Source of the DNA: Spirochaetia bacterium
GTDB taxonomy: Bacteria > Spirochaetota > Spirochaetia > SZUA-6 > Bin103
Reading direction: 5' to 3'
Length of the DNA: 64,000 nucleotides
NCBI GenBank assembly: GCA_965203905.1
Contig: CBDBDQ010000005.1
Span: 2,144,001-2,208,000 of the forward strand
Shown: positions 1-64,000 of the stretch, one piece after another
Position numbering within the stretch: position 1 is the stretch's first letter
Layout of the letters: every line of letters starts with the position of its first letter
Program-made: the position numbers and the translations under genes
Notes under the pieces: model-generated
Databases searched by the model: none
What the model saw: the letters and a program-made list of their open reading frames with translations, nothing else
Told to the model about the DNA's origin: nothing

Positions 1-32
1 CCGGCCCGGTGATCATGATGCTCGCCATGGCG

Positions 33-806
33 CTACTCCCCGTTGCCGCGGAAGGGCGCGAACGCCGCGGCCAGTTGCGCCATGCCGGTGGACACCAGGC
101 CGCCGTCGGAGCCCAGGGCGATGAAGCTGAAGCCGCGCTCCAAGGTGGCCGCCACCTGATCCGGCCGTTGCAGCAGGATACCGGCCGCCTTGCCCGCCGA
201 CCGCGCCCCGGCCACCACCTGTTCGAGCGCCGCCAGGAACTCCGGATGGTCGAACTGGCCCCCGACCCCGAGGCCGATGGAGAGGTCGAACGGCCCCACG
301 AACAGCACGTCGACCCCGTCCACGGCGGCGATGGCGGCGGCGTTCTCCACCGCCTGGCGGGTCTCGATCTGGACCACCGTTAGCAGGCCGTCGTTGGCAG
401 TCTCCAGGTATTCGTCCCGCTCCCTGCCGAACCCGTTGGCGCGGATCATGGTTGCGGCGCCGCGCACCCCGTCCGGGAAGTAACGCATCGCGGTGGCGGC
501 GGCCTGCGCCTCCTCGGCGCTGCTGACCCAGGGCACCATCACCCCGGCCGCGCCGGTGTCGAGCACGCGTTTGAAGCGCCACGGCTCGTTCCAGGCGATG
601 CGCACGATGGCCGGCGTGGCGGCCGCGCTGGCCGCCTGGAGCTGGTGCACCAGCTCGCTCTGATCGCCGGCACCGTGCTCCAGGTCGAGGAGCAGCCAGT
701 CGAAGCCGGCGTTGCCCGCCATCTCGGTGGTGATGTGAGATCCAATGTTGCAGAAGGTGCCGGCCAGCAGCTCGCCGGCCAGCACCCGCTCGCGAAGATA
801 CCGCAT
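33..806 (-). CDS. HpcH/HpaI aldolase family protein
   Basis: AGFDWLLLDLEHG, VVQIET and DVLFVGPFDLS motifs of HpcH/GarL-type aldolases. Confidence 0.9.
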   Translation of the reverse strand: MRYLRERVLAGELLAGTFCNIGSHITTEMAGNAGFDWLLLDLEHGAGDQSELVHQLQAASAAATPAIVRIAWNEPWRFKRVLDTGAAGVMVPWVSSAEEAQAAATAMRYFPDGVRGAATMIRANGFGRERDEYLETANDGLLTVVQIETRQAVENAAAIAAVDGVDVLFVGPFDLSIGLGVGGQFDHPEFLAALEQVVAGARSAGKAAGILLQRPDQVAATLERGFSFIALGSDGGLVSTGMAQLAAAFAPFRGNGE

Positions 807-845
807 GGGCGGTAGTTATCCCCGAATGGCCGCGCCGGTGCTACC

Positions 846-2147
846 CTATACGGTCGCGTCCTCGCCGCGGGCGTGCGCCAGCTCGCGGGCGCTGGGATTG
901 ACCGAGGGCCGGAACGGCACCTCGCACACCTGTGCCCGGTCCGGCTTGCCCGGCTCGCTGGCGTACTCGTCCGGCAGCCACACGGTGACTGCCGTGCCGA
1001 CGGCGGAGAGCGCGACCGGCATCCACCCCATCGCGATGTTGCAGCCGAGCTCCGGCGCGTACCACGGCGAGGTGAGATACCCGACCGGGTCACCGCCCGC
1101 GGCATCCGACACCAGCCAGAAGTCGGAGGCGTAGTCGTCGATCGGCTTGCCGCCCATGGTCATGCCCACCATCGTCATGGCGAACGGCGGGCGGCCGGCG
1201 TCGACCTGTTCGCGCACGCGCTCCAGCGCCGCCTTGCCGATGTAGTCCGCCTTCTTCCTGCGCGGCACCTGGTAGGCCAGGTTGCACTGGAACGGCAGCG
1301 TCTCGTGGTCGATGTCCTGCCCCCACGACATGATGCCGGCCTGGATGCGGCGCTGGTGGCCGGGCGCGATCACCGAGAGCTGGTGCGCCTTGCCCGCCTC
1401 CAGCACCGCGTACCACAGCTTCTCGGCGTGCAGGGTGGCGTCGCGCAGGTAGATCTCGTAGCCCTTCTCGCCCGAGAATCCAGACTGGGAGATCACCACC
1501 GAGCAGCCGGCGATCTCGGTCTCCATGATGCCGTAGTAGGGGATGTCGTGGATCCCCGCGCCCACCAGGTCGGTCATCAGGGCCAACGACTTCGGTCCCT
1601 GGATCTGCACCGGACACACGTCGATCTCGTCGATCGCGACGTCCATGCGCATGCCGACGTTGACCCCCTGCAGCCAGTACAGCAGATCGGAGTCCGCGAG
1701 CGAGAACCAGAACTCGTCCGCGGACAGGCGCAGCAGCACCGGGTCGTTGAGAATGCCGCCCTTTTCGTTGCACAGGATGACGTACTTGGCATGCAGCGGC
1801 TTGATGCGGGTGGCGTTGCGGGTGATCACGTAGTCGACGAACCGCTCCGCATCGGGTCCCTGCACCCGGATCTGTCGTTCCACCGCCACGTTCCACATGG
1901 TGACGTGGTGGGTCAGCGCCTCGTGCTCCGCGGCGGCGCCGCCGTCCTCGGGGCGGACGTAGCCGCGCGGATGGTATACCCGGTTGTACACGGTGGCGCG
2001 CCAGCAGCCCGCCTCGTGCGACAGGTGCCAGTAGGGCGACTTGCGCACTCGGGTCGAGATCAGCAGCTCGGTGGGCGTGCGGCCGCTCTGGCGCAGGTTG
2101 ATGGGTACGATGCGGTCGGACTGGTCGACGCTCTGCGGTTGACTCAT
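846..2147 (-). CDS. Aminomethyltransferase (GcvT/DmdA-like, THF-dependent demethylase)
   Basis: Start MSQPQS overlaps the upstream stop (ATGA); GPDAERFVD, GFSGEKGYEI and DYIGK GcvT-fold motifs. Confidence 0.85.
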   Translation of the reverse strand: MSQPQSVDQSDRIVPINLRQSGRTPTELLISTRVRKSPYWHLSHEAGCWRATVYNRVYHPRGYVRPEDGGAAAEHEALTHHVTMWNVAVERQIRVQGPDAERFVDYVITRNATRIKPLHAKYVILCNEKGGILNDPVLLRLSADEFWFSLADSDLLYWLQGVNVGMRMDVAIDEIDVCPVQIQGPKSLALMTDLVGAGIHDIPYYGIMETEIAGCSVVISQSGFSGEKGYEIYLRDATLHAEKLWYAVLEAGKAHQLSVIAPGHQRRIQAGIMSWGQDIDHETLPFQCNLAYQVPRRKKADYIGKAALERVREQVDAGRPPFAMTMVGMTMGGKPIDDYASDFWLVSDAAGGDPVGYLTSPWYAPELGCNIAMGWMPVALSAVGTAVTVWLPDEYASEPGKPDRAQVCEVPFRPSVNPSARELAHARGEDATV

Positions 2148-2740
2148 GAATGCTCCCTCGGGGCCAGGCGGTACGGCTCGCGCGCGAACAGCCGGCGCAC
2201 CATCGGCTCGAAGAACTCCAGCGGCAGCGACTCGTAGGCGGGGTCGAACGCGGCCTGATCCCAGCGGTGGCAGAAGTCCACCGCATCCTGGTACCAGGGA
2301 TGGTCGCGGTACTTGTCGCGCGCGTTGCGGTCGCGGCCATGGAAATGGGCGTAGTAGACGAGCTGGAACAGACCGTGGTGGCGCACGATCCAGTAGGTCT
2401 TCTCGGTGACGTAGGGGCGCAGAATCATGGCGGACAGCTCGCCGTGGCTGTGCGGGGCCAGCAGGTCGTCGATGTCGTGCAGCAGCGCGGCTACCACCAT
2501 CTCCTCGTCGGCACCGTCCCGATAGGCGCGGGTCGCGGTCTGCAGCGAGTGTTCCAGGCGGTCCACCTGGTAGCCCGCCAGCGAACCGGACAGCGCACGC
2601 AGTTGCGCCAGCACCCGGTCGGCGAGACCGGCGGCAAACTCCTCTTCGAACCGCGCCAGCAGCTCGTAGTCCTCGCGGGTGCCCTGCGCCATGGTGGTGA
2701 AGCTCACCGTCGGAGCGCTCGGTGCCGTGTCGCCTTGCAT
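2144..2740 (-). CDS. HD-domain protein (PhnZ/TmpB-like di-iron oxygenase family)
   Basis: EHSLQ...LLHDIDD...H...HH...WD metal-ligand pattern; start uncertain (2740 or 2758). Confidence 0.75.
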   Translation of the reverse strand: MQGDTAPSAPTVSFTTMAQGTREDYELLARFEEEFAAGLADRVLAQLRALSGSLAGYQVDRLEHSLQTATRAYRDGADEEMVVAALLHDIDDLLAPHSHGELSAMILRPYVTEKTYWIVRHHGLFQLVYYAHFHGRDRNARDKYRDHPWYQDAVDFCHRWDQAAFDPAYESLPLEFFEPMVRRLFAREPYRLAPREHS

Positions 2741-2851
2741 GCTGCTCCTCCCTGGCATGCTGTTTATGCCGGATCGAGGCGCTGGTCAATACGCTGAACG
2801 ACGTGCCTGGCCGCGTGCTGCGGCGCACCGCGACCAGCGTAAAAAAAACGC

Positions 2852-2891
2852 TTGACAAGCAAGTTGCACTTCATTAGATGGGGTGTATATT
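2852..2891 (+). promoter_or_regulatory. Candidate sigma70-type promoter in the divergent intergenic region
   Basis: TTGACA at 2852-2857; also TTGCAC (2864-2869) spaced 16 nt from TATATT (2886-2891). Confidence 0.35.
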
Positions 2892-2966
2892 TCTCGCTTC
2901 TTCATGCTGCACATCGCTGGGGTCCCGGCACCCCACATCGGTCGCGACGGATTGAGGTGATCGAGT

Positions 2967-4082
2967 ATGGAGCACTCCATCAGCAGCGTCGTTCAGAACG
3001 GCGATACCCTGGCGGCGGTCTGGCACGGCGGGTCGGAGACCAGCCTTCCCTACCTGTGGCTGCGCGACAACTGCGGTTGCAGTGAGTGCCGCGTGGTGCA
3101 GACCACCGAGAAGCGGTTCCACATTTTCCGCGTGCCGCGGGAGCTGCGCCCGCGGCGGGTGACGATCGAACGTCCCGGCCGCGACGACGAGGAACTCAGC
3201 ATCGTCTGGCCGGATGGCCACAGCACCTGCTATCGGTCGAGCGACATCCACCGCCTCATCAGCCGGGAGCGCGACGAACTGCAATACTGGGACGGCCGCT
3301 TCCAGCCGCGCGAGTTCGACTGGCGCCGGTTCCTGGACCATGACCTGACCGCGGCCGACCTGATCGAGGAGTTTCTGCGGACCGGAGCATGCGTTCTGGT
3401 CGACGCTCCCACCGAGCCCGACTCGTCGGAACAACTGGCGCGGCGGCTGGGTCCCGTGCGCGAGGTGGTGTTCGACCGCATCCACAACGTCGTGGTCGAC
3501 CCCAAGGGATACAGCATCGCCCATACCGACCTGCCGATCGCGCCGCACAACGACTTCACCAGCTACAACTGGCCCCCGAGCGTGCAGGTGTTGCACATGC
3601 TGGCGAACGAGTGCGAGGGCGGAGCTTCTTCGATCGTGGATGGCTTCAGCATCCTGGAGGGGCTGCGCCGCGACCATCCCGACAAGTTCGCGGTGCTGTG
3701 CGCGGTGCGGGTCCCGTTCCGCCTGTCCAGCGCTCACGACGAGAGCTACGCGGTCAATCCCATGGTCGAGTTGGACGGCACCGGCAACGTCAGGATGCTG
3801 CGCTTCAATACCCAGCAGATGAAGGCCATCCCCCTGTCCGAGCCGCGCCTGGGCGAATTCTACGCCGCCTACCACGAGCTCTCCACGCGCGTGAACGCCA
3901 CTGCTGCCCAGGTTTCGTATCGGCTGGAAGGCGGGCAGATACTGCTGCTCGCCAGCCACCGCGTGCTGCACGGCCGCAGCGCGCTGCGCTCCGGTGGCAA
4001 GCGCCACCTGCAGGACGCCTACTTCGAGCACGACAACGTGCGCAACCACCTGACCCTGCTGCGGCGCAGCGGCCGGATCTGA
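2967..4082 (+). CDS. Fe(II)/2-oxoglutarate dioxygenase, gamma-butyrobetaine dioxygenase/TmpA-like (TauD family)
   Basis: N-terminal WLRDNCGCSEC zinc domain, HND facial triad and RVLHGR. Confidence 0.88.
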   Translation: MEHSISSVVQNGDTLAAVWHGGSETSLPYLWLRDNCGCSECRVVQTTEKRFHIFRVPRELRPRRVTIERPGRDDEELSIVWPDGHSTCYRSSDIHRLISRERDELQYWDGRFQPREFDWRRFLDHDLTAADLIEEFLRTGACVLVDAPTEPDSSEQLARRLGPVREVVFDRIHNVVVDPKGYSIAHTDLPIAPHNDFTSYNWPPSVQVLHMLANECEGGASSIVDGFSILEGLRRDHPDKFAVLCAVRVPFRLSSAHDESYAVNPMVELDGTGNVRMLRFNTQQMKAIPLSEPRLGEFYAAYHELSTRVNATAAQVSYRLEGGQILLLASHRVLHGRSALRSGGKRHLQDAYFEHDNVRNHLTLLRRSGRI

Positions 4083-4091
4083 GATCCGGCC

Positions 4092-4202
4092 CCGCGCAAC
4101 GAAGGCCGGGACCGTGGTCCCGGCGACACCCGGCGGCTACGTGCACCGCGTCAGGTAGAAGTGGATCCGCTCAACGAAGGCCGAGACCGCAGTCCCGGCG
4201 AC
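4092..4202 (-). CRISPR. Type I-G mini-array: two ~36-nt repeats (4092-4127, 4167-4202) and one ~39-nt spacer
   Basis: ccgcgcaacgaaggccgggaccgtggtcccggcgac vs ccgctcaacgaaggccgagaccgcagtcccggcgac (4 mismatches); internal hairpin; minus strand ends ...TTCGTTGAGCG like I-G repeats; directly downstream of the cas operon. Confidence 0.8.
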
Positions 4203-4299
4203 CCGTCCCGTCACAGTGGATCAGCGCGCACCGTCGGGGGCGGTCCCCGAAGTGCTCGAGCGCCGCGATGGCGACGACGAACGTGTCCGGATTCATCTC

Positions 4300-5199
4300 T
4301 CAAACCCGTCCAGCCCCGAATCCGCGCGTGGTGTCCGCCGTGGCCCTCGGCTTGAACTGGACGCTTTGCCAAGCCGCGTGTACGCCGACGCGCGCCCAGC
4401 CGCTCTTCCTGTGCGGTTCCCAAAGGTCGAGCAGGGCGTCGATGGCGGGGCAGTCCAGGGAAGCGCTCCACGTCGGCCACATGAAGCGGTGCTCGCGTCT
4501 GCTCCCCGGAATCCTGAGCCAGCCCCGCTGGACGACCGATGGGTAAGCGGAACCGCGGACACTGCGGTCGGTGCCCGTGCCGCGCACGGGCAGGAGCGCA
4601 AGCGCGTAGAACGCGAGCACTTCGACCACCGGGTCGACCGACATGGCGGAGGCATCCGACTGGGATCCCATTCTGGTCAGGTCGAAGCCCAGCCCGTTGT
4701 CCTTGACCCGCTGCGCTGTTCCAAAGAGCGAATCCTTCAGGCGATCGACTGATGGTTCGACTTCGCGGTGAACCTTCAGCAAGCGGTGGTGCAGCCACTT
4801 GATGGTTCCCGGTCCGGCGGGGTCGAACGGGGCGTGAGCCACCTCGCGGTTCTGGTCCACGGAGAGATCCGTCATGGTCGACGACAGGGTCCAGGAGTGC
4901 CGGTGGCCGCGGCTGGCACGGGCTCTGGCCACGAACGCATCCACGGACACCTTTCTGGGCAACGGTGGCGGCTCCTTCCACCGCTCGGCAATCGGCATGC
5001 TGGCCAGTTCTCTCTGGTCCGGCCATGCGGCTGCCAGGGCTGCAACGGGATCGGTCTCGTCAGCGCACAGTACTGCCGTCGGAGTGCGCTCCGTGGTCCA
5101 GCGCAGCCGAATCCGCGAATCCAGTACGGTAGTCCCGACCGCGGCCAGCCAGGCGTTGAGCCACGACGCGGGCAGCCCGGGACAGATCACTTCGACCAT
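4300..5199 (-). CDS. csb3: Type I-G large subunit Csb3/Cas8g2
   Basis: 299 aa, start overlaps the cas3 stop; N-terminal GLPASWLNAWLAAVG; position and size match csb3. Confidence 0.7.
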   Translation of the reverse strand: MVEVICPGLPASWLNAWLAAVGTTVLDSRIRLRWTTERTPTAVLCADETDPVAALAAAWPDQRELASMPIAERWKEPPPLPRKVSVDAFVARARASRGHRHSWTLSSTMTDLSVDQNREVAHAPFDPAGPGTIKWLHHRLLKVHREVEPSVDRLKDSLFGTAQRVKDNGLGFDLTRMGSQSDASAMSVDPVVEVLAFYALALLPVRGTGTDRSVRGSAYPSVVQRGWLRIPGSRREHRFMWPTWSASLDCPAIDALLDLWEPHRKSGWARVGVHAAWQSVQFKPRATADTTRGFGAGRV

Positions 5200-8009
5200 C
5201 AGCGCAGCTCCAGCTCGGTCACGTGCGATCCGGCCGACACCGCGTGGTCGGCGCGCCGTACGATCGCCTCGATCAGGGCCAGGCCCCACGGTCCGTAACG
5301 GGCGTTGAGGCGTGAAAAACGAGCGGGCTGACTCCAATCGATGATGGACAGGTCAGCACAATCCTCCACCATGGCACCCTCGAACTCCGCGGAAACCGTC
5401 TGCCGCGTGTGGTCATCCGCCGGCGGCACCAGGGGCCGGCCGGAACCGTGATGGCTGACCACGAGATGGAGCAGCAGGTCGGCAAGCAAGGGGTCCATCC
5501 GCTTGCGACCGGTCGCGATCCAGCGCTGAACCAGTCGCGCAGACAGCGCTTCATGCCGGCCGCCCTCCGGCCACCCCGCCGCGAGGCGCGCCGCAGTCCA
5601 CTGGCTGCGTGGCATCTGTGACCTGGCCACCGGGAGCGCCTGCTTCGCATCCGGATCGAGCCATCCTTGAAAGCGTGCATCCGCCTTCCCAAGGTCATGC
5701 GAGCGACCGGCGCGCTCGATCACGGCCGCCAGCTCGGGCGCGATGCCGACGCGCTCAGCGATCGCGCGAGCCCGCACCCCTACCGCCACTCCGTGGTCCT
5801 CCAATGCGACCGCCGTGCCGGCGCGTGACGTCTCGTCGAGTTCGTCGCTCGGCGGCTCGCGTGCCGCCCCCCGGGGAAGCCGTGCCACCTCGTTCCGCGC
5901 GCTGACGACGCGCGGTTCCAGGGCATGCACCAGGGAGCTCCATTCGGCCGCCTCCCATCCCGCCGGTGTCACCTCGGAGATCGCCTCCAGGATCTCCGAG
6001 ATGGCCGCGGAACTGGCGGCCTCATCGGGGTCATCATCGTCGTCCACGACACCGAGTGCGCGGTTGACCAGCGCTCCAACGGAGATACCGCACAACGACC
6101 GAATCGCAGTGGCGTCCAGGGGCAAGCCATGCTCGGCAATCGACGCGTCGGCGACCGGCGACGACGACTGCGGATCCCACCCGTACGCGTCCATCAGGCC
6201 GCGATCGGACGGCACAACGACAACATCGCCCGGTCGAAGCTCGTCACGGTGTGCCGTTTCTACCGTCACGCCGTCGGCGCCGAGGCGACGCGGCCTCTCG
6301 TACGCGTCGAACGCTGCGCGTGCCTCGGTCAACGGCACGTCGACGGCCTCGCGGTCGATGGCCCTGGGCCAGAGCAACTCGCCGTCGTCCGGGACGAACA
6401 CGCGCCAGATCAGCGACACCGTGTGCTCCGGGGCTGCGATCCCGGAGAAGTAGGGTTCCACCGGCGCCTCGCCAGCGGGCGGAGTAGTGGTCTTTACCCA
6501 CTCCCACAGCAGGCCGGGCAGGACCTCGGGCGCCCGGCCGGGATCGTCGCCCGGTGGTCCGAGCATCTTCGCGACCGTCCGTGGCGCAAGGTTCGCCTCG
6601 CCGTCGGCTGCACGGCGGACCGTGGCCTGGAGTCTCCGGAGCACCGCCGCCGGTTCCCGCCCGTAGACCGGCCACCCGTCCCGCTCGTCGCTTCGCGCGC
6701 GCTTGTTCCCGGGCGGCGGCAGATGCACGTAGACGGCGCGGGCGTGGGGGAATCGCCCCAGGCGATTCAACCGGCCGAGACGCTGCGTAAGGGAGCGCAC
6801 GCCGCACGCTTCCGTGACCAGGAACTCGGCGTCAACGTCGGCGCCCACCTCCAGGGTCTGGGTGGCGACCACGACGAGATGACGCCGGCGTACCGTTGCC
6901 GCGTCGCGGGCCGACGGCATGCCATGCACCGGATCGAGAATGCGTTGCCGCGTGCGTTCCGCTTCCCGCTCCCGGGCGCGGCCGGTCAGCAGAAGAATCT
7001 CCGCCCAATCTTCCGGGTTCATGCGGCACAGCCGGCGAAATGCGTCGCGGGCGGTGGCGGGCGTGTTGGCAAACACCACGCAGGACGCGGCGCCGGGCGC
7101 CCGTACGAGCAACGAATGTGCGGCCTCGGCGAGCCGTTGCCCGGGCGCGCCCGACTCGACTCGCAGCGCCATCGGCTTGACGGCGTCGAGGCGCTGCCGC
7201 ACCACGGGATGAGCCGCGTCGTCCGCGTCGAGATCGAAACGCGCTGCGCCGGAGGTAGTGCCGGTGGCAGTCAGCGCCACCACCGTGGGCCGTGAACGAG
7301 CGTGGCCGAGGATCGGCTCCGCTCCGGGACTGCACTCGGCAAGTGCGGGCACCAGCGCCATGAGGTGGTGCGCCAGGTGCGCCTCGTCCACGAGCACCAG
7401 ACTGTCGGCACCGGCCATGGCCGCGGCGATCGGGCGCATCGACCGGGAACAACCGTAGCCGCGAAACAGGAGTTGCGATCCATACATCGGAAGCGTCGCC
7501 AGCACGATCGCCGGCTGCGACGGATCGACCGTGCTTGGCGGCGAAACGCCCCCGCGAAGCCGGATGACTTGGAGTGGTTGGGCGGCCGGATCTGCCGCGA
7601 GCGAGCACAAACGGTCTGCGACGCCAGTGATCACGTTTGCTGCCGAGCCACTCAGCCCGAGCTGTTCCGGATCGCGGAGCGCGCTCCTGATCGCCTCCGC
7701 GTGGTCGGCGGTCGAATCGACCAGCTGGCGCCGGCTCACCAGCCACCAGATCCGGGTGGGCGCGGTGCGCCCGGCCGGTGTGCGGTCGGCCTGGGACGCA
7801 AGCCACCAGGTGGCGACGTCCAGACAGGCGGTCTTGCCAAGCCCGGTGGGCACGCCGACTTCGGCCGGCCACCGCTCGGAAGCGGCGACCTGGGCGGCCA
7901 GACGCGACTGCCACGGGAACGGGTCGCGGCCGTTGAGCGCCCGATAGAAGTCGGCAAACGCGGGCATGGATGGGAGCGCCCGCCGATCAGGTGTCTCCGC
8001 CATCACCAT
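5199..8009 (-). CDS. cas3: Type I-G Cas3 helicase with C-terminal HD nuclease
   Basis: PFPWQ, VPTGLGKT, VDEAH, TAT, VATQTLEVGADVD and QRLGRLNR; C-terminal H...HDLGK...HE...SHHG (C-terminal HD is diagnostic of I-G). Confidence 0.95.
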   Translation of the reverse strand: MVMAETPDRRALPSMPAFADFYRALNGRDPFPWQSRLAAQVAASERWPAEVGVPTGLGKTACLDVATWWLASQADRTPAGRTAPTRIWWLVSRRQLVDSTADHAEAIRSALRDPEQLGLSGSAANVITGVADRLCSLAADPAAQPLQVIRLRGGVSPPSTVDPSQPAIVLATLPMYGSQLLFRGYGCSRSMRPIAAAMAGADSLVLVDEAHLAHHLMALVPALAECSPGAEPILGHARSRPTVVALTATGTTSGAARFDLDADDAAHPVVRQRLDAVKPMALRVESGAPGQRLAEAAHSLLVRAPGAASCVVFANTPATARDAFRRLCRMNPEDWAEILLLTGRAREREAERTRQRILDPVHGMPSARDAATVRRRHLVVVATQTLEVGADVDAEFLVTEACGVRSLTQRLGRLNRLGRFPHARAVYVHLPPPGNKRARSDERDGWPVYGREPAAVLRRLQATVRRAADGEANLAPRTVAKMLGPPGDDPGRAPEVLPGLLWEWVKTTTPPAGEAPVEPYFSGIAAPEHTVSLIWRVFVPDDGELLWPRAIDREAVDVPLTEARAAFDAYERPRRLGADGVTVETAHRDELRPGDVVVVPSDRGLMDAYGWDPQSSSPVADASIAEHGLPLDATAIRSLCGISVGALVNRALGVVDDDDDPDEAASSAAISEILEAISEVTPAGWEAAEWSSLVHALEPRVVSARNEVARLPRGAAREPPSDELDETSRAGTAVALEDHGVAVGVRARAIAERVGIAPELAAVIERAGRSHDLGKADARFQGWLDPDAKQALPVARSQMPRSQWTAARLAAGWPEGGRHEALSARLVQRWIATGRKRMDPLLADLLLHLVVSHHGSGRPLVPPADDHTRQTVSAEFEGAMVEDCADLSIIDWSQPARFSRLNARYGPWGLALIEAIVRRADHAVSAGSHVTELELR

Positions 8010-9405
8010 CTTCCACCGGTACGCACAGACCCAACCCGCGCTGTCTGCCGGCGCCTATCACCACCGGTCCGGCAACCGGTTCCGTGAACCACAGTTGCAC
8101 GTGGGAGTAGGGCAGTCCGGTTCTTCCGGGCCGGTTTATCTCCACGGGTGCGAGATCGACCGCGCCGTGCACCAGTGGAGCGCGCGCTGACCGGAACCGT
8201 ACGGGCGCCGGCAGGCCGGCGTGTTCGCACCAGCGCGACACTTGCGCAAGATCCAGACGGCCGCGGCGCTCATGCAATGCGGGGAATGCCGTCGCCCAGC
8301 AGCGCGACGATCGCGTCCAGCGAGCCGGGTTCGCGGCCATGGGCCGCTGCTCGTTGTCCCGAGGCAAGACCGGCACGTCGAGACCGCGACCGCTCAAGCG
8401 GCGTATCGCAAGCGCGGAGTCACGCGCCCGCCGGCGCGTTACCGCGTCGCAGCCGGGCGGAAGCCACAGTGCCAGGCCATGAATCCGTCCCCGCGATCGC
8501 GCGTACCCCACGTCGGGCAACGCCAGGTATCGAGCCAGGTCATAGCCGCTGCCGTTGCAGCCGTGCCCATGCAGAACGGGCGGAGGCTCGCCGTGGATCC
8601 GCTGATGTCGGCTCAGCAGCGCATCCTTGAACAGCGTGACCAGTGGCGTCACGCGTCGTCCCGATATGGCCTTCTTCAGAATGAGCCACGCCACCACCGT
8701 GCCGGCTTGTTCCGGAGTCGCCGCATTCGGCGAACGGTACGAGAGCTGATGGCGGAGGGCTGGAAACTGGGCGCGGGAGACATCGGCACCGCGCTCGGTC
8801 CACCGGTCGTACATCGAGTCCAGGATCCGCACGTCGCCTTTCTCGGGAACACTGATTGCTACATCCCCGGCAGCGTCCGGCACAAAGAGCTCGCCGACTA
8901 CGGACCAGTCGGGGATGCTCGTCCGCACGCGCATGCGTACCGGCGAATCTGCCGCTCCCAGGTATCCGACACGCGCCGCGCGTCGCCGGAGGCTCTCGAT
9001 TGTCTCCGGCGGCGCATCGGCTTCCCAGGAGTAGAGAACCTCGGGATGGCGCGGCGTGACTCGGACTCCCGGCCGTACCGGTGTGCCCTTACGCCCAGGG
9101 TATTCCTGATGGGTCGACCGCTCGGGGCTACCCTTATGCTCTACCACGAAGCGCGGCCGCAGCACTTGATGCCACGGCAGCGTGTGAGCATGGATCTTCG
9201 GTGGGGGAAGCTGCTCGAGCCACTCCAGCTCGGAGCCGTCTGTCACCAGACATCGCTCCCGGGTCCCGTCCGCCGCGACCATCGCTGCGAGAACGCGGGA
9301 GGGGGCCGGGGGCCACTCGCCGCGGGTCAGGCTGCCCGTGTTCGCGGTGCCATCGGGATCCGCGCGAAACGTGCCCTGCAGCAGCTCGACCGAGATCGCG
9401 AGCAT
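7987..9405 (-). CDS. csb2: Type I-G Csb2 (Cas5-Cas6 fusion)
   Basis: EWPPAPSRVLAAM, GYLGAADS and C-terminal G-rich loop GPVVIGAGRQRGLG. Confidence 0.92.
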   Translation of the reverse strand: MLAISVELLQGTFRADPDGTANTGSLTRGEWPPAPSRVLAAMVAADGTRERCLVTDGSELEWLEQLPPPKIHAHTLPWHQVLRPRFVVEHKGSPERSTHQEYPGRKGTPVRPGVRVTPRHPEVLYSWEADAPPETIESLRRRAARVGYLGAADSPVRMRVRTSIPDWSVVGELFVPDAAGDVAISVPEKGDVRILDSMYDRWTERGADVSRAQFPALRHQLSYRSPNAATPEQAGTVVAWLILKKAISGRRVTPLVTLFKDALLSRHQRIHGEPPPVLHGHGCNGSGYDLARYLALPDVGYARSRGRIHGLALWLPPGCDAVTRRRARDSALAIRRLSGRGLDVPVLPRDNEQRPMAANPARWTRSSRCWATAFPALHERRGRLDLAQVSRWCEHAGLPAPVRFRSARAPLVHGAVDLAPVEINRPGRTGLPYSHVQLWFTEPVAGPVVIGAGRQRGLGLCVPVEDGDGGDT

Positions 9406-10601
9406 CAGCCGTCGAGGTCCGGCCAGGTGGCTCGGATGGCCGTGCTCAGGTTGTCCTTGGGCGTGAGAACGAGGGCCGGTTGGTCCCAGCCGTCGAGCGG
9501 AACACCGGCCGATCCAGCGTGGTTCACCGCCGTCCGTAGCACCATGAGCGTCGCATCGGCGTCGCCGATCGTGCACGCTTCATCGCCACTGCTCCCGAGC
9601 CAGGTTGCCCGCACCGTCTTGGGACGCAGCTCGGCGCCGGAGCGCAGCGCGAACCCGCGCCCGAAGGCAAGCACGTGGGCGTGGAGCCCCAGCGCGACGA
9701 GGAGCGCACGAGCGGCGGCGTCCGCATCGGCGGAGTGGCCAGGGCCCAACGTGATCCGTCTCAGTTGGGCAAACGAGACCGTCGCACGCTGGGTCACCCG
9801 AGCGAACGAGACGGCGGCGGCGGCAGCTTCGTCGCCCATGAACGGCACCTGCCCATGGCCGATCTCGGAGAGCTTGTCCTTCTTGCCTCCTTTGACCTCC
9901 ACCTTGCCGATATCCCATTCCATCCGGTCATCAGGATTGGAAGTAATGGCCTCGTTGGTGTTCAGATTCAGTGCGTCACCCTTGAGACCCAGCACCCGCG
10001 TGGCGGTCGCAGCCGGGCTCCATCCCACGATCTCGGAGACCCACGCTCGCGCGTGCTTGGTGTTGTGCCGCTTTTTCCCCAGGTGAGACTGCCAGAATCC
10101 GAACAGCAGCGCCTGCGGAAACCAGGCCATGAGCGGACCGCACGACTGAGCCGTGGCTCCGAAGATCGCGCGTCCAAGGTCGGTCCGGGTGAAGTCGGCA
10201 TCACCAAGGCGGGCATCCCGCAGATACGCATCGGAATTGCGATGCGGGAACTCCAGGCTCGAGAGCCGGCGCGGCAGATGGGCCGGCAGGTTGGCCACGG
10301 CGGACAGGTCCAGCACCAGTTCGGGCACTCTGGTCGACTCCCGGTGCAGGCGGATCGCCTCCTCCAGGCGGTTCGCCTGCGACGGAACGTTGTCGATCAC
10401 GATCACCGGCGTCGGCGTCTCAGCGCCGGGCGAGGCCCAGCGCCGGTCCATCTGATACGTTCCTCCCTCGTAAACGGCCGGCTTGACCGTACCACCAGGA
10501 CCGGACAGAGGCTCCAGATCCGTGTCGATCCGAATGCCGTCGTCGAATGAGTCGTCGGCGCAGGCTGCAACAAGGGTATCGAGACTGATTGCTCTGGCCA
10601 C
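9405..10601 (-). CDS. csb1: Type I-G Csb1 (Cas7 backbone)
   Basis: GTG start with GGAGGT RBS; VKPAVY, IDNVPSQANRLE, PHRNSDAY, LLFGFW and LRSGAEL motifs. Confidence 0.92.
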   Translation of the reverse strand: MARAISLDTLVAACADDSFDDGIRIDTDLEPLSGPGGTVKPAVYEGGTYQMDRRWASPGAETPTPVIVIDNVPSQANRLEEAIRLHRESTRVPELVLDLSAVANLPAHLPRRLSSLEFPHRNSDAYLRDARLGDADFTRTDLGRAIFGATAQSCGPLMAWFPQALLFGFWQSHLGKKRHNTKHARAWVSEIVGWSPAATATRVLGLKGDALNLNTNEAITSNPDDRMEWDIGKVEVKGGKKDKLSEIGHGQVPFMGDEAAAAAVSFARVTQRATVSFAQLRRITLGPGHSADADAAARALLVALGLHAHVLAFGRGFALRSGAELRPKTVRATWLGSSGDEACTIGDADATLMVLRTAVNHAGSAGVPLDGWDQPALVLTPKDNLSTAIRATWPDLDG

Positions 10602-10639
10602 GCGGCCACCTCCGGAGAGTTGATCACTAGATCGGATGT

Positions 10640-10730
10640 TGATTCGCGGAACGGTGGACGAGTTCGTGAGACCGTGCACGAATTCGCCGATTCGCGAATC
10701 TGCTGCCGTGTAGTCGCGAAAACGCGAATC
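10640..10730. promoter_or_regulatory. Cluster of TTCGCGAA-like palindromes in the cas / oxidoreductase divergent promoter region
   Basis: Perfect palindrome gattcgcgaatc at 10689-10700, plus gattcgcgg, gtcgcgaaa and cgcgaatc nearby. Confidence 0.35.
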
Positions 10731-10807
10731 GTGGGTACGTCGGTATGCCGGCAAGCTTGACGAAACTCGTCGCGACCCTGCCAATGGCCGTCGTGAGAGA
10801 GCCAAGC

Positions 10808-13336
10808 GTGAACGTATCCGTTGATATGCCGGCGCGGGCGCGGATCGTGGTGATCGGCGCCGGCATCGTCGGCAACTGCCTGGTGGGGCACCTGGCGGAG
10901 CTGGGCTGGGATGAGCTGGTGCTGATCGACAAGGGGCCGCTGCCCGATCCGGGCGGGTCCACCGGGCACGCGTCGAACTTCATCTTTCCGACCGATCACA
11001 ACCGCGAGATCGCGATGCTGACCCTGGAGAGCCAGCGCCAATACGAGGCGCTGGGCGTGAACACCACCTGCGGCGGGGTCGAGGTGGCGCGCACCGAGGA
11101 GCGCATGGAGGAGCTGCGCCGGCGCATGACCTCGGCGCGTTCCTGGGGGATCGAGGCGGAGCTGCTGACGCCGGACCAGGTGGTGGCACGTATTCCGTTC
11201 GTGGACGGCGCCGTGATCAAGGGCGGCTTCTGGATGCCGGCGGTGTCGGTGGTGGACTCGGTGCAGGCGGGCACCGTGATGCGCGAACGGGCGCTGGCCA
11301 GGGGCGCGCTGACCGTGCTGGACAACACCGAGGTGACCGGGCTGGAGCTGGAGCGGCGCCGGTTCGGCCGTCCGCGCATCCGCGCCGTCGTGACCGGCGG
11401 CGGCACCATCGAAGCGGAGCAGGTGGTGATCGCCTGCGGCGTGTGGAGTCCGCGCATCGCCGCCATGGCCGGGGCCAGCATCCCCCTCACCCCCGCCGTG
11501 CACCAGATGGCGGACATGGGACCGGTCGACCTGCTGGCCAGGACCGGCAACGAGATTGGCTACCCGATCGTGCGCGACATGGACGTGTTCATGTACGAGC
11601 GCCAGAGCCACGAGGCGATGGAGGTGGGTTCCTACGCCCATCGCCCGATCCTGGTGCGCCCCGACGACATCCCCTCGCTCGCCGAGGCGGAGCGCTCGCC
11701 TACCGAGATGCCGTTTACCGGCGCCGACTTCGCGCCCCAGCTTGGCCACGCGCGCGAGATCATGGGCGAGCTGCTCGCCGGCACGGAGATGCAATACGCG
11801 GTGAACGGGCTGCTGTCGCTGACGCCGGACACGCACCAGGTGCTCGGCGAGACCGCGGAGGTGGAGAAGCTGTGGTCGGCGGCGGCGGTGTGGATCAAGG
11901 AGGGGCCGGGCACGGCGCGCCTGATCGCGGAGTGGATCACCTACGGCTACCCCCGCCTGTGCGATCCCCACGCCTCCGACATCACCCGCTTCTACGCCCA
12001 CGAGCGCACCGAGCAGCACATCCGCGGGCGCTGCGACGAACACTTCAACAAGACCTACGGCATCGTCCACCCGCGCGAGCAGTGGGCGTCCGAGCGCGGC
12101 ATGAACCGCGCCCCGTTCCACGACCGCACCACGGCCCTGGGCGCCGAGTACCACGAGGCGCGCGGCTGGGAGCGCCCGCAGTGGTACGCGTCGAATGCCG
12201 ACCTGGTGGAGCGTTACGGCGTCTCCGACCGGCCGCACGAGTGGGACCGGCGCTGGTGGTCGCCGATCAGCACCGCCGAGCACCTGCACCTGCGGGAGAA
12301 GGTGGGGATCGTCGACCTCAGCGCGTTCCAGATCTTCGACCTCTCCGGACCCGGCGTGGTGCCCTGCCTGGAGCACCTCACGGTCAACAAGTGCGACCGC
12401 CCGGTGGGCAGCTCGATCTATACGCCGCTGCTCACCCCGGACGGCGGCATCCGCGCCGACCTCACCATCCAGCGCCTGGCGGCGGACCGCTTCCGCGTGG
12501 TCACCGGCGCCTTCGACGGGGCGCGCGACGAGGTGTGGTTCCGGCGCCACCTGCCGGCGGACGGCTCGGTGCAGTTCGAGAACCTGTCATCGGCGCTGTG
12601 CACCATCGGCGTGTGGGGACCGGAAGCGCCCGCGCTGCTGGCCGGCATCACCGGCACCGGCCTGGCGCAGGCGGACTTTCCGTACGGCACGGTGCGGGAG
12701 GCGATCATCGACGGCGTGCCCGTGACCATGCTGCGCATCTCCTACGTCGGTGAGAACGGCTGGGAGATCACCACCCGCATGCAGCACGGCGTGCGCCTGT
12801 GGGACGCGCTGTGGCAAGCGGGCCGCCCGCTCGACGCCCGCCCGGTGGGCATCGGCGTGTACGGCACCACCGGGCGCATGGAGAAGGGCTACCTGCTGAT
12901 GGGATCCGACCTCACCGCCGAGTACTCGCCGGTGGAGGCCGGCCTGGCGCGGCCGCGCGTGAAGCGGGACGACTTCATCGGCAAGCAGGCCTACCTGAAG
13001 GCTCGCGCGACCGCTCCCGCCGCGCGGATGTGCGCGCTGACCATGGACGACCACACCGGCGCCGCCGGCAGCGCGCGCTTCCCCACCGGCGGCAACGAGC
13101 CGATCCTGACCGCGGACGGCTCCCGCATCGCCGACGCCCACGGCCGCGAGTCACGCGTCACCTCCGCTGGCCTGGGGCCGTCGGTGGGCAAGTACCTGCT
13201 GTTCGCCTACCTGCCGCCGGTGCACGCGGCACCCGGAACCCGCCTGCAGGTGTTGTACATGAACGAGCCCTTCCCGGTGACGGTAGCCGCCGGCCTGGCG
13301 ACGTTCGATCCCGCCGACACGCGCATGAAGGCATGA
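10808..13336 (+). CDS. FAD-dependent oxidoreductase with GcvT domain (dimethylglycine/sarcosine dehydrogenase-like)
   Basis: VVIGAGIVG, GSTGHA and GWERPQW; C-terminal aminomethyltransferase domain; start 10808 or 10826. Confidence 0.9.
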   Translation: MNVSVDMPARARIVVIGAGIVGNCLVGHLAELGWDELVLIDKGPLPDPGGSTGHASNFIFPTDHNREIAMLTLESQRQYEALGVNTTCGGVEVARTEERMEELRRRMTSARSWGIEAELLTPDQVVARIPFVDGAVIKGGFWMPAVSVVDSVQAGTVMRERALARGALTVLDNTEVTGLELERRRFGRPRIRAVVTGGGTIEAEQVVIACGVWSPRIAAMAGASIPLTPAVHQMADMGPVDLLARTGNEIGYPIVRDMDVFMYERQSHEAMEVGSYAHRPILVRPDDIPSLAEAERSPTEMPFTGADFAPQLGHAREIMGELLAGTEMQYAVNGLLSLTPDTHQVLGETAEVEKLWSAAAVWIKEGPGTARLIAEWITYGYPRLCDPHASDITRFYAHERTEQHIRGRCDEHFNKTYGIVHPREQWASERGMNRAPFHDRTTALGAEYHEARGWERPQWYASNADLVERYGVSDRPHEWDRRWWSPISTAEHLHLREKVGIVDLSAFQIFDLSGPGVVPCLEHLTVNKCDRPVGSSIYTPLLTPDGGIRADLTIQRLAADRFRVVTGAFDGARDEVWFRRHLPADGSVQFENLSSALCTIGVWGPEAPALLAGITGTGLAQADFPYGTVREAIIDGVPVTMLRISYVGENGWEITTRMQHGVRLWDALWQAGRPLDARPVGIGVYGTTGRMEKGYLLMGSDLTAEYSPVEAGLARPRVKRDDFIGKQAYLKARATAPAARMCALTMDDHTGAAGSARFPTGGNEPILTADGSRIADAHGRESRVTSAGLGPSVGKYLLFAYLPPVHAAPGTRLQVLYMNEPFPVTVAAGLATFDPADTRMKA

Positions 13337-13407
13337 ACCGCGGTTGCCGGTGTCGCAAAGTGCCGTCACGATATAGGCAAGTTGTGGAGCGGTTCGAAGG
13401 TGATCAA

Positions 13408-13851
13408 GTGGCCGTGTCTCGGAGCGTGGCGGAGGCCGTGGCGTTCATCTTGGGCGGAGTCGCCGGCATCGGCCTGGAGGTACATTCGGATGCCGAATTG
13501 GCCGACGCCGTGGCTGCCGGCTTCGACGTGAAGGCGATCGACGCGCTCAAGCAGAGGGGCGTTACCGGTGCGGAAGTGAACTCTCTCATCATCAAGCCGC
13601 GTACCCTGTCGCACAGGCGGGCGAATGGAGGCAGGCTGACGGTCGATGAGTCCGATCGCGCCGCACGGGTGGCGCGGGGCCTGGTGCTCGCGGAGAGAAC
13701 CTTCGCCAACCGAGAAAAAGCAAGCCGCTGGATGCACCGAAATCTCGGCACGCTCGGCGGTCGCACGCCGATGGAACTGCTCCGCACGGATGCCGGCGCC
13801 CGCGCCGTCGAGAGTCTGCTGGCGCGAATCTCCTGGGGCGCGGCGGCCTGA
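13408..13851 (+). CDS. Xre/MbcA/ParS-type antitoxin (DUF2384), no RES toxin adjacent
   Basis: RTLSHRR...LTVDESDRAAR...A.RW...LGGRTPMELL.TDAGA..V..LL.RI..G pattern. Confidence 0.85.
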   Translation: MAVSRSVAEAVAFILGGVAGIGLEVHSDAELADAVAAGFDVKAIDALKQRGVTGAEVNSLIIKPRTLSHRRANGGRLTVDESDRAARVARGLVLAERTFANREKASRWMHRNLGTLGGRTPMELLRTDAGARAVESLLARISWGAAA

Positions 13852-13876
13852 TGTGCTTACCGAACGCCGTACAGCT

Positions 13877-14614
13877 CTACTCACCTATATTCGGCGGCTC
13901 ATCAATCATTTCGATCCAACTCAAGAGCTCATTCCTCCGGCTCTTCAATCGCTGCTTCACCTCGTCCCTAAAGTCATCCTCCCCAAGAGAGAGCCGACCA
14001 AGAGTGCTTCCAACATCATGCCACCAAGGAAGCAAGCTTGTCTGATCGAAAGAGTTCTCAATGTAACCTCGTAGCTTTCTGACGATACCTTTCAACTCAT
14101 CGTGAGCCTTCCAAGAGGCTTCTTTTGCCTTCTCTTTCTTCGTCTCGTCATCGTACGATACTGTTGAATGAATCTCATCATACGCCGGATCCAAGACTAT
14201 GACCATCGCCTTCAGCATGTCAATTACAATTGTTGAATTACTTTCAATACAGAACAAATGCTCTGATTGTCTGTCCACACGAGAAATTAGATCTGCCGAT
14301 TCACCAGTCCTCGCTACAACATCGTCGGAGGTCGTATCATACTTACTTCTTCGAGAATGCCACAACGTCCAAAAAAAGACACCAACAAAAATCAAGAACA
14401 GTGCGTCGAAGATTCGCTCTCCCCAGTCCAACTGGCTCACAAAAAGCAACAGACGAGCAATGAGCGACTTCCAAGCAGAAATGTCATCGGAGACGCTTGC
14501 TAATCCCAGAAGGTCAATAAGATTCTGGGCACGCGCAAGAATGCCCGAAGTTATGCCGCCGGATCCTGAAACCCATTGTAGTCTTCGCAGCCACTTTTTA
14601 CGGGCAGTTCGCAT
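13877..14614 (-). CDS. Hypothetical membrane protein
   Basis: 245-aa lower-GC ORF with hydrophobic segment IFDALFLIFVGVFFWTLW. Confidence 0.6.
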   Translation of the reverse strand: MRTARKKWLRRLQWVSGSGGITSGILARAQNLIDLLGLASVSDDISAWKSLIARLLLFVSQLDWGERIFDALFLIFVGVFFWTLWHSRRSKYDTTSDDVVARTGESADLISRVDRQSEHLFCIESNSTIVIDMLKAMVIVLDPAYDEIHSTVSYDDETKKEKAKEASWKAHDELKGIVRKLRGYIENSFDQTSLLPWWHDVGSTLGRLSLGEDDFRDEVKQRLKSRRNELLSWIEMIDEPPNIGE

Positions 14615-15022
14615 TCGGTAGCCTCAGAGAGCTCCTCTATCTGCGTTGATGCTCATATAGGAAGCCTTGTGGAGAGACAGAGACGACTACTCTCGTAGCA
14701 CCGGTACGTGATTCGCACGAACCGGCACAGAGACTGCCGGATTCAGCGTGTCGGTCTATTGAATGCAAAGGGAATACGCACATGTGCCATCATAGTGTCG
14801 TCAGCTCGGCACCACAGCGCGCGAGAGTATAGTCCATCGCCGATTGGTGGTTTCCGTGTAATACCGGCAATTAAGTCCGCGCAAGTGGCGAATCTAGGAA
14901 TCCGGCACCGCATGAGGTGAGACCTTGACCGTCCGTGATCTTGCCACTTGTGGCGTCGAAGTGTCGATAATCTGGAGAATCCGTTCTACTTATCCAATCC
15001 GTATACGGTTGAGTCCAAATGC

Positions 15023-16204
15023 TCATTTGCCGTTCTTCAACCTGAATGCGGAAACCACTTCCTGTTTAATCAATCCCCTATGACCCTTTCGTTTGGGTGC
15101 AAGCGTTCTACTTTGGATTCTGTCTTCGAATCGGTCGAACAAGCGAAAGTTCATACTCTCCAATATCTGGTTTAGTGCGTCCCATGTGAGGATTCTTCGT
15201 CCTCCCACAAGGTTATCGCCACAGACTAGTATTAGGGTGCCATCCGGCGCAAGTAAATCCTTAAACGAGAGGAATGCCATCTCCATATCCCGAAAATACC
15301 GATGGACAATAGCCGCACGTTTCATACATTGAATTTCAAGTTCTCTTAGTTGAGGAACCAGTTCTCTTCTATGCTTCGACTGTTCATCATAAACTAGAGA
15401 AGTACTAACACCTCGCTCTGTACCTATGAACTCCCGAATAATGCAGTCCACACGGAACGGCAACAAGCCCTCGAGCATGTAGAGCTCAAGTTTCGCGTTT
15501 CTAAAGTAATCCTGAGCATTGACGTACGGAGGGGAGGTGATGACATGTGAACACGTAAACGAATCCCTATGGGACCGCGCCGCATCAATGACACTGATGT
15601 GATGCACACTTGGGCCAACGTCTTGCGGGTCTCCGTAGAACCTCGAGAGTTCACTAAGGACGCTCTGAAGGACGATCATAGGATCAAAATGCTTCCCTTT
15701 TCGTACCCTCCGCGCTTCCTGTGAAATAAACGGCTTAGGGCTACGCTGGTCGGACCGTGAACACGGGCGGACGGAGAGCCCCATCGATAGGAGCACTCCA
15801 CGCCCCGCTGCCGTATCATTGAGTCCCATCTCCGACGCTACGAACCGGATCTGCTGGAACTTCCGTAGTGTGGCGGGTGTGAACCAATATCTCGCATTAC
15901 TCCAGGCTAGGGGCAGTTCTTTGCTCGAATGAGCGCGACATACGAGATCGTCGCAAAGCCGCCTTGCTTCGTCAGCGTCGAACCCCTCAATCTTTACCTG
16001 CGATAGGAGAACGCCAAACGGATTGATGTCCATCCCAGAGACCTTAAGGCTCTCTTTGCGGGCGGCGTAGAGTACCGCTCCGGATCCGCAAAACGGATCG
16101 ACCAAGTGGCTCGCATCACTAGCATACCGAGTGACGAGTGTTCGCGCGAGATGTGAAACCATCTTTCCTGGATAGCGGTCTATGCGCGCGGGTGGAGATG
16201 TCAT
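15023..16204 (-). CDS. DNA methyltransferase (amino-MTase, probably N4-cytosine)
   Basis: YPGKM, motif I DPFCGSG before motif IV TSPPY; ATGA overlap with the upstream gene. Confidence 0.88.
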   Translation of the reverse strand: MTSPPARIDRYPGKMVSHLARTLVTRYASDASHLVDPFCGSGAVLYAARKESLKVSGMDINPFGVLLSQVKIEGFDADEARRLCDDLVCRAHSSKELPLAWSNARYWFTPATLRKFQQIRFVASEMGLNDTAAGRGVLLSMGLSVRPCSRSDQRSPKPFISQEARRVRKGKHFDPMIVLQSVLSELSRFYGDPQDVGPSVHHISVIDAARSHRDSFTCSHVITSPPYVNAQDYFRNAKLELYMLEGLLPFRVDCIIREFIGTERGVSTSLVYDEQSKHRRELVPQLRELEIQCMKRAAIVHRYFRDMEMAFLSFKDLLAPDGTLILVCGDNLVGGRRILTWDALNQILESMNFRLFDRFEDRIQSRTLAPKRKGHRGLIKQEVVSAFRLKNGK

Positions 16205-17142
16205 TCTGGGCAAAAAATTATCCATCTGTTCCCAATACCGCGGGAATAGTAATGGAGATTATGTCGCAATACCTGCGAGTAGATCAAAGAAGGGGGGTCC
16301 GTACACTCGCGGATGTAGGTGTACGCTCCCACTGCTTGGGGCTTGGGTCCAAGGGGACACACGGCACGACGAAAGTCCGAATACACGCGGACATCACCCA
16401 AGACGCGACTCAGAACCCTAATCGTCGAACTAGGATCAATAGCATCAGCACGATCCACACAGGACTGGTCATCAATCGTAGCCACAAGGTTGCGATTGAG
16501 ACGTTCCGTTCGGCCCTTCCACTCAGGACGGAACGGCGGGTCTGGCACGATGAGCGTCGTGCGCTTCGGCTGGAGAATCTCATACGTTGAAAGTGCGCGG
16601 TCGCCTTCGTATCCCAAGAGCATCACAGCGTGAAGTGGCCGGCTCGGGTTGGCAGATGGAGCAAACCCCGGGAGCAGCGTCACGGATGACACGCCGAACG
16701 AAAGGGGCAATCGCCCTTTGATCTCATACTCTTCGGGTTCGCTGTATACTATCCAAAGACGATCCCAGAGTCCACAATCGTCAAGAAGTCGTAAAAGAAG
16801 GAGGAGAGTGCGTTTCGACATCACCGAGATATCCACAACTACCGGGCGACTTCCACTCTCTCGCAAGACGGATCGAAGAGGGCGGTGTCCATCGGCCGAT
16901 GTCTCCGTGATGCAACTCAAGGAAAGCTCCACGACCGGCGATCGCGCTTCTAACATGGATAGTAGCGTCATTCGATGCTCGTAACCCGAAGGTGTCTCCT
17001 CTTCGTACCCGAACAAAATGGTCTTCTTGGGAACCCAATCTTCACAATCTCCCAAGATCCCGAGACATCGCGGCTCGTGACTTGAGCACACCAACAGCAG
17101 GCAGTCCTGTGGAAGTAACTCTTGATCAAATACCGCCTTCAT
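16201..17142 (-). CDS. Hypothetical protein, possibly tandem CARF-like/Rossmann domains
   Basis: Two beta-loop-helix units (VVVDISVMSK, VCPLGPKPQAVG) and LLGYEGDR; coupled between ATPase and MTase; fold is inferred. Confidence 0.55.
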   Translation of the reverse strand: MKAVFDQELLPQDCLLLVCSSHEPRCLGILGDCEDWVPKKTILFGYEEETPSGYEHRMTLLSMLEARSPVVELSLSCITETSADGHRPLRSVLRESGSRPVVVDISVMSKRTLLLLLRLLDDCGLWDRLWIVYSEPEEYEIKGRLPLSFGVSSVTLLPGFAPSANPSRPLHAVMLLGYEGDRALSTYEILQPKRTTLIVPDPPFRPEWKGRTERLNRNLVATIDDQSCVDRADAIDPSSTIRVLSRVLGDVRVYSDFRRAVCPLGPKPQAVGAYTYIRECTDPPSLIYSQVLRHNLHYYSRGIGNRWIIFCPE

Positions 17143-17147
17143 AAGCC

Positions 17148-19284
17148 CTACGACCCATTCTCTCCAAATGGAAGTTGTGCACTGAGATCAGATCGGTGCC
17201 TACGTTGGGACCAACTTCCTACGAGAAGACTCTTTGTCGTCCTACGATTCTCTTTGTCCAACAGCCCCAACAACTGAGAGCACCCCACCGTAGTTCTCCA
17301 TCTCAATCGTGGACTGATCTCAAGTGTCGGCGCAAAAATACGTGAAATATTGATCTCCAGTGGCTGTGGATCTTCCACATGCTTTGGTCGTATACCCGAT
17401 CGTCCTTCAAGAACTTGAAAAACCCCTTCCTTAATCCCTATACCGATCATCTTTCTTAGCAACTCGTAGTCGCTCTCCAACAGCATCTGAGGATCTCTAA
17501 TGGCAAGGCGTGCCGCTTCAGGCTCGCTTGAGTGGTGAAGCAACTTTTGTCTAAGACAATCCCCTAAATCAAGCAGAAAATCCTTAAGCTTCTCACCATA
17601 CGTCTCTATATTCCGGCTAAGTGTTGCCAAATTATGTACCGACACGACATGAACAGCCTCCGATTGAAACTCCGGATCTATCGAGAAAAAATCACTCATC
17701 TCATTCGACTGCAAGTGATATGCCATGAGAAGGACCTCTTGAAAGTAGCGAATGACTCCAGAGCTAATAAATGCCAACTCCTTGTACCCAGAGAACCGCT
17801 TCTTTGTCCGCCTCCCAGGGCTACCATAGAGCTGTCGGTAAATTGCCGCCTCGCGATAGTAGGACAACTTCGCATCCTGAGTACGTACGTCCCAAGAATC
17901 AAACTCCCGCCGATCAATCCGAAGGAGCCGAAGTGTCTCTTCAACGACTTTCTCTCGGGGAATTTCGTCGTCACTGCTCTCTGGAAGAAGCCTCGCAAGC
18001 GTCGCTGGAGCGCCTTCTCGCGTTGTAAGAAGTTTTCCTACCATGTTCTCAAGGAGCCCGATGTATCGCTCGAAGTCAGAGTCATTCTCTACCGAGTAGA
18101 TCAGCGTCACCCTATTGTAATCATGCGTCTCCTGGAGCTCTTGTCCTTCGGTAGTGTCCGAGACTTCTTGACTCCCTATCTTTCGCGCTACTTTGACAGA
18201 GATCGTAGGCGGCCCGAGCTTAATGAGACTGTTGACCACAACTTTCTGATATGAAAGGAGGTTCTCATACTCATCTAACAGAATCGTGATTTGACTACGC
18301 GACAACGACCGAACATTCCTTCGAACTAGGTTTACGACCCGTCTAAAGGTCGCGAGTCCGAAGGACGCGAACGGAATGGAGGTAGCCTCATCGTAGATGA
18401 ACTTCCTGCGGACGAATTCCGCCAGTTTGAGGTGCATATCTGCGAAGTGCTCTAGCAGATCCTCAAAACGTTCAAGCGTGCTCTCGGTCTGTGGAGATAG
18501 AACACCGGCTATCGACCGTACCAATGTCCCCTCAGAACGGCTCCCGAGTTCTAGTCTATTGGCACGCGTGCAATGGGAGATCTCTGACACCATACTCTCA
18601 ACAACACCAAGATAGAATTCCTGAGCGAAGACATCAGTCAGTTGTGCGAGTGTCTTGGAGTCGAACGGTACCGAGAGATCGTCGACCTTAAGAGAGGTAC
18701 CAGCATTGCAGAAGGCACCCCGTTCAAGGCGAACGTAGCAACCAAAGAGCTGACGAAGAGTCTTCGGTGAATCCGAGCGAGCGGAAAGAATACGAGCCCT
18801 CAGAGATAGCAAAAGCATAGTCTTTCCGGTGCCACGGGAACCTTCAAGAAAACAAGGTTTCATCTCCTCGAGAACTCGTATCTTAGCTGCATCTGGCGGA
18901 GAGAATGATGAGGCCAACAGTGTTGGGTTATCCTCTTCAAAGTACTCGGCCCGAACCCGCCAGAAGGGGTTTAAGGAGTCCTCCTTTAGTGCTGCACTGA
19001 TAGTTGATGTGTCTGAGATTGTGTCAGAAATCTGAGAGCACAGTTGCTCGAGCGTATGTTGGTAGTGCTCATCGTCAACACTCCCATATACGTGGGTGCC
19101 TATAAGTGGAGGTAGCTGAACAGACCCATACTTGAGGACGATAACGCTTCCGCCATCTTGGCTGACACGATTCCATAACGCGGCGGATATCTCAAGTCTT
19201 TGCCAATTGGCGCCATGGGTGTTCTTTGAATAGATGACGATTATGGTGTGAGAATTGGCAATTGCTTCGTTCATAAATTCTATT
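17148..19284 (-). pseudogene. 3' part of TIR-domain + ORC/CDC6-like P-loop ATPase gene, interrupted by a mobile element
   Basis: TIR second half (IEFMNEAIANS..IIVIYSKN...WQRLEI); Walker A GSRGTGKT; Walker B ILLDEYEN. Confidence 0.85.
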
Positions 19285-19464
19285 GAACTAAACCGCTTCG
19301 CGGTAGGGGTGGCGTCGGCCGTGTCGAGGCGCGGAGCCCTTCCCAAACACAATCCCTACATGGTGTCTGGACTCTACTAACGGGAGATGGGTGGTTGCCC
19401 CCGGAGCGTAGCGCCGCTCCGGAGGCTGATGGACCACGCGTCTCTACACGAGGAGGAGTCCATC

Positions 19465-20307
19465 ATGACACCACTGCGCCAGAGAATGATCGAAGACATG
19501 CGGGTGCGCAACCTGTCCCCGCACACCATCGAATACTACGTCCGCCAGGTCGCGTTGTTTGCCCGCTACTTCAACCGCTCTCCGGAGCTGCTCGGGCTCG
19601 ACGAAATAAGGGCCTATCAACTGCACCTGGTGCAGGAGCGAGAGCTGGCTTGGGGTAGCTTCAATCAGGCAGTCTGCGCCCTCCGCTTCCTGTACCTCAA
19701 GACCCTCGGCAAGGACTGGCACATCGAGTCCATCCCGTTCGCCAAGCAGCCCAAGAAGCTGCCGCTGGTCCTGAGCCAGGACCAGGTACGCTCGCTACTC
19801 GAAGCGATCACCAACCCGCAGCACCGCGTCATCGCCATGACCCTGTATGCCGCCGGGCTGCGGGTTTCCGAGGCCGTCTCCCTGAGGGTCACAGACATCG
19901 ACAGCAAGCGGATGCTGCTGCATGTCGTGCAAGGCAAGGGCCGCAAGGATCGTTTGGTGACGTTGTCGCCGCTCCTGCTGTACCACTTGCGCTGCCACTA
20001 CCAACGCTATCGGCCGCGCTACTGGCTGTTTCCCAGCAGGACCTATCCCGACCGCCACATCACCAGGGACGCGGTGGCCAACGCCATCGCCGCGGTGCGC
20101 CACGTCGTCGCCGGCAAGCCCGTATCCCCGCATACCTTGCGCCACTGTTTCGCCACCCATCTGCTGGAATCCGGCACCGATCTGCGCACCGTCCAGGCGC
20201 TGCTCGGACACGCCTCGATCAGGAGCACCGTGATCTACACCCACGTCACCCGCAAGCGCATCAGCGCGGTCGAGAGCCCGCTGGAGTCGTTGCCACCGCT
20301 GCGCTGA
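19465..20307 (+). CDS. Tyrosine recombinase/integrase
   Basis: GAGGAG RBS; GLRVSE, GKGRK, HTLRHCFATH, LLGH and IYTH catalytic residues. Confidence 0.95.
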   Translation: MTPLRQRMIEDMRVRNLSPHTIEYYVRQVALFARYFNRSPELLGLDEIRAYQLHLVQERELAWGSFNQAVCALRFLYLKTLGKDWHIESIPFAKQPKKLPLVLSQDQVRSLLEAITNPQHRVIAMTLYAAGLRVSEAVSLRVTDIDSKRMLLHVVQGKGRKDRLVTLSPLLLYHLRCHYQRYRPRYWLFPSRTYPDRHITRDAVANAIAAVRHVVAGKPVSPHTLRHCFATHLLESGTDLRTVQALLGHASIRSTVIYTHVTRKRISAVESPLESLPPLR

Positions 20308-20314
20308 GCTCCCA

Positions 20315-21529
20315 GTGCAGCAGCCCCCGTTCGAGGTGGCCGACGTCATCCGTACCCTGGCTGCGGCCGATGGTCGGGTGCCGGGGTTGCGGGTGTCGCA
20401 GGCTCAACAGCGCGTCCTCGGCGACCTCGCAGCCTGTCGTACCGCCAAGCTTGGTGGCCACGTCGATGCCTGCGATGCCTGCGGTGAGCTACGCGTATCG
20501 TACAACTCCTGCGGCAATCGCCACTGTCCCAAGTGCCAGGCGCAGCAGCGCGCGAAGTGGCTCGAAAACCGTTGCCAAGATCTGCTGCCGGTCCCCTACT
20601 TCCACGTCGTTTTCACCCTGCCGGCAGAGCTGGCGCCGCTGGCACTGCAGAACCAACGCGAAATTTATGGCGCCCTGTTCGCTGCCGCCGCCGCTACCCT
20701 CAGGACCATCGCTGCCGACCCCAACCATCTCGGTGCTCAGATCGGCTTCATCGCCGTGTTGCACACCTGGGGTCAGACCCTGGTGCACCATCCCCATCTC
20801 CACTGCGTCATCCCGGGTGGCGGGTTATCCCCCGACGCTGCCTCCTGGATCTCCTGCCGTGACGATTTCTTCCTCCCGGTCCGGGTCCTCTCACACCTCT
20901 TTCGCGGCAAGATGCTGGCCGCGCTCCAGCAACGCTTCGCTGCCGGTCATCTCCACTTCCACGGTGCTGTTGCTGAGTTGGCAGATCCCGCTCGCTTCCG
21001 AACGTTGTGCCGGCAACTGCGCCGCAAACGGTGGGTGGTGTACTCCAAGCCGCCCTTCGGCGGGCCCCAGCAGGTGCTCAAGTACCTGGCTCGCTACACC
21101 CATCGTGTCGCCATCGCCAACCGCAGGATCACGGCTGCCGATTCGGACTCCGTGAGCTTCCGTTACCGCGACTATGCCCGTGGCCGCCGTCACCGGGTGC
21201 TGAAACTCGACACCGTGGAGTTTCTGCGTCGCTTTCTGCAGCACGTCTTGCCCAACCGTTTCGTCCGTATCCGCCACTACGGCTTTCTCGCCAATCGTGC
21301 ACGTAAGGAAAAACTTCCGCGGTGCCGCTATCTGATTGCCCAAGCCTCCGGCCAGGACCTGATCACTGCGCCTGATCTCTCAGTTTCTCTCGAACCTCCC
21401 GGCGACGATCATCAACGCTGTCCGGTGTGCCACGCAGGAACCATGCGCCGCATCCAGGACTTCTGCTCTCAACCCACCTGGGAGTATGAGTACCTGCCTG
21501 GTCGCCGCGCTCCCCCCGAGGCCGCATGA
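20315..21529 (+). CDS. IS91-family (Y2 HUH) transposase with N-terminal zinc-binding domain
   Basis: CDAC...SCGNRHCPKC, HVVFTLP, HTWG, HPHLH (HUH), YLARY and RIRHYG. Confidence 0.95.
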   Translation: MQQPPFEVADVIRTLAAADGRVPGLRVSQAQQRVLGDLAACRTAKLGGHVDACDACGELRVSYNSCGNRHCPKCQAQQRAKWLENRCQDLLPVPYFHVVFTLPAELAPLALQNQREIYGALFAAAAATLRTIAADPNHLGAQIGFIAVLHTWGQTLVHHPHLHCVIPGGGLSPDAASWISCRDDFFLPVRVLSHLFRGKMLAALQQRFAAGHLHFHGAVAELADPARFRTLCRQLRRKRWVVYSKPPFGGPQQVLKYLARYTHRVAIANRRITAADSDSVSFRYRDYARGRRHRVLKLDTVEFLRRFLQHVLPNRFVRIRHYGFLANRARKEKLPRCRYLIAQASGQDLITAPDLSVSLEPPGDDHQRCPVCHAGTMRRIQDFCSQPTWEYEYLPGRRAPPEAA

Positions 21530-21769
21530 CTCCATCTCCAGAACACCATCCGTTCGATCTCATCACGCATCCCTTCGCGCCGCCGTGCCGTTGCTCCTGC
21601 GCACCCGTGCGCGGCGCCGGCCGCGAGCTCCCCGTCAGCCGCTCGTCGCTGCCTCATCGCTTGGCGCTGTCACTCAGCTCCCCGTTCTGCTCCGCGAGCC
21701 CGCGCCTGCCCGGGCACCCCCAGCACTCCGCCGCCACCGGGATACCGGCGTTCCAATCTCCATAGGCGC

Positions 21770-21891
21770 GCGGTTTAGTTCAATCAACCCTATCCGAACT
21801 GGCCCCGGCCACGCGGCAACGGCCAGCGTTCGCCGTTCGCGCGGCCAGCTCGGATAGACTCCTTCTCATTTCGGATAGACTCCTTCTCATT
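21770..21891. repeat. Structured right end of the element: 15-bp inverted copy of the left end, 15-bp inner stem and 21-bp tandem duplication
   Basis: gcggtttagttcaat (21770-21784) is the reverse complement of 19282-19296; 21790-21804 pairs with 21843-21857; tcggatagactccttctcatt occurs twice (21850-21870, 21871-21891). Confidence 0.9.
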
Positions 21892-22019
21892 ATGTCGTGA
21901 CCGAACTTCAGTTCATGCAAATCGATGTAGACGTCATGACCTGCCATTCTCAAGTCATCATGGAGTCTCGTAGCAATCTCTGCGTCTTCGTCAGCGTGAG
22001 AGATGAAAATGTGCTTCAG
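21892..22019 (-). pseudogene. 5' part of the TIR-ATPase gene (TIR N-terminus)
   Basis: Translates as LKHIFISHADEDAEIATRLHDDLRMAGHDVYIDLHELKFGHDI, a typical TIR start; GAGGAG precedes a CTG codon; not in the ORF track. Confidence 0.85.
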
Positions 22020-22542
22020 TTTCTCGGGCTCCTCAGTCGTGTGATTTGAGTGTTGAACAGATCGCGGAAGGTGCGCGGATACTCCCTAAGTGCTAGGAAT
22101 CGTCTGCGAATCGTTCGGTTGTGGTGTCGAATCTCTGCAGTCGGCGATTCCTCCCTCCGGTTGGAACGGCACCATAGTGGCTGGCCTGGTACTGAAAGAG
22201 GTGTAATGGTCGCATCAGTTACACCCCGTAGGATTAGTGACCGATCTATGGAGTTGTCGGTGAAGCTATGGGAGAGGTTGAGATGAGCGTTATAGCTTGG
22301 TGCTCGTCCAGCATGTATTGGCAGGGTGCCAAACATCAGATTTCGTGAAGAACGTTAACTCGCAAGGATGTTGGTCTGCGTGCTTCCTCGCGCCAGTGCC
22401 GACCATGATCGGTGCAGTTCAAGCTTGATCTCCTCAATGGAGCGAGAGTCATAGACGTCAAGACTCTTCACCTTCGGTACATCACGGTCGCCAAGGGGTC
22501 ACGGACGAGGGACTCGCTGATGACACCGTAGCACGATTCTGA

Positions 22543-24354
22543 CTAGTGCGTCCCGGCGGCGTGGACGTATTCCAGGCTCTGGTGGCGGAAGTAGGTGTTG
22601 TACAGCTCCGCGTAGTGGCCGCCGGCCCGGAGCAGGCTGTCGTGGGAGCCCTCTTCGATGATGCTGCCGGCGCGCAGCACCACGATGCGGTCGGCCTGTC
22701 TGATGGTGGACAACCGATGCGCGATGACGATCGCGGTACGCTCGTTCAAAAGCTCGTCCAGACCCTCCTGGATCAGCGCCTCGGTAAGGGGATCGACGCT
22801 CGCGGTGGCCTCGTCGAGGATGATCACGGAGGGGTCCTGCAGCAGCACCCGTGCCAGCGCCACGAGCTGGCGCTGACCCAGTGACAGGTTGCGGCCGCGT
22901 TCGGCCACCTCGGTGCTCAGGCCGTCCGGGAGGGTGGCGATCCAGTCGCCGGCTCCCACCCGCTGCGCCGCCGCCGCCACAGCGTCGTCGTCGGCGTCGT
23001 TCCTGCCGTAGCGGATGTTGTCCAGCACGCTGCCGTTGAACAGGAACGGCACCTGGGTCACGAACCCGAGCTGGGAGCGAAAGCTGGCCAGATCCAGGGA
23101 GCGTACGTCGCGCCCGTCGACCAGGATCTGCCCGCCCTGGAATTCGTAGAAGCGCGCCACCAGCTTGGTGATGCTCGACTTGCCGGAGCCGGTGTGTCCC
23201 ACCAGTGCCAGCGTCTCGCCGGGGTGGACGCTGAGCGAGAAGTTCTCGAATACCTGCTCCCCCTCCTTGTAGTGGAAGGTGACGTTGCGTAGCTCGATGG
23301 CACCGCTCAGCTCCGCCACCGGTTCGGCACCGGTCTGCGTCACCTGGGGATCGGCGTCGATCAGCGCGAACACCCGCTCGCCGGCCGCCAGGCCGAGCTG
23401 GAACTGACTCCAGAAGGAGGCGATGGAGGTGAGCGGAAACCACAGCAGCCCGATCCCCTGTAGGAACAGGTACCAGTCGCCGATGGTCAGGCCGCCGTGC
23501 TCCGCGCGCAGCCCTCCGCTGTAGGCGAGGATCGCGGTACCCAGCCCGGAAACCGTGAACAGCACCGGGAAGATACTCGAGAACACCACCCCGGAACGCC
23601 AGCTCAGCCGGAACGACTGCCGGTTGACGCCCGTGAACTGCTCGTACAGGACCTGTTCCTTGCGGAACGACTTGGCGATGTTGATGCCGCTCACCGTCTC
23701 GTGCACGTGGGCGCTCACCTCCGCCACCGCGCGCCGCGACTGGGTGACCACGTCCCGCGCCAGACGCCGAAAGCCGAGTGCCACCCCGACTACCACCGGC
23801 ACCAGCGCCAGCGCGATCAGGGTCAGCATCGGGTCGACGGTGAACAGATAGGCGAAGATCAGCAGCACCATGGTGACCTGGCTGAACACTTCCATGGTGA
23901 GGGTCACCACTTCGGAGAACGCCTGGGTGTCGGCGGTCACCCGGCTCACGATGCTCCCGGTGGGATACTGGTCGTAGAACGACAGGTCGTGGCGCATCAG
24001 CGCATTGAAGGCGTCGCCGCGCAGGCGCAGCACGACGCTGCCGATGGCGCGGGCGCCGAGCAGGCGGCGCACCACGTTCAGCCCCCAGCTTCCCGCGTTC
24101 AGCAGCGCGATCGCTACCACAATGGCGGCGATGGTGCCGGAAGCGGCATCGGCGTCGGCCACCAGGTCGATGGCGCGCGACATCACTACCGGCAGCGCCG
24201 TGGTCAGCAGGGATCCGGCGGCCACCGCCAGCGACACGATCAGCATGCGCCGCCCCTCGGCGCGGAAGTAGGTGAAGATGCGGCCCACCAGCTCGCGGTC
24301 GCCGTAGGTGCGGTCGTACTCTTCGGCGGCGATGCCGTCCATGAGGAAGCCCAC
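22543..24354 (-). CDS. ABC exporter, fused permease/ATPase (heterodimer subunit)
   Basis: TM domain plus GHTGSGKS, LSLGQ and ILDEAT. Confidence 0.92.
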   Translation of the reverse strand: MGFLMDGIAAEEYDRTYGDRELVGRIFTYFRAEGRRMLIVSLAVAAGSLLTTALPVVMSRAIDLVADADAASGTIAAIVVAIALLNAGSWGLNVVRRLLGARAIGSVVLRLRGDAFNALMRHDLSFYDQYPTGSIVSRVTADTQAFSEVVTLTMEVFSQVTMVLLIFAYLFTVDPMLTLIALALVPVVVGVALGFRRLARDVVTQSRRAVAEVSAHVHETVSGINIAKSFRKEQVLYEQFTGVNRQSFRLSWRSGVVFSSIFPVLFTVSGLGTAILAYSGGLRAEHGGLTIGDWYLFLQGIGLLWFPLTSIASFWSQFQLGLAAGERVFALIDADPQVTQTGAEPVAELSGAIELRNVTFHYKEGEQVFENFSLSVHPGETLALVGHTGSGKSSITKLVARFYEFQGGQILVDGRDVRSLDLASFRSQLGFVTQVPFLFNGSVLDNIRYGRNDADDDAVAAAAQRVGAGDWIATLPDGLSTEVAERGRNLSLGQRQLVALARVLLQDPSVIILDEATASVDPLTEALIQEGLDELLNERTAIVIAHRLSTIRQADRIVVLRAGSIIEEGSHDSLLRAGGHYAELYNTYFRHQSLEYVHAAGTH

Positions 24355-26207
24355 TAGCGCACCTCCCCGTTGGCCGCGATCGCCGGTGCACTGCCGTTTG
24401 CCACGGTAACGGCGTCCGGCGCGCGCAGCGGCGGCAGCTCGATGTCGTAGTGGCTGAAGATGCGCCGGTAGACCGGCGAGGTGGCCAGCAGCTCGTCGTG
24501 GCTGCCGGCGGCCGCCAGCCTTCCGCCGGCCAGCACCAGGATGCGGTCGGCCCAGCGGATCTGGGACAGGCGGTGGGTGATGATCAGGGTGGTGCGCCCC
24601 TGCTGCACGCTGCGCAGGGCACGCTGGATCTCATCCTCGGTGGCGCTGTCGATGGCGCTGGTGGAGTCGTCCAGGATCAGGATGCGGGGATCCTTGAGGA
24701 AGGCGCGCGCCAGGGCCAGCCGCTGGCGCTGGCCGCCGGACAGGGTCACGCCGCGCTCGCCGATGGTGGTGTCGTAGCCGTCCTGGAACGCCGTGATGAA
24801 CTCGTGGGCGGCCGCGGCGCGGGCGGCGGCTTCGATCTCCGCCCGGCTGGCGCCGGGACGGGCGAAGGCGATGTTCTCCGCCACGGTGCGGGAGAACAGG
24901 AATACGTCCTGCTCGATGTTCGCCACCTGCGAGCGCAGGCTGGTCAGGTTCCACTGCCGCAGGTCGATGCCGTCGACGGCGATGCGGCCGGCGCCGGGGT
25001 CGTAGGTGCGGTTCACCAGCTGCGTCAGGGTGGTCTTGCCGGAGCCGGTCTGGCCGACGATGGCCACCGTCTCGCCGGCCTCGACCTGCACGTCGATGTC
25101 GGCCAGCACCTCTTGGTTGTCGCGGTAGCCGAATGAGACCCCCTCGAAGGCGATGGCGCCGCGCACCGGCGCCTGGTGCCCGCCGGTGTTCTGGTCCAGC
25201 TCGGTGGTGGCGGTGAGGACGTGCAGGATGCGGCGCGTCCCGGCGAGCCCGTTCTGCACCATCGAGAAGGTGAACGCGGACATGAAGGTGGGGATGCGCA
25301 GCAGATTCATCAGCCCCACCAGCGCGATCAACTGGCTCAGCTCGATCCTGCCGGCGCGCAGCAGCCCGATGCCGTGCAGCAGGGCCAGGGCGATCGCGGC
25401 CCCGTAGAGCAGCATCGGCAGGTACAGCGCTTCGATCCGGCCCTGGCGTACGAACAGGTCGCGGAAGATGGCGGCGGCGCCGTGGAACCGCTTGCGTTCC
25501 CAGGTCTCGCGCACCGCCGCCTTGACCACCTCGATCCCGGAGACCGCCTCTTCGGCCGCGGCCGTGACGTGGCCGTACTGGATGCGCTGATTCATCAGCA
25601 CCGGCCCCAGCCGGCGCACGTAGTCGCGCACCGTCACCCCGAAGGCCGCCGCGTACAGCGTCGGCACCAGCAGCAGCGACGGATCGAGCAGGGCGATGTA
25701 CGTCAACGGCGCCGCGAACCCCAGCACCATGTCGGAGACGAACAGCAGGCCGGGGTGGATCATCTGGTTGAGATGGCGGGTGTCGTCGGTGGCGCGCGCC
25801 ACCAGGTCGCCGACCCGCTGGCGATTGTGGTAGGTCTGGCTCTTTCCCAGGAGATTGCGGTACAGCTCGTCGCGGGCATCGCGCTCCAGCCGGTGGCCGA
25901 GGGTCACCGCGCACAGGTTGTTGGCCAGCGCGAACAAGGAGTCGCCCAGCAGCACCACCAGCACCAGCAGCGCCGCCGCGAACAAGGCCGCGCCGCCGGC
26001 GCCGTCGATCACCACCTGCGCCACCCGTCCCACCATCACCGGTCCCAGTCCGAACAGCGACCAGGCGACGATCGAGAAGGTCACCGCGCCGCCGAGCAGC
26101 CAGGGATGGCGCCGCAGGTGGGAGAACACCCAGCGCCACGGCGAGCGGGTGTCGTAGGTGCGGCCGTCGCGCACCGCGGCCCCGGCGGCCGTGAACTCCG
26201 AGATCAC
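24354..26207 (-). CDS. ABC exporter, fused permease/ATPase (heterodimer subunit)
   Basis: GQTGSGKT, LSGGQ and degenerate Walker B ILDDS; start estimated at GTG 26207. Confidence 0.9.
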   Translation of the reverse strand: MISEFTAAGAAVRDGRTYDTRSPWRWVFSHLRRHPWLLGGAVTFSIVAWSLFGLGPVMVGRVAQVVIDGAGGAALFAAALLVLVVLLGDSLFALANNLCAVTLGHRLERDARDELYRNLLGKSQTYHNRQRVGDLVARATDDTRHLNQMIHPGLLFVSDMVLGFAAPLTYIALLDPSLLLVPTLYAAAFGVTVRDYVRRLGPVLMNQRIQYGHVTAAAEEAVSGIEVVKAAVRETWERKRFHGAAAIFRDLFVRQGRIEALYLPMLLYGAAIALALLHGIGLLRAGRIELSQLIALVGLMNLLRIPTFMSAFTFSMVQNGLAGTRRILHVLTATTELDQNTGGHQAPVRGAIAFEGVSFGYRDNQEVLADIDVQVEAGETVAIVGQTGSGKTTLTQLVNRTYDPGAGRIAVDGIDLRQWNLTSLRSQVANIEQDVFLFSRTVAENIAFARPGASRAEIEAAARAAAAHEFITAFQDGYDTTIGERGVTLSGGQRQRLALARAFLKDPRILILDDSTSAIDSATEDEIQRALRSVQQGRTTLIITHRLSQIRWADRILVLAGGRLAAAGSHDELLATSPVYRRIFSHYDIELPPLRAPDAVTVANGSAPAIAANGEVR

Positions 26208-26290
26208 CCGCGCACCCTGACCGTGATACCGGGCACCAGGAATTCGGGGTGGCGAGCCTTGGGCTGACTCGGGACGTGGTTCACCAGAGT

Positions 26291-26767
26291 CTATTCGAGC
26301 CGCTGGAGCAGAAACGTCCCCTCGCCCCATCCGGACTGTGTCGTCTCTCGGAGCATGGTTCTGGTCTCCGCAATCTTGAACTCGCAACGATGGGTCCCAT
26401 GGTCGAAGCCCTCGAAGGTCAGCCGACAGTCAGCGACAAGATCGCTGCGTCCGTCGTACGCGAACCTGATCGATACCGTGGCGCTGCTGAAGGAGCCTCT
26501 GCGGTATGACCAGCTCAGTGCCTGGTTGAGTGCGGAATCGAACGCTCGGCTGGCGTCCTTGAAGTGGTAGGTCACACGAATCGGCACGGCATAGACCTGC
26601 GAGTCCGGGTACCCTGCCAGCGGACCTCCGAACGAGTCGTTGGTCAGGATCAGCGTCTGGCCGTTCAGAGAACCTGGAGCGTACTCCGTCCGTATTACCG
26701 ATACCTTGCAGCCGGCGAGCGTCAGCAGCAAGGCAACGAGCGCGATGCCTGCATGGCGAATCTTCAT
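26291..26767 (-). CDS. Hypothetical lipoprotein
   Basis: MKIRHAGIALVALLLTLAGC lipobox; GGAGG RBS. Confidence 0.7.
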   Translation of the reverse strand: MKIRHAGIALVALLLTLAGCKVSVIRTEYAPGSLNGQTLILTNDSFGGPLAGYPDSQVYAVPIRVTYHFKDASRAFDSALNQALSWSYRRGSFSSATVSIRFAYDGRSDLVADCRLTFEGFDHGTHRCEFKIAETRTMLRETTQSGWGEGTFLLQRLE

Positions 26768-26904
26768 AGTGGGCCCCTCCGGAACTTCTCTGCATGACTC
26801 CAAGCTCGGCGGCGGCAGCGACTCATGCAAACGTGGAACGCGATTGATCGACGCTGAGCGTGTCACCGCTCAATCGTACAACAAGTGAGCAGAATATACC
26901 TCGG

Positions 26905-28266
26905 TCACCGCATCCAGGGCGTGGCAAGGGACCGCCGCGTACGGCTGCGGACGATGGCGTAGGCGGCGATTGCGGCTACGCCCGCCAGCAGCGGCACCAC
27001 CAGTGTGGACAGCGCGCGCTGCAGGCCGGCGCTGTCCGCCAGCAGGCCTATCGCGGAGGCGCCGACACCTCCAGGCAGCCAGCCCAGTCCCATCACCAGG
27101 CCGCCGGCGAGGCCGATGTTCCGCGGCCACGCCTCCTGCGCCATGATGATGACCACCGGATAGGTCATCCCGATCAGGCAACCGATGGCGGCGGTGAGGA
27201 GCAGCACTACAGCCGGTGCGCCGCCCGGTCCCACCGCCAGCAGGGCACCGTTGGCGAACACCAGCAGCGCGGCGGCGGCCAGCACCACCTGCCAGCGTCC
27301 GACCCGGTCGGAGAGCGCGCCTCCCAGCAGGCTGCCCGCCGGCAGGCTGCCCACCAGCACGAACAGCACCTGCGCCAGGCCGGTGCGGGCGCCGGCGTAG
27401 GAGTCGATCCACAGCGGCAGGTAGGTGGTCAGCGACACCTGGTACCAGGCCCGCGCCATGGCGAACAGCACGATCAGCGCGAGTGCGGTCCCGGCGGCGC
27501 GGGTGCCGACGGTGGGCGCCACGTCCGCGGCGTGGGTGGCGTTGGACTCGGCTGCCGGGGTGGGCGGCCCCGCCACGGTACGCTGTTCCGTGCTCCGCCG
27601 GCGCGTCCGCCCGGCGCTCGCGGGGGTCGCGCCGCGGCCCGGGATCAGCCACAGCAATGCCGCCGTCACGAGGGCCAGCGGCACGGCTACCAGGGTGCCG
27701 CGCAGCCCCTGCCACCCGATCACCGCCGCCATCAGCAGGGGGCTCAGGGCGGCCCCCGCGTTGCCGCCCACCGAGAAGATCGACATCGAGGCGCCGCGGC
27801 GCCGGCTGTGCGCCACCGACGCCACCACCGAGCCGGCGGGGTGGAACAGTGCCGAGCCCAACCCTCCCAGCGCGACCGCCACCAGCAGCGGCCAGAAGCG
27901 CGGCACCAGCCCCACGGTGCCGTAGAACAGCCCGCACCACAGCACCGCCAGCAGCACCAGGCGGCTGGCATCGAAGCGTTTCACCACCAGGCCCAGCAAC
28001 GGCTGGGGCAGGGTCATCCCCAGCGTCGCCACCAGGGTGACGGTGCCGACCTGGGCGAACGAAAAGCCCGCCTCGGCCACCAGCACCGGGTACACGATCG
28101 GCAGGAAGTTGGAAACCAGCTCGATGCCCAGGTGCCCGGCGGCGGCAAACAGCGACACCGAGACCATGGCGCGCGTGGCGGTGCGGGTGGACGTGGTATC
28201 GGGAACGGCCGCAGAACCGGTCGAGGGCGGCATAACGCTGATGCTCGCGCGCTTGCCCGCCGCCAT
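26905..28266 (-). CDS. MFS transporter (Fsr-like)
   Basis: About 12 TM segments; GSALFHP, GGNAG and GALSDRVGR; start uncertain. Confidence 0.88.
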   Translation of the reverse strand: MAAGKRASISVMPPSTGSAAVPDTTSTRTATRAMVSVSLFAAAGHLGIELVSNFLPIVYPVLVAEAGFSFAQVGTVTLVATLGMTLPQPLLGLVVKRFDASRLVLLAVLWCGLFYGTVGLVPRFWPLLVAVALGGLGSALFHPAGSVVASVAHSRRRGASMSIFSVGGNAGAALSPLLMAAVIGWQGLRGTLVAVPLALVTAALLWLIPGRGATPASAGRTRRRSTEQRTVAGPPTPAAESNATHAADVAPTVGTRAAGTALALIVLFAMARAWYQVSLTTYLPLWIDSYAGARTGLAQVLFVLVGSLPAGSLLGGALSDRVGRWQVVLAAAALLVFANGALLAVGPGGAPAVVLLLTAAIGCLIGMTYPVVIIMAQEAWPRNIGLAGGLVMGLGWLPGGVGASAIGLLADSAGLQRALSTLVVPLLAGVAAIAAYAIVRSRTRRSLATPWMR

Positions 28267-28401
28267 GCAAGCGGTGCGCGATATTCATGTAACACGCGTA
28301 AGCGTTCAGGCGACTTCGTTGCTCACCGCGGCGGTTCACCGTTATCATAGTCGGGAAGTAGGTATGCGCGCGCCTCGACGCAAACGTCCAATGAAACGGC
28401 C

Positions 28402-28770
28402 ATGTACGTACCACCCAACACGGATCTCGACAGTTTGTCGGAGAACGTGCATTACGTGGGCAGTCCCGAGCACAAGGATATTCCGAGCTTCGCGGGCCAA
28501 CCACGCCTACGTGCCGACGCGTCGTGCTGTCCGCGAAACCTTGCCGATGTCAAGACGCTGACGGAATGGCTTCGCACTGCCATCAAGCAAGGAGCTATTG
28601 GACTGCCGTGGGAGGGTCTATTCCCAAGATATGTGTGGTACAAACACGGAGATACCGTCTTTGAGCGGCGGTTGGTGAATCGTGGAAGTGGCTCCTACAA
28701 GGGGTATCCCCTTGCCGGAGATGAGTGGCCGCAGGGAATTGAGTTGAAGTATGGCACAGCTTCGGTCTGA
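28402..28770 (+). CDS. Hypothetical protein (possible 5' frameshift; alternative start 28364)
   Basis: YVGSPEHK...FPRYVW...YKGYPL; overlaps the next gene; lower GC. Confidence 0.6.
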   Translation: MYVPPNTDLDSLSENVHYVGSPEHKDIPSFAGQPRLRADASCCPRNLADVKTLTEWLRTAIKQGAIGLPWEGLFPRYVWYKHGDTVFERRLVNRGSGSYKGYPLAGDEWPQGIELKYGTASV

Positions 28771-30064
28771 AATTGAGTGGATTGACTCCGAGGGGATCAG
28801 GGGGCCGGAATTGTCTGCCACGTGGGCATCAGTACGTATTCTGGCAGGCGACTCGGCCATTACCTGGATCCATGACGCGCGGGCACAGACGACACGTGAG
28901 CATGTTTTCGTGCCGCTCTATCCGCTTGCCGAATGGCTGGCGACCAATTGGTGGTTCCTCCACCATGAGGGCAGAAACCCGCTCAAGGAAGAAGATCCGC
29001 AGTTTCTCCGCCGCCACACCGTTGCCGCCGGCCGAGAGGGATATGCGTATCCCAATCTGACGATGCTCTCTTCAGGTAGTTGGACGCATCTGACATGGAA
29101 GCGTGAACGAACTCCATGGAGCGGGATCGAATTCCTTGCTGAAGGGGAGACGCGCGTCGAGAGTGAGCGGTTTCGTGGATGGTGCGCCGATCTCATCGAC
29201 CAGGTGGTGCGACGGCTCGATGCGCTAAGCGTCGAAGGAACCCTTCTGCAAGAAGAGTGGTCTGCAATCCAAGCGGCCGATAGCGATGAGTTTGCCTTCT
29301 GCTCGACCGCGGCGCAACTCGGTTGGGATCCCTATGCGGTAGACGAATCTCGGCAAACCTTGGTTGTCAGGCTGGCTGAGCAGTTGCAGGAAGCGGTCTT
29401 TGATGAAGCGGTGTCAGCCCTTGATCCGAAGTTGTTGCAGGAAGGTTGCACGGCCATTACCGATGCGATTGCCGACTCCAGGTTACATGGTATTCTTCTC
29501 GAAAGGTTCCATCGGAAGCATGAGGATATCCCTTTCGAAGACCCTGCGATGAACGGCTATCCCTGGGACGTGGGCTACCGCTGGGCACAGGCGTTGCGCC
29601 GCAAGCTGGAGTTGGATGGCACCCCGATTCCCACGCTCAAGGCGCTCGTGGAGAGTATCGGCGAAGCCCCGACGGTTTTCGAGACCAAGCTGCCTATCGA
29701 GAGCCTGCAGCGAGCGACATTGATCGATGGGGTAATCACGCGAACCGATCAACAACAACCGGCCCTGGGCTTCCGTCACCTGGAAGAACCGGCTGCGCAG
29801 TTCCACCTGTGTCGCGCCCTGGCTGAGGTGCTGACATCGCCTAGCACGGATACGTTGCTTACTCGGGCTCACTCCGAGCGGCAACAGAGGAATCGTGCCT
29901 TCGCCGCCGAGTTCCTGGCTCCTTCGACTGGTTTGCAGCAACGGCTGAAAGGTCGTCGTGTCGTGGATGGCGACGACATTGATGAACTTGCCGGTACCTT
30001 CGGCGTCTCTTCTCTCGTTGTAGAACATCAAATCCGCAACCATCAATTGGCGAAGATCATCTAA
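28751..30064 (+). CDS. ImmA/IrrE (DUF955)-like protein with degenerate metalloprotease motif
   Basis: QFHLCRALAE replaces RFTxAHELGH; QRNRAFAAEFLAP; LAGTFGVS...HQI.N C-terminus. Confidence 0.7.
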   Translation: MAQLRSEIEWIDSEGIRGPELSATWASVRILAGDSAITWIHDARAQTTREHVFVPLYPLAEWLATNWWFLHHEGRNPLKEEDPQFLRRHTVAAGREGYAYPNLTMLSSGSWTHLTWKRERTPWSGIEFLAEGETRVESERFRGWCADLIDQVVRRLDALSVEGTLLQEEWSAIQAADSDEFAFCSTAAQLGWDPYAVDESRQTLVVRLAEQLQEAVFDEAVSALDPKLLQEGCTAITDAIADSRLHGILLERFHRKHEDIPFEDPAMNGYPWDVGYRWAQALRRKLELDGTPIPTLKALVESIGEAPTVFETKLPIESLQRATLIDGVITRTDQQQPALGFRHLEEPAAQFHLCRALAEVLTSPSTDTLLTRAHSERQQRNRAFAAEFLAPSTGLQQRLKGRRVVDGDDIDELAGTFGVSSLVVEHQIRNHQLAKII

Positions 30065-30152
30065 TGGATCTGCTGCAGATTAGGATCACATAACGCCCTC
30101 CGCCCAATGCCATGGCAACGGCCGGGCTGGCGGCGTACACTGGGCTACGGTT

Positions 30153-30572
30153 ATGGCATCCAAGGATCATCAGGTCGCGGTGCTCGGCGCCAGTCGCAAG
30201 CAGGAGCGCTATTCCAACCGGGCGGTGCGGGCGCTGAAGCAGCACGGCTACCGCGTGGTGCCGGTCAACCCGGCGCACGAGGAGGTGGAGGGGCTTGCGG
30301 CGGCTTCCAGCCTGGCCGAGGTGCGCGGGCCGCTGGACACGCTCACGGTCTACATCGGTCCGCGCCACATCGGGCCGCTCATCGACGACATCGTCGCGGC
30401 CCGTCCGCGGCGCGTGATCCTCAACCCGGGCACCGAGTCGACAGAGTTGGCGCGCACCCTGGACCGGCACGGCATCCCCTGGCTGGAAGCCTGCACGCTG
30501 GTGCTGCTTGCCACCGGCCAGTTCGAGTCGGCGCTGGCACCCGCCGCCGGCGCCCGGGAGGTGACGCCGTGA
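30153..30572 (+). CDS. CoA-binding protein (YccU-like)
   Basis: VAVLGAS, PVNP, ILNPG and ACTLV. Confidence 0.88.
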   Translation: MASKDHQVAVLGASRKQERYSNRAVRALKQHGYRVVPVNPAHEEVEGLAAASSLAEVRGPLDTLTVYIGPRHIGPLIDDIVAARPRRVILNPGTESTELARTLDRHGIPWLEACTLVLLATGQFESALAPAAGAREVTP

Positions 30573-32332
30573 GGGAGAGCGTATTTGCCAGCAGCAAGCA
30601 GGAAGCGCTCGGCGAGCGCGGCATGGTGGCGACCAAGCACCGGCTTGCCAGCGCCGCCGCGCTGGAGATGCTGCACGGCGGCGGCAACGTGATCGACGCC
30701 GCGGTGGCGGCGGCCTTCGCCGTGGGGGTGGTCGAGCCGGCGTCGAGCGGCATCGGCGGTGGCGGCTACCTGGTGTACCAGGTGGGGGAGCGCGGCGGGG
30801 TGTTCGGGTTCCCGATGCGGGCCCCGCTGGACGTCACACCGGACCTGTACCGCCTCACCGGCGCGCCCGCGGTCGGCGCCTTCGGCTGGCCGGGCGTGGA
30901 GGACGACGCCAACCTGGAGGGCCCCCGCTCCGTCGCCGTCCCCGGCGCCGTCGCGGGACTCACGGCCGCACACCGCGCCCTCGGACGGCTGCCACTGGAC
31001 GAGGTGGTGGCACCCGCCGTGGAGCTGGCGCGGAGCGGGTTCGCGCCGGAGTTCCACGACCTGATGGCGTTTGCCGGGCAGACAGGCAAGCTGACCCGCT
31101 ATCCGGAGCTGCGGAGCGTGTTCCTGCCCGGCGGCGAGCTGCCGGCCGGCATTCAGATTCCCGGTCCCGGCTACCTTCGCGGCGAACGGGTGTGGGCGGA
31201 ACCGGCCAAGATCCGCCAGCCCGACCTGGCCGACACCCTGGAGACGATCGGTATCGAGGGAGCGGACGGCTTCTACCGGGGCGGCGTCGCCAACCGCCTG
31301 GTGGATGCGGTGCAGGGCGCCGGCGGCAAGCTGAGCCACGCCGACCTGGAACGTTACCGGCCGTTCCACTGGCACGTCGGCGATTCCTCGGACGGCCCGC
31401 CGCTGGAGGTGCGCTACCGCAACCTGCGGGTGCGGGTGGCGCCGTTCGCCAGCGGCGGCATCACCAGCGCCATGACCCTGCAGTTGCTGGACCAGACCGA
31501 CCTGGCCGCCTGCGGTCACAACACCGCCGAGGCGCTGCACCGCTACATCTGCGCGGCACGCCTGGCCTACGCCGACCGCTTCGCCTTCCTGGCCGACCCG
31601 GAGAGCGCCGACGTACCCTGGCGCGGGCTCATCTCCCCGGCCTACGCGGCGCGCCGCTGGAGCACCGTGGGCCGCAAGGCTCCGCGCCGCGTCAAGCCCG
31701 GCGATCCGTGGCAGGAGGAGGGCCGGCACGCCCCGCGCCGCGCCCCCGGCAGCGCCCCCGCCTACCAGGACGGGACCACCCACCTGTGCGCGATGGACGG
31801 CGCCGGCAACGCCGTGTCGCTGACCAACACGCTGATGGCTGGGTTCGGCTCGGGGGTACTGGCCGCCGGCACCGGCGTGATTCTCAACAACGGCATGATG
31901 TGGTTCGACCCGGTGCCGGGCCACGTCAACTCGATTGCGCCGCGCAAGCTGCCGCTCAACAACATGTCGCCGCTGCTGGTGCTCGACCAGCACGGCGCGC
32001 GCCTGGCGGTGGGCGCGTCCGGCGGACGCCGTATCACCAACTGCGTCACCAACCTGGTGGTGAAGATGCTCGACTTCGGGCTCGGCCCGCAGCAGGCGAT
32101 CGACGCGCCGCGGCTGGACTGCAGCACGCCGCTGACCGCCGTCGACGGACGCGTCCCGACCGCGGTGATCGAGGAGCTGCACGACCGCCGCCACCACGTG
32201 GCCGCGATCGATCCGCGCTATACCACAGAGGGCATGAGTCCGTTCGCCAGCCCGGTCGCCATCGCGCGCGACGGCGCCACCCTGCGCGGCGGCGCCGACA
32301 CCTTTCACAGCGCGCATGCCGGGGGCCTCTGA
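30569..32332 (+). CDS. Gamma-glutamyltransferase family protein
   Basis: GGNVIDAAVA, SGIGGGG, autocleavage GTTH, GFGSG, LNNGM and GASGG. Confidence 0.92.
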   Translation: MRESVFASSKQEALGERGMVATKHRLASAAALEMLHGGGNVIDAAVAAAFAVGVVEPASSGIGGGGYLVYQVGERGGVFGFPMRAPLDVTPDLYRLTGAPAVGAFGWPGVEDDANLEGPRSVAVPGAVAGLTAAHRALGRLPLDEVVAPAVELARSGFAPEFHDLMAFAGQTGKLTRYPELRSVFLPGGELPAGIQIPGPGYLRGERVWAEPAKIRQPDLADTLETIGIEGADGFYRGGVANRLVDAVQGAGGKLSHADLERYRPFHWHVGDSSDGPPLEVRYRNLRVRVAPFASGGITSAMTLQLLDQTDLAACGHNTAEALHRYICAARLAYADRFAFLADPESADVPWRGLISPAYAARRWSTVGRKAPRRVKPGDPWQEEGRHAPRRAPGSAPAYQDGTTHLCAMDGAGNAVSLTNTLMAGFGSGVLAAGTGVILNNGMMWFDPVPGHVNSIAPRKLPLNNMSPLLVLDQHGARLAVGASGGRRITNCVTNLVVKMLDFGLGPQQAIDAPRLDCSTPLTAVDGRVPTAVIEELHDRRHHVAAIDPRYTTEGMSPFASPVAIARDGATLRGGADTFHSAHAGGL

Positions 32333-32336
32333 GACG

Positions 32337-33878
32337 GTGGCAGGCCAGTCGATCACCCGCACCGAGGAGCAGATCGCGCAAGCCGCCGCGCTGCGGGCGC
32401 ACTTGGCCGGCGACCGCCACCGGCCCCGCTACCACTTCATGCCGTCGGCGGCGTGGATGAACGACCTCAACGGCACCCTGTACTGGCGCGGCCGCTATCA
32501 CATCTTCTACCAGTTCAACCCGCACGGCGCGTACTGGCACCGCATCCAGTGGGGACACGCCTCCAGCGTCGACCTGGTGCACTGGGTGCATCACCCGGTG
32601 GCGCTGGTGCCGGATCCGGCCGGGCCGGACCGCGTCGGCTGCTTCAGTGGCGGCGCCCTGGTCAGCAGGGAGGGGGTGCCGACCTTCATCTACTACGGCA
32701 ACCCGGACGGCATCTGCCTGGCCTCCAGCGACGACGACCTGCTGCTCCGCTGGACCCGGCATCCCGACAACCCGGTGATCCCGCAGCCGCGCGAGGGGGA
32801 TGCCGATTTCGGCCGCTACGAGGTGCACGACCCCTGCGGCTGGCTGGCCGGCGACACCTACTACGCGGCGGTCAACCGGCGCCATCCGAACGGCGACGGC
32901 GACGCCGCGTTCCTGTTCAAGTCGCGGGACCTGCGCCGCTGGCAGTTCGTGGACCGCTTCTACCGGTCGCGGCGCGAGTGGACCGAGGCGGACGAGGATT
33001 GCGCGGTCCCGGATTTCTTTCCGCTGGGCGACCGCCACATGCTGTTGCTCTGCAGCCACCTGCAGGGCACCCAGTACTACCTCGGCGAGCTGCGCGGCGA
33101 ACGGTTCCATCCCGAGATCCACGGCCGCATGAGCTGGGAGGGAGGGCAGTTGGGCGGCGCGCGTACGCTGCTCGATGCCTCCGGGCGGCGCATCTTCTTC
33201 GACTGGGTACGCGAGATCCGCGGTGCGGAGCGGGAGCGAGCGGCCGGCTGGTCGGGGGTGATGACACTGCCGCGGACCCTGGGGCTGGCCGTCGACGGCA
33301 CCCTGACCATCGCGCCGGTGCCCGAGGTGGAGAAGCTGCGCTACCGCCACCGGTGCCGGCAGCAACTCGCGGTGGAGGACGGGGCCGAGCCGGTGGTGGC
33401 CGGGATCGCCGGCGACACCATGGAGCTGGCACTTGAGATCGAACCGCGGGCGGCGTCAGAGGTGGGCGTCGCGGTGCGCTGCGCTCCCGACGGCGCGGAG
33501 CAGACGCCGGTGGTGTACGACGCTCGCAGCGGGGTGATTCGGGTCGACTTGAGCCGCTCGTCGCTGGATCCTGAAATCGTCTATCACCGCTACCGGCCGA
33601 GCAGCAACGGGCAGGTACTGCTGGCCACGCTGCCGGAGAGCGAACGCACGGTTACCGCCCAGGAGGCGCCGTTCACCCTGGCCGCGGGTGAGCCCCTGGA
33701 GCTGCGCCTGTTCCTGGACCGCTCGCTGCTGGAGGTGTACGTCAACGGCCGCCAGTGCGTGACCCAGCGCATCTACCCGACGCGGGAAGATGCCACCGAG
33801 GTGCGGCTGCTGGCGCGCGGCGGGGCGGTGACGGTGCGCCGCCTCGATGCCTGGGACCTGGCACCGACTCACGTTTGA
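32337..33878 (+). CDS. Glycoside hydrolase family 32 protein (atypical catalytic motifs)
   Basis: WMNDLNG, WGHASS.DLVHW, FSGG, HDP and C-terminal DRSLLEVY. Confidence 0.88.
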   Translation: MAGQSITRTEEQIAQAAALRAHLAGDRHRPRYHFMPSAAWMNDLNGTLYWRGRYHIFYQFNPHGAYWHRIQWGHASSVDLVHWVHHPVALVPDPAGPDRVGCFSGGALVSREGVPTFIYYGNPDGICLASSDDDLLLRWTRHPDNPVIPQPREGDADFGRYEVHDPCGWLAGDTYYAAVNRRHPNGDGDAAFLFKSRDLRRWQFVDRFYRSRREWTEADEDCAVPDFFPLGDRHMLLLCSHLQGTQYYLGELRGERFHPEIHGRMSWEGGQLGGARTLLDASGRRIFFDWVREIRGAERERAAGWSGVMTLPRTLGLAVDGTLTIAPVPEVEKLRYRHRCRQQLAVEDGAEPVVAGIAGDTMELALEIEPRAASEVGVAVRCAPDGAEQTPVVYDARSGVIRVDLSRSSLDPEIVYHRYRPSSNGQVLLATLPESERTVTAQEAPFTLAAGEPLELRLFLDRSLLEVYVNGRQCVTQRIYPTREDATEVRLLARGGAVTVRRLDAWDLAPTHV

Positions 33879-33887
33879 GGAACGCAG

Positions 33888-34523
33888 ATGCAACTGTTGA
33901 TTACCGGACCGGCGGACGCCCGCCACACGCTCGTGCTGGCCCACGGCGCGGGGCAGCCGATGGACGGGGACGCCATGGAGCTGCTGGCCGGCGGCCTGGC
34001 GCAGGCCGGCGTCCGCGTCGTGCGCTTCGAGTTTCCGTACATGCAGCGGCGCCGCGCCACCGGCCGCGGCGGCGGGCCCGACCGCCAGGCGGTGCTGGAG
34101 GAGAGCTGGCGCGCGGTGATCGCGCGGGTGGCGAGCGACCACTGCGACTGCGCCGCGGGGCGGGTGGCGATCGGCGGCCGCTCGATGGGGGGCCGCATCG
34201 CCAGCCTGGTGGCGGACGAGTGCGGAGCGGGCGCCCTGGTGTGCTACGCCTACCCGTTCCATCCTCCCGGCCGCCCCGAAAAGCTCCGCACCGCCCACCT
34301 GGCAGAGCTGCGCACGCCCACCCTGATCCTGCAGGGCGAGCGCGACCCCTTCGGCAAACCGGAGGAGGTAGCCGGGTACCGCCTTTCGCCGGCGGTGACG
34401 GTGCACTGGATCGGCGACGGCGACCACGGCTTCAAGCCGCGCAAGCGCTCGGGCCGCACCCTGGAGCAGAACACCGCCGCGGCGGTCGCCCGCACCGTCA
34501 CCTTCCTCGGCGCCACGCCCTGA
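33888..34523 (+). CDS. Alpha/beta hydrolase
   Basis: LAHGAG, GGRSMGG, GERDPFG and GDH. Confidence 0.88.
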   Translation: MQLLITGPADARHTLVLAHGAGQPMDGDAMELLAGGLAQAGVRVVRFEFPYMQRRRATGRGGGPDRQAVLEESWRAVIARVASDHCDCAAGRVAIGGRSMGGRIASLVADECGAGALVCYAYPFHPPGRPEKLRTAHLAELRTPTLILQGERDPFGKPEEVAGYRLSPAVTVHWIGDGDHGFKPRKRSGRTLEQNTAAAVARTVTFLGATP

Positions 34524-34540
34524 GGAGTCGTCAAGGCATT

Positions 34541-34590
34541 ACTTGTCTAGTCGTGACTTGTCTTAGTACGACTTGATAAAATCGCATAGT
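34541..34590 (+). promoter_or_regulatory. Three 15-bp-phased direct repeats (ACTTG...) upstream of the ATPase gene
   Basis: ACTTG at 34541, 34556 and 34571: acttgtctagtcgtg / acttgtcttagtacg / acttgataaaatcgc. Confidence 0.5.
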
Positions 34591-34607
34591 CGCGATATCC
34601 TGCCGTT

Positions 34608-36008
34608 GTGGAGCAGTTTGTCGGGCGCGACGCCGAGCTGGGTCTGTTGCAAGGGGCCTTCAGGTCGCGCAGATCGGAGTTCATTCCGATCTACGGGCGG
34701 CGTCGGGTGGGCAAGAGCGAGCTGATTCTCAAGTTCATGGCGCGCAAGCGCGGCGTCTACTACCTGGGCCAGCAGTCGTCGACGGCGTTGCAGGTGCGGG
34801 AGTTTCTGGCCGAGGCCGCCCGCGCGCTCGGCATGCCATTGCTCGCGGAGTTGCGCGTAGCCGGCTGGCAGCAGGCGCTGCGCACCGTGACCGAGCAATG
34901 GGCCGGCGCCAGTCCGGGGACCAAGCTGGTGCTGGCCCTCGACGAGTTTCAGTGGATCGCCGCCGCCAGCCCGAGCCTGATCTCGGAGTTGCAGCACTGC
35001 TGGGACCGGTGGTGGCGCGATGCCGGCAACGTGATGCTCCTGGTGTGCGGTTCGTACCTGGGATTCATGGAACGGGAGGTGCTGGGTCGCAAGAGTCCGC
35101 TGTTCGGCCGGCGCACCGCACAGATCCATCTGCAACCGTTCGGCTACCGGGATGCGGCCCTCTTCCATCCGCGCTGGTCGCCGGCGGACCAGGCCCGGGC
35201 CTACTTCCTGGTCGGCGGCGTGCCGCAATACCTGCTGTGCCTGGACGACAGCCGTTCCATCGCCGCCAACATCCGGGGACAACTGCTTGCGGAGTTCGCG
35301 CCCCTGTTCCACGAACCTGCCTTTCTACTGCGCGAGGAGTTGCGGGAAATCGCCCCCTACCAAGCCGTTCTTCATGCCGTCGCCTCCGGCCACGGCGCCG
35401 CGCCGGCCATTGCCGCGGCCACCGGGCTGCCGGAGCGCAGCCTGCACTACTACCTCCAGCAGCTCACCGGTCTCGGCTACCTGCGGCGCCGCTATCCTCT
35501 CGAACGCCGGCGCCCGAATCCACGCCAGGTGCGCTTCGGAATCGACGATCCGCTGCTGCGGTTCTGGTTCCGCTTCGTGTTCCCCAACGTGAGCGTGATC
35601 CGTGGCGGCGGCCCGGCGCGTGCGTTTCGCGACCGCATCGCGCCGTCACTCGAAGCGTGGTTCGGGAGCTGTTTCGAACGGCTCTGTCGCGAGGCGTTGC
35701 CCTCCATCTACCAGAACGAAGGGGTTGGCGCCGGATTCGAGGTCGGCGAGTTCTGGAGCCGGACGACGCAGATCGACGTGGTAGGCATGCGCGACGACAA
35801 CTGGACCGACCTCGGCGAGTGCAAATGGGGCCCGGTGCGGTCGCCGCGCGCCTTGGAAACGGCACTGGAGCACAAGCTGCAGCAGTACCCCAACAGCCGC
35901 GGCGCAACTCTGGGCCGCCGCTACTTCACCCGCCGCAAGCCGGCAGCGAGGCGGGGAACGGACGGCTGGTATTCGCTTGAGGATCTGTATGCTCTGGCGC
36001 CCTCGTAG
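34608..36008 (+). CDS. ATP-binding protein (archaeal-type ATPase + wHTH + DUF234)
   Basis: FVGR..EL, YGRRRVGKS, LDEFQ, FWFRFV and IDVV...GECKW PD-(D/E)xK-like end. Confidence 0.9.
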   Translation: MEQFVGRDAELGLLQGAFRSRRSEFIPIYGRRRVGKSELILKFMARKRGVYYLGQQSSTALQVREFLAEAARALGMPLLAELRVAGWQQALRTVTEQWAGASPGTKLVLALDEFQWIAAASPSLISELQHCWDRWWRDAGNVMLLVCGSYLGFMEREVLGRKSPLFGRRTAQIHLQPFGYRDAALFHPRWSPADQARAYFLVGGVPQYLLCLDDSRSIAANIRGQLLAEFAPLFHEPAFLLREELREIAPYQAVLHAVASGHGAAPAIAAATGLPERSLHYYLQQLTGLGYLRRRYPLERRRPNPRQVRFGIDDPLLRFWFRFVFPNVSVIRGGGPARAFRDRIAPSLEAWFGSCFERLCREALPSIYQNEGVGAGFEVGEFWSRTTQIDVVGMRDDNWTDLGECKWGPVRSPRALETALEHKLQQYPNSRGATLGRRYFTRRKPAARRGTDGWYSLEDLYALAPS

Positions 36009-36179
36009 CTCTTACGTGACTTGGTGCGACTGCTTGGTGACAAGGTGCTTGTCGATCCTGCTGACGACCACCGCCACGACAAGCTGGAGGCCCTGCGGGT
36101 CCGGCTGGTGAACTGGAACGGTGGCTGAATCTGGACTAGTGCCCCGGCGGTGTCGCGTAGCGTTTCCGGCATCGCCGCT

Positions 36180-36275
36180 TACCGGAATTGGAACAAGCGG
36201 ACAAGTGAGATAAATTGCATAAGCCCAGGTTTGCAAGCCAATGTCGGTTGCTTCCAGAATACTACCTTTCCTTAG
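36180..36275 (-). mobile_element. IS1595-family transposase remnant
   Basis: KGSILEATDIGLQTWAYAIYL resembles the IS1595 N-terminal region; short fragment only. Confidence 0.5.
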
Positions 36276-36301
36276 TAATATATGATAGACTATTTCCATG
36301 A

Positions 36302-37155
36302 ATGATGAAGGTGCCGTTCGTGGTGAAGGTTCACCGATAGTTGCTTATGTATCTCTTTGGCGAAGCGACCGGAATAACGCAGAAGCCCCCGGAGTGTTTT
36401 GTGGCCATGTGGTTTGGTTCTGATCGTGAATCAAAAGATGCAATGGACCAGTTGTATGAGCTGGTAATAAAACCTGCTATCGAAGAACAAAAGCTGTCTC
36501 CTTATCAGGTCGGAAAGGATCGTGCAGCCGACAAACTTGACGACGAAATATTGGAGGCAATAGATAGATCTGTTTTGGTTGTTGTAGATTTAACCCACGA
36601 CCCTCAAACGGGTTTTCGAGGAAGTGTAATATTTGAGGCTGGATACGCATACAGGAAGAAGCCAGTCATTTGGATGTGTCGCGATGATCTTGCAGATTCA
36701 ACATCATTCGATATTAGACAGTTTCGTCAGATAAGATGGTAAGATGGAGCCCAAATAGACTAACCGAGGCAAAGAATGAGCTGGCCGCCGAAATTGGGAA
36801 ACGTCTCCTTGAGTATCGGAGAAACAAAGCAGATCATGAAATTGCGCGTTTAGCGACCGATAGTTGGAATACAATTCTAAAATGCGAAGATGTTCGGTCG
36901 CCGAAAAAGGGTGTCATTTTGGCGTACCAGTCACGGTTAGTGATTCTAGAAGGGTTCTGTGATGATTTGGAGACTCGTGTTAAGTACAAAGACATGGAAT
37001 TGTCTCAAAATGAAAAATATGAGCTAATGGAAATGATCCGTCAATTCAGACTTTTCATGATGTTGGTCAGAGGTGACGACCAGGTTTTTGGAACAATAGA
37101 GCAATTTGAGAAGCTCGTATATTCGAGATTGCGCACTGGCGGGTGGATTAGTTGA
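36302..37155 (+). pseudogene. Nucleoside 2-deoxyribosyltransferase/TIR-like domain protein, frameshifted
   Basis: CFVAMWF...IKPAI...I..S..VVVDLT...GSVIFEAGYA...FDIRQF; 8-bp duplication TAAGATGG (36732-36747) splits the ORFs; in-frame TAG at 36338. Confidence 0.75.
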
Positions 37156-37372
37156 GGCTTTCGACTCAGGCGTTTACCATCGCCGAAAAGCAAGAATCTA
37201 TTGATACTACTTTTGTCCGATCCTACTTCAAACATTTCACTGATTCTTGCCCACCCTAGAGTTTCTTTCCCACCGCAATGCCCTTCCGAGCCTTTGTAAA
37301 ACAAGGGTCATGGTTTTTTGAAGGGATTTTTTGCACTTAGAGATTTCGCCGGTTCGACGGTTCAGATTGTCT

Positions 37373-37410
37373 TTGACTTCGCCGCGCAGAGTTTTTATAT
37401 TTGGTACAAT
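37373..37410 (+). promoter_or_regulatory. Sigma70-like promoter
   Basis: TTGACT-17 nt-TATATT (37373-37401) and extended -10 TGGTACAAT (37402-37410). Confidence 0.5.
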
Positions 37411-37525
37411 GAACACAAAAACTTACGGTTTTATGCAGCCTCCCTATATACAGATTTTTCCGTTCATCTCGTTCATTTCAATGACGGGCACGTTTGTCGC
37501 GCTCCGTCAAAAAGGAGATGCGAAG

Positions 37526-37597
37526 ATGATTACAGAAATCACCCTGTTATTAGCAGTAGCTTGTCTGTTAATTATCGTGCGTAGACACGATTGGTAG
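37526..37597 (+). CDS. Small hydrophobic peptide MITEITLLLAVACLLIIVRRHDW
   Basis: AAAAGGAG RBS upstream; single TM-like helix with a basic tail. Confidence 0.4.
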   Translation: MITEITLLLAVACLLIIVRRHDW

Positions 37598-37691
37598 AAA
37601 TGACCTGTGCAAGGGAGGCGGGTTTTTCTTGTTCTACTACACTCTTGAGACGAGTTCTGTAGCTAGTGGCGGGCTTGGCGGCCATGCTCCC

Positions 37692-38984
37692 TCAGTCCGC
37701 GAGCAGGGGCATCACTTCGCCCATGGCCGCCAGGGTGCGGTCCAGGTCCTCGTCGGTGTGGGCGGTGGACAGGTAGATCTTCTCGTACGGGCTGATGAAG
37801 AAGCCGCGCCGGATCATCTCGATGCCGAAGCGATACGCCTTGGCGCGGTCGGCGTAGAGCATCGACTGGTAGTTCTCGATGGCGCTGTCGGTGGTGAAGA
37901 GGACCTGCAGCACCGGGCCGTCGCCGCCCACCAGCAGCGGAATCGACAACTCCCGCCCCAGCCGCTCGATGCCCTGGCGCAGGCGGTCGGCCAGGGCGTC
38001 CAGCCGCTCGTAGGTTCCCGGTCTGGCCAGCTCCTCCAGGGTAGCCAGCCCGGCGGCCGCGCACAGCGGGTTGCCGTTGAAGGTGCCGGAGACGATGGTG
38101 CGCAGTGGGTCGGCGGGGTCGCGCCACGGGTTCACGGTGTCCAGCACGTCACCGCGGCCGCAGATCGCCGCCGCCGGATAGCCTCCCGAGATGGTCTTGC
38201 CGTAGGTGGCCAGGTCGGGGATCACGCCGTAGCGTTCCTGCGCCCCGCCCCAGGCGATGCGGAAGCCGGTGACCACCTCGTCGAAGATCAGGATGCTGCC
38301 GCTCTGCGCGGTCGACTCGCGCACCGTGCGCAGGAACTCCGACCGCGGCCGGATGCAGCGCTGCAGCGGCTCCACGCACACCGCGGCCAGTTCGGCGCCG
38401 TGGCGCTCGATGATCTGCGCCGCCATGGCCGCGTCGTTGAACGGTGCCACCAGGATGTCGTCGGCGAGGGTGGCGGGGAGCCCGGCGCTGTCCGCGGTGA
38501 CGCGCGGGTAGGCGCTGGGGCGCGGCGGCCGGGCGCCGTGCAGGCCGAAGTCGCTGACGCCGTGCCAGCCGCCCTCGAAGCGCAGCACCTTGCGGCGGCC
38601 GGTGAAGGCGCGCGCCATGCGCACCGCGAACGCGACCGCATCCGAGCCGGTGCCGACGAAGCGGATCTGGTCGCCGCAGGGAGCGGCGTCGACGATCCGC
38701 TCGCCCAGTGAGATGGTCGGCTCCGAGAGGGAGAAGAAGGTGGTGCCGCGCTGCACCTGCGCGCCCACCGCGGCCACCACCGCCGGATGGCAGTGCCCCA
38801 GGATCATCGGCCCGCTGCCGAGCAGGTAGTCGATGTACTCGCTGCCGTCGACCGTGTACAGCTTGCTGCCGGCCCCGCGTTCGAACACCACCGCCACGTC
38901 GTCGGGCAGGTGGAACTCGCCGAGGGTGCCGCCGACGAAGATGCGCTGCGCGCGGCGCAGCAGCTCGCGTTGGGTATCGCTCAT
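37692..38984 (-). CDS. Class III aminotransferase (glutamate-1-semialdehyde aminomutase-like)
   Basis: EYIDY, LIFDEVVTGFR, TYGKTISGG and GTFNGNP. Confidence 0.9.
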   Translation of the reverse strand: MSDTQRELLRRAQRIFVGGTLGEFHLPDDVAVVFERGAGSKLYTVDGSEYIDYLLGSGPMILGHCHPAVVAAVGAQVQRGTTFFSLSEPTISLGERIVDAAPCGDQIRFVGTGSDAVAFAVRMARAFTGRRKVLRFEGGWHGVSDFGLHGARPPRPSAYPRVTADSAGLPATLADDILVAPFNDAAMAAQIIERHGAELAAVCVEPLQRCIRPRSEFLRTVRESTAQSGSILIFDEVVTGFRIAWGGAQERYGVIPDLATYGKTISGGYPAAAICGRGDVLDTVNPWRDPADPLRTIVSGTFNGNPLCAAAGLATLEELARPGTYERLDALADRLRQGIERLGRELSIPLLVGGDGPVLQVLFTTDSAIENYQSMLYADRAKAYRFGIEMIRRGFFISPYEKIYLSTAHTDEDLDRTLAAMGEVMPLLAD

Positions 38985-39478
38985 GTGGCTTCTCCGGCGC
39001 GCTGCACCCAGCGGCGCAGGCGCTCCTGGTTGTGTTCGATGAGGCGCCGTTGATCGGGCCACAACATGGCCGGCAGGGCGCCGGGAGGGCACCACAGCGC
39101 CGGCTGCGGGTGGGCCGCACGATCCTGCGGCGTCGCCGCCCGCTCGGCGGTGAGGTAGGCGAAGACGTGGGTGACCGTCCAGTACGCGCGGTCGAAGGTG
39201 AGCCGCTCCAGCACGCCCAGCTTGCCCAGGAGCGTCAGGCCGGTGAGCCCGGTCTCCTCCGCGATCTCGCGCCGCGCCGCCGCCTCCGCGGTCTCACCCG
39301 GCTCCACCCCGCCCTTGGGGATCACGCAACTCGGCCAGTCTCCCTCGCGTGCCAGGGCCACCAGCAATCGTTCGTCCTGTACGGAGCACACCAGGCCGCC
39401 GGCGGTGAGCCGTTGCGGGGTGTGGGGCGGCCGCCGGTACCAGCTCTCGTCGATCACCGTCTCCACGGCGACCAGCAT
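38981..39478 (-). CDS. NUDIX hydrolase
   Basis: Nudix box GGVEPGETAEAAARREIAEETG; start approximate. Confidence 0.88.
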   Translation of the reverse strand: MLVAVETVIDESWYRRPPHTPQRLTAGGLVCSVQDERLLVALAREGDWPSCVIPKGGVEPGETAEAAARREIAEETGLTGLTLLGKLGVLERLTFDRAYWTVTHVFAYLTAERAATPQDRAAHPQPALWCPPGALPAMLWPDQRRLIEHNQERLRRWVQRAGEAT

Positions 39479-39665
39479 AACGGCCCCCGCCGCGCAACGC
39501 CACCTGAGGCCGCCATGCGGTGCGGATCGTGGGTCCGGGTTCCAGGTGCGCCCGCTGCGGCCGATGCTATGGGTATGGGCGGGTATAGGTATATTCACTC
39601 CGGCGGGGGTTTGTGGTACATCAATACAATAGCGTGACTGCCGTCGCGGTCGCGCACACTATCCC

Positions 39666-40633
<968 letters not shown>

Positions 40634-40637
<4 letters not shown>

Positions 40638-41341
40638 GTCCGGCATTCTTCCGCGTGGTGACGCGCGAGCTGCGCGCCGCGTTCGGCTCGCCGGTGGCGT
40701 ACATCGTCATCGTCATCTTCCTCACCGTCACCGGCTGGTTCTTCTTCACGCCGTTCTTCCTCAACGGCCGCGCCGACCTGCGCGAGTTCTTCCGCCTGCT
40801 GCCGATGACGCTCGGCCTGGTGGTGCCGGCGGTGACCATGCGGGTGTTTTCGGAAGAATTCAGCACCGGTTCGTACGAGGTGCTCACCACCCTGCCGATG
40901 ACCCGCTTCGACGTGCTGCTGGGCAAATTCACCGGCAGCCTGCTGTTCATCCTGCTGATGCTGGTGCCCACGCTGGCGTATCCGATCATCGTCGCGACCC
41001 TCGGCGACCTGGATGCCGGCCCGGTGGTGGGCGGCTACGTCGGCGCGGTGCTGCTGGCGGCCCTCTACTGCTCGGTCGGCCTGTTCGCCTCGGCGCTCAC
41101 CAAGAACCAGATCGTGGCGTTCATCATCGGCCTGGCGCTGTGCGCCTTCCTGGTGCTGATCGACAAGGTGCTGTTCTTCATCCCCGCCGGCCTCACCGGC
41201 GTCTTGCAGTACCTGGGCGCCGACTTCCACTTCCGCAACGTCGCCAAGGGGGTGCTCGATTCGCGTGACGTGGTGTACTTCGTGAGCGCCGCCTTCGTGG
41301 CGCTGTACGCCACCAACCTGGTGGTGGAGAAGCGCATATGA
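40634..41341 (+). CDS. ABC-2 permease (GldF-like)
   Basis: SPVAYIV, PAVTMR.FSEE..G..E.L.T.P and NQIVAF. Confidence 0.88.
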
Positions 41342-43752
41342 GCAACACACCGCAGGTGGGTAGCACACCGAAGGTGGGTAGTGCACCGAAGGTGGGTAGT
41401 GCACCGCAGGCACCCGCCGCTCCCGACGCGGCTGAGGCACGCAAGAGCGGCAAGGGCGCGCCGCAGCCGCTGCGCACCGGGCTGCGGATCCTGGAGATCG
41501 CGCTGTTTCTCGGCGCGGTGATCATGATCAACATTTCCTCCGCCTCGGGCCTGTTCCAGCGCCTGGACCTCACCGAGAGCGGGCTCTACTCGCTGTCGCC
41601 GCCGAGCATCGACGCGGTATCCGCGCTGCGCGAACCGCTCACCATCCGCGCCTTCTTCACGCCGAACCTGCCCGCCCCCTACAACACTGCGGAGCAGGCG
41701 GTACGCGACCTGCTGGAGGAGTACGCGGTGTACGGAGGCGAGTTCTTCAACTACCAGTTCATCTCCATGGGCGCCGAGGAGGTGGGACAGGAGGAGGCGA
41801 TCGCCAACGAGGAGTTGGCGCGCCAGTACCTGATCTACCCGATCCAGATCGAGCGGCTGGAGCGCGACGAGGTGACGCTGAGCACCGCCTACACCGGCAT
41901 GGCGCTGATCCACGGCGACCTGATCGAGACCATCCCGTCGATCACCGATCCCGACCAGCTGGAGCTCATCATCACCGAGGCGATCACCAAGCTCACCGAA
42001 CGTATCAGCAGTCTGCTGGCGCTGGAGGAAGACATCATGGTGCGGCTCTACTTCTCGTCGCCGCTGACCATGCTGGCACCCGGCGTGGACCAGTTCCCGA
42101 TGGCGGTCGAGGATCTGGTCAAGGAGCTCAACGCCGCCTACTTCGACCGCCTGCAGTTCGAGCACATCGATGCCAACGAGGAGCTGGTCCCGCTGGAGGA
42201 AGCGACCCGGCTGCGCCTGGCGCCGCTGCAGCTCCAGGGCCCCGACGGCAGCGCCGTGCTGGCCTACGCCGGCCTGTCGGTTACTTCGGCAGAGACCACC
42301 ATCACCATGAACCTGCTGCAGGGCAGCGTCATGGGCTACCAACTCGCCGACATGGAGACCATCCGCCGTTCCCTGGACGACACCCTGAAGAACGTGCTCG
42401 GCACCCAGGAGGAGATGGGCTACCTGGCCGACTTCGAGACGCCCCCCTACCGCGGCCGCGCCAACGCCACCACGCCGACCGACATGGTGGAGGCGGAGCT
42501 TTCCAACCTGTTCCAACTGGTGTCGGCCGAGTACACCTACCGCGGCCTGCTGCTGGAGGACCGGCTGGTGCCGGAGGGCCTGCGCAGCATGCTGGTGGTG
42601 GGGCCGCAGGAGCCGCTCAACGAGTGGGCGCTGTTCCAGATCGACCAGTTCCTGCTGCGTGGCGGCTCTCTGATCCTGTTCCTGGACTCCCATGACATCT
42701 ACGTGAGCCAGGGCGGCGGTTTCGGCGGCGGCGGCGCCTTCCACCTGCCGCGGGAGACCGGCCTGGAGGCGATGCTGGAGCATTACGGCATCCGGCTCAA
42801 GCAGTCCTACGTGTTGGACGAGCAGGCATTCGTGCAACGCCAGCCGTCGCCGCGCGGCGGCTACGTGGAGAGCGAGATCTACTTCGCGCCGTTGTTGAAG
42901 GAGGACGAGATCGACCAGGAGGTGGCGTTCCTCACCAACCTGGAGGAGCTGATCATGCTCAACATCTCGCCGCTGGAACTGGCGAGCGAGAGCCTGCAGG
43001 AGGGGGTTGCCTACACCGAGGCGCTGCGCACCTCGTCCACCGCGTGGGAGATGGAGGGACGCATCGACCTGATGGGCGCGCAGCCGCCCGGGGAGGACGT
43101 GCGGGCTTCGTTTCCCCTTGCGTACCTGGCCGAGGGCACCTTTACCAGCTACTTCGCCGAGCGCGAGATTCCCGAGCGACCGCGCGACGAGCCCTCGTCG
43201 CAGGATGATGACGAGGAAGCGCAGCCGATCATCTCGGCCGAGGAACTGCAGGCGGAGCAGAGCTTCACCCCCGAGGGGGAGGGCAGGTTGTTCGTGGTGG
43301 GCACCTCCGCGATCCTGGGCAGCGGTTTCATCGACGTCCAGGGCCGCAACCCGAATTCCCTGTTGCTGCTCAACCTGATCGACGCCATGAACGGGCGCGA
43401 GGACCGCGCGCTGATGCGAACCAAGGGCCGCCGGGTGCGCCCGCTGCGCGAGATCGAGCCGCCGGCGCGCACCGCCATCAAGACCTTCGCCGTGGCCGGG
43501 CTGCCGGCGCTGGTGGTGCTGGCGGGCGTCGTGGTGTGGGTGCTCGGCGGGATGCGCCGGCACCGGATTCGCCTGCAATACGGCAGCGGCGCGGTACCGC
43601 AGTCGGAGGCGGACGCCACCGCTGAGGACTCGGGCCATGGTGACGCCGGAGGCAGTGCGAAGGCGGGCTCCGGTGGGTCCGCGGGCCGCAAGGGCAACCG
43701 TGGCGGCGGCGCCAGGAGCGGGAGAGCCAGGAGCGGGGGTGCGGCGTGCTGA
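41338..43752 (+). CDS. GldG-like ABC auxiliary protein
   Basis: RLDLT...YSLS, IDQFLLRGG and C-terminal TM segment. Confidence 0.85.
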   Translation: MSNTPQVGSTPKVGSAPKVGSAPQAPAAPDAAEARKSGKGAPQPLRTGLRILEIALFLGAVIMINISSASGLFQRLDLTESGLYSLSPPSIDAVSALREPLTIRAFFTPNLPAPYNTAEQAVRDLLEEYAVYGGEFFNYQFISMGAEEVGQEEAIANEELARQYLIYPIQIERLERDEVTLSTAYTGMALIHGDLIETIPSITDPDQLELIITEAITKLTERISSLLALEEDIMVRLYFSSPLTMLAPGVDQFPMAVEDLVKELNAAYFDRLQFEHIDANEELVPLEEATRLRLAPLQLQGPDGSAVLAYAGLSVTSAETTITMNLLQGSVMGYQLADMETIRRSLDDTLKNVLGTQEEMGYLADFETPPYRGRANATTPTDMVEAELSNLFQLVSAEYTYRGLLLEDRLVPEGLRSMLVVGPQEPLNEWALFQIDQFLLRGGSLILFLDSHDIYVSQGGGFGGGGAFHLPRETGLEAMLEHYGIRLKQSYVLDEQAFVQRQPSPRGGYVESEIYFAPLLKEDEIDQEVAFLTNLEELIMLNISPLELASESLQEGVAYTEALRTSSTAWEMEGRIDLMGAQPPGEDVRASFPLAYLAEGTFTSYFAEREIPERPRDEPSSQDDDEEAQPIISAEELQAEQSFTPEGEGRLFVVGTSAILGSGFIDVQGRNPNSLLLLNLIDAMNGREDRALMRTKGRRVRPLREIEPPARTAIKTFAVAGLPALVVLAGVVVWVLGGMRRHRIRLQYGSGAVPQSEADATAEDSGHGDAGGSAKAGSGGSAGRKGNRGGGARSGRARSGGAAC
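41353..41406 (+). repeat. 18-bp coding tandem repeat x3 (QVGSTP/KVGSAP/KVGSAP)
   Basis: caggtgggtagcacaccg, then aaggtgggtagtgcaccg twice. Confidence 0.9.
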
Positions 43753-44672
43753 CCCTGGAACGACTGCTCACGCGCTACGTTCTGCCGGCGCTGATTATCG
43801 CCGGGTTGCTGCTCTACCTGGGGCTGCGCAATCGCGACCGGCTGCTGTACGAGCTGCCGCAGCTTCCCGAGCTGGTGCTGGCGGACGTGGACCGGGTCGA
43901 GATTACCAAGGGCGAGCGCGCCACCTCGGTGCGGCGCGAAGGCGAGGGCTGGGTGCTGGAGCCGGAGGACTTCCCTGCCGCCGGGCAGCAGGTGGACACC
44001 ATGGTGCGGATGCTGGCCGCCATCCGGGTCACCGACCTGGTGTCGGAGCACGCCGCCTACAGCCGCTTCGAGCTGGACCCCGACTCCGCCCTGCGGGTGA
44101 CTGCCTACCAGGGCGACAAGGTGCTGCGCACCATCGAGATCGGCAAGGAGGCGCGCACCTACCAGCACACCTACGTCAAGCTGGAGGGCGACCGCCGCGT
44201 GTACCAGGCGGAGGGCGATCTGGGCAATTACTTCCCCGTGGTGGGCGACGTACTGCGCGACAAGCTGGTGCTGACCGTCGACGTGGAGACGGTGGGGGAG
44301 ATCGTGGCGCGCAGTCCCGGGGAGGAACTGGTGCTGCGCAAGCGACCCTCCCTGGAGGAGGACGCGGCCCCCGACTGGGTGACGGCGGACGGCGCGGAGT
44401 GGGACACCGCCAAGGTCAACGAGTCGCTGCAGCGCCTCGCCAACCTCAGCACCTTCCGTTTCGCCGAGGGGCCGCCGGCCGCGGGCGGCGAGGTGCTGGA
44501 GCTGACCTTGAACACCGAGGCCGGCGCCAGCCACACGCTGCAGGTGTTCGCCCGCCAGGGGAACAGCTACCCGGCGACCTCGTCCGGCTCCGAATACCCG
44601 TTCCTGCTGTTCGTGTGGATGGTGAACGGTTTTCTGGAGGCATTCACGACCGCCGGTCCGCCCGAGGAGTAA
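43746..44672 (+). CDS. DUF4340 domain protein
   Basis: N-terminal TM segment, usual position after gldG-like gene, IGK...TYV...VY motif. Confidence 0.75.
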   Translation: MLTLERLLTRYVLPALIIAGLLLYLGLRNRDRLLYELPQLPELVLADVDRVEITKGERATSVRREGEGWVLEPEDFPAAGQQVDTMVRMLAAIRVTDLVSEHAAYSRFELDPDSALRVTAYQGDKVLRTIEIGKEARTYQHTYVKLEGDRRVYQAEGDLGNYFPVVGDVLRDKLVLTVDVETVGEIVARSPGEELVLRKRPSLEEDAAPDWVTADGAEWDTAKVNESLQRLANLSTFRFAEGPPAAGGEVLELTLNTEAGASHTLQVFARQGNSYPATSSGSEYPFLLFVWMVNGFLEAFTTAGPPEE

Positions 44673-44682
44673 CCGGCCGCCC

Positions 44683-45858
44683 ATGCGCCTGAAGCAGATC
44701 CGCGCCGCCTGCGTCGACCTGGTGCCGCGGCCACGGACGCCGCCGCGGGTGGCGGCCGCCACCGACAGCACCTTCCACCGCCCCCTGGACCGCTATCCCG
44801 AGGCAAGCCGCGCCGCCGCCTCCGACTGGCTGACGGTGGCGTGCGTGGCGACCGCGGACGACGGCACCTGGGGCCTCGGCCTGTCGCTGCACGGCACGCC
44901 GGTGGCGGCGATCGTCAACGACCATTTCGCCCCGTTGCTGGTGGGGCAGCCGGTCACCGCCACCGAGAAGGCGTGGGACCTGATGCGGCGGGCGGCGGCC
45001 CCGTTCGGCACCGACAGCCTCACCAGCTACGCCATGAGCGCCATCGACCTGGCGCTGTGGGACCTCAAGGGCAAGCTGCTGCGGCGGCCGGTGTACGAAC
45101 TGCTCGGCGGGCCACAGAAGGAGCGCATCTTCTGCTACGCCAGCAACACCACCCTCACCTACGGCATGGAGCACAGCCTGGAGTGGTTCCTGGAGCTCGG
45201 CTTTCGCGCCGTGAAGATCTTCCTCACCGAGGGCCCGGCCCAGGGCCTCGCCGGGTTGCGCCGCACCGAGGAGCGGGTGGCGCGGGCACGCGAGCTGGTG
45301 GGCGACGACGTGGAGCTGGCGGTGGACGCCTGGCTGGGGCTGGACGTGGAGTACGCCGTGCGGCTGGGCGAGATGCTGCGTCCCTACCGCATCAAGTGGC
45401 TGGAGGACTTTCTGCCGGCGGACGACCTGGAGGGCTACGCGGCGGTGCGCCGGCGGCTGCCCGGCGTCACCCTGGCCGCGGGCGAGCACTGGTACGGCGT
45501 GGGCAGCTTCGCGAGCGCGGTGCAGCGGCGGCTGGTGGACATCCTGCAGCCCGATCTGCAGTGGTGCGGGGGCCTGAGCAACGGGGTACGCATCTGTCAC
45601 CTGGCCGACGCCGCCGGACTCTCGGTGATCGCCCACGGCGGGATGAACACGCCGTTCGGCCAGCACCTCTCCTTCGCCATGCCCGCCGTGCCGTGGGGCG
45701 AGCGCTCCCAGGGCGTGTCGCCGCCGGGGGTGCCGCTCGAGGAGATGGTGTACGTCCCCGGCACCCCCGTGATCCGCGACGGCTGGCTGGTCCCCAGCGA
45801 CGCTCCCGGCTTCGGCATCGAAGCCACCCTGGAGTGGCTGGAAGAACACACCGTCTGA
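44683..45858 (+). CDS. Mandelate racemase/enolase-superfamily dehydratase (L-rhamnonate dehydratase-like)
   Basis: SAIDLALWDLKGK, VDAW, WLED, GEH and LQPDLQWCGG. Confidence 0.88.
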   Translation: MRLKQIRAACVDLVPRPRTPPRVAAATDSTFHRPLDRYPEASRAAASDWLTVACVATADDGTWGLGLSLHGTPVAAIVNDHFAPLLVGQPVTATEKAWDLMRRAAAPFGTDSLTSYAMSAIDLALWDLKGKLLRRPVYELLGGPQKERIFCYASNTTLTYGMEHSLEWFLELGFRAVKIFLTEGPAQGLAGLRRTEERVARARELVGDDVELAVDAWLGLDVEYAVRLGEMLRPYRIKWLEDFLPADDLEGYAAVRRRLPGVTLAAGEHWYGVGSFASAVQRRLVDILQPDLQWCGGLSNGVRICHLADAAGLSVIAHGGMNTPFGQHLSFAMPAVPWGERSQGVSPPGVPLEEMVYVPGTPVIRDGWLVPSDAPGFGIEATLEWLEEHTV

Positions 45859-45921
45859 GCACCCGCGCGGGCCGCCGGTCGGACTGGTGCCGCGGGTTGC
45901 ATACGGGGTAGCCTGCGCCGC

Positions 45922-46314
45922 ATGAGACTGGAGCACGTAGCCCTCAACGTTCCCGACGTCCGCGCCATGGCCGCCTGGTACGTCGAGCATCTCGGCATGA
46001 AGATCGCGAGTGAGGGCGACACCCCGCCCTACGCCACCTTCGTCACCGACTCGGCCGGCCGCAGCATGCTGGAGCTGTACACGTGGGAGGACCCGGTTCC
46101 GCCGCAGTGGAGCGAGCGCGACCGCTATCAACTGCACCTGGCGTTCCTCACCGACGACCTGGAGGCGGACCGCGACCGCCTGGTGGCGGCCGGCGCCACG
46201 ATCGACGGCGATCCGGTGCACAACCCGGTGGGCGACGTGCTGCTGTTCTTCCGCGATCCCTGGGGCGTGTCGTTCCAGATCGTGAGCCGGGCCGTGCACC
46301 TGCTCAAGGAGTGA
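45922..46314 (+). CDS. VOC/glyoxalase family protein
   Basis: LEHVALNV, HLAF and FRDPWG. Confidence 0.88.
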   Translation: MRLEHVALNVPDVRAMAAWYVEHLGMKIASEGDTPPYATFVTDSAGRSMLELYTWEDPVPPQWSERDRYQLHLAFLTDDLEADRDRLVAAGATIDGDPVHNPVGDVLLFFRDPWGVSFQIVSRAVHLLKE

Positions 46315-46988
46315 TGGCCCTCTCCGAGGGCTTGTTCGAGTTCCTGGCGGAGCTGAAGGAGAACAACGACCGCGAGTGGTTCCAGGCTCGCAAGGGGCGC
46401 TACGAAGATGAGGTGAAAGCGCCGCTGCTGGCCTTCATCGGCGGCTTCGACGAGCACCTCGGGCGCCTCAGCGCCCACTTCGTGGCCGACCCGCGGCCGG
46501 TGGGCGGTTCGCTGTTCCGCATCTACCGCGACGTCCGTTTCTCCAAGGACAAGTCACCCTACAAGACGGCCGCCGGAATCCACTTCCGCCATGAACGCGC
46601 GAAAGACGTGCACGCCCCCGGCTACTACCTGCACCTGGAGCAGGAAGCGTGCTTTGCGGCCTGTGGACTGTGGATGCCGGCCACGGCGCAGGCGCAACAG
46701 GTGCGCGCCGCCATCGACCGCGACCAGCCCGGCTGGCGGGCCGCGCGACAGGCGGCGCAGGCCGGCGGCTTCATCATGGACGGCAACTCCCTCAAGCGCC
46801 CTCCGCGCGGCTATGCCGCCGACCATCCGCTGATCGAGGACCTCAAGCACAAGGACTTCACCGTTTCCATCGAGCTCGACCAGCAGGCTGTCCTCGCCGA
46901 GGAATTCCCGGTGCGTCTGGAGGAGATGTGGTCCCACACCACTCCCTTCATGCGCTTCGTCACCGAAGCCCTCGCCCTCCCATTCTGA
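46314..46988 (+). CDS. DUF2461 family protein
   Basis: NNDREWF, FRIYRDVRFSKDKSPYK and LKRPPRGY. Confidence 0.92.
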   Translation: MALSEGLFEFLAELKENNDREWFQARKGRYEDEVKAPLLAFIGGFDEHLGRLSAHFVADPRPVGGSLFRIYRDVRFSKDKSPYKTAAGIHFRHERAKDVHAPGYYLHLEQEACFAACGLWMPATAQAQQVRAAIDRDQPGWRAARQAAQAGGFIMDGNSLKRPPRGYAADHPLIEDLKHKDFTVSIELDQQAVLAEEFPVRLEEMWSHTTPFMRFVTEALALPF

Positions 46989-47075
46989 AGCGCCGTGCGT
47001 GTGCTGCATGCCCGAATGGACGCGTTCCGTCACTTCTGACCGTTCGGGCCGTGCCGATCCCGTTCGGGGTCTCGA

Positions 47076-47960
47076 TCAGGCCGGCGAATCGCGCGGCGGT
47101 GGCGCGCAGGGCTCGGCTCGCCCTACGAGTGCGCGAAGCTGGGTCAGCTCCTCGGCCCACAGCTCCTGGTCGACGGTCTCGGTGATCAGCGGCAGGTCGT
47201 CGAAGCGCGGATCGTTCATCAACAGCCGGAACGGCTCCCAGCCCATGGTGCCCTTGCCGAGGCTCTCGTGGCGGTCCACCCGGCTGCCCAGCCCGGTCTT
47301 GGAGTCGTTGAGGTGGGCGCCGGCCAGATAGCGCAGGCCCACCACCTGATCGAACTCGGCCATCGTCCGCTCGTACGCATCTGCCGTGGTGAGATCGTAG
47401 CCGGCTGCGTGCAGGTGGCAGGTGTCCAGACAGACGCCGATGCGGGACTTGTCCTCGATGCCGTCGACCAGGGCCGCGAGTTGCTCGAAGCTGTGGCCCA
47501 GGTGGCTGCCCTGACCTGCGGTGCACTCGTACACGGCGATTACCCCGGGGATCTCGGCAATGGCCCGGTTGAGGAAGGAGGTGATCTGTTCGGTGCACGC
47601 GGCGTCGTCCATCCTGCCGAGGTGACTGCCGGGGTGGAAGTTCAGGCAGCGCAGTCCGAGGCGCCGGCAGCGTTCGAACTCGTCCAGGAAGCCCGCCTGC
47701 GACTTGCGCACGATCTCGGCGTCGGGGGCGCCCAGGTTGATCAGGTAGCCCGCGTGCGGCAGCACGCGGTGCAGCGGGATGCCGACCGCGGCGCATTGCT
47801 CGCGGAAGGTGACGGCCTCATCGTCGGCCAGCGGTTTCGCCGCCCAGCGCCGCTGGTTGCGGGTGAAGATGGCGAACGCCGTGGCCCCGAGGGCCTGGGC
47901 ACGTTGCGGCGCTGTGTGCACGCCGCCGGCGGTGGAAACATGGGCGCCGAGATATTTCAT
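47076..47960 (-). CDS. nfo: Endonuclease IV
   Basis: GAHVS, HAGYLINL, FHPG, CLDTCH, HLNDSK, DRHE and ET. Confidence 0.95.
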   Translation of the reverse strand: MKYLGAHVSTAGGVHTAPQRAQALGATAFAIFTRNQRRWAAKPLADDEAVTFREQCAAVGIPLHRVLPHAGYLINLGAPDAEIVRKSQAGFLDEFERCRRLGLRCLNFHPGSHLGRMDDAACTEQITSFLNRAIAEIPGVIAVYECTAGQGSHLGHSFEQLAALVDGIEDKSRIGVCLDTCHLHAAGYDLTTADAYERTMAEFDQVVGLRYLAGAHLNDSKTGLGSRVDRHESLGKGTMGWEPFRLLMNDPRFDDLPLITETVDQELWAEELTQLRALVGRAEPCAPPPRDSPA

Positions 47961-47991
47961 GGTCGCACGTAGGATAGGATAGGGTGGCGGC

Positions 47992-48981
47992 ATGATCCTG
48001 GTAAGTGGGCAGAACTGCGCGTGGCAGCTTACCTACCGCTTCCAACGCGTAACCCCGGGCGCGGTCAACCGGGTGCAGGAGGTGCAGCGCTCGGCGGCGG
48101 GCAAGGGGGTCAACGTAGCCCGCGTGCTCGCCGCCCTGGAGGTGCCGGCGACGCTCCTGGCATACCTGGGCGGCGCCAACGGGAGTCGCATTCGCGCGGC
48201 CCTGCGCCGCGAGGGGATCGGTGCGCGGGTGGTCGAGATGGACGCCGATACGCGCACCTGCGTCACCCTGCTGGAGGGCCGCGTCGCGGCACGGGCGCGC
48301 CAGGTCACCGAGCTGGTGGAGCCGGCCGCCGTGGCGGACGAGGCGGCGCAGGAGCGCTTCGCGGCCGCGTACGAAGAGCTTCTGCCGCAGGCCACCGCGG
48401 TGGTGATTGCCGGAACCGCCATTGGCGGAGCCCGGTGCGCCGAGTACGCCGAGATGGTGCGGCGCGCGCACCGGCGCGGTGTGCTGACCCTGCTCGACGC
48501 CTACCGGGACCACGGCCGCGCCGCCCTGGAAGCCGCACCCACCGTGCTCAAGATCAACCGTGCTGAGCTGGCCGAGCTGACAGGTAAGCCGGTGGCCACG
48601 GTGGCGGCCCGCGTCGCCGCCTATCGCCACCTGCGCGACAGCCACGGCGTGCGCTGGGTGATGGTCACCGCCGGGGCGGAGGGCATCGAGGCCTACGATG
48701 GGACCCGCCTGGTGCGCGCCGTTCCGCCGCCGGTGCCGGTGGTCAACTCGATCGGGAGCGGGGATGCCGCGGCCGCGGGAGTGATGGCCGGAATCGTGGC
48801 GGCCGCCGGCGCAGACGGCCGAGCACCAGTACCTCTCGAGCGTGCCGATCTGGCCGTCGCCGCACGATTCGCGGTGGCTTGCGGGAGCGCCAACTGTGGC
48901 TCCCCCGTACCCGGAGTGGTGCCCCGCAACGTGTTCCGGACGCTCTACGAGCAGGTCGTCATCTCCGAGCAAGAGCCCTGA
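47992..48981 (+). CDS. PfkB family carbohydrate kinase (1-phosphofructokinase-like)
   Basis: GKGVNVA, LKIN..EL and NSIGSGD. Confidence 0.9.
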   Translation: MILVSGQNCAWQLTYRFQRVTPGAVNRVQEVQRSAAGKGVNVARVLAALEVPATLLAYLGGANGSRIRAALRREGIGARVVEMDADTRTCVTLLEGRVAARARQVTELVEPAAVADEAAQERFAAAYEELLPQATAVVIAGTAIGGARCAEYAEMVRRAHRRGVLTLLDAYRDHGRAALEAAPTVLKINRAELAELTGKPVATVAARVAAYRHLRDSHGVRWVMVTAGAEGIEAYDGTRLVRAVPPPVPVVNSIGSGDAAAAGVMAGIVAAAGADGRAPVPLERADLAVAARFAVACGSANCGSPVPGVVPRNVFRTLYEQVVISEQEP

Positions 48982-49057
48982 TCGGCCCGGCGCCGGCCCG
49001 GGAAACCGAGAGTAGTTGATTTGTAAGAAACAAGAGGTGTGATAGCGTGTCGGACCT

Positions 49058-49666
49058 GTGAGGAGCCATGCGCGCAGGCTGGAGGATGTTCTCATGCGGA
49101 TCGACGCGGCCAATCGCGAGGATCCCAACACCGAGACTGCCGGTAGCGTCGAGTACCCCAAGGAGTTGCTCTACTCCCAGCGCATGAGTGCCTGGCTGGA
49201 GCGGCTGCGGCCGGACCCCTCCGACGTGCTGCGCATCGCCGCCCGCGCCCAGCACCTGGAACGCTGGAAGGTAGCGCGCGCCGACTTCCCGCAGGGGCGC
49301 AGCGGCTACCTGCGCTGGCGCACGGTTGCTGCCGGGCATCACGCTCGGCGCACCGCGGAACTGATGCAGGAGGTGGGCTGCGATCCGCCGGAGGTGGCCG
49401 CGGTGTGCGCCTTGCTGCGCAAGGAAGGGCTGGCGACGGCCGCGGCGGACAGCGACGTGCAGGCCTTGGAGGACGTCGCCTGCCTGGTGTTCCTGGAGAG
49501 CTATCTGAGCGCGTTTGCTCCCAAGCACGACGCTGCCAAGGTTACCGCGATCCTCACCAGGACCTGGCGCAAGATGTCGCCGGCCGCCCGGCGCGGGGCG
49601 CTGCAGGCGGGGCTGGACGCGGACTCGCTACGGTTGCTGGAGGACGCCGGGGCGACCCCGGAGTAA
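49058..49666 (+). CDS. DUF4202 family protein
   Basis: IDAAN.EDPN, QHLERW...R..GYL.WR, LEDVACLVFL and TWRKMS. Confidence 0.88.
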   Translation: MRSHARRLEDVLMRIDAANREDPNTETAGSVEYPKELLYSQRMSAWLERLRPDPSDVLRIAARAQHLERWKVARADFPQGRSGYLRWRTVAAGHHARRTAELMQEVGCDPPEVAAVCALLRKEGLATAAADSDVQALEDVACLVFLESYLSAFAPKHDAAKVTAILTRTWRKMSPAARRGALQAGLDADSLRLLEDAGATPE

Positions 49667-49803
49667 CACGCAAGGCCACTCCGTGGCGCTGAAGACCACG
49701 ACACCCGGTGCACTTGGAGTAACACTCGCCGGGTTTTCGCCACGGACTGCTGGTCCCCGGTTTCGTTGCCCGCCTACCTGATCGGTGTTAGGTTACGGCG
49801 GTC

Positions 49804-51330
49804 GTGCGCGGTCGCAACCTCACCACCGGTTCCATACCCGCCCTGAGCTGGTCGCTGGCCTGGCCGGTGATGCTCTCCATCTTCTTCCAGACCCTCTATC
49901 AACTGGTGGATGCGTTCTGGGTGAGCCGGGTCTCCGACAACGCCATCGCCGCGGTGACGGTATCCCAGATCACGCTGTTCGTGATGATTTCCCTGACCAT
50001 CGGCATCACCGTCGGTTCCGGCGTGGTGATGGCCATGAGCATCGGCCGCCGCGATATCGCCGAGGCGGAACGGGTGCTGGGGCAGTCCTTCGTGCTGAAC
50101 TTCATCGCGGCGGCGGTGTTCACGACGCTGTGCCTGTCGCTGCGCGGGCAGCTCTTGACCCTGACCGGGGCCACCGGAGAGATCCTGCCCCTGGCGCTGG
50201 ACTACTTCACCGTGGTGGCCGGCGGCTCGGTGCTCATGTTCGTGTTCTTCGCCGTGATCTTCGGCTTCAACTCGCAGGGCGACAACACCACGGTCACCTG
50301 GCTGTTCGCCATCTCCACCACCATCAACGCGGGCCTCGACCCGCTGCTGATCTTCGGTGGCCTCGGGATCCCGGCGTTCGGTGTGCGCGGTGCCGCGATC
50401 GCCACCGTCATCTCGCAGCTGCTGCTGGTGACCGCGGGCATCACCCTCCTCCACCAGCGCGACATGCTGGTGAAGTTCCGCTTCCGGAACCTGGTGTTCC
50501 GGCTGCACTCGGTACGGCGGGTCCTGGCCATTGGCTTTCCCGCGGCCCTCACCAACCTGCTCAACCCCGCGGGACTGGCGGCGCTCAACGCCCTGGTGGC
50601 GCTGGCGTTCCTGGAAGCCGGCGTAATCGGGCTCTCCATCGGCCTGCGTATCGAGTTCTTTTCGTTTCTCCCGGCCATCGGCTTCGCCGTCGCCGCCCTT
50701 GCCATGATCGGCCAGAACCTTGGTGGTGGCCGCCTGGACCGCGCCCGCGCTTCCTACCGCACGGCGCTGTTGTTTGCGTTTGTCATCGGCTCGCTGGTGG
50801 GAGTCGGGGCGCTGGCGCTGCGCGGCGTGATCGTCGGAGCGTTCTCGGCCGACCCGGCGGTGTCCGGATACACGCGCTCCTACCTGGCGATCGTACCGCT
50901 CGCCTACGGCGTGGTGGCCGCACTGTTCGTGCTGGTCAGCTCGCTGCAGGCGCTGGGCAAGTCGTGGCGCGGCTTCGGCATCTCCGCCATACGGGTCACG
51001 ATCCTGGTCGGCGGCACCGCGCTGGTAACCGGTGGCGGCCGCGCAGATCCCGGCTCGGCGACCAGTGTCTGGCTGATCATCGTGGCCTCCAACCTGATCG
51101 CTTTCGCGATCGCGTGGGTCGTGTTGCGACGTACGTTCGCTCACGTGCAGGCCGCCGGTCCGGCCGCGCGCGGAGGCTGGCCCGGCAAGCCTCCTGCACC
51201 CGACGGAGCCGCGCGCCCCCCTGGCGCACCTGACCATGGCAGCGCGCATGGCGCCCCGCTACCGGACGATACCCCGGCCAGCGTCGGCGACGGCCGCGGT
51301 ACCCCAGGCAATGAGGCAGGCAGCGTATGA
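49804..51330 (+). CDS. MATE family efflux transporter
   Basis: LVDAFWV, LDPLLIFG...GVRGAAIAT and IGQNLG. Confidence 0.92.
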   Translation: MRGRNLTTGSIPALSWSLAWPVMLSIFFQTLYQLVDAFWVSRVSDNAIAAVTVSQITLFVMISLTIGITVGSGVVMAMSIGRRDIAEAERVLGQSFVLNFIAAAVFTTLCLSLRGQLLTLTGATGEILPLALDYFTVVAGGSVLMFVFFAVIFGFNSQGDNTTVTWLFAISTTINAGLDPLLIFGGLGIPAFGVRGAAIATVISQLLLVTAGITLLHQRDMLVKFRFRNLVFRLHSVRRVLAIGFPAALTNLLNPAGLAALNALVALAFLEAGVIGLSIGLRIEFFSFLPAIGFAVAALAMIGQNLGGGRLDRARASYRTALLFAFVIGSLVGVGALALRGVIVGAFSADPAVSGYTRSYLAIVPLAYGVVAALFVLVSSLQALGKSWRGFGISAIRVTILVGGTALVTGGGRADPGSATSVWLIIVASNLIAFAIAWVVLRRTFAHVQAAGPAARGGWPGKPPAPDGAARPPGAPDHGSAHGAPLPDDTPASVGDGRGTPGNEAGSV

Positions 51331-52547
51331 TCATTCGTCGTTACGATCACCAGCGCGACCGGGACAGCATGATTCGCGTCTACCGCGAGGTGGGCTGGCT
51401 GGGCAAGGAGAAAGAGAAGGAACAGCACTTCGACCGGTTCATCCTGGCCGGCCGCACCTTCGTGGCGGAGCTCGACGGTGCCGCCGAGTGCGGGGTGCTG
51501 ATGAACCGCGGCAGCATGCGCTACCAGGAGCGGGAGCTGCCGTTCTCCGCCGTCGGCGCGGTGACCACCAGCCGCGTGGCCCGGCGCCAGGGACTGGCAG
51601 GGCGTACCACCGCCCTGGCGCTGGCCGACGCCACGTTGCGCGGCGCAGCCGTGGCCGGCCTGAGCATGTTCGACCAGGGGTTCTACAACCAGCTCGGCTT
51701 CGGGACCATGGCCTACCACCACGGGGTGATCTTCGACCCGGCTACCCTGCGCGTCCCGGGACGGCCGCGCCCACCGTCGCGCATCACTCCCGACGACGCC
51801 GAGGCCGTTCACCGCGGGCGCCTGTGCCGCCTGCGCCCCCACGGCGGCGTCAACCTGGAGCATCCCGACCTGACCCGTGCCGCGATGGAAGAGGCGGACA
51901 ACGGCTTCGGGCTCGGCTACCGGGAGGGAGAGCGCATCACCCACCACCTGTGGGCCGAGGCCAAGGGAGAGAGTGGCCCCTACGAGGTGTGGTGGCTGGC
52001 CTACGAGACCACCGACCAGTTGCTGGAGCTGTTGGGGCTGCTGCACAGTCTCGGTGACCAGGTGCTCCACGTGTGGCTGCAGGAGCCGCCGCAGATCCAG
52101 CTCCAGGACCTGCTGGAGTGGCCGTTCCGCCATCGTGCCCGCAGCCGCCGCGCCGAGCACGAGCACCGCACGTGGTGCGAGGCCCACTACCAAGTGCGGA
52201 TCCTGGACCTGCCGGCCTGCATCGCCGCGGTGCAGGCGCACAACGAGCTGGCGTTCAACCTGGAACTGCGCGATCCCGTGGCGCAGTTCCTGCCCGAGGA
52301 TGGCTGGCGCGGAATCGGCGGCAGGTACCGCGTGCGGCTGGGCGCCTCGTCCAGCGTGGAGCCCGGCAGCGATCCGGACCTGCCTACGCTGCGCGCCGGG
52401 GTGGGGGCCTTTTCGCGAGTGTGGCTCGGGGTACGGCCGGCCGTGTCGGTGGCCGTGACCGACGACCTCGATGGGCCTGCGGAGCTGCTGGCGGAGCTGG
52501 ATGCCGCTCTGGCACCGCCCGTACCGCACTTCAACTGGGGATTCTGA
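51327..52547 (+). CDS. Eis-like GNAT acetyltransferase (paralog 1)
   Basis: VTTSRVARRQGLA acetyl-CoA motif, FYNQLGF and SCP2-like C-terminus. Confidence 0.8.
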   Translation: MIIRRYDHQRDRDSMIRVYREVGWLGKEKEKEQHFDRFILAGRTFVAELDGAAECGVLMNRGSMRYQERELPFSAVGAVTTSRVARRQGLAGRTTALALADATLRGAAVAGLSMFDQGFYNQLGFGTMAYHHGVIFDPATLRVPGRPRPPSRITPDDAEAVHRGRLCRLRPHGGVNLEHPDLTRAAMEEADNGFGLGYREGERITHHLWAEAKGESGPYEVWWLAYETTDQLLELLGLLHSLGDQVLHVWLQEPPQIQLQDLLEWPFRHRARSRRAEHEHRTWCEAHYQVRILDLPACIAAVQAHNELAFNLELRDPVAQFLPEDGWRGIGGRYRVRLGASSSVEPGSDPDLPTLRAGVGAFSRVWLGVRPAVSVAVTDDLDGPAELLAELDAALAPPVPHFNWGF

Positions 52548-52550
52548 CAG

Positions 52551-53771
52551 ATGATCATTCGCCGCTACGATCACCAGCGCGACCGTGACAGCCTGCTGCG
52601 CATCTTTCGGGAAATCGGCTGGCTGGGGAAGGAGGAGGAGAAGGAGTCGATCTTCGATGGTTTCGCCAGCGTCAGCCGCGGCTTCGTGGCCGAGCACAAC
52701 GGCGCCGCCGAGTGCGGGGTGCTGATGCACAGCGCCACCATGCGCTACCAGGAGGGCGAATTGCAGTTCGCGGCGGTGGGCGCGGTGACCACCAGCCGCG
52801 TAGCGCGACGCCAGGGGCTGGCCGGACGCACCACGGCGACCGCGCTCGCCGACGCAGCACTGCGCGGGGCTCCGCTCGCCGGTCTGGGGATGTTCGATCA
52901 GGGCTACTACGACCAGCTCGGCTTCGGGACCCTGGCGTACGAGCACTGGCTGACCTTCGACCCGGCGACGCTGCGGGTTCCGGTGCGGGCGCGGCCCCCG
53001 GTGCGCATCTCGGTGGAGGATGCCGAAGCGGCGCACGCCGGCCGGCTGGCGCGCCTGCGCCCGCATGGCGGCCTCAATATGCTCGACCCCACCTTTACCC
53101 GCGTCGGCATGCTGGAGGCGGACAACGGCTTCGGCCTCGGCTACCGCGACGGCGGCCGCATCAGCCACCACTTCTGGGCGCAGGCCAAGGGCGAAAGTGG
53201 CCCGTACGAGGTGTGGTGGCTGGCCTACGAAGATACCGATCAGCTCCTGGAGCTGCTGGCGCTGCTGCACAACCTCTCCGACCAGGTGCACCACGTGGAG
53301 CTCCAGGAGCCGCCGCAGATCCAGATTCAGGACCTCCTGGAGTGGCCGTTCCGCCATCGTTCGCACAGTCGCCGCGCCCAGCACGAGCATCGCATGTCGA
53401 GCGACGCCGGCTCGCAGGCGCGCATGCTCGACCTGCTGGCGTGCATTGCCGCGGTGCGGGCGCGCCGCGAGCTGGCGTTCAACCTGCGGCTGGATGACCC
53501 GGTGGCGCGCTACCTGCCGCCGGATGGCTGGCAGGGCGTGGCGGGAGAATACGTGGTGCGGCTCGGTGCCGCCTCCCGCGCCGAGCGTGGCAGCGACCCT
53601 GCCCTGCCGGTCCTCAGCGCCGGCGTGGGCGCTTTCACGCGGCTCTGGCTTGGGGTACGGCCGGCCGCGTCGCTGGCGGTGACCGACGACCTCAAGGGTC
53701 CGCCGGAGTTGCTGGCGGCGCTCGATGCCGCGCTCGCGCTTCCGGTCCCCCACTTCGACTGGCTGTTTTAG
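52551..53771 (+). CDS. Eis-like GNAT acetyltransferase (paralog 2)
   Basis: Colinear 406-aa paralog of the upstream gene. Confidence 0.8.
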   Translation: MIIRRYDHQRDRDSLLRIFREIGWLGKEEEKESIFDGFASVSRGFVAEHNGAAECGVLMHSATMRYQEGELQFAAVGAVTTSRVARRQGLAGRTTATALADAALRGAPLAGLGMFDQGYYDQLGFGTLAYEHWLTFDPATLRVPVRARPPVRISVEDAEAAHAGRLARLRPHGGLNMLDPTFTRVGMLEADNGFGLGYRDGGRISHHFWAQAKGESGPYEVWWLAYEDTDQLLELLALLHNLSDQVHHVELQEPPQIQIQDLLEWPFRHRSHSRRAQHEHRMSSDAGSQARMLDLLACIAAVRARRELAFNLRLDDPVARYLPPDGWQGVAGEYVVRLGAASRAERGSDPALPVLSAGVGAFTRLWLGVRPAASLAVTDDLKGPPELLAALDAALALPVPHFDWLF

Positions 53772-53848
53772 CCATTGGATAGCGCCACGCCGCTACGCGG
53801 GTGCGGTTCCTTGTCACGCTGCCGGCCCCGCGGGTAGGTTGCCCGGCG

Positions 53849-54877
53849 ATGACCAGCGGCAGGCCACTGATCGCGGTGCTCAACAGCAATCCGCGGGTGA
53901 TGATCGCGGAGGAGTTCGCCCGCTACGAGGATCGCCTGCAGTTTCGCCACCCGCCGGCAGCCGCGCGTGCCGCGGACGTGCGCAATGCGGTCGACGCCGC
54001 CATGGCGCAGGAGCTGCTGGCCGGCGCCGACGGCTGCATCACCTGCTGGGGCAGCCCGCCGCTCAGCGCCGAGCTGCTCGATGCCGCGCCCGAACTGCGC
54101 ATCATCGCCCACGCCGCCGGCACTCTGCGCCCCTACCTGACCCCGGCGGTGTGGGAACGCGACATCGCCGTGGTCAACGCCGCCGGCTCGATCGCCGAGG
54201 AGGTGGCGCAGTACACCGCCGCGCTGATCGTGATCGGGCGCCGTTCGCTGATGGAGCTGGCACCGCAGACGGCGCAGGGGAAGTGGCGCGACGTGCAGTT
54301 GCACCGCCCCTCGTCCGACGTGCGCGGCATCACCGTGGGCATCATCGGCGCCGGCGAGGTGGGGCGGCGCGTGCTGGCGCTGCTGGCACATTACCAGGTG
54401 CGCCTGCTGCTGGCGGACCCCTTCGTCAGCGCCGATCAGGCGTCCGCGCTGGGCGCCGAAAAGCGTGAGCTGGACGAGCTGTTCGCCGAGTCGGACGTGG
54501 TCAGCGTGCACGCCCCCAGCAACGACCGGACGCGCCACATCGTCAACGCCGCGCGGCTGGCGCTGCTGCGCGACGGGGCGATCTTCATCAATACCTCGCG
54601 CGGGCCGCTGGTCGACCAGGAGGCGCTGGTCGCGGAATTGCACCGGCGCCGCATCTGGGCGTTCATCGACGTCACCGATCCGGAACCGCCGCCGCCCGAG
54701 TCGTCGCTCATCGGCTGTCCGCACCTGACGCTGTCGCCGCACGTGGCCGGTGCGATCCACGGTTCCGGCCGCTACCAGTTGCGCTGGGTGCTGGACGAGG
54801 TGGCGCGCCTGTTCGCCGGCGAGCCGCTGTGTAATCCGCAGACCCGTGGCATGGTGGAGATGAGCAGCTTCCGGTAA
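53849..54877 (+). CDS. D-2-hydroxyacid dehydrogenase
   Basis: GIIGAGEVG, INTSRG, DVTDPEP and SPHVAG. Confidence 0.9.
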   Translation: MTSGRPLIAVLNSNPRVMIAEEFARYEDRLQFRHPPAAARAADVRNAVDAAMAQELLAGADGCITCWGSPPLSAELLDAAPELRIIAHAAGTLRPYLTPAVWERDIAVVNAAGSIAEEVAQYTAALIVIGRRSLMELAPQTAQGKWRDVQLHRPSSDVRGITVGIIGAGEVGRRVLALLAHYQVRLLLADPFVSADQASALGAEKRELDELFAESDVVSVHAPSNDRTRHIVNAARLALLRDGAIFINTSRGPLVDQEALVAELHRRRIWAFIDVTDPEPPPPESSLIGCPHLTLSPHVAGAIHGSGRYQLRWVLDEVARLFAGEPLCNPQTRGMVEMSSFR

Positions 54878-54933
54878 CGCGGCGGACGTTGCCGGATATC
54901 AAACGACATTCAAACGACCGAGAGGAGTTGACA

Positions 54934-55680
54934 ATGGCAGATCACAAACCGCCGGTGCTGGGCTACGAAGACACGCCGTTCCTGCCCGACGGCACGTGGC
55001 GGGTGCATGACAAGAACCGCCCGCAGCCGCGGGTGGTGACCCCCGGCGCAGCACCCGGTGCGGCGCCCGCAGACGCGGTGGTGCTGTTCGACGGCAGCGA
55101 CCTGGCGCAGTGGCGGGCGGTGGCCGGCGGGGACGCCGGCTGGCAGGTGAGTGACGGTTACATGGAAGTGGCGCCGGGAACCGGCAACATCGAGACCCGT
55201 GAGCACTTCGGCGACTGCCAGCTCCATCTGGAGTTCGCCTGTCCGGCGCAGGTGGAGGGCAGCAGCCAGGGGCGCGGCAACAGCGGCGTGTTCCTGCTCG
55301 GGCGGTACGAGATCCAGGTGCTCGACGGCTACGACAACCGCACCTACGCCGACGGGCACACCGGCGCCATCTACGGCCAGTATCCGCCGCTGGTCAATGC
55401 CTGCCGCCCACCCGGCGAGTGGCAGAGCTACGACGTCGTGTTTGAGGCGGCCCGCTTCGACGGCGTCCGCCTGGTCAGCCCCGCCTACCTGACGGTGCTC
55501 CACAACGGCCTCCTGATCCACCACCGCCAGGCGGCGCTCGGGCCCACCGGCAACCGCATCCTCGCCAGCTACGACACGCCACACCCACCGACGGGACCGT
55601 TGCGCCTCCAGGATCACCGCAACCCGACCCGGTTCCGCAACATCTGGCTGCGCCCACTGACATCCTACGACGCCGCGTGA
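54934..55680 (+). CDS. DUF1080 / 3-keto-disaccharide hydrolase family
   Basis: LFDG, GNSGVF, YEIQVLD, GEWQSYD and LQDH..RFRNIW; GAGGAG RBS. Confidence 0.9.
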   Translation: MADHKPPVLGYEDTPFLPDGTWRVHDKNRPQPRVVTPGAAPGAAPADAVVLFDGSDLAQWRAVAGGDAGWQVSDGYMEVAPGTGNIETREHFGDCQLHLEFACPAQVEGSSQGRGNSGVFLLGRYEIQVLDGYDNRTYADGHTGAIYGQYPPLVNACRPPGEWQSYDVVFEAARFDGVRLVSPAYLTVLHNGLLIHHRQAALGPTGNRILASYDTPHPPTGPLRLQDHRNPTRFRNIWLRPLTSYDAA

Positions 55681-55735
55681 CCGGCGTCCCGTCGCCTTGA
55701 CCCGGCGGCAGGGCCGGCGATAGGTTCGCTCCACG

Positions 55736-59089
<3,354 letters not shown>

Positions 59090-59132
59090 CAGTGATTCCC
59101 TGAACACGCGAGTATACGCGGTTGTCAGTTGG

Positions 59133-59603
59133 CTACACCCCAATGCGGCATTTCACGGCTATCGCCGTAGCGAGGTTTTCAAAGTCTCGGTAGCAGTCCT
59201 GCACCGCGTGAATGTGCCCGCCAAGCGCCCCGTCGGCTGCCTTGAGGCGGAACAGACAGTCAGGCCACGCGGAAGAGAGCTTGGCTTCGAATCGAGCCAG
59301 ACCCAGGTCTCCGACGATAAGTCCAAGATCTTCGGTCACTTCCTCGACGTGCGGCTCTGAAACATCGCCAAGACCGCGTAGGATCGGTGACACCGAGCTG
59401 AGGATGCTCTGTGGATGGTTGCCGTCGGGCCACAGCTCCTCCAGCCGATCTTCATCCAGGAACATCGCGGTCAGGTTGGCCTGAGGATCAAGATCGGCGG
59501 CAACGACGGAGTATCCAAGTTCAGCGAACATCCATGACAGATGGTAGCCCAGCGTGGTCTTGCCAACCCCTCCTTTGTTATTGAAGAAGGCGATGCTCTT
59601 CAT
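59133..59603 (-). pseudogene. ParA-family ATPase with internal deletion
   Basis: FFNNKGGVGKTT and DLDPQANLT, then a jump to C-terminal LKAADGALGGH...CY.DF; only 156 aa, Walker B region missing. Confidence 0.75.
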
Positions 59604-60345
59604 GCTTTCCTCCGTATCGTCACCAACACGTGAGAGGGATCGAACGTGAACTCGGCCTCGGGATTGCCGTTTCGACGCAACGCATCTTGCGCGCGGATGA
59701 CACCGCGACCGAAGTGGTTGACATATCCCAGCGTCGCCATCGCCTCGGCGATCACCGGGTTGCGGTAGTCGGTCTGCCGCGGGAAGTTCTCGGGTGACGC
59801 GGTCCCGTACAGGCCGCCCGGATTCTAGATGTCGATGTGATCTTCGTACCAATAGAATTGCACCGGCGCGTTGGACTCGAAAGAGCGGTGCATTATCGCG
59901 TTCAGGAGGATCTCCCGGACCGTGATTCGCGGATAGTCGCTTTCGGACCGCTCGCGGAAGGCCGATTCCGCCACCGGATAAGATTCTATCGAGAGTTTGA
60001 TGAACGTATCTACTTCGCGCAGAACCGAGACCAAATCCCCGGAGAACGCTTTTTCGCTGACCGGATCATCAGCCATTGTCGTGCCTGCCCAACGGACGAA
60101 TTGAACGTAGGAGCCCGCGATCCAACGTCGGGGATCCTTCGCGAATAGCAACACCGCTGCATTCGTTGGACAATCGTCAGCCAAGTCGTAGAACCGGAGC
60201 GATGCCATCTACTCAGGAATGCTGCGCTGGTTCTCCGCGATTATCTCGCGTTCCACAGCTTCCGGAAGGTAGGCGACCGAGAACAGGTCCAGGACGAGAT
60301 CGTCCAGCGTGCAGCCCTGACACGGACGTATGTCGAATGGTCGCA
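59600..60345 (-). pseudogene. 5'-truncated ATP-binding protein (Schlafen/RecG-C-terminal HATPase-like) with two in-frame TAG stops
   Basis: FDIRPC...ENQRSIPE*MASLRF...REILLNAIMHR...IDI*NPGGLYG...YRNPVIAE...GRGV; stop overlaps the ParA ATG. Confidence 0.8.
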
Positions 60346-60365
60346 GCAGAGCGCCTCGCCTACCC

Positions 60366-61187
60366 TCAGAAGTGGCGGGGGAACTTGCTGAAGTCGGGCT
60401 TGCGCTTTTCGACGAACGAGTCGCGGCCCTCCTGCGCTTCCGCCGTCTGGTAGAACAGCATGGTGGCCGATCCGGCCAGCTCCTGCAAACCGGCCTGGCC
60501 GTCGCAGTCGGCGTTCATGGCCGCCTTCAGGCAGCGCAGGGCGGTGGGCGAGTGCACCAGCATCTCGCGGCACCAGCGCACCGTCTCGCGCTCCAGCTCG
60601 GCGAGCGGTACGACCGCGTTCACCAGGCCCATATCGAGCGCTTGGCGGGCGTCGTACTGGCGGCACAGAAACCAGATCTCGCGCGCCTTCTTCTGCCCCA
60701 CGATGCGCGCCAGATAGGCCGAACCATAACCGCCGTCGAAGGAGCCCACCTTGGGGCCGGTCTGGCCGAAGATGGCGTTGTCCGCGGCAATAGTGAGGTC
60801 GCACATCACGTGCAGCACGTGGCCGCCACCGATGGCGTAGCCCGCCACCATCGCCACGATCGGCTTCGGGCAGGTGCGGATCTGGCGCTGGAACTCCAGC
60901 ACGTTGAGGCGGTCGTCGCCCCCGGTGTCGCGGTAGCCGGCGTCGCCGCGGATCTTCTGGTCGCCTCCCGAGCAGAAGGCGAGGTCGCCTTGACCGGTGA
61001 GGATGATCACCCCCACATGATGGTCGCGGCGGGCGTCGTCGAGGGCGTGCATCATCTCCTCGACGGTGAGCGGCGTGAAGGCGTTGCGCCGCTCGGGGCG
61101 GTTGATGGTGATCTTGGCGATGCCGTCGGTCTTGGCGTAGAGAATGTCCCGGTAGTCTCCCTCTGCGGTCCAGGTAATTTCACTCAT
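60366..61187 (-). CDS. menB: 1,4-dihydroxy-2-naphthoyl-CoA synthase
   Basis: [24 protein letters not shown] and [13 protein letters not shown]. Confidence 0.97.
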
Positions 61188-61259
61188 GTGGCGCTCCTCT
61201 TGTCGGGGGCAATGTGCCGACCTGAGACTCCCGCGGCAATGCGCGTGATTCGTTGAGCG

Positions 61260-62081
61260 TCAGTCGCGGGAGCCGGTTTCGGCTGCGCGAGCGGAGAACG
61301 GCGTCCTGTGCCTGACGAAGGTGCGGATCAGGCCGGCAACCGCCTCCGGCTGCTCCAGGTGGACCGCATGCGCCGCGCCGGGGCAGACCGCGCTCTCCCA
61401 TGGCGCACCCAGCGCCGCGATGCGGTCGGCGACCGCACGGTACTTGGCGTCATCGGCGCCGGCGATGAACAGCGCCGGGATCAGCAGCCGTGGCAGAGCC
61501 TCCCACAGCACCGGCTGCACGCCGACGCTGAGCCCCCGCATCGCCGCTGCCAGTGAGGCCGGCCGCCCGCGCAGGCGCCGCCGCAACAGGTCGTCGAAGC
61601 GCGGGTGGTGGGGCAGGCTGCCGAACAGCGGCGTCGCGTACCAGCGCTGCAGCCAGGCGGCTAAGGCCGCCCGGTCGCCGGCCGCGGCGAGTTGCCGGGA
61701 CAGCGCTTCGTCACGGCCCAGGCGCTCGGCTCGCGCGGTGGGATCCTCGATCCCCGGGTCGGCGGCGACCAGGACCAGGCCGCGCACCGCCCGCGGGAAC
61801 CGCAGCGCCGTGTACAGCGCCAGCCGCCCTCCCATGGAGTAGCCGACCAGCACCGGCGGCGCGGCCAAGGCGGTGCAAGCGTCGTGCAGGCGCTCACCCG
61901 CCGCCGCGAACCAGCGCGCCGGGCCGCCTCCGGCGTCTGCCGCAATGGGCTGCGCCGCGCCGTGTCCCGGCAGTTCGAAGCAGTTCGCGACCAGCGCCGG
62001 TTCCAGGAGCGTGCGCATCCGGTCCCAGTCCCCGGCCTCTCCGAGGAATCCGTGCACGAACAGCAGTCGCGGTGTTCCCAT
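61260..62081 (-). CDS. menH: SHCHC synthase (alpha/beta hydrolase)
   Basis: HGFLG, GYSMGGR and D.KY...H; adjacent to menB. Confidence 0.85.
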   Translation of the reverse strand: MGTPRLLFVHGFLGEAGDWDRMRTLLEPALVANCFELPGHGAAQPIAADAGGGPARWFAAAGERLHDACTALAAPPVLVGYSMGGRLALYTALRFPRAVRGLVLVAADPGIEDPTARAERLGRDEALSRQLAAAGDRAALAAWLQRWYATPLFGSLPHHPRFDDLLRRRLRGRPASLAAAMRGLSVGVQPVLWEALPRLLIPALFIAGADDAKYRAVADRIAALGAPWESAVCPGAAHAVHLEQPEAVAGLIRTFVRHRTPFSARAAETGSRD

Positions 62082-62253
62082 CGGGAACATTGATGGGCGA
62101 CAGGGCCACGCCCTGCAACAACCGTGATCCCGGACTGGCTCGCTCGTTACCGCACCGTGCGGTGGAGTAGAATCACCGCAGCAGAGTAGGGGAGCCGCAG
62201 CCGCTTTCTGGAACGGGAGCGGCGCGGCCACCCGTTGCGAACAGGAGGGATCG

Positions 62254-63414
62254 ATGATCAGGGCAGGTATCGCCGGCAGCGGATTCGCCGCCGAGTTCCA
62301 CGTCGCGGGGCTGGGCGCGTGCCGCCACCTGGAGGTGCAGCCGGCGGCGGTCTACTCACCCACGGCCGCGCGCCGCGCCGCGTTTGCAGCGCGCCATCGG
62401 TTGGCCGCCGCCGCGACCCTGGAGGAGCTGCTCGACCAGGTGGACGTGGTGCACGTGTGCGCGCCGCCGGCGGCGCACGAGGCGATCACCTGCGCCGCCC
62501 TGGCGGCCGGCGTGCACGTCATTCTGGAGAAGCCTTTTACCGGCTGCTTCGCCGCCGCGGACACGCCGCGGGCCGAGATGGAGGCGGCGGCCGTGGCCAG
62601 TGCCGGGCGCATGCTCGCCGCCGAGCGGGCCAGCAGCGGCACCCTGGGCTACGCCGAGAACTGGGTGTTCGCGCCCGCGGTGCAGAAGGAGGCGGAGATC
62701 GTGCGCAAGACCAAGGCGCAACTGCTGCGCCTGATGGGCGAGGAGTCCCACTCCGGCTCCCACTCGCCGGTGTACGGGCAATGGCGTCACGCCGGAGGCG
62801 GCTCACTGGTGGGCAAGGCGTGCCACCCGCTGACGGCTATCCTGTTCCTCAAGGAGGAGGAGGGGCGCGCCCACGACGGCAACCCGATCCGGCCGGCCAC
62901 GGTGAGCGCCCGGGTGCACGCCCTCACCCGCCTGCCCGGGTACCGCGACGCCGGGCACCTGCGCGCCGACTACGAGGACATCGAGGACTGCGGCATGGTG
63001 CACGTGACCTTCAGTGACGGTACCGTGGCCGACGTGTTCGCCTCGGAGGTGGTGCTCGGCGGCGTCTACAACTGGCTGGAGGTGTTCGCCAACAACCACC
63101 GTACGCGCTGCAACCTGAACCCGATCGACGCGCTGCAGACCTACAATCCGCGCGAGGAGCAGTTCGAGGACGTGTACGTGGTGGAGAAGATCGGCACCAA
63201 GCAGGGCTGGTCGCGGCCGGCGCCGGACGAGGACTGGATGCACGGCTATCCGCAGGAACTGGCGCACTTCTACGGCTGTTTCGCCGGCGGGCTGGTCCCG
63301 CAGTGCGGGGCCGAGCTGGGCTTCGTGACCACGGCGGTGCTGTACGCGGCCTATCGGTCCGCCGAGCAGGGGGGAACGGAAGTCCCGGTAGCGGAGTTGC
63401 CGAGCGCGCCGTGA
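62254..63414 (+). CDS. Gfo/Idh/MocA family oxidoreductase
   Basis: GIAGSGF, LEKP and GGGSL...H. Confidence 0.9.
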   Translation: MIRAGIAGSGFAAEFHVAGLGACRHLEVQPAAVYSPTAARRAAFAARHRLAAAATLEELLDQVDVVHVCAPPAAHEAITCAALAAGVHVILEKPFTGCFAAADTPRAEMEAAAVASAGRMLAAERASSGTLGYAENWVFAPAVQKEAEIVRKTKAQLLRLMGEESHSGSHSPVYGQWRHAGGGSLVGKACHPLTAILFLKEEEGRAHDGNPIRPATVSARVHALTRLPGYRDAGHLRADYEDIEDCGMVHVTFSDGTVADVFASEVVLGGVYNWLEVFANNHRTRCNLNPIDALQTYNPREEQFEDVYVVEKIGTKQGWSRPAPDEDWMHGYPQELAHFYGCFAGGLVPQCGAELGFVTTAVLYAAYRSAEQGGTEVPVAELPSAP

Positions 63415-64000
63415 GCGGTCATCTCGGGTTCATTCTCAACGTCACCTACGTTGCCGAGCCCGGGAGCGGCCGCGCGGTCGTGCATCTCTACGGCAAGCTG
63501 AGGGACGGCCGGGCCTTCCTGGTGCGCGACCGGCGTCCGCGGCCATACTTCTACCTTGAGAGCGCCGCCTGCGAGACGGCGCGGGGCATGGGTGCCAGTC
63601 TCGAAGCGGCCGGCCGCCGCACGCTGCAGGGTGAACCGGTGCACCGCGTGCTGCTGCGGCGGCCCCAGGACGCGCCGGAGCTGCGCGCGCGCCTGCACGC
63701 CGCCGGGGTCCGCACCTTCGAGGCGGACGTGCGGTTTCCCTATCGCTACCTGATCGACCGCGGCATCCGCGGCGCGCTGCTGATCGAGGGGCATCCGCGG
63801 CCTCTGGAGTCCTGGGCCGGCACGGCGGTGGACACCGTGGTATTCGACGCGCCGGAGCTGCGGCCGGCGCAGTGGACACCGTCGCTGAGCACGCTGTCGC
63901 TGGACATCGAGACCGACCCGGAGGCGCAGCGCCTGCTCTCGGTCGCCCTCTGGGGCTGCGGCGCACGCGAGGTGCTCCTGTGGTGCCCCGATTCCCGGGC
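63411..64000 (+). CDS. polB: DNA polymerase II (family B), N-terminal part, runs off the window
   Basis: GTG overlaps the upstream stop; translated by hand: HLYG, PYFY, FEADVRFPYRYLIDRGI and SLDIET (ExoI). Confidence 0.85.
   Translation, partial: MSGHLGFILNVTYVAEPGSGRAVVHLYGKLRDGRAFLVRDRRPRPYFYLESAACETARGMGASLEAAGRRTLQGEPVHRVLLRRPQDAPELRARLHAAGVRTFEADVRFPYRYLIDRGIRGALLIEGHPRPLESWAGTAVDTVVFDAPELRPAQWTPSLSTLSLDIETDPEAQRLLSVALWGCGAREVLLWCPDSR

What the first reader, a model, noticed from the sequence alone, without database searches (positions are those of the whole stretch)
15023..22019. Candidate undescribed defence operon: TIR-ORC/CDC6-like ATPase + CARF-like protein + DNA methyltransferase
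Seen: three co-oriented, coupled genes (5-bp gap, then ATGA overlap) in a lower-GC island. The reconstituted first gene is ~754 aa, with a complete TIR domain (FISHA...; putative catalytic Glu in WQRLEI), Walker A GSRGTGKT and Walker B LLDEYEN. The second has two DISxxxK/PLGxK-type units. The third is an SPPY methyltransferase with no recognisable restriction nuclease. Known: TIR domains are NADase or signalling effectors in Thoeris, CBASS and NLR-like systems; STAND-type ATPases act as sensors; MTases mark self DNA. Inference: a methylation-gated, ATPase-activated TIR system that matches no named system I recognise.
Basis: partly seen in the sequence, partly recalled or inferred. Interest (0 to 1): 0.8.

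Follow-up and report, generated by a model that had tools for sequence, protein, structure and literature searches.

The report
IS-broken TIR-ATPase, tandem-CARF, methylase defence cassette
A horizontally acquired island carries one copy, broken by a jumping gene, of a widespread but never tested three-gene cassette (TIR-ATPase, double CARF nucleotide sensor, DNA methylase) that is most likely an anti-virus system.

Summary
Three coupled minus-strand genes lie in an 8.7-kb low-GC island that same-genus genomes lack.

- **Gene A** is a TIR + ORC/Cdc6-like AAA+ ATPase (Pfam PF24389). An IS91-family element splits it, and it starts with CTG where homologues have ATG.
- **Gene B** is a tandem CARF protein (PADLOC "CARF6"; fold match to Can1, Z 14.4).
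- **Gene C** is a DNA methylase with an SPPY motif.

The A→B→C order is kept in 33 of 37 related loci across many bacterial and archaeal phyla. A sister form (21 loci) replaces the fused TIR with a separate PRTase-CE gene and uses a different methylase family. In 9 of 12 loci examined, the flanks hold known defence genes. A complex prediction supports A–B binding (0.70; best control 0.01).

No named system matches. However, the parts are already catalogued in Pfam and PADLOC, and this scan met the same cassette family on three other genomes. It is therefore a TIR variant of a catalogued, untested cassette, and this copy is probably dead.

The mechanism is inferred: methylation marks self DNA, an ATPase–CARF complex acts as the switch, and the TIR is a NAD-consuming effector. 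Three papers likely to describe the family were not held and could not be read.

The parts
13854..22549 (.). Low-GC genomic island carrying the cassette
   Evidence: GC is 0.49-0.58 inside and 0.65-0.72 outside. Same-genus genomes match the left flank up to window 13853 and the right flank from about 22549. In G007 the two flanks lie about 555 bp apart, and in G004 about 2 kb apart.
21890..22019 (-). Gene A, N-terminal fragment: the first 43 codons of the TIR domain plus part of a split codon. It starts with CTG at 22019.
   Evidence: Translation reads LKHIFISHADEDAEIATRLHDDLRMAGHDVYIDLHELKFGHDI. Homologues start MKHIFISHA at the same position.
22029..22034 (-). GAGGAG Shine-Dalgarno-like motif, 9 nt upstream of the CTG
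   Evidence: Read from the sequence. Function inferred.
19283..21889 (+). IS91-family insertion sequence. The ends are uncertain by 1-3 nt. It includes a 21-nt tandem copy of its right end (21850-21870 and 21871-21891).
   Evidence: Other copies in the same genome, 91% identical, match window 19282/19285..21868/21869. The tandem repeat is D3 and a 15-nt inverted repeat is I5.
19387..20307 (+). Tyrosine recombinase gene of the IS
   Evidence: Pfam Phage_integrase 3e-36 and Phage_int_SAM_4 4e-22.
20315..21529 (+). Y2 (IS91-type) transposase gene of the IS
   Evidence: Pfam Y2_Tnp 3e-67 and Zn_Tnp_IS91 2e-30.
17148..19280 (-). Gene A, C-terminal fragment (710 codons): the rest of the TIR domain with the catalytic-type Glu, then the ORC/Cdc6-like AAA+ ATPase with Walker A and B motifs and a helical, winged-helix-like C-terminal part
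   Evidence: Pfam ORC-CDC6-like 1.6e-55 (189 bits, cut-off 27) and TIR_2 1.5e-5. A profile search of solved structures hits only TIR proteins. The best Foldseek matches to the AF2 model are RdrA, Cdc6/Orc1, BrxC and TnsC.
16201..17142 (-). Gene B: stand-alone tandem CARF protein (CARF6 family), 313 aa
   Evidence: PADLOC CARF6 PDLC01917 4.6e-22 and no Pfam hit. AF2 model pLDDT 92.6. VIA-align gives Can1 6sce Z 14.4, rmsd 3.6, 233 residues aligned over both halves. The next 15 rows are all CARF proteins.
15023..16204 (-). Gene C: DNA methyltransferase, 393 aa. Motif I DPFCGSG is near the N-terminus and TSPPY is at residues 223-227.
   Evidence: Pfam N6_N4_Mtase 6e-8 and MethyltransfD12 2e-6. 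PADLOC MTase_II PDLC03362 1.3e-24. Invariant motifs in 27 of 27 sequences.
13877..14614 (-). ORF of 245 aa with one predicted membrane segment. It is island cargo of unknown function and not part of the conserved cassette.
   Evidence: No homologue in the 69 related loci. No Pfam hit above cut-off and no PADLOC hit. The atlas search gave only sub-threshold hits.

Best explanation
The region is a horizontally acquired island carrying one copy of a widespread conflict (anti-virus or anti-plasmid) cassette with four modules in three genes:
- an N-terminal TIR effector fused to an ORC/Cdc6-like AAA+ ATPase (A);
- a stand-alone tandem-CARF ligand sensor (B);
- a DNA methyltransferase (C).

Proposed working of intact copies (inferred):
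1. C methylates the host's own DNA at a short motif and so marks self.
2. A and B form a complex. B sits on a helical insert of the AAA+ core.
3. The complex is the sensor and switch. Foreign DNA lacking the mark, together with a nucleotide-type ligand in the CARF pocket, drives ATP-dependent assembly of A.
4. Assembly brings the TIR domains together. They then cleave NAD+ (or make an NAD-derived product) and stop growth of the infected cell.

In sister cassettes the same ATPase-CARF core drives a separate PRTase-CE effector instead.

In this genome the system is most probably dead. An IS91-family element sits after codon 44 inside the TIR domain, and the conserved start codon reads CTG. B and C remain intact.
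For: Shown here:
- Domain identities.
- An invariant TIR Glu, Walker A and Walker B in 27 of 27 sequences.
- A->B->C order kept in 33 of 37 TIR-form loci from Planctomycetota, Verrucomicrobiota, Acidobacteriota, Nitrospirota, Latescibacterota, Betaproteobacteria, Methanoregula and others.
- The ATPase-CARF core also occurs in 18 of 21 sister loci. There it has a separate PRTase-CE gene, homologous to the retron type III-A effector (PADLOC 7.7e-46). A different methylase family (N6_Mtase) is present in 14 of the 21 sister loci. Swapped effectors on a constant core are typical of immune cassettes.
- Flanks of 12 TIR-form loci: 33 of 107 ORFs hit PADLOC models at E<=1e-10, in 9 of the 12 loci. 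The hits include type I, II and III R-M, BREX, Shango, Avs4, ThsB, AbiE and AbiL.
- Patchy distribution: the B family occurs in 9 of 61 related genomes, counting the window's own.
- The island is missing from same-genus genomes at this site.
- Complex prediction of A(100-710) with B: median score 0.70, best of 3 controls 0.01. That mark was reached by 116 of 157 solved complexes and 2 of 215 mismatched pairs. The runs agree in at least 50% of contacts and the partner pLDDT is at least 79. No solved complex of this kind was found by sequence.
- Inactivation: IS ends are defined by two other copies, and contigs of two public runs cross both junctions.
- A same-genus genome (G009) has an intact copy of 747+311+395 aa with an ATG start.
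Against: - Nothing here is experimental. NADase activity, DNA methylation, the methylated base and phage protection are all untested.
- The cassette encodes no cyclase or other signal maker, so the CARF ligand is unknown.
- The methylase family differs between the TIR and PRTase forms. It is replaced by an HhH-GPD glycosylase in 2 loci and not seen in 3 others (L043, L054, L076). A strict self-marking role would make such losses autotoxic.
- The ATPase model is only moderate (pLDDT 72.7), and its Foldseek matches are weak (best E 3e-4).
- The defence-island count had no matched control.
- Some gene splits in MAG-derived loci may be assembly errors.
- CTG could still initiate weakly, and the IS could in principle excise.
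Confidence: 0.6

Rival explanations
1. Methylome-derived danger signal. The methylase does not protect self DNA from the sensor. Instead it writes a private mark into the chromosome. When a phage degrades host DNA, methylated mono- or oligonucleotides are released. These bind the tandem-CARF pocket and switch on the ATPase-TIR effector.
For: - A CARF sensor without any linked cyclase and a methylase without any nuclease are both explained at once.
- No Cas10 (Csm1 or Cmr2) scores above its cut-off in this 98.7%-complete genome.
- A precedent exists in a preprint: m6-dAMP from degraded Dam-methylated DNA activates PUA-Cal-HAD (10.64898/2026.01.15.699771; abstract and passages read).
- Losing or replacing the methylase in some loci would not be lethal under this model.
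Against: - The CARF motif residues are conserved across the TIR and PRTase forms. D104 and G177 are invariant; E23, R25, E179, R182 and G265 are nearly so, in 49 sequences. Yet the two forms use different methylase families, probably writing different marks.
- No ligand was tested.
- The glycosylase variants fit only loosely.
Confidence: 0.2
2. Addiction module. The cassette mainly stabilises the mobile island that carries it. The methylase is the antidote and the TIR-ATPase the poison, which kills cells that lose the island, as proposed for some R-M systems.
For: - The cassette is horizontally mobile and patchy.
- The poison-like gene A is disrupted in 7 of 37 related loci, by an ISL3 element, other inserts, splits, a truncation or a deletion. 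B and C mostly stay intact there, as they do in this window.
Against: - Cassettes sit among bona fide defence genes in 9 of 12 loci.
- Here the island carries no plasmid or phage genes besides the IS.
- Addiction and defence are not exclusive.
Confidence: 0.1
3. Accessory arm of cyclic-oligoadenylate signalling. B senses cOA made in trans by a type III CRISPR or CBASS-like cyclase elsewhere in the cell and passes the signal to the ATPase-TIR.
For: B has the CARF fold. Its closest solved relatives all bind cOA: Can1, Csm6, Cam1, Can2 and Card1. PADLOC files CARF6 among the CRISPR-associated CARF models.
Against: - No Csm1 or Cmr2 scores above its cut-off in the own genome.
- No cas10, csm or cmr hit appears among 107 flanking ORFs of 12 loci at E<=1e-10.
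- The constant partners are an ATPase and a methylase, not cas genes.
Confidence: 0.05
4. Not immunity. An ORC/Cdc6-like initiator plus methylase could serve replication or regulation of a mobile element.
For: ORC/Cdc6-type ATPases bind origins, and the methylase could time initiation (established knowledge; not tested here).
Against: - The fused TIR and the swapped PRTase-CE effectors point elsewhere.
- So does the defence-island context.
- No replication or partition genes lie in the island.
Confidence: 0.03

Closest known systems
PRTase-CE / ORC-CDC6-like / CARF6 / N6-methylase cassette. It is catalogued through Pfam PF24390 and PF24389 and the PADLOC CARF6 models, but I found no system name and no experiments.
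   Same: Same ATPase family (PF24389). Same stand-alone tandem-CARF family immediately downstream. A DNA methylase in the operon. Tight gene coupling.
   Different: Here the effector is a TIR domain fused to the ATPase, not a separate PRTase-CE gene. The methylase has motif I at the N-terminus and TSPPY, rather than being a PF02384 N6_Mtase. The papers that probably define these families were not held, so whether they already show the TIR form is unknown.
Can1 (PDB 6sce), a type III CRISPR ancillary nuclease with two CARF domains in one chain
   Same: Both CARF halves of B superpose on the two CARF domains of Can1 (Z 14.4, rmsd 3.6, 233 residues, 13% identity). B therefore forms an intramolecular pseudo-dimer pocket.
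   Different: B has no nuclease or other effector domain. It is not linked to cas genes, and no cyclase is at hand.
BREX
   Same: An ORC/Cdc6-clade ATPase (BrxC is Foldseek rank 5, E 9e-4) works with a DNA methylase and without a recognisable nuclease (passages of PMC12839542).
   Different: No PglZ, BrxL, BrxA or BrxB. No Brx or Pgl PADLOC hit for A, B or C. BREX has no TIR and no CARF.
STAND/NLR-type TIR defence proteins (Avs, bNACHT, TIR-STAND) and RADAR RdrA
   Same: An N-terminal effector is fused to an oligomerising P-loop switch of the ORC/Cdc6-STAND assemblage. RdrA is the best Foldseek match (E 3e-4) and the plant NLR RPP1 is also listed.
   Different: There is no NACHT or NB-ARC Pfam hit and no repeat-type C-terminal sensor. 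An obligatory CARF partner and a methylase are present.
Thoeris
   Same: It uses a bacterial TIR domain of the same broad family. The ThsB_TIR Pfam hit is 0.0014, below its cut-off.
   Different: No ThsA (SIR2 or Macro-SLOG) and no ThsA or ThsB PADLOC hit. Here the TIR is fused to an ATPase.
PUA-Cal-HAD (preprint 10.64898/2026.01.15.699771)
   Same: It is a working analogy only: a nucleotide-binding sensor triggered by methylated nucleotides from degraded host DNA.
   Different: The folds are unrelated. That system relies on the host Dam methylase and has no methylase of its own.

Membership tests
ORC-CDC6-like/CARF6/methylase cassette (Pfam PF24389 context) | ATPase matches PF24389 above the gathering score | tested here: met
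   189.4 bits against a cut-off of 27, E 1.6e-55.
ORC-CDC6-like/CARF6/methylase cassette (Pfam PF24389 context) | Intact Walker A and Walker B motifs | tested here: met
   GSRGTGK and LLDEYEN are invariant in 27 of 27 sequences.
ORC-CDC6-like/CARF6/methylase cassette (Pfam PF24389 context) | Stand-alone CARF6-family protein encoded directly downstream of the ATPase | tested here: met
   PADLOC CARF6 4.6e-22. 5-nt gap. Same arrangement in 33 of 37 TIR-form and 18 of 21 PRTase-form loci.
ORC-CDC6-like/CARF6/methylase cassette (Pfam PF24389 context) | DNA methylase in the operon | tested here: met
   Gene C overlaps B by ATGA. It hits MTase models. It belongs to a different methylase family from the PRTase form.
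ORC-CDC6-like/CARF6/methylase cassette (Pfam PF24389 context) | Separate PRTase-CE (PF24390) effector gene upstream | tested here: not met
   The upstream region has no such gene. A TIR domain fused to the ATPase takes its place.
CARF superfamily | Rossmann-like CARF fold with ligand motifs after strands 1 and 4 | tested here: met
   The top 16 VIA-align rows are CARF proteins, Z 8.5-14.4. The D104-I-S-x-x-x-K motif and its second-half counterpart are conserved.
Type III CRISPR CARF ancillary effectors | CARF fused to an effector domain and linked to a cas10 locus | tested here: not met
   The 313 aa consist of two CARF halves only. No Csm1 or Cmr2 scores above its cut-off in the own genome. 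No cas10, csm or cmr hit appears in 107 flanking ORFs of 12 loci.
TIR NADase domains | TIR fold with the conserved catalytic-type Glu | tested here: met
   The A1 profile hits TIR proteins 7uxr (8e-9) and AbTIR 8g83 (3e-6). The Glu in W-Q-x-x-E is invariant. That this Glu is the catalytic one is recalled from TIR literature and rests on no call. In the window the domain is physically split by the IS.
TIR NADase domains | NAD+ cleavage activity | not testable with these tools
   Needs a biochemical assay.
Thoeris | ThsA (SIR2 or Macro with SLOG) next to ThsB | tested here: not met
   No ThsA or ThsB PADLOC hit for A, B or C. ThsB_TIR Pfam scores 19.5 bits, below the 21.2 cut-off.
BREX | PglZ, BrxC and PglX core | tested here: not met
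   No Brx or Pgl PADLOC hits for A, B or C. There is only fold-level likeness to the BrxC ATPase.
MADS | mad1-mad8 gene set | tested here: not met
   Only weak hits: mad8 at 5.6e-5 for A and mad2 at 2.3e-4 for C. No other mad genes.
Type II restriction-modification | Cognate restriction endonuclease beside the methylase | tested here: inconclusive
   No nuclease family hits in Pfam or PADLOC. None appears among the fold matches of the A model. The C-terminal 300 aa of A were not folded alone.
STAND (NACHT/NB-ARC) NTPases | NACHT or NB-ARC core with a C-terminal repeat sensor | tested here: inconclusive
   No NACHT or NB-ARC hit for the window protein. Weak NACHT hits occur in relatives. RPP1 is at Foldseek rank 21, E 2.6e-3.

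The most novel reading that the evidence does not exclude
The cassette is a cyclase-free CARF pathway in which the cell's own methylome is the store of the signal. The dedicated methylase writes a private mark. Phage-induced breakdown of host DNA frees marked nucleotides. The tandem CARF protein, bound to a helical insert of the ORC/Cdc6-like ATPase, reads them and fires a swappable effector (TIR, PRTase-CE, or a membrane protein according to an earlier scan note). That would be a new input logic for CARF domains and a new use of a DNA methylase in immunity.
Probability: 0.2. Interest if true: 0.85.

Novelty: new variant of a known kind. Interest (0 to 1): 0.55.

Why it matters
The cassette is large and old.
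- The CARF partner family has 4316 cluster representatives at E<=1e-3 and 645 at E<=1e-30.
- The TIR-ATPase has at least 245 homologues among the 8000 candidates scored.
- It spans bacteria and archaea.

I found no experiment on it in the searches I could run. It also joins parts that are not supposed to stand alone: a CARF sensor without a cyclase, and a methylase without a nuclease. Working out its trigger would test whether CARF domains read signals other than cyclic oligoadenylates, and how methylation can gate an abortive-infection effector.

The predicted ATPase-CARF interface gives concrete residues to mutate. This window's copy is broken, so its main value is as a pointer. Intact copies exist in cultured strains (the records behind L020 and L022) and in a same-genus genome (G009).

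Tried and rejected
**Literature**
- Terms included CARF6, ORC-CDC6-like, PRTase-CE, and combinations of Cdc6, CARF, TIR, methyltransferase, PRTase, 'conflict systems', 'defense island' and 'tandem CARF'.
- No held paper describes this cassette. This covers only the held library.
- Three papers that may describe it were not held:
  - Makarova et al. 2020, NAR (PMC7498327).
  - Burroughs et al. 2015, NAR (PMC4678834).
  - Nicastro et al. 2023, NAR (PMC10681802). I recall this one as the source of the '-CE' effector names.
- Passages read in PMC10853773, PMC12839542, PMC8195603, PMC7159879, PMC5512222, PMC4012209, PMC12669027, PMC11229360, PMC13712802 and bioRxiv 10.64898/2026.10.19.760177 mention other ORC/Cdc6 systems but not this one.

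**Searches that gave nothing useful**
- The NCBIfam scan failed on a bad coordinate and was not repeated.
- Sequence search of solved structures found nothing for the methylase, nothing meaningful for B, and only TIR for A.
- The promoter and terminator scan was not above shuffles: 7 promoter-like sites against 4.8±2.4, and 4 terminator-like against 7.5±2.3.
- No tRNA lies next to the island.
- The 245-aa island ORF gave no family, and atlas hits were below 0.9.
- The N-terminal ~210 aa of the ATPases in L042 and L044, and the first 150 aa in L043, gave no Pfam or PADLOC family.

**Sequencing runs**
- No RNA holder was listed.
- Contigs of X1 and X2 (one study; possibly the source sample) cross both IS junctions.
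- No IS-free joint was seen. Contigs drop rare variants, so this does not show absence.

**Rejected readings**
- Thoeris, BREX, MADS, type III CRISPR accessory, and a classical R-M system (see the membership tests).

Full report
**What is there**

On the minus strand, three tightly coupled genes lie in a stretch of 49-55% GC, inside a genome of 65-72% GC.
- Gene C (15023..16204) is a DNA methyltransferase.
- Gene B (16201..17142) is a 313-aa protein with no Pfam family.
- Gene A ends at 17148.
- The TAG of A is followed by 5 nt and then the ATG of B.
- The TGA of B overlaps the ATG of C as ATGA.

Gene A is split.
- Its C-terminal 710 codons run from 19280 to 17148.
- Its first 43 codons (LKHIFISHA...KFGHDI) lie at 22019..21891.
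- Between the two fragments sits an insertion sequence.

**The insertion**

The element carries a tyrosine recombinase (19387-20307) and a Y2 (IS91-type) transposase (20315-21529).
- Two other full copies in the same genome are 91% identical. They match window 19282/19285 to 21868/21869 and so fix the ends to within a few bases.
- The right-end 21 nt are present twice in tandem (21850-21870 and 21871-21891).
- Once the element and this repeat are set aside, one codon is split and the frame continues.
- The restored protein would have 754 residues, the same length through the junction as its homologues.
- The insertion is therefore clean and probably recent.
- Contigs of two public runs from one study cross both junctions. 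No element-free joint was seen, although contigs would miss a rare one.

A second defect concerns the start codon.
- At the conserved start position, where homologues read M-K-H-I-F-I-S-H-A, this gene has CTG.
- A GAGGAG motif lies 9 nt upstream.
- No ATG, GTG or TTG occurs before the upstream in-frame stop.

**The island**

Same-genus genomes match the left flank up to window 13853 and the right flank from about 22549.
- In G007 the two flanks lie about 555 bp apart, and in G004 about 2 kb apart.
- About 8.7 kb (13854-22549) is therefore an insertion.
- It holds the cassette, the IS and one unrelated 245-aa membrane-type ORF.
- The genome has one copy of the cassette.
- A different, intact copy sits at another place in the same-genus genome G009. 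It is 747+311+395 aa with an ATG start, about 63-67% identical at the DNA level.

**The proteins**

*Protein A*
- It matches Pfam ORC-CDC6-like (PF24389) at 1.6e-55, and TIR_2 weakly because the domain is truncated in the ORF.
- A profile of 27 homologues hits only bacterial and animal TIR domains among solved structures, for example 7uxr at 8e-9 and AbTIR at 3e-6.
- The Glu of W-Q-x-x-E, Walker A (GSRGTGK) and Walker B (LLDEYEN) are invariant in all 27 sequences.
- An AlphaFold model of the 710-aa part is moderate (pLDDT 72.7).
- Its best Foldseek matches are RdrA of RADAR, archaeal Cdc6/Orc1, BrxC of BREX, ORC subunits and TnsC. The E-values are weak (3e-4 and above) but the set is coherent.

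*Protein B*
- It hits ten PADLOC 'CARF6' models, the best at 4.6e-22.
- Its model is confident (pLDDT 92.6, pTM 0.92; 49-sequence alignment).
- An all-against-representatives structural search puts Can1, a two-CARF protein, first: Z 14.4, rmsd 3.6, 233 residues aligned across both halves.
- The next 15 rows are all CARF proteins: Csm6, Cam1, Can2, Card1, Csa3 and others.
- The two halves carry equivalent motifs: S-x-E-x-R and D-I-S-x-x-x-K in the first, G-x-E-x-x-R and P-L-G-x-K-P in the second.
- D104 and G177 are invariant, and E23, R25, E179, R182 and G265 nearly so.
- B is therefore a stand-alone tandem CARF with no effector domain.

*Protein C*
- It has motif I (DPFCGSG) near the N-terminus and TSPPY at residues 223-227, both invariant in 27 of 27 sequences.
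- It hits N6_N4_Mtase, D12-class and PADLOC MTase_II models.
- From recalled motif rules, SPPY suggests N4-cytosine methylation. No call tested this.

**Conservation and variants**

Homologues of A are numerous: 245 at E<=1e-3 among the 8000 candidates scored. Typical members are 750-760 aa with TIR_2 plus PF24389.

A scan of one genome per species returned 69 loci. I scored their ORFs with the window proteins and with profiles built from the loci.

*The TIR-form group*
- Thirty-seven loci (L008-L044) belong to this group, and 33 of them have A->B->C in order.
- The four exceptions are:
  - L021, a truncated A next to a type I R-M system;
  - L033, where the contig ends;
  - L035, where the N-part of A is fused to C;
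  - L043, which has no methylase.
- The group spans Planctomycetota, Verrucomicrobiota, Acidobacteriota, Nitrospirales, Latescibacterota, Betaproteobacteria, Hydrogenedentota, Brocadiia, Methanoregula and Thaumarchaeota, as named in the record titles.

*The sister form*
- Twenty-one loci (L045-L062, L065, L069, L076) form this group.
- A separate PRTase-CE gene (PF24390) precedes a TIR-less ORC-CDC6-like ATPase.
- In 18 of the 21 loci a CARF6 protein follows the ATPase.
- In 14 of the 21 loci there is a PF02384 N6_Mtase, downstream or upstream.
- In L045 and L048 an HhH-GPD/EndoIII-type glycosylase stands in place of the methylase.
- The PRTase is homologous to the retron type III-A effector (PADLOC 7.7e-46).
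- The sister CARF proteins hit CARF6 models at up to 3e-93.

*The rest*
- The remaining 11 loci are weak P-loop matches and were set aside.

The core is thus the ATPase plus tandem CARF. Effectors are swappable and a DNA-modifying enzyme is linked.

**Context**

I scanned the flanks of 12 of the 16 TIR-form loci that had full 8-kb flanks. A size limit dropped the other four.
- 33 of 107 ORFs hit PADLOC models at E<=1e-10, in 9 of the 12 loci.
- The hits include type I, II and III R-M, BREX, Shango, Avs4, ThsB, AbiE, AbiL and candidate systems.
- Three loci had none.
- No matched control was run.

Gene A is disrupted in 7 of the 37 loci:
- an ISL3 transposase in L026;
- other inserts in L029 and L034;
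- split frames in L025 and L040;
- a truncation in L021;
- a deletion in L035.

Some of these may be assembly errors in MAGs.

The distribution is patchy.
- The B family occurs in 9 of 61 related genomes including the own one, and in none of the 37 genomes from other families of the order.
- In a library of 1.84 billion cluster representatives, the B profile finds 4316 proteins at E<=1e-3, 2767 at 1e-10 and 645 at 1e-30. The best 150 listed are nearly all stand-alone proteins of about 310-340 aa.

**Do A and B bind?**

A complex prediction of A (residues 100-710 of the fragment) with B gave a median score of 0.70, against 0.01 for the best of three controls.
- That mark was reached by 116 of 157 solved complexes and 2 of 215 mismatched pairs.
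- The runs agree in at least 50% of contacts, and the partner pLDDT is at least 79.
- The counts hold only roughly, because I used my own alignments.
- The interface joins B residues 81-90, 118-122, 153-168, 254 and 281-285 to A residues 181-195, 221-233 and 273-297.
- Those A residues form a helical insert between Walker A and Walker B.
- No similar solved complex was found by sequence, so recall from memory is unlikely.
- This supports binding but does not show it.

**How it most likely works**

*Shown:*
- the parts and their coupling;
- conservation and effector swaps;
- the defence neighbourhood;
- a supported A-B interface.

*Inferred:*
- The methylase marks self DNA.
- The ATPase-CARF complex senses foreign DNA and/or a nucleotide ligand.
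- ATP-dependent assembly brings the TIR domains together.
- The TIR domains deplete NAD+ or make a signal, and the infected cell stops growing.

I hold this at about 0.6.

The main rival, at about 0.2, turns the methylase into the writer of a danger signal. Methylated nucleotides freed from degraded host DNA would be read by the CARF pocket, as a preprint reports for m6-dAMP and PUA-Cal-HAD.
- It explains the missing cyclase and the missing nuclease in one stroke.
- It also tolerates loss of the methylase.
- Against it, the CARF motifs are conserved across forms that use different methylase families.

A link to type III CRISPR signalling is unlikely.
- No Csm1 or Cmr2 scores above its cut-off in this 98.7%-complete genome.
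- No cas10, csm or cmr hit appears among the 107 flanking ORFs.

**Known or new**

No PADLOC system model fits A, B and C together, and ten literature searches found no description in the held library. The parts are nonetheless catalogued:
- A has a dedicated Pfam family.
- The sister effector has the next accession number.
- B is the 'CARF6' family.

Three papers that probably introduced these families were not held, so I cannot say whether the TIR form is already drawn there. This scan has met the same cassette family on three other genomes: a PRTase form, a membrane-protein form and a degenerate TIR form. Those are unchecked AI notes, apart from what I re-tested here.

I file this as a TIR-fused variant of a catalogued, untested cassette. 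In this genome it is inactivated by an IS.

Noticed in passing
window 13360-13848 (+): An Xre/MbcA/ParS-type antitoxin ORF (Xre_MbcA_ParS_C 1.2e-14, Xre-like-HTH 1.2e-10) ends exactly at the left border of the island. No toxin gene follows it. The island may have replaced or displaced its partner toxin. In G007 about 555 bp lie between the flanks, and G001 lacks the antitoxin part too.
   Followed up: partly
window 21850-21891 (+); G000:C5 5298994-5305378, 5308731-5311319, 6312263-6314849: The IS91-family element, which has an extra tyrosine recombinase gene, carries a perfect 21-nt tandem duplication of its right end at this site only. The genome holds two more full copies at 91% identity and two half-copies on the opposite strand, about 4 kb apart.
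   Followed up: partly
window 22017-22019 (-): The conserved start codon position of the TIR-ATPase gene reads CTG where 25 of the 26 aligned homologues have Met (P0002 begins further in), with a GAGGAG motif 9 nt upstream. This is either a rare CTG start or a second inactivating change.
   Followed up: partly
window 13877-14614 (-): A 245-aa ORF with one hydrophobic segment lies 408 nt downstream of the methylase inside the island. It has no family and no counterpart in the 69 related loci.
   Followed up: partly
L045:4091-4981 and L048:6981-7619: In two PRTase-form cassettes an HhH-GPD/EndoIII-type DNA glycosylase with an Fe-S motif occupies the place of the methylase.
   Followed up: no
L026:9174-10805, L029:8654-9501, L034:9422-10774, L013:10048-11490, L035:7818-9638: The ATPase gene or its junction with the CARF gene is hit repeatedly by insertions or deletions in other genomes. 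L026 has an ISL3 transposase. L013 has a UPF0236-type ORF between A and B. L029 and L034 have unidentified inserts. L035 has an in-frame fusion of the N-part of A to the methylase.
   Followed up: partly
L013:6511-7743, L015:6504-7760, L024:6615-7736: In three Latescibacterota loci a type I R-M specificity subunit gene lies directly upstream of the TIR-ATPase gene. An HsdM-type methylase lies further upstream in two of them.
   Followed up: no
L081:7187-9745 (-) (G009): In the same-genus genome with an intact cassette, an 853-aa ORF beginning with an NPPY-containing stretch abuts the start of the TIR-ATPase gene. It is possibly a second methylase or a type IIG-like enzyme.
   Followed up: no
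L076:9106-10413 (-): A thymidylate-synthase-like gene (Thymidylat_synt 8.9e-32) lies convergent to a PRTase-form cassette that has no methylase.
   Followed up: no

Follow-up and report, generated by a model that had tools for sequence, protein, structure and literature searches.

Rolling-circle insertion sequences such as IS91, IS801, and IS1294 encode, like the element described here, a transposase of the HUH-Y2 type whose N-terminus binds zinc. Members of the ISAzo26 group, a name used in NCBI annotation, belong to the IS91 family and have a tyrosine recombinase gene upstream of that for the transposase, and ISfinder and TnPedia reportedly list further members of the family with such a gene. 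Within the literature searched, no paper was found on the ends or the role of the recombinase in ISAzo26-type elements. CTX phage and other Xer-exploiting integrative elements use two inverted half-sites, spaced by approximately 90 nt, that fold when the genome is single-stranded and then recombine with dif; this single strand is produced from tandem prophages by an HUH replication protein. In the IS200/IS605 family, e.g., IS608, guide bases beside the end hairpins read the cleavage sites and the target by base pairing. IS91 itself inserts as a bottom-strand single-stranded circle, for which the transposase alone suffices (PMC13181058). IS91-borne recombinases have been classed in the “Integron-like” subgroup, and the I2 insertion of the integron integrase IntI reads extrahelical bases (10.1101/542381).

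Here, we analyzed a window of 64,000 nt (the whole stretch of DNA under study) from a member of the Spirochaetia. It holds an intact two-gene insertion sequence of 2,586 bp (19285–21870) that encodes an IntI/Xer-like tyrosine recombinase and an HUH-Y2 IS91 transposase. It very probably represents an intact IS91-family element of the ISAzo26 type, an identity that follows from Pfam and NCBIfam profile matches and the comparison with ISAzo26. Just as probably, from what is known of the family, the HUH transposase nicks the element and peels one strand, likely the bottom one, off as a circle. ISAzo26 is the closest named relative: gene pair and order are identical, the transposases are 53% identical, and the Aromatoleum copy has a left flank ending in GTT, a GGAC left end with palindrome, an inverted copy approximately 250 nt past tnp, and a hairpin. 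The two elements differ only by sequence divergence, host, and a 21-bp terminal duplication in the window. An earlier note on this DNA had read the locus as a possible self-mobile cassette, which we reject since cargo is absent and the element belongs to a named group. The int+tnp gene pair is already catalogued; what is new is the end architecture, as predicted from sequence, and its covariation, found in over 60 relatives that belong to several phyla.

The recombinase gene (19465–20307, forward strand, 280 aa) matches PF00589 (2.5e-36) and PF13495 (3.6e-22). Its best matches among NCBIfam models and solved structures are both IntI (TIGR02249, integron integrase, 210.9 bits; 2a3v, IntI4, 1.8e-39), but the score is below the family cutoff of 265 and the I2 insertion is missing. 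The recombinase is closest in kind to integron integrases, which supports the earlier interpretation; the missing IntI-specific insertion does not. The residues R-K-H-R-H-Y are retained in 49 of 49 distinct relatives. Directly downstream, the transposase gene (20315–21529, forward strand, 404 aa) matches PF04986 (3.1e-67), PF14319 (1.9e-30), and NF033538 (439.5 bits, cutoff 125), and the HUH and YxxxY motifs, with both tyrosines, are retained in all 54 distinct relatives. When 80 related loci were filtered for an int gene of nearly full length immediately preceding tnp, 67 passed. These are not one recent clone, because their protein identities are 40–55%. Head-to-tail tandem copies occur in 3 of the 21 loci of one genome.

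The insertion point lies inside a TIR/ORC-CDC6-like gene on the reverse strand, which is split into a 3′ part (17148–19281; end of the TIR domain and ORC/CDC6-like ATPase, PF24389 1.4e-55, TIR_2 24.5 bits and below cutoff) and a 5′ part (21892–22058; start of the TIR domain, GTG start likely near 22058) whose translation (..KHIFISHADEDAE..GHDI) aligns with the N-termini of host-gene orthologues. Intact orthologues in three related genomes, with an open frame of 757–795 aa, read ..G-D-D/N-I/L-I-D/G/S-F.. at the insertion site, so the empty site had one ATT and the insertion amounts to 2,607 bp. The claim that removing the element restores the reading frame exactly is correct in that a 2,610-bp deletion stays in frame, but this deletion loses one Ile. 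Frame restoration alone is weak evidence because removing any multiple of three keeps the frame; it becomes strong because the orthologues show the intact site. ATT indeed occurs on both sides (19282–19284 and 21889–21891), as had been noted, but this is specific to the window copy: the three sister copies in the source genome, which with the window copy make four among which similarity begins at the left end, are flanked by ATT/AAA, TTA/ATA, and CTA/ATA. Only the window copy ends in a tandem duplicate (21871–21891, forward strand), an exact copy of the last 21 bp (21850–21870), and the sisters have a single terminal unit ending at the equivalent of 21867/21870. A contig of run X1 covering 21841–22250 has zero differences from the window, duplication included, and is possibly of the same source; the repeat contigs of this run extend from 19285 to 21869.

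The terIS-like left end (19285–19311, forward strand) consists of GAAC, 3 nt, and a small palindrome (ACCGC-TTC-GCGGT, 19292–19304), with the first 12 nt forming IRL. GAAC or GGAC (GTTC/GTCC on the other strand) plus palindrome is kept in the 62 related elements scored. The composite oriIS-like right end includes IRR (GCGGTTTAGTTC, 21770–21781, forward strand, from the inverted-repeat listing), a copy of the left end that lies inside the element in inverted orientation and in relatives is located approximately 250–370 nt past the tnp stop. Adjoining it are the guide bases AATCA (21782–21786, forward strand), which are complementary to the terminal/target motif and belong, in the consensus fold, to an outer helix of 4 bp that carries compensatory changes. 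A large hairpin follows (21790–21857, reverse strand; arms 21790–21807 and 21840–21857, 18 nt and 89% complementary), with the bottom strand more stable, and then the linker ACTCCTTCTC and terminal ATT (21858–21870, forward strand), the right terminus of the single-copy element; the sisters are alike up to ...CTTCTC, after which the flanks diverge. The ATT of the target (19282–19284, forward strand), the left-flank copy of the 3-nt motif, is that of the single-ATT empty site of the orthologues and pairs with AAT at 21782–21784. The perfect 15-nt inverted repeat of the earlier note (19282–19296 with 21770–21784) was confirmed and is the only perfect one of at least 15 nt among the 25 listed of 73 inverted pairs found in 2.8 kb; GC-rich DNA gives many imperfect ones. 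The inner stem and the remaining sequence features were likewise found in place.

When joined in silico, the ends of the window element fold as had been described, with a 15-bp outer stem, internal loop, and inner hairpin, at −48.3 kcal/mol for the top strand compared with −34.6 ± 3.1 in 200 shuffles (z −4.5) and −47.9 kcal/mol for the bottom strand (z −3.9). A natural tandem joint (L047) has the same fold (−48.7 kcal/mol, z −4.1), which none of 200 shuffles equaled. In the homologue test, which the earlier note had set beforehand, the joint hairpin proved conserved and covarying. The relatives, over 60 in number and spread over several phyla, have in common the GAAC/GGAC left end with palindrome, the internal inverted copy, a hairpin of approximately 19 bp, and a terminal 3–5-nt motif. 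This motif falls into three sequence classes (ATT/GTT, CGTTT, and GAC-NN), and both the left flank and the bases adjoining the internal copy covary with it; ATT, formerly taken for the minimal target, is merely the version of the window subfamily. Across 62 elements of 21 end-types, 17 joint positions are for the most part complementary and change in a manner specific to each class (GAC/GTC, CGT/ACG, TCA/TGA), and joining the ends gives a 17-bp duplex spanning the joint. RNAalifold predicts for 17 diverse right ends a 19-bp consensus stem with one conserved G.U and compensatory changes in 17 of 23 pairs, the terminus:guide helix included. The left flank matches the guide at positions −5 to −1 in 52, 55, 58, 40, and 48 of 61 sites, which are related and not independent, and permuting the guides among 16 types reached the observed match in 0 of 5000 cases. 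The two junction-nearest bases are the least constrained, with left flank and right terminus differing in 28 of the 61 sites. The complementarity of terminus, guide, and target probably reflects functional base pairing, and its covariation would fit two inverted binding sites for one protein equally well.

All 48 distinct ends, which are related and not independent, fold more stably on the bottom strand (95 G.T pairs on the bottom strand vs 18 on the top strand); in control coding windows, the bottom strand is favored in 65% of 192. The bottom-strand preference proposed before is supported and agrees with the insertion of IS91 as a bottom-strand circle (PMC13181058). IS91 also shares with this family a ter-like end with one palindrome (CGAG plus palindrome in IS91), palindromes at the other end (PMC13181058), and the lack of a true target duplication. 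The window element differs from canonical IS91 in its recombinase gene, where IS91-type elements have none or Orf121. The expected departure from canonical IS91 extends to the target: a family-specific 3–5-nt target-like motif lies beside the ter-like end with a copy at the ori terminus, whereas IS91 has a tetranucleotide flanking oriIS (PMC13181058).

Like attC, the site of the element is an imperfect hairpin with a favored bottom strand and a short crossover motif, but the attC-like crossover geometry suggested earlier did not hold, as the crossover is at the loop-side end of the stem and that of attC at the open base; neither an R/L-box consensus nor extrahelical bases could be established in the site. 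Unlike an integron, the element has no attI, promoter, or cassette array and encodes its own mobilizing enzymes. The family resembles CTX phage in its two inverted sites approximately 85–105 nt apart that form a duplex only in single-stranded DNA, in the combination of an HUH enzyme and a Xer-like recombinase in one life cycle, and in its tandem integrated copies; it differs in being a 2.6-kb insertion sequence with an element-encoded recombinase and a 3–5-nt target motif instead of dif. As in IS608, the guide 5′ of the hairpin pairs with the cleavage/target motif 3′ of it and the target equals the end motif, but the element is not a member of IS200/IS605, having Y2_Tnp/IS91 and not Y1, Watson-Crick pairing over 3–5 nt, and an additional recombinase.

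The comparison indicates that the terminal 3–5 nt of the right end pair across the 19-bp hairpin with the guide bases beside IRR and that, after end joining, IRR and guide pair continuously over the ter-ori joint across at least 17 bp. The target has the same 3–5 nt directly to the left of the element, so one internal stretch probably specifies terminus, joint, and landing site. We propose that the IntI/Xer-like recombinase would then recombine the folded single-stranded joint with a duplex target offering the short motif, in a single strand exchange finished by replication, like CTX phage or integron cassettes. The whole chain, including this last step, has in our view nearly an even chance of being correct, and recombinase-mediated integration at the folded joint is, taken alone, held just as tentatively. 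The recombinase is implicated because the inverted copy is present in the int+tnp elements ISAzo26 (19 nt) and that of Sinorhizobium (23 nt), because its nearest named or solved relatives are integron integrases and Xer, and because the target-like motif adjoins the ter-like end, whereas that of IS91 adjoins the ori end. The inverted copy and guide are absent from IS91 and a sul2-adjacent int-less IS91-family element (best score 8–9, equal to background, in a comparison of two elements). That tandem copies persist is what one would predict if the duplex joint does not serve as a substrate.

Several observations count against the recombinase step. The one-sided target motif equal to the element's own terminal motif follows canonical HUH logic, the I2 insertion is missing, and the crossover, in contrast to that of attC, lies close to the loop end of the stem. 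General dyad symmetry, a usual requirement of tyrosine recombinases, is absent from the targets (mean best arm 3.45 vs 3.35 ± 0.12 in re-paired flanks, 55 sites), with a dif-like dyad at only 3 of 4 insertion sites in the source genome and not family-wide, and the variable junction-nearest bases are awkward for a strand-swap model. The int-less comparison comprises two elements, the ends and sites counted are not independent, and neither a circle nor a joint appeared among the contigs of this organism. Moreover, the IS91 transposase integrates the single-stranded circle by itself, and Orf121, whose gene precedes tnpA, acts as an accessory regulator (PMC13181058). It is almost as probable that the HUH-Y2 transposase alone performs nicking, circle closure, and insertion in canonical IS91 style. 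IRR and guide would then act in cis as a DNA guide or splint presenting the cleavage site and target to the transposase, similar to the guide sequences of the IS200/IS605 family, and the recombinase would be accessory, with a possible part in resolving multimers or replicon fusions or in termination control like that of Orf121 in IS91. The intact HUH and tyrosine residues, the canonical terIS of the left end, the one-sided target motif, the lack of a general dyad in the targets, and the position of the guide 5′ of the hairpin with the cleavage motif approximately 10 nt 3′ of it would all suit such a transposase. However, this leaves no necessary role for a recombinase kept catalytically intact across phyla, and the tandem copies stay unresolved. 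HUH nucleases normally cut single-stranded DNA, whereas the ter-ori joint in the circle would be buried in the 17-bp duplex. The terminal 2–3 nt differ in near-identical copies (L002/L003, L027/L031, and L084/L086), although fixed HUH cleavage would inherit them, and the target motif adjoins the ter-like end, the reverse of IS91 (PMC13181058).

Far less probable is excision and integration of a double-stranded circle by the recombinase in the manner of integrative elements, with the HUH protein only replicating the circle or nicking it for replication. Both enzymes are intact, a duplex joint would hold two inverted copies of the end sequence, and IS91 reportedly forms double-stranded circles, but these did not insert (PMC13181058). 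The inverted sites would also be approximately 90–100 bp apart in the duplex and not 6–8 bp, tandem duplex joints persist, the strand asymmetry of folding points to a single-stranded function, and several copies per genome indicate copy-out rather than excision. That chance or a non-functional remnant (e.g., a terminator) accounts for the inverted repeat and hairpin, with the recombinase gene as a passenger, is hardly credible and already contradicted: the 73 inverted pairs of this GC-rich DNA would favor it, but the architecture is kept with compensatory changes in 62 elements from several phyla, the shuffles (z −4.5 and −4.1) and permutations (0 of 5000) oppose it, and the catalytic residues are invariant.

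The insertion carries two genes on one strand, 7 nt apart and inside 19282-21891: a tyrosine recombinase gene of 280 aa (int, 19465-20307; PF00589, 2.5e-36; PF13495, 3.6e-22) and a gene for an IS91-family HUH-Y2 transposase of 404 aa (tnp, 20315-21529; PF04986, 3.1e-67; PF14319, 1.9e-30; 439.5 bits against NCBIfam NF033538, cutoff 125). The perfect 15-nt inverted repeat reported in the earlier note, pairing 19282-19296 with 21770-21784, is present as claimed, as is the inner stem (21790-21807 with 21840-21857, 89%). That note had missed that a 21-bp end is exactly repeated in tandem (21850-21870 and 21871-21891) and includes ATT, giving two candidate cleavage motifs 21 nt apart; slippage, aborted initiation or termination, and partial re-insertion are possible origins of this duplication. 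Three further copies in the same genome (8.0 Mb, 66% G+C), 99.8-100% identical among themselves and 91% to the window copy, all span GAACTAAACCGC to ..GACTCCTTCTC with a single 21-bp end, so that the unit is 19285-21870 and the duplication is private to the window copy. Of 21 public sequencing runs, all available as contigs, four were compared with the element and revealed no joint, empty site or circle, which speaks neither for nor against any of the models below; repeat contigs break off at 19285 and 21869, and one contig, possibly from the same source as the window, crosses the 21-bp duplication with zero differences. The ATT said to border the element on both sides does so in the window copy; the flanks of the sister copies are ATT/AAA, TTA/ATA and CTA/ATA, and because these differ, two-sided ATT is no rule. 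Between the tnp stop and the internal inverted copy of the left end lie about 240 nt (21526-21765; 250-370 nt in relatives) with a probably spurious open frame of 79 aa.

The insertion breaks a minus-strand gene with TIR and ORC/CDC6-like parts (PF24389, 1.4e-55; TIR_2, 24.5 bits, below cutoff), which together with the next gene occupies 16201-19281 and 21892-22058. This host gene is intact in three of 40 related genomes searched (56-64% identity), where the orthologues read ..G-D-D/N-I/L-I-D/G/S-F.. at the insertion site. The intact orthologues indicate an empty site with one ATT, into which 2,607 bp were inserted, and they place GAAC within the element and outside the target; GAAC as a target tetranucleotide was rejected since it would yield ..GHDSSIEF.., unlike the orthologues. 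The 313-aa gene that follows matches CARF-type models of PADLOC (best 4.6e-22), and the pair looks like a defense module inactivated by the insertion. The local effect of the element is the knockout of a TIR/ORC-CDC6-like gene beside a CARF-like gene.

A scan with one genome per species yielded 320 stretches encoding relatives, the best 80 of which were used; most of these come from Acidobacteriota, and the labels of the others include Planctomycetia, Rhodothermia, and Betaproteobacteria. Among these best 80 of 320 loci, 67 have a near-full-length recombinase gene ending beside the transposase gene; in the others the recombinase match is partial or split, and there is none in locus L054. The residues R-K-H-R-H-Y are retained in all 49 distinct full-length recombinases of this set, and HUH and YxxxY, with both tyrosines, are invariant in its 54 distinct transposases. 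Numbered in the window proteins, the catalytic positions include Tyr258 of the recombinase and His161, His163, Tyr257, and Tyr261 of the transposase. The best match in the plasmid collection (53%) is annotated as "IS91-like element ISAzo26 family transposase" and has a tyrosine recombinase gene directly upstream, and the same int and tnp pair occurs on a Sinorhizobium plasmid, so the gene pair is of a catalogued kind. With int directly upstream of an ISAzo26-like tnp, in one element and with a common end architecture, the window element is a typical member of an IS group that already has a name (ISAzo26 type). Runs X3-X14, labelled as coral, sponge, or other metagenomes or belonging to four additional organisms, contain contigs that match parts of the element at 90% identity or more, which indicates that close relatives have spread beyond the source genome.

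What sets the ISAzo26 group apart from canonical IS91 is a conserved, covarying architecture that ties together the terminus, the target, and the joint formed when the right terminus meets the left end (ter-ori). In every subfamily, a short motif in the left flank is followed by GAAC or GGAC, 3 nt, a 5-bp palindrome, and the two genes, and the genes in turn by about 250-370 nt, the internal inverted copy of the left end (IRR), a few bases beside it that we term the guide, a long hairpin, a linker of about 10 nt, and a terminal motif that is the same short motif as in the left flank. At the left end of the window element this reads GAAC (GTTC on the other strand), 3 nt, and ACCGC-TTC-GCGGT, with GAAC or GGAC in relatives. 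The motif is ATT or GTT in the window element, loci L009, L010, L012, and L016, ISAzo26, and the Sinorhizobium element; CGTTT in loci L020, L063, and L074 and in a Terriglobia genome that carries 21 copies or more; and GAC-NN in most Acidobacteriota elements. The guide is the reverse complement of the motif, class by class. At positions −5 to −1 the left flank matches the guide in 52, 55, 58, 40, and 48 of 61 distinct sites, and permuting the guides among 16 element types attained the observed flank match in none of 5000 trials. For 17 diverse right ends, RNAalifold gave a bottom-strand structure with a 19-bp hairpin and, outside it, a 4-bp helix that pairs the terminus with the guide. Compensatory changes are seen in 17 of its 23 pairs, and one G.U pair is conserved.

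Constraint is weakest at the two bases next to the junction. Only 33 of 61 sites have the same 2 nt at the end of the left flank and at the terminus (31 at 3 nt), by which a target duplication of 2-3 bp was rejected, and flank and terminus mismatch at the remaining 28; the ATT/ATT at the window copy reflects motif identity and not a duplication rule. Near-identical copies may carry different terminal 2-3 nt, as in the locus pairs L002 and L003, L027 and L031, and L084 and L086. Inheritance of the junction trinucleotide by lineage gave no usable signal among 20 copies of the one Terriglobia genome (11 informative sites), and a rule that at least one side is TTT was discarded because its 18 of 20 Terriglobia copies equal the chance expectation. 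Left-truncated loci L061 and L066 were also considered as one-ended events and rejected, having no motif at their boundaries. The right end of L064/L065 reads ..AAGCG-CTC-CGTTT.. and may be an irregularity similar to the 21-bp duplication in the window. Many Acidobacteriota insertions (L023, L026, L027, L034, L048, L076, L085) share a left flank ..ACTTCCGG-NTN-GCCGAC-NN and a right flank ..TCGGGAGT(T/A)..; these flanks are longer than the 5-nt motif calls for and also more similar to one another, and they may stem from a recurrent landing sequence or from the terminus of a different mobile element.

The junction hairpin, whose absence from homologues would have refuted the reading of the earlier note, is conserved and covarying there, an outcome in favor of that note; with right terminus and left end joined, 17 positions are largely paired in all 21 end-types. 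The note's sequence observation has turned out to be real and more general than claimed. In the window element the joint would read ..CTTCTC-ATT-GAAC.., and joints also occur naturally elsewhere. On a Terriglobia MAG chromosome (L044, L047, L050) a 2,506-bp relative is present in 21 or more copies, about 99.7% identical. Head-to-tail tandem copies, joined as ..AAGCG-TTT/TTA-GAAC.., occupy three of 21 loci in this one other genome with joined ter-ori ends, a natural source of the joint sequence. One such tandem joint, folded in its natural sequence, reaches −48.7 kcal/mol compared to −35.4 ± 3.3 for shuffled sequences, none of 200 being as good. The bottom strand is the more stable one in all 48 distinct right ends (mean −21.5 vs. 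−18.6 kcal/mol for the top strand) and in all 48 in silico joints (−54.3 vs. −47.6), although the 48 ends are related and hence not 48 independent trials; all subfamilies agree. Minimum-energy folds contain 95 G.T pairs on the bottom strand and 18 on the top strand. Of 192 coding windows of the same length, used as a control, only 65% favored the bottom strand, and the strands differed there by −0.66 on average, as opposed to −2.93 in the ends. For the joint of the window copy alone the strands are near-equal (−48.3 vs. −47.9), and the bias is visible only family-wide. For IS91, passages of a 2026 study (PMC13181058) report insertion of the single-stranded circle from the bottom strand alone, whereas double-stranded circles failed to insert.

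The same passages (PMC13181058) define terIS as one palindrome beside a cleavage tetranucleotide, GTTC (CTCG in IS91), with GTTC, GTCC, or CTCG as the cleavage tetranucleotides at ter, and oriIS as one or two palindromes, with the target tetranucleotide of the IS91 family flanking oriIS and similar to the ter cleavage site. The window element resembles this family in its HUH-Y2 transposase with a zinc-binding N-terminus, in a left end that fits terIS by sequence and by position upstream of the genes, and in that its group is likewise without target-site duplication. However, the conserved flank motif (ATT, CGTTT, GAC-NN) is found beside the ter-like end and again at the ori terminus, so that one defining feature of the IS91 family, the target tetranucleotide at oriIS, is lacking. 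An IS91 copy on an E. coli plasmid has CGAG and a palindrome on the left and ..CCTATCGAT then GAAC on the right, and right flanks in the group of the window element have no GAAC or GGAC. An inverted copy of the left end spans 19 nt in ISAzo26 and 23 nt in the Sinorhizobium element, in both extending into the flank, and is absent from IS91 and a second IS91-family element that lacks int (best ungapped score 8-9, equal to background), in a small comparison of two against two elements.

For the recombinase, the best NCBIfam match is "integron integrase" (TIGR02249, 210.9 bits, below the cutoff of 265), split in two at the insertion typical of IntI, and the best solved relative is Vibrio IntI4 (2a3v, 1.8e-39), with an alignment that skips about residues 181-211 of IntI4. 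In contrast to IntI, it thus scores below the family cutoff and is without the extra I2 segment of the catalytic domain. The ends of the group recall attC in an imperfect hairpin and a bottom-strand bias; GTTC/GAAC adjoins the crossover, which lies at the loop side and not at an open stem base, and in some subfamilies, but not in all, one stem position has a conserved C.C/G.G mismatch. IS91-borne recombinases are classed as "Integron-like" but without the IntI insertion in parts of an earlier work (10.1101/542381).

These features allow a cycle in which the HUH transposase would copy out a bottom-strand circle, the ter-ori joint of the circle would fold through the IRR into a duplex site, and the element-encoded recombinase, nearest relative of integron integrases, would recombine the folded joint with any duplex offering the 3-5-nt motif that the element's own guide specifies. 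We consider this mechanism of recombinase integration a well-posed hypothesis and not a result. Catalysis of integration by the recombinase, acting on the folded joint, comes close to an even chance in our judgment, and the complete two-enzyme scheme, with HUH copy-out and a guide-written target, is held more tentatively. In favor of the recombinase, it has been kept throughout the group, though the main pathway of rolling-circle IS needs no resolvase; the features absent from IS91 form a duplex exactly at the joint; and its nearest relatives are known to act on folded single strands, attC in the case of IntI and CTX-type phages in that of Xer. Tyrosine recombinases, furthermore, cut duplexes, which HUH nucleases usually do not. 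The persistence of tandem copies fits a site active only when single-stranded. Counting against it are the absence of the IntI insertion, the weak constraint on the two junction-nearest bases, differing at 28 of 61 sites, and the lack of dyad symmetry in targets family-wide.

A plausible alternative, of somewhat less than even probability, is that the chemistry belongs to the transposase alone and the recombinase is accessory. The target is one-sided and equals the terminal motif of the element, which is classic HUH logic, and the layout of the ends, from guide through hairpin and linker to motif, is reminiscent of IS200/IS605; only the guide logic is alike, however, the transposase here being a Y2_Tnp of 404 aa and not a Y1 enzyme of about 150 aa with a single Tyr. 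According to portions of the 2026 study (PMC13181058), the IS91 transposase inserts the circle unaided. The near-identical copies that differ in their terminal 2-3 nt nevertheless fit neither this simple model nor the one in which the recombinase integrates. A double-stranded excision and integration cycle seems very improbable.

Searches of main article texts turned up no study of what the recombinase does or of ISAzo26-type end structure, and as far as could be found, the covarying relation of terminus, guide, and target and the joint hairpin are undescribed. How ends and targets are selected and cleaved in rolling-circle IS becomes a bench-testable question to which a DNA guide is a possible answer. 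The same applies to the origin of single-strand recombination by integron integrases, which is presented as a chicken-and-egg problem in passages of Escudero et al. (2016, PMC4792948). If integration by recombinase after HUH copy-out is true, the ISAzo26 group would represent a free-living counterpart, perhaps even a precursor, of cassette capture by integrons and of CTX-type integration. If the guide reading holds, a few compensatory base changes in guide and terminus might rewrite the target, which would be of interest to tool builders.

Three of the four copies in the source genome lie directly beside a 3.3-kb element that encodes three tyrosine recombinases in tandem (409, 375, and 330 aa) between long inverted ends and that we take to be of the "recombinase in trio" type (C5:6314849-6318185, locus L095; C5:5305387-5308723, locus L096). 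Its inverted ends of about 30 bp start with TAATGT and lie 1-10 bp from the ends of the three IS91-type copies; the genome has only two instances of the 20-bp unit TAATGCGAAGCGTCACATTA, both across an IS91-type copy from the trio-recombinase element. Trio recombinases as general neighbors were rejected, as they lie beside the element in only two of the best 80 of 320 loci (L033, L072); single extra recombinases adjoin it in L047 and L059. The rebuilt sites are CATAA-ATTCTA-TT^ATG (window), CATTA-CGCCTT-TA^ATG, and CATTA-GCTGAC-TA^ATG, the fourth being out of register. The motif CAT[TA]A-N6-T[AT]ATG, rebuilt at three of four sites and derived from those same sites, is intact only twice in the 8-Mb genome (2.3 expected) and looks like an Xer/dif-type core. 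It is a local lead only, because the motif is self-derived, its sites form AT-rich islands within GC-rich DNA, and dyad-symmetric targets were not enriched when tested across the family (3.45 vs. 3.35 ± 0.12). One sister copy, inside L096, is itself split within tnp by a 3.8-kb insertion (C5:5300306-5304097) that has a 6-bp border repeat, GCTGGA, and open frames of about 540-550 aa.
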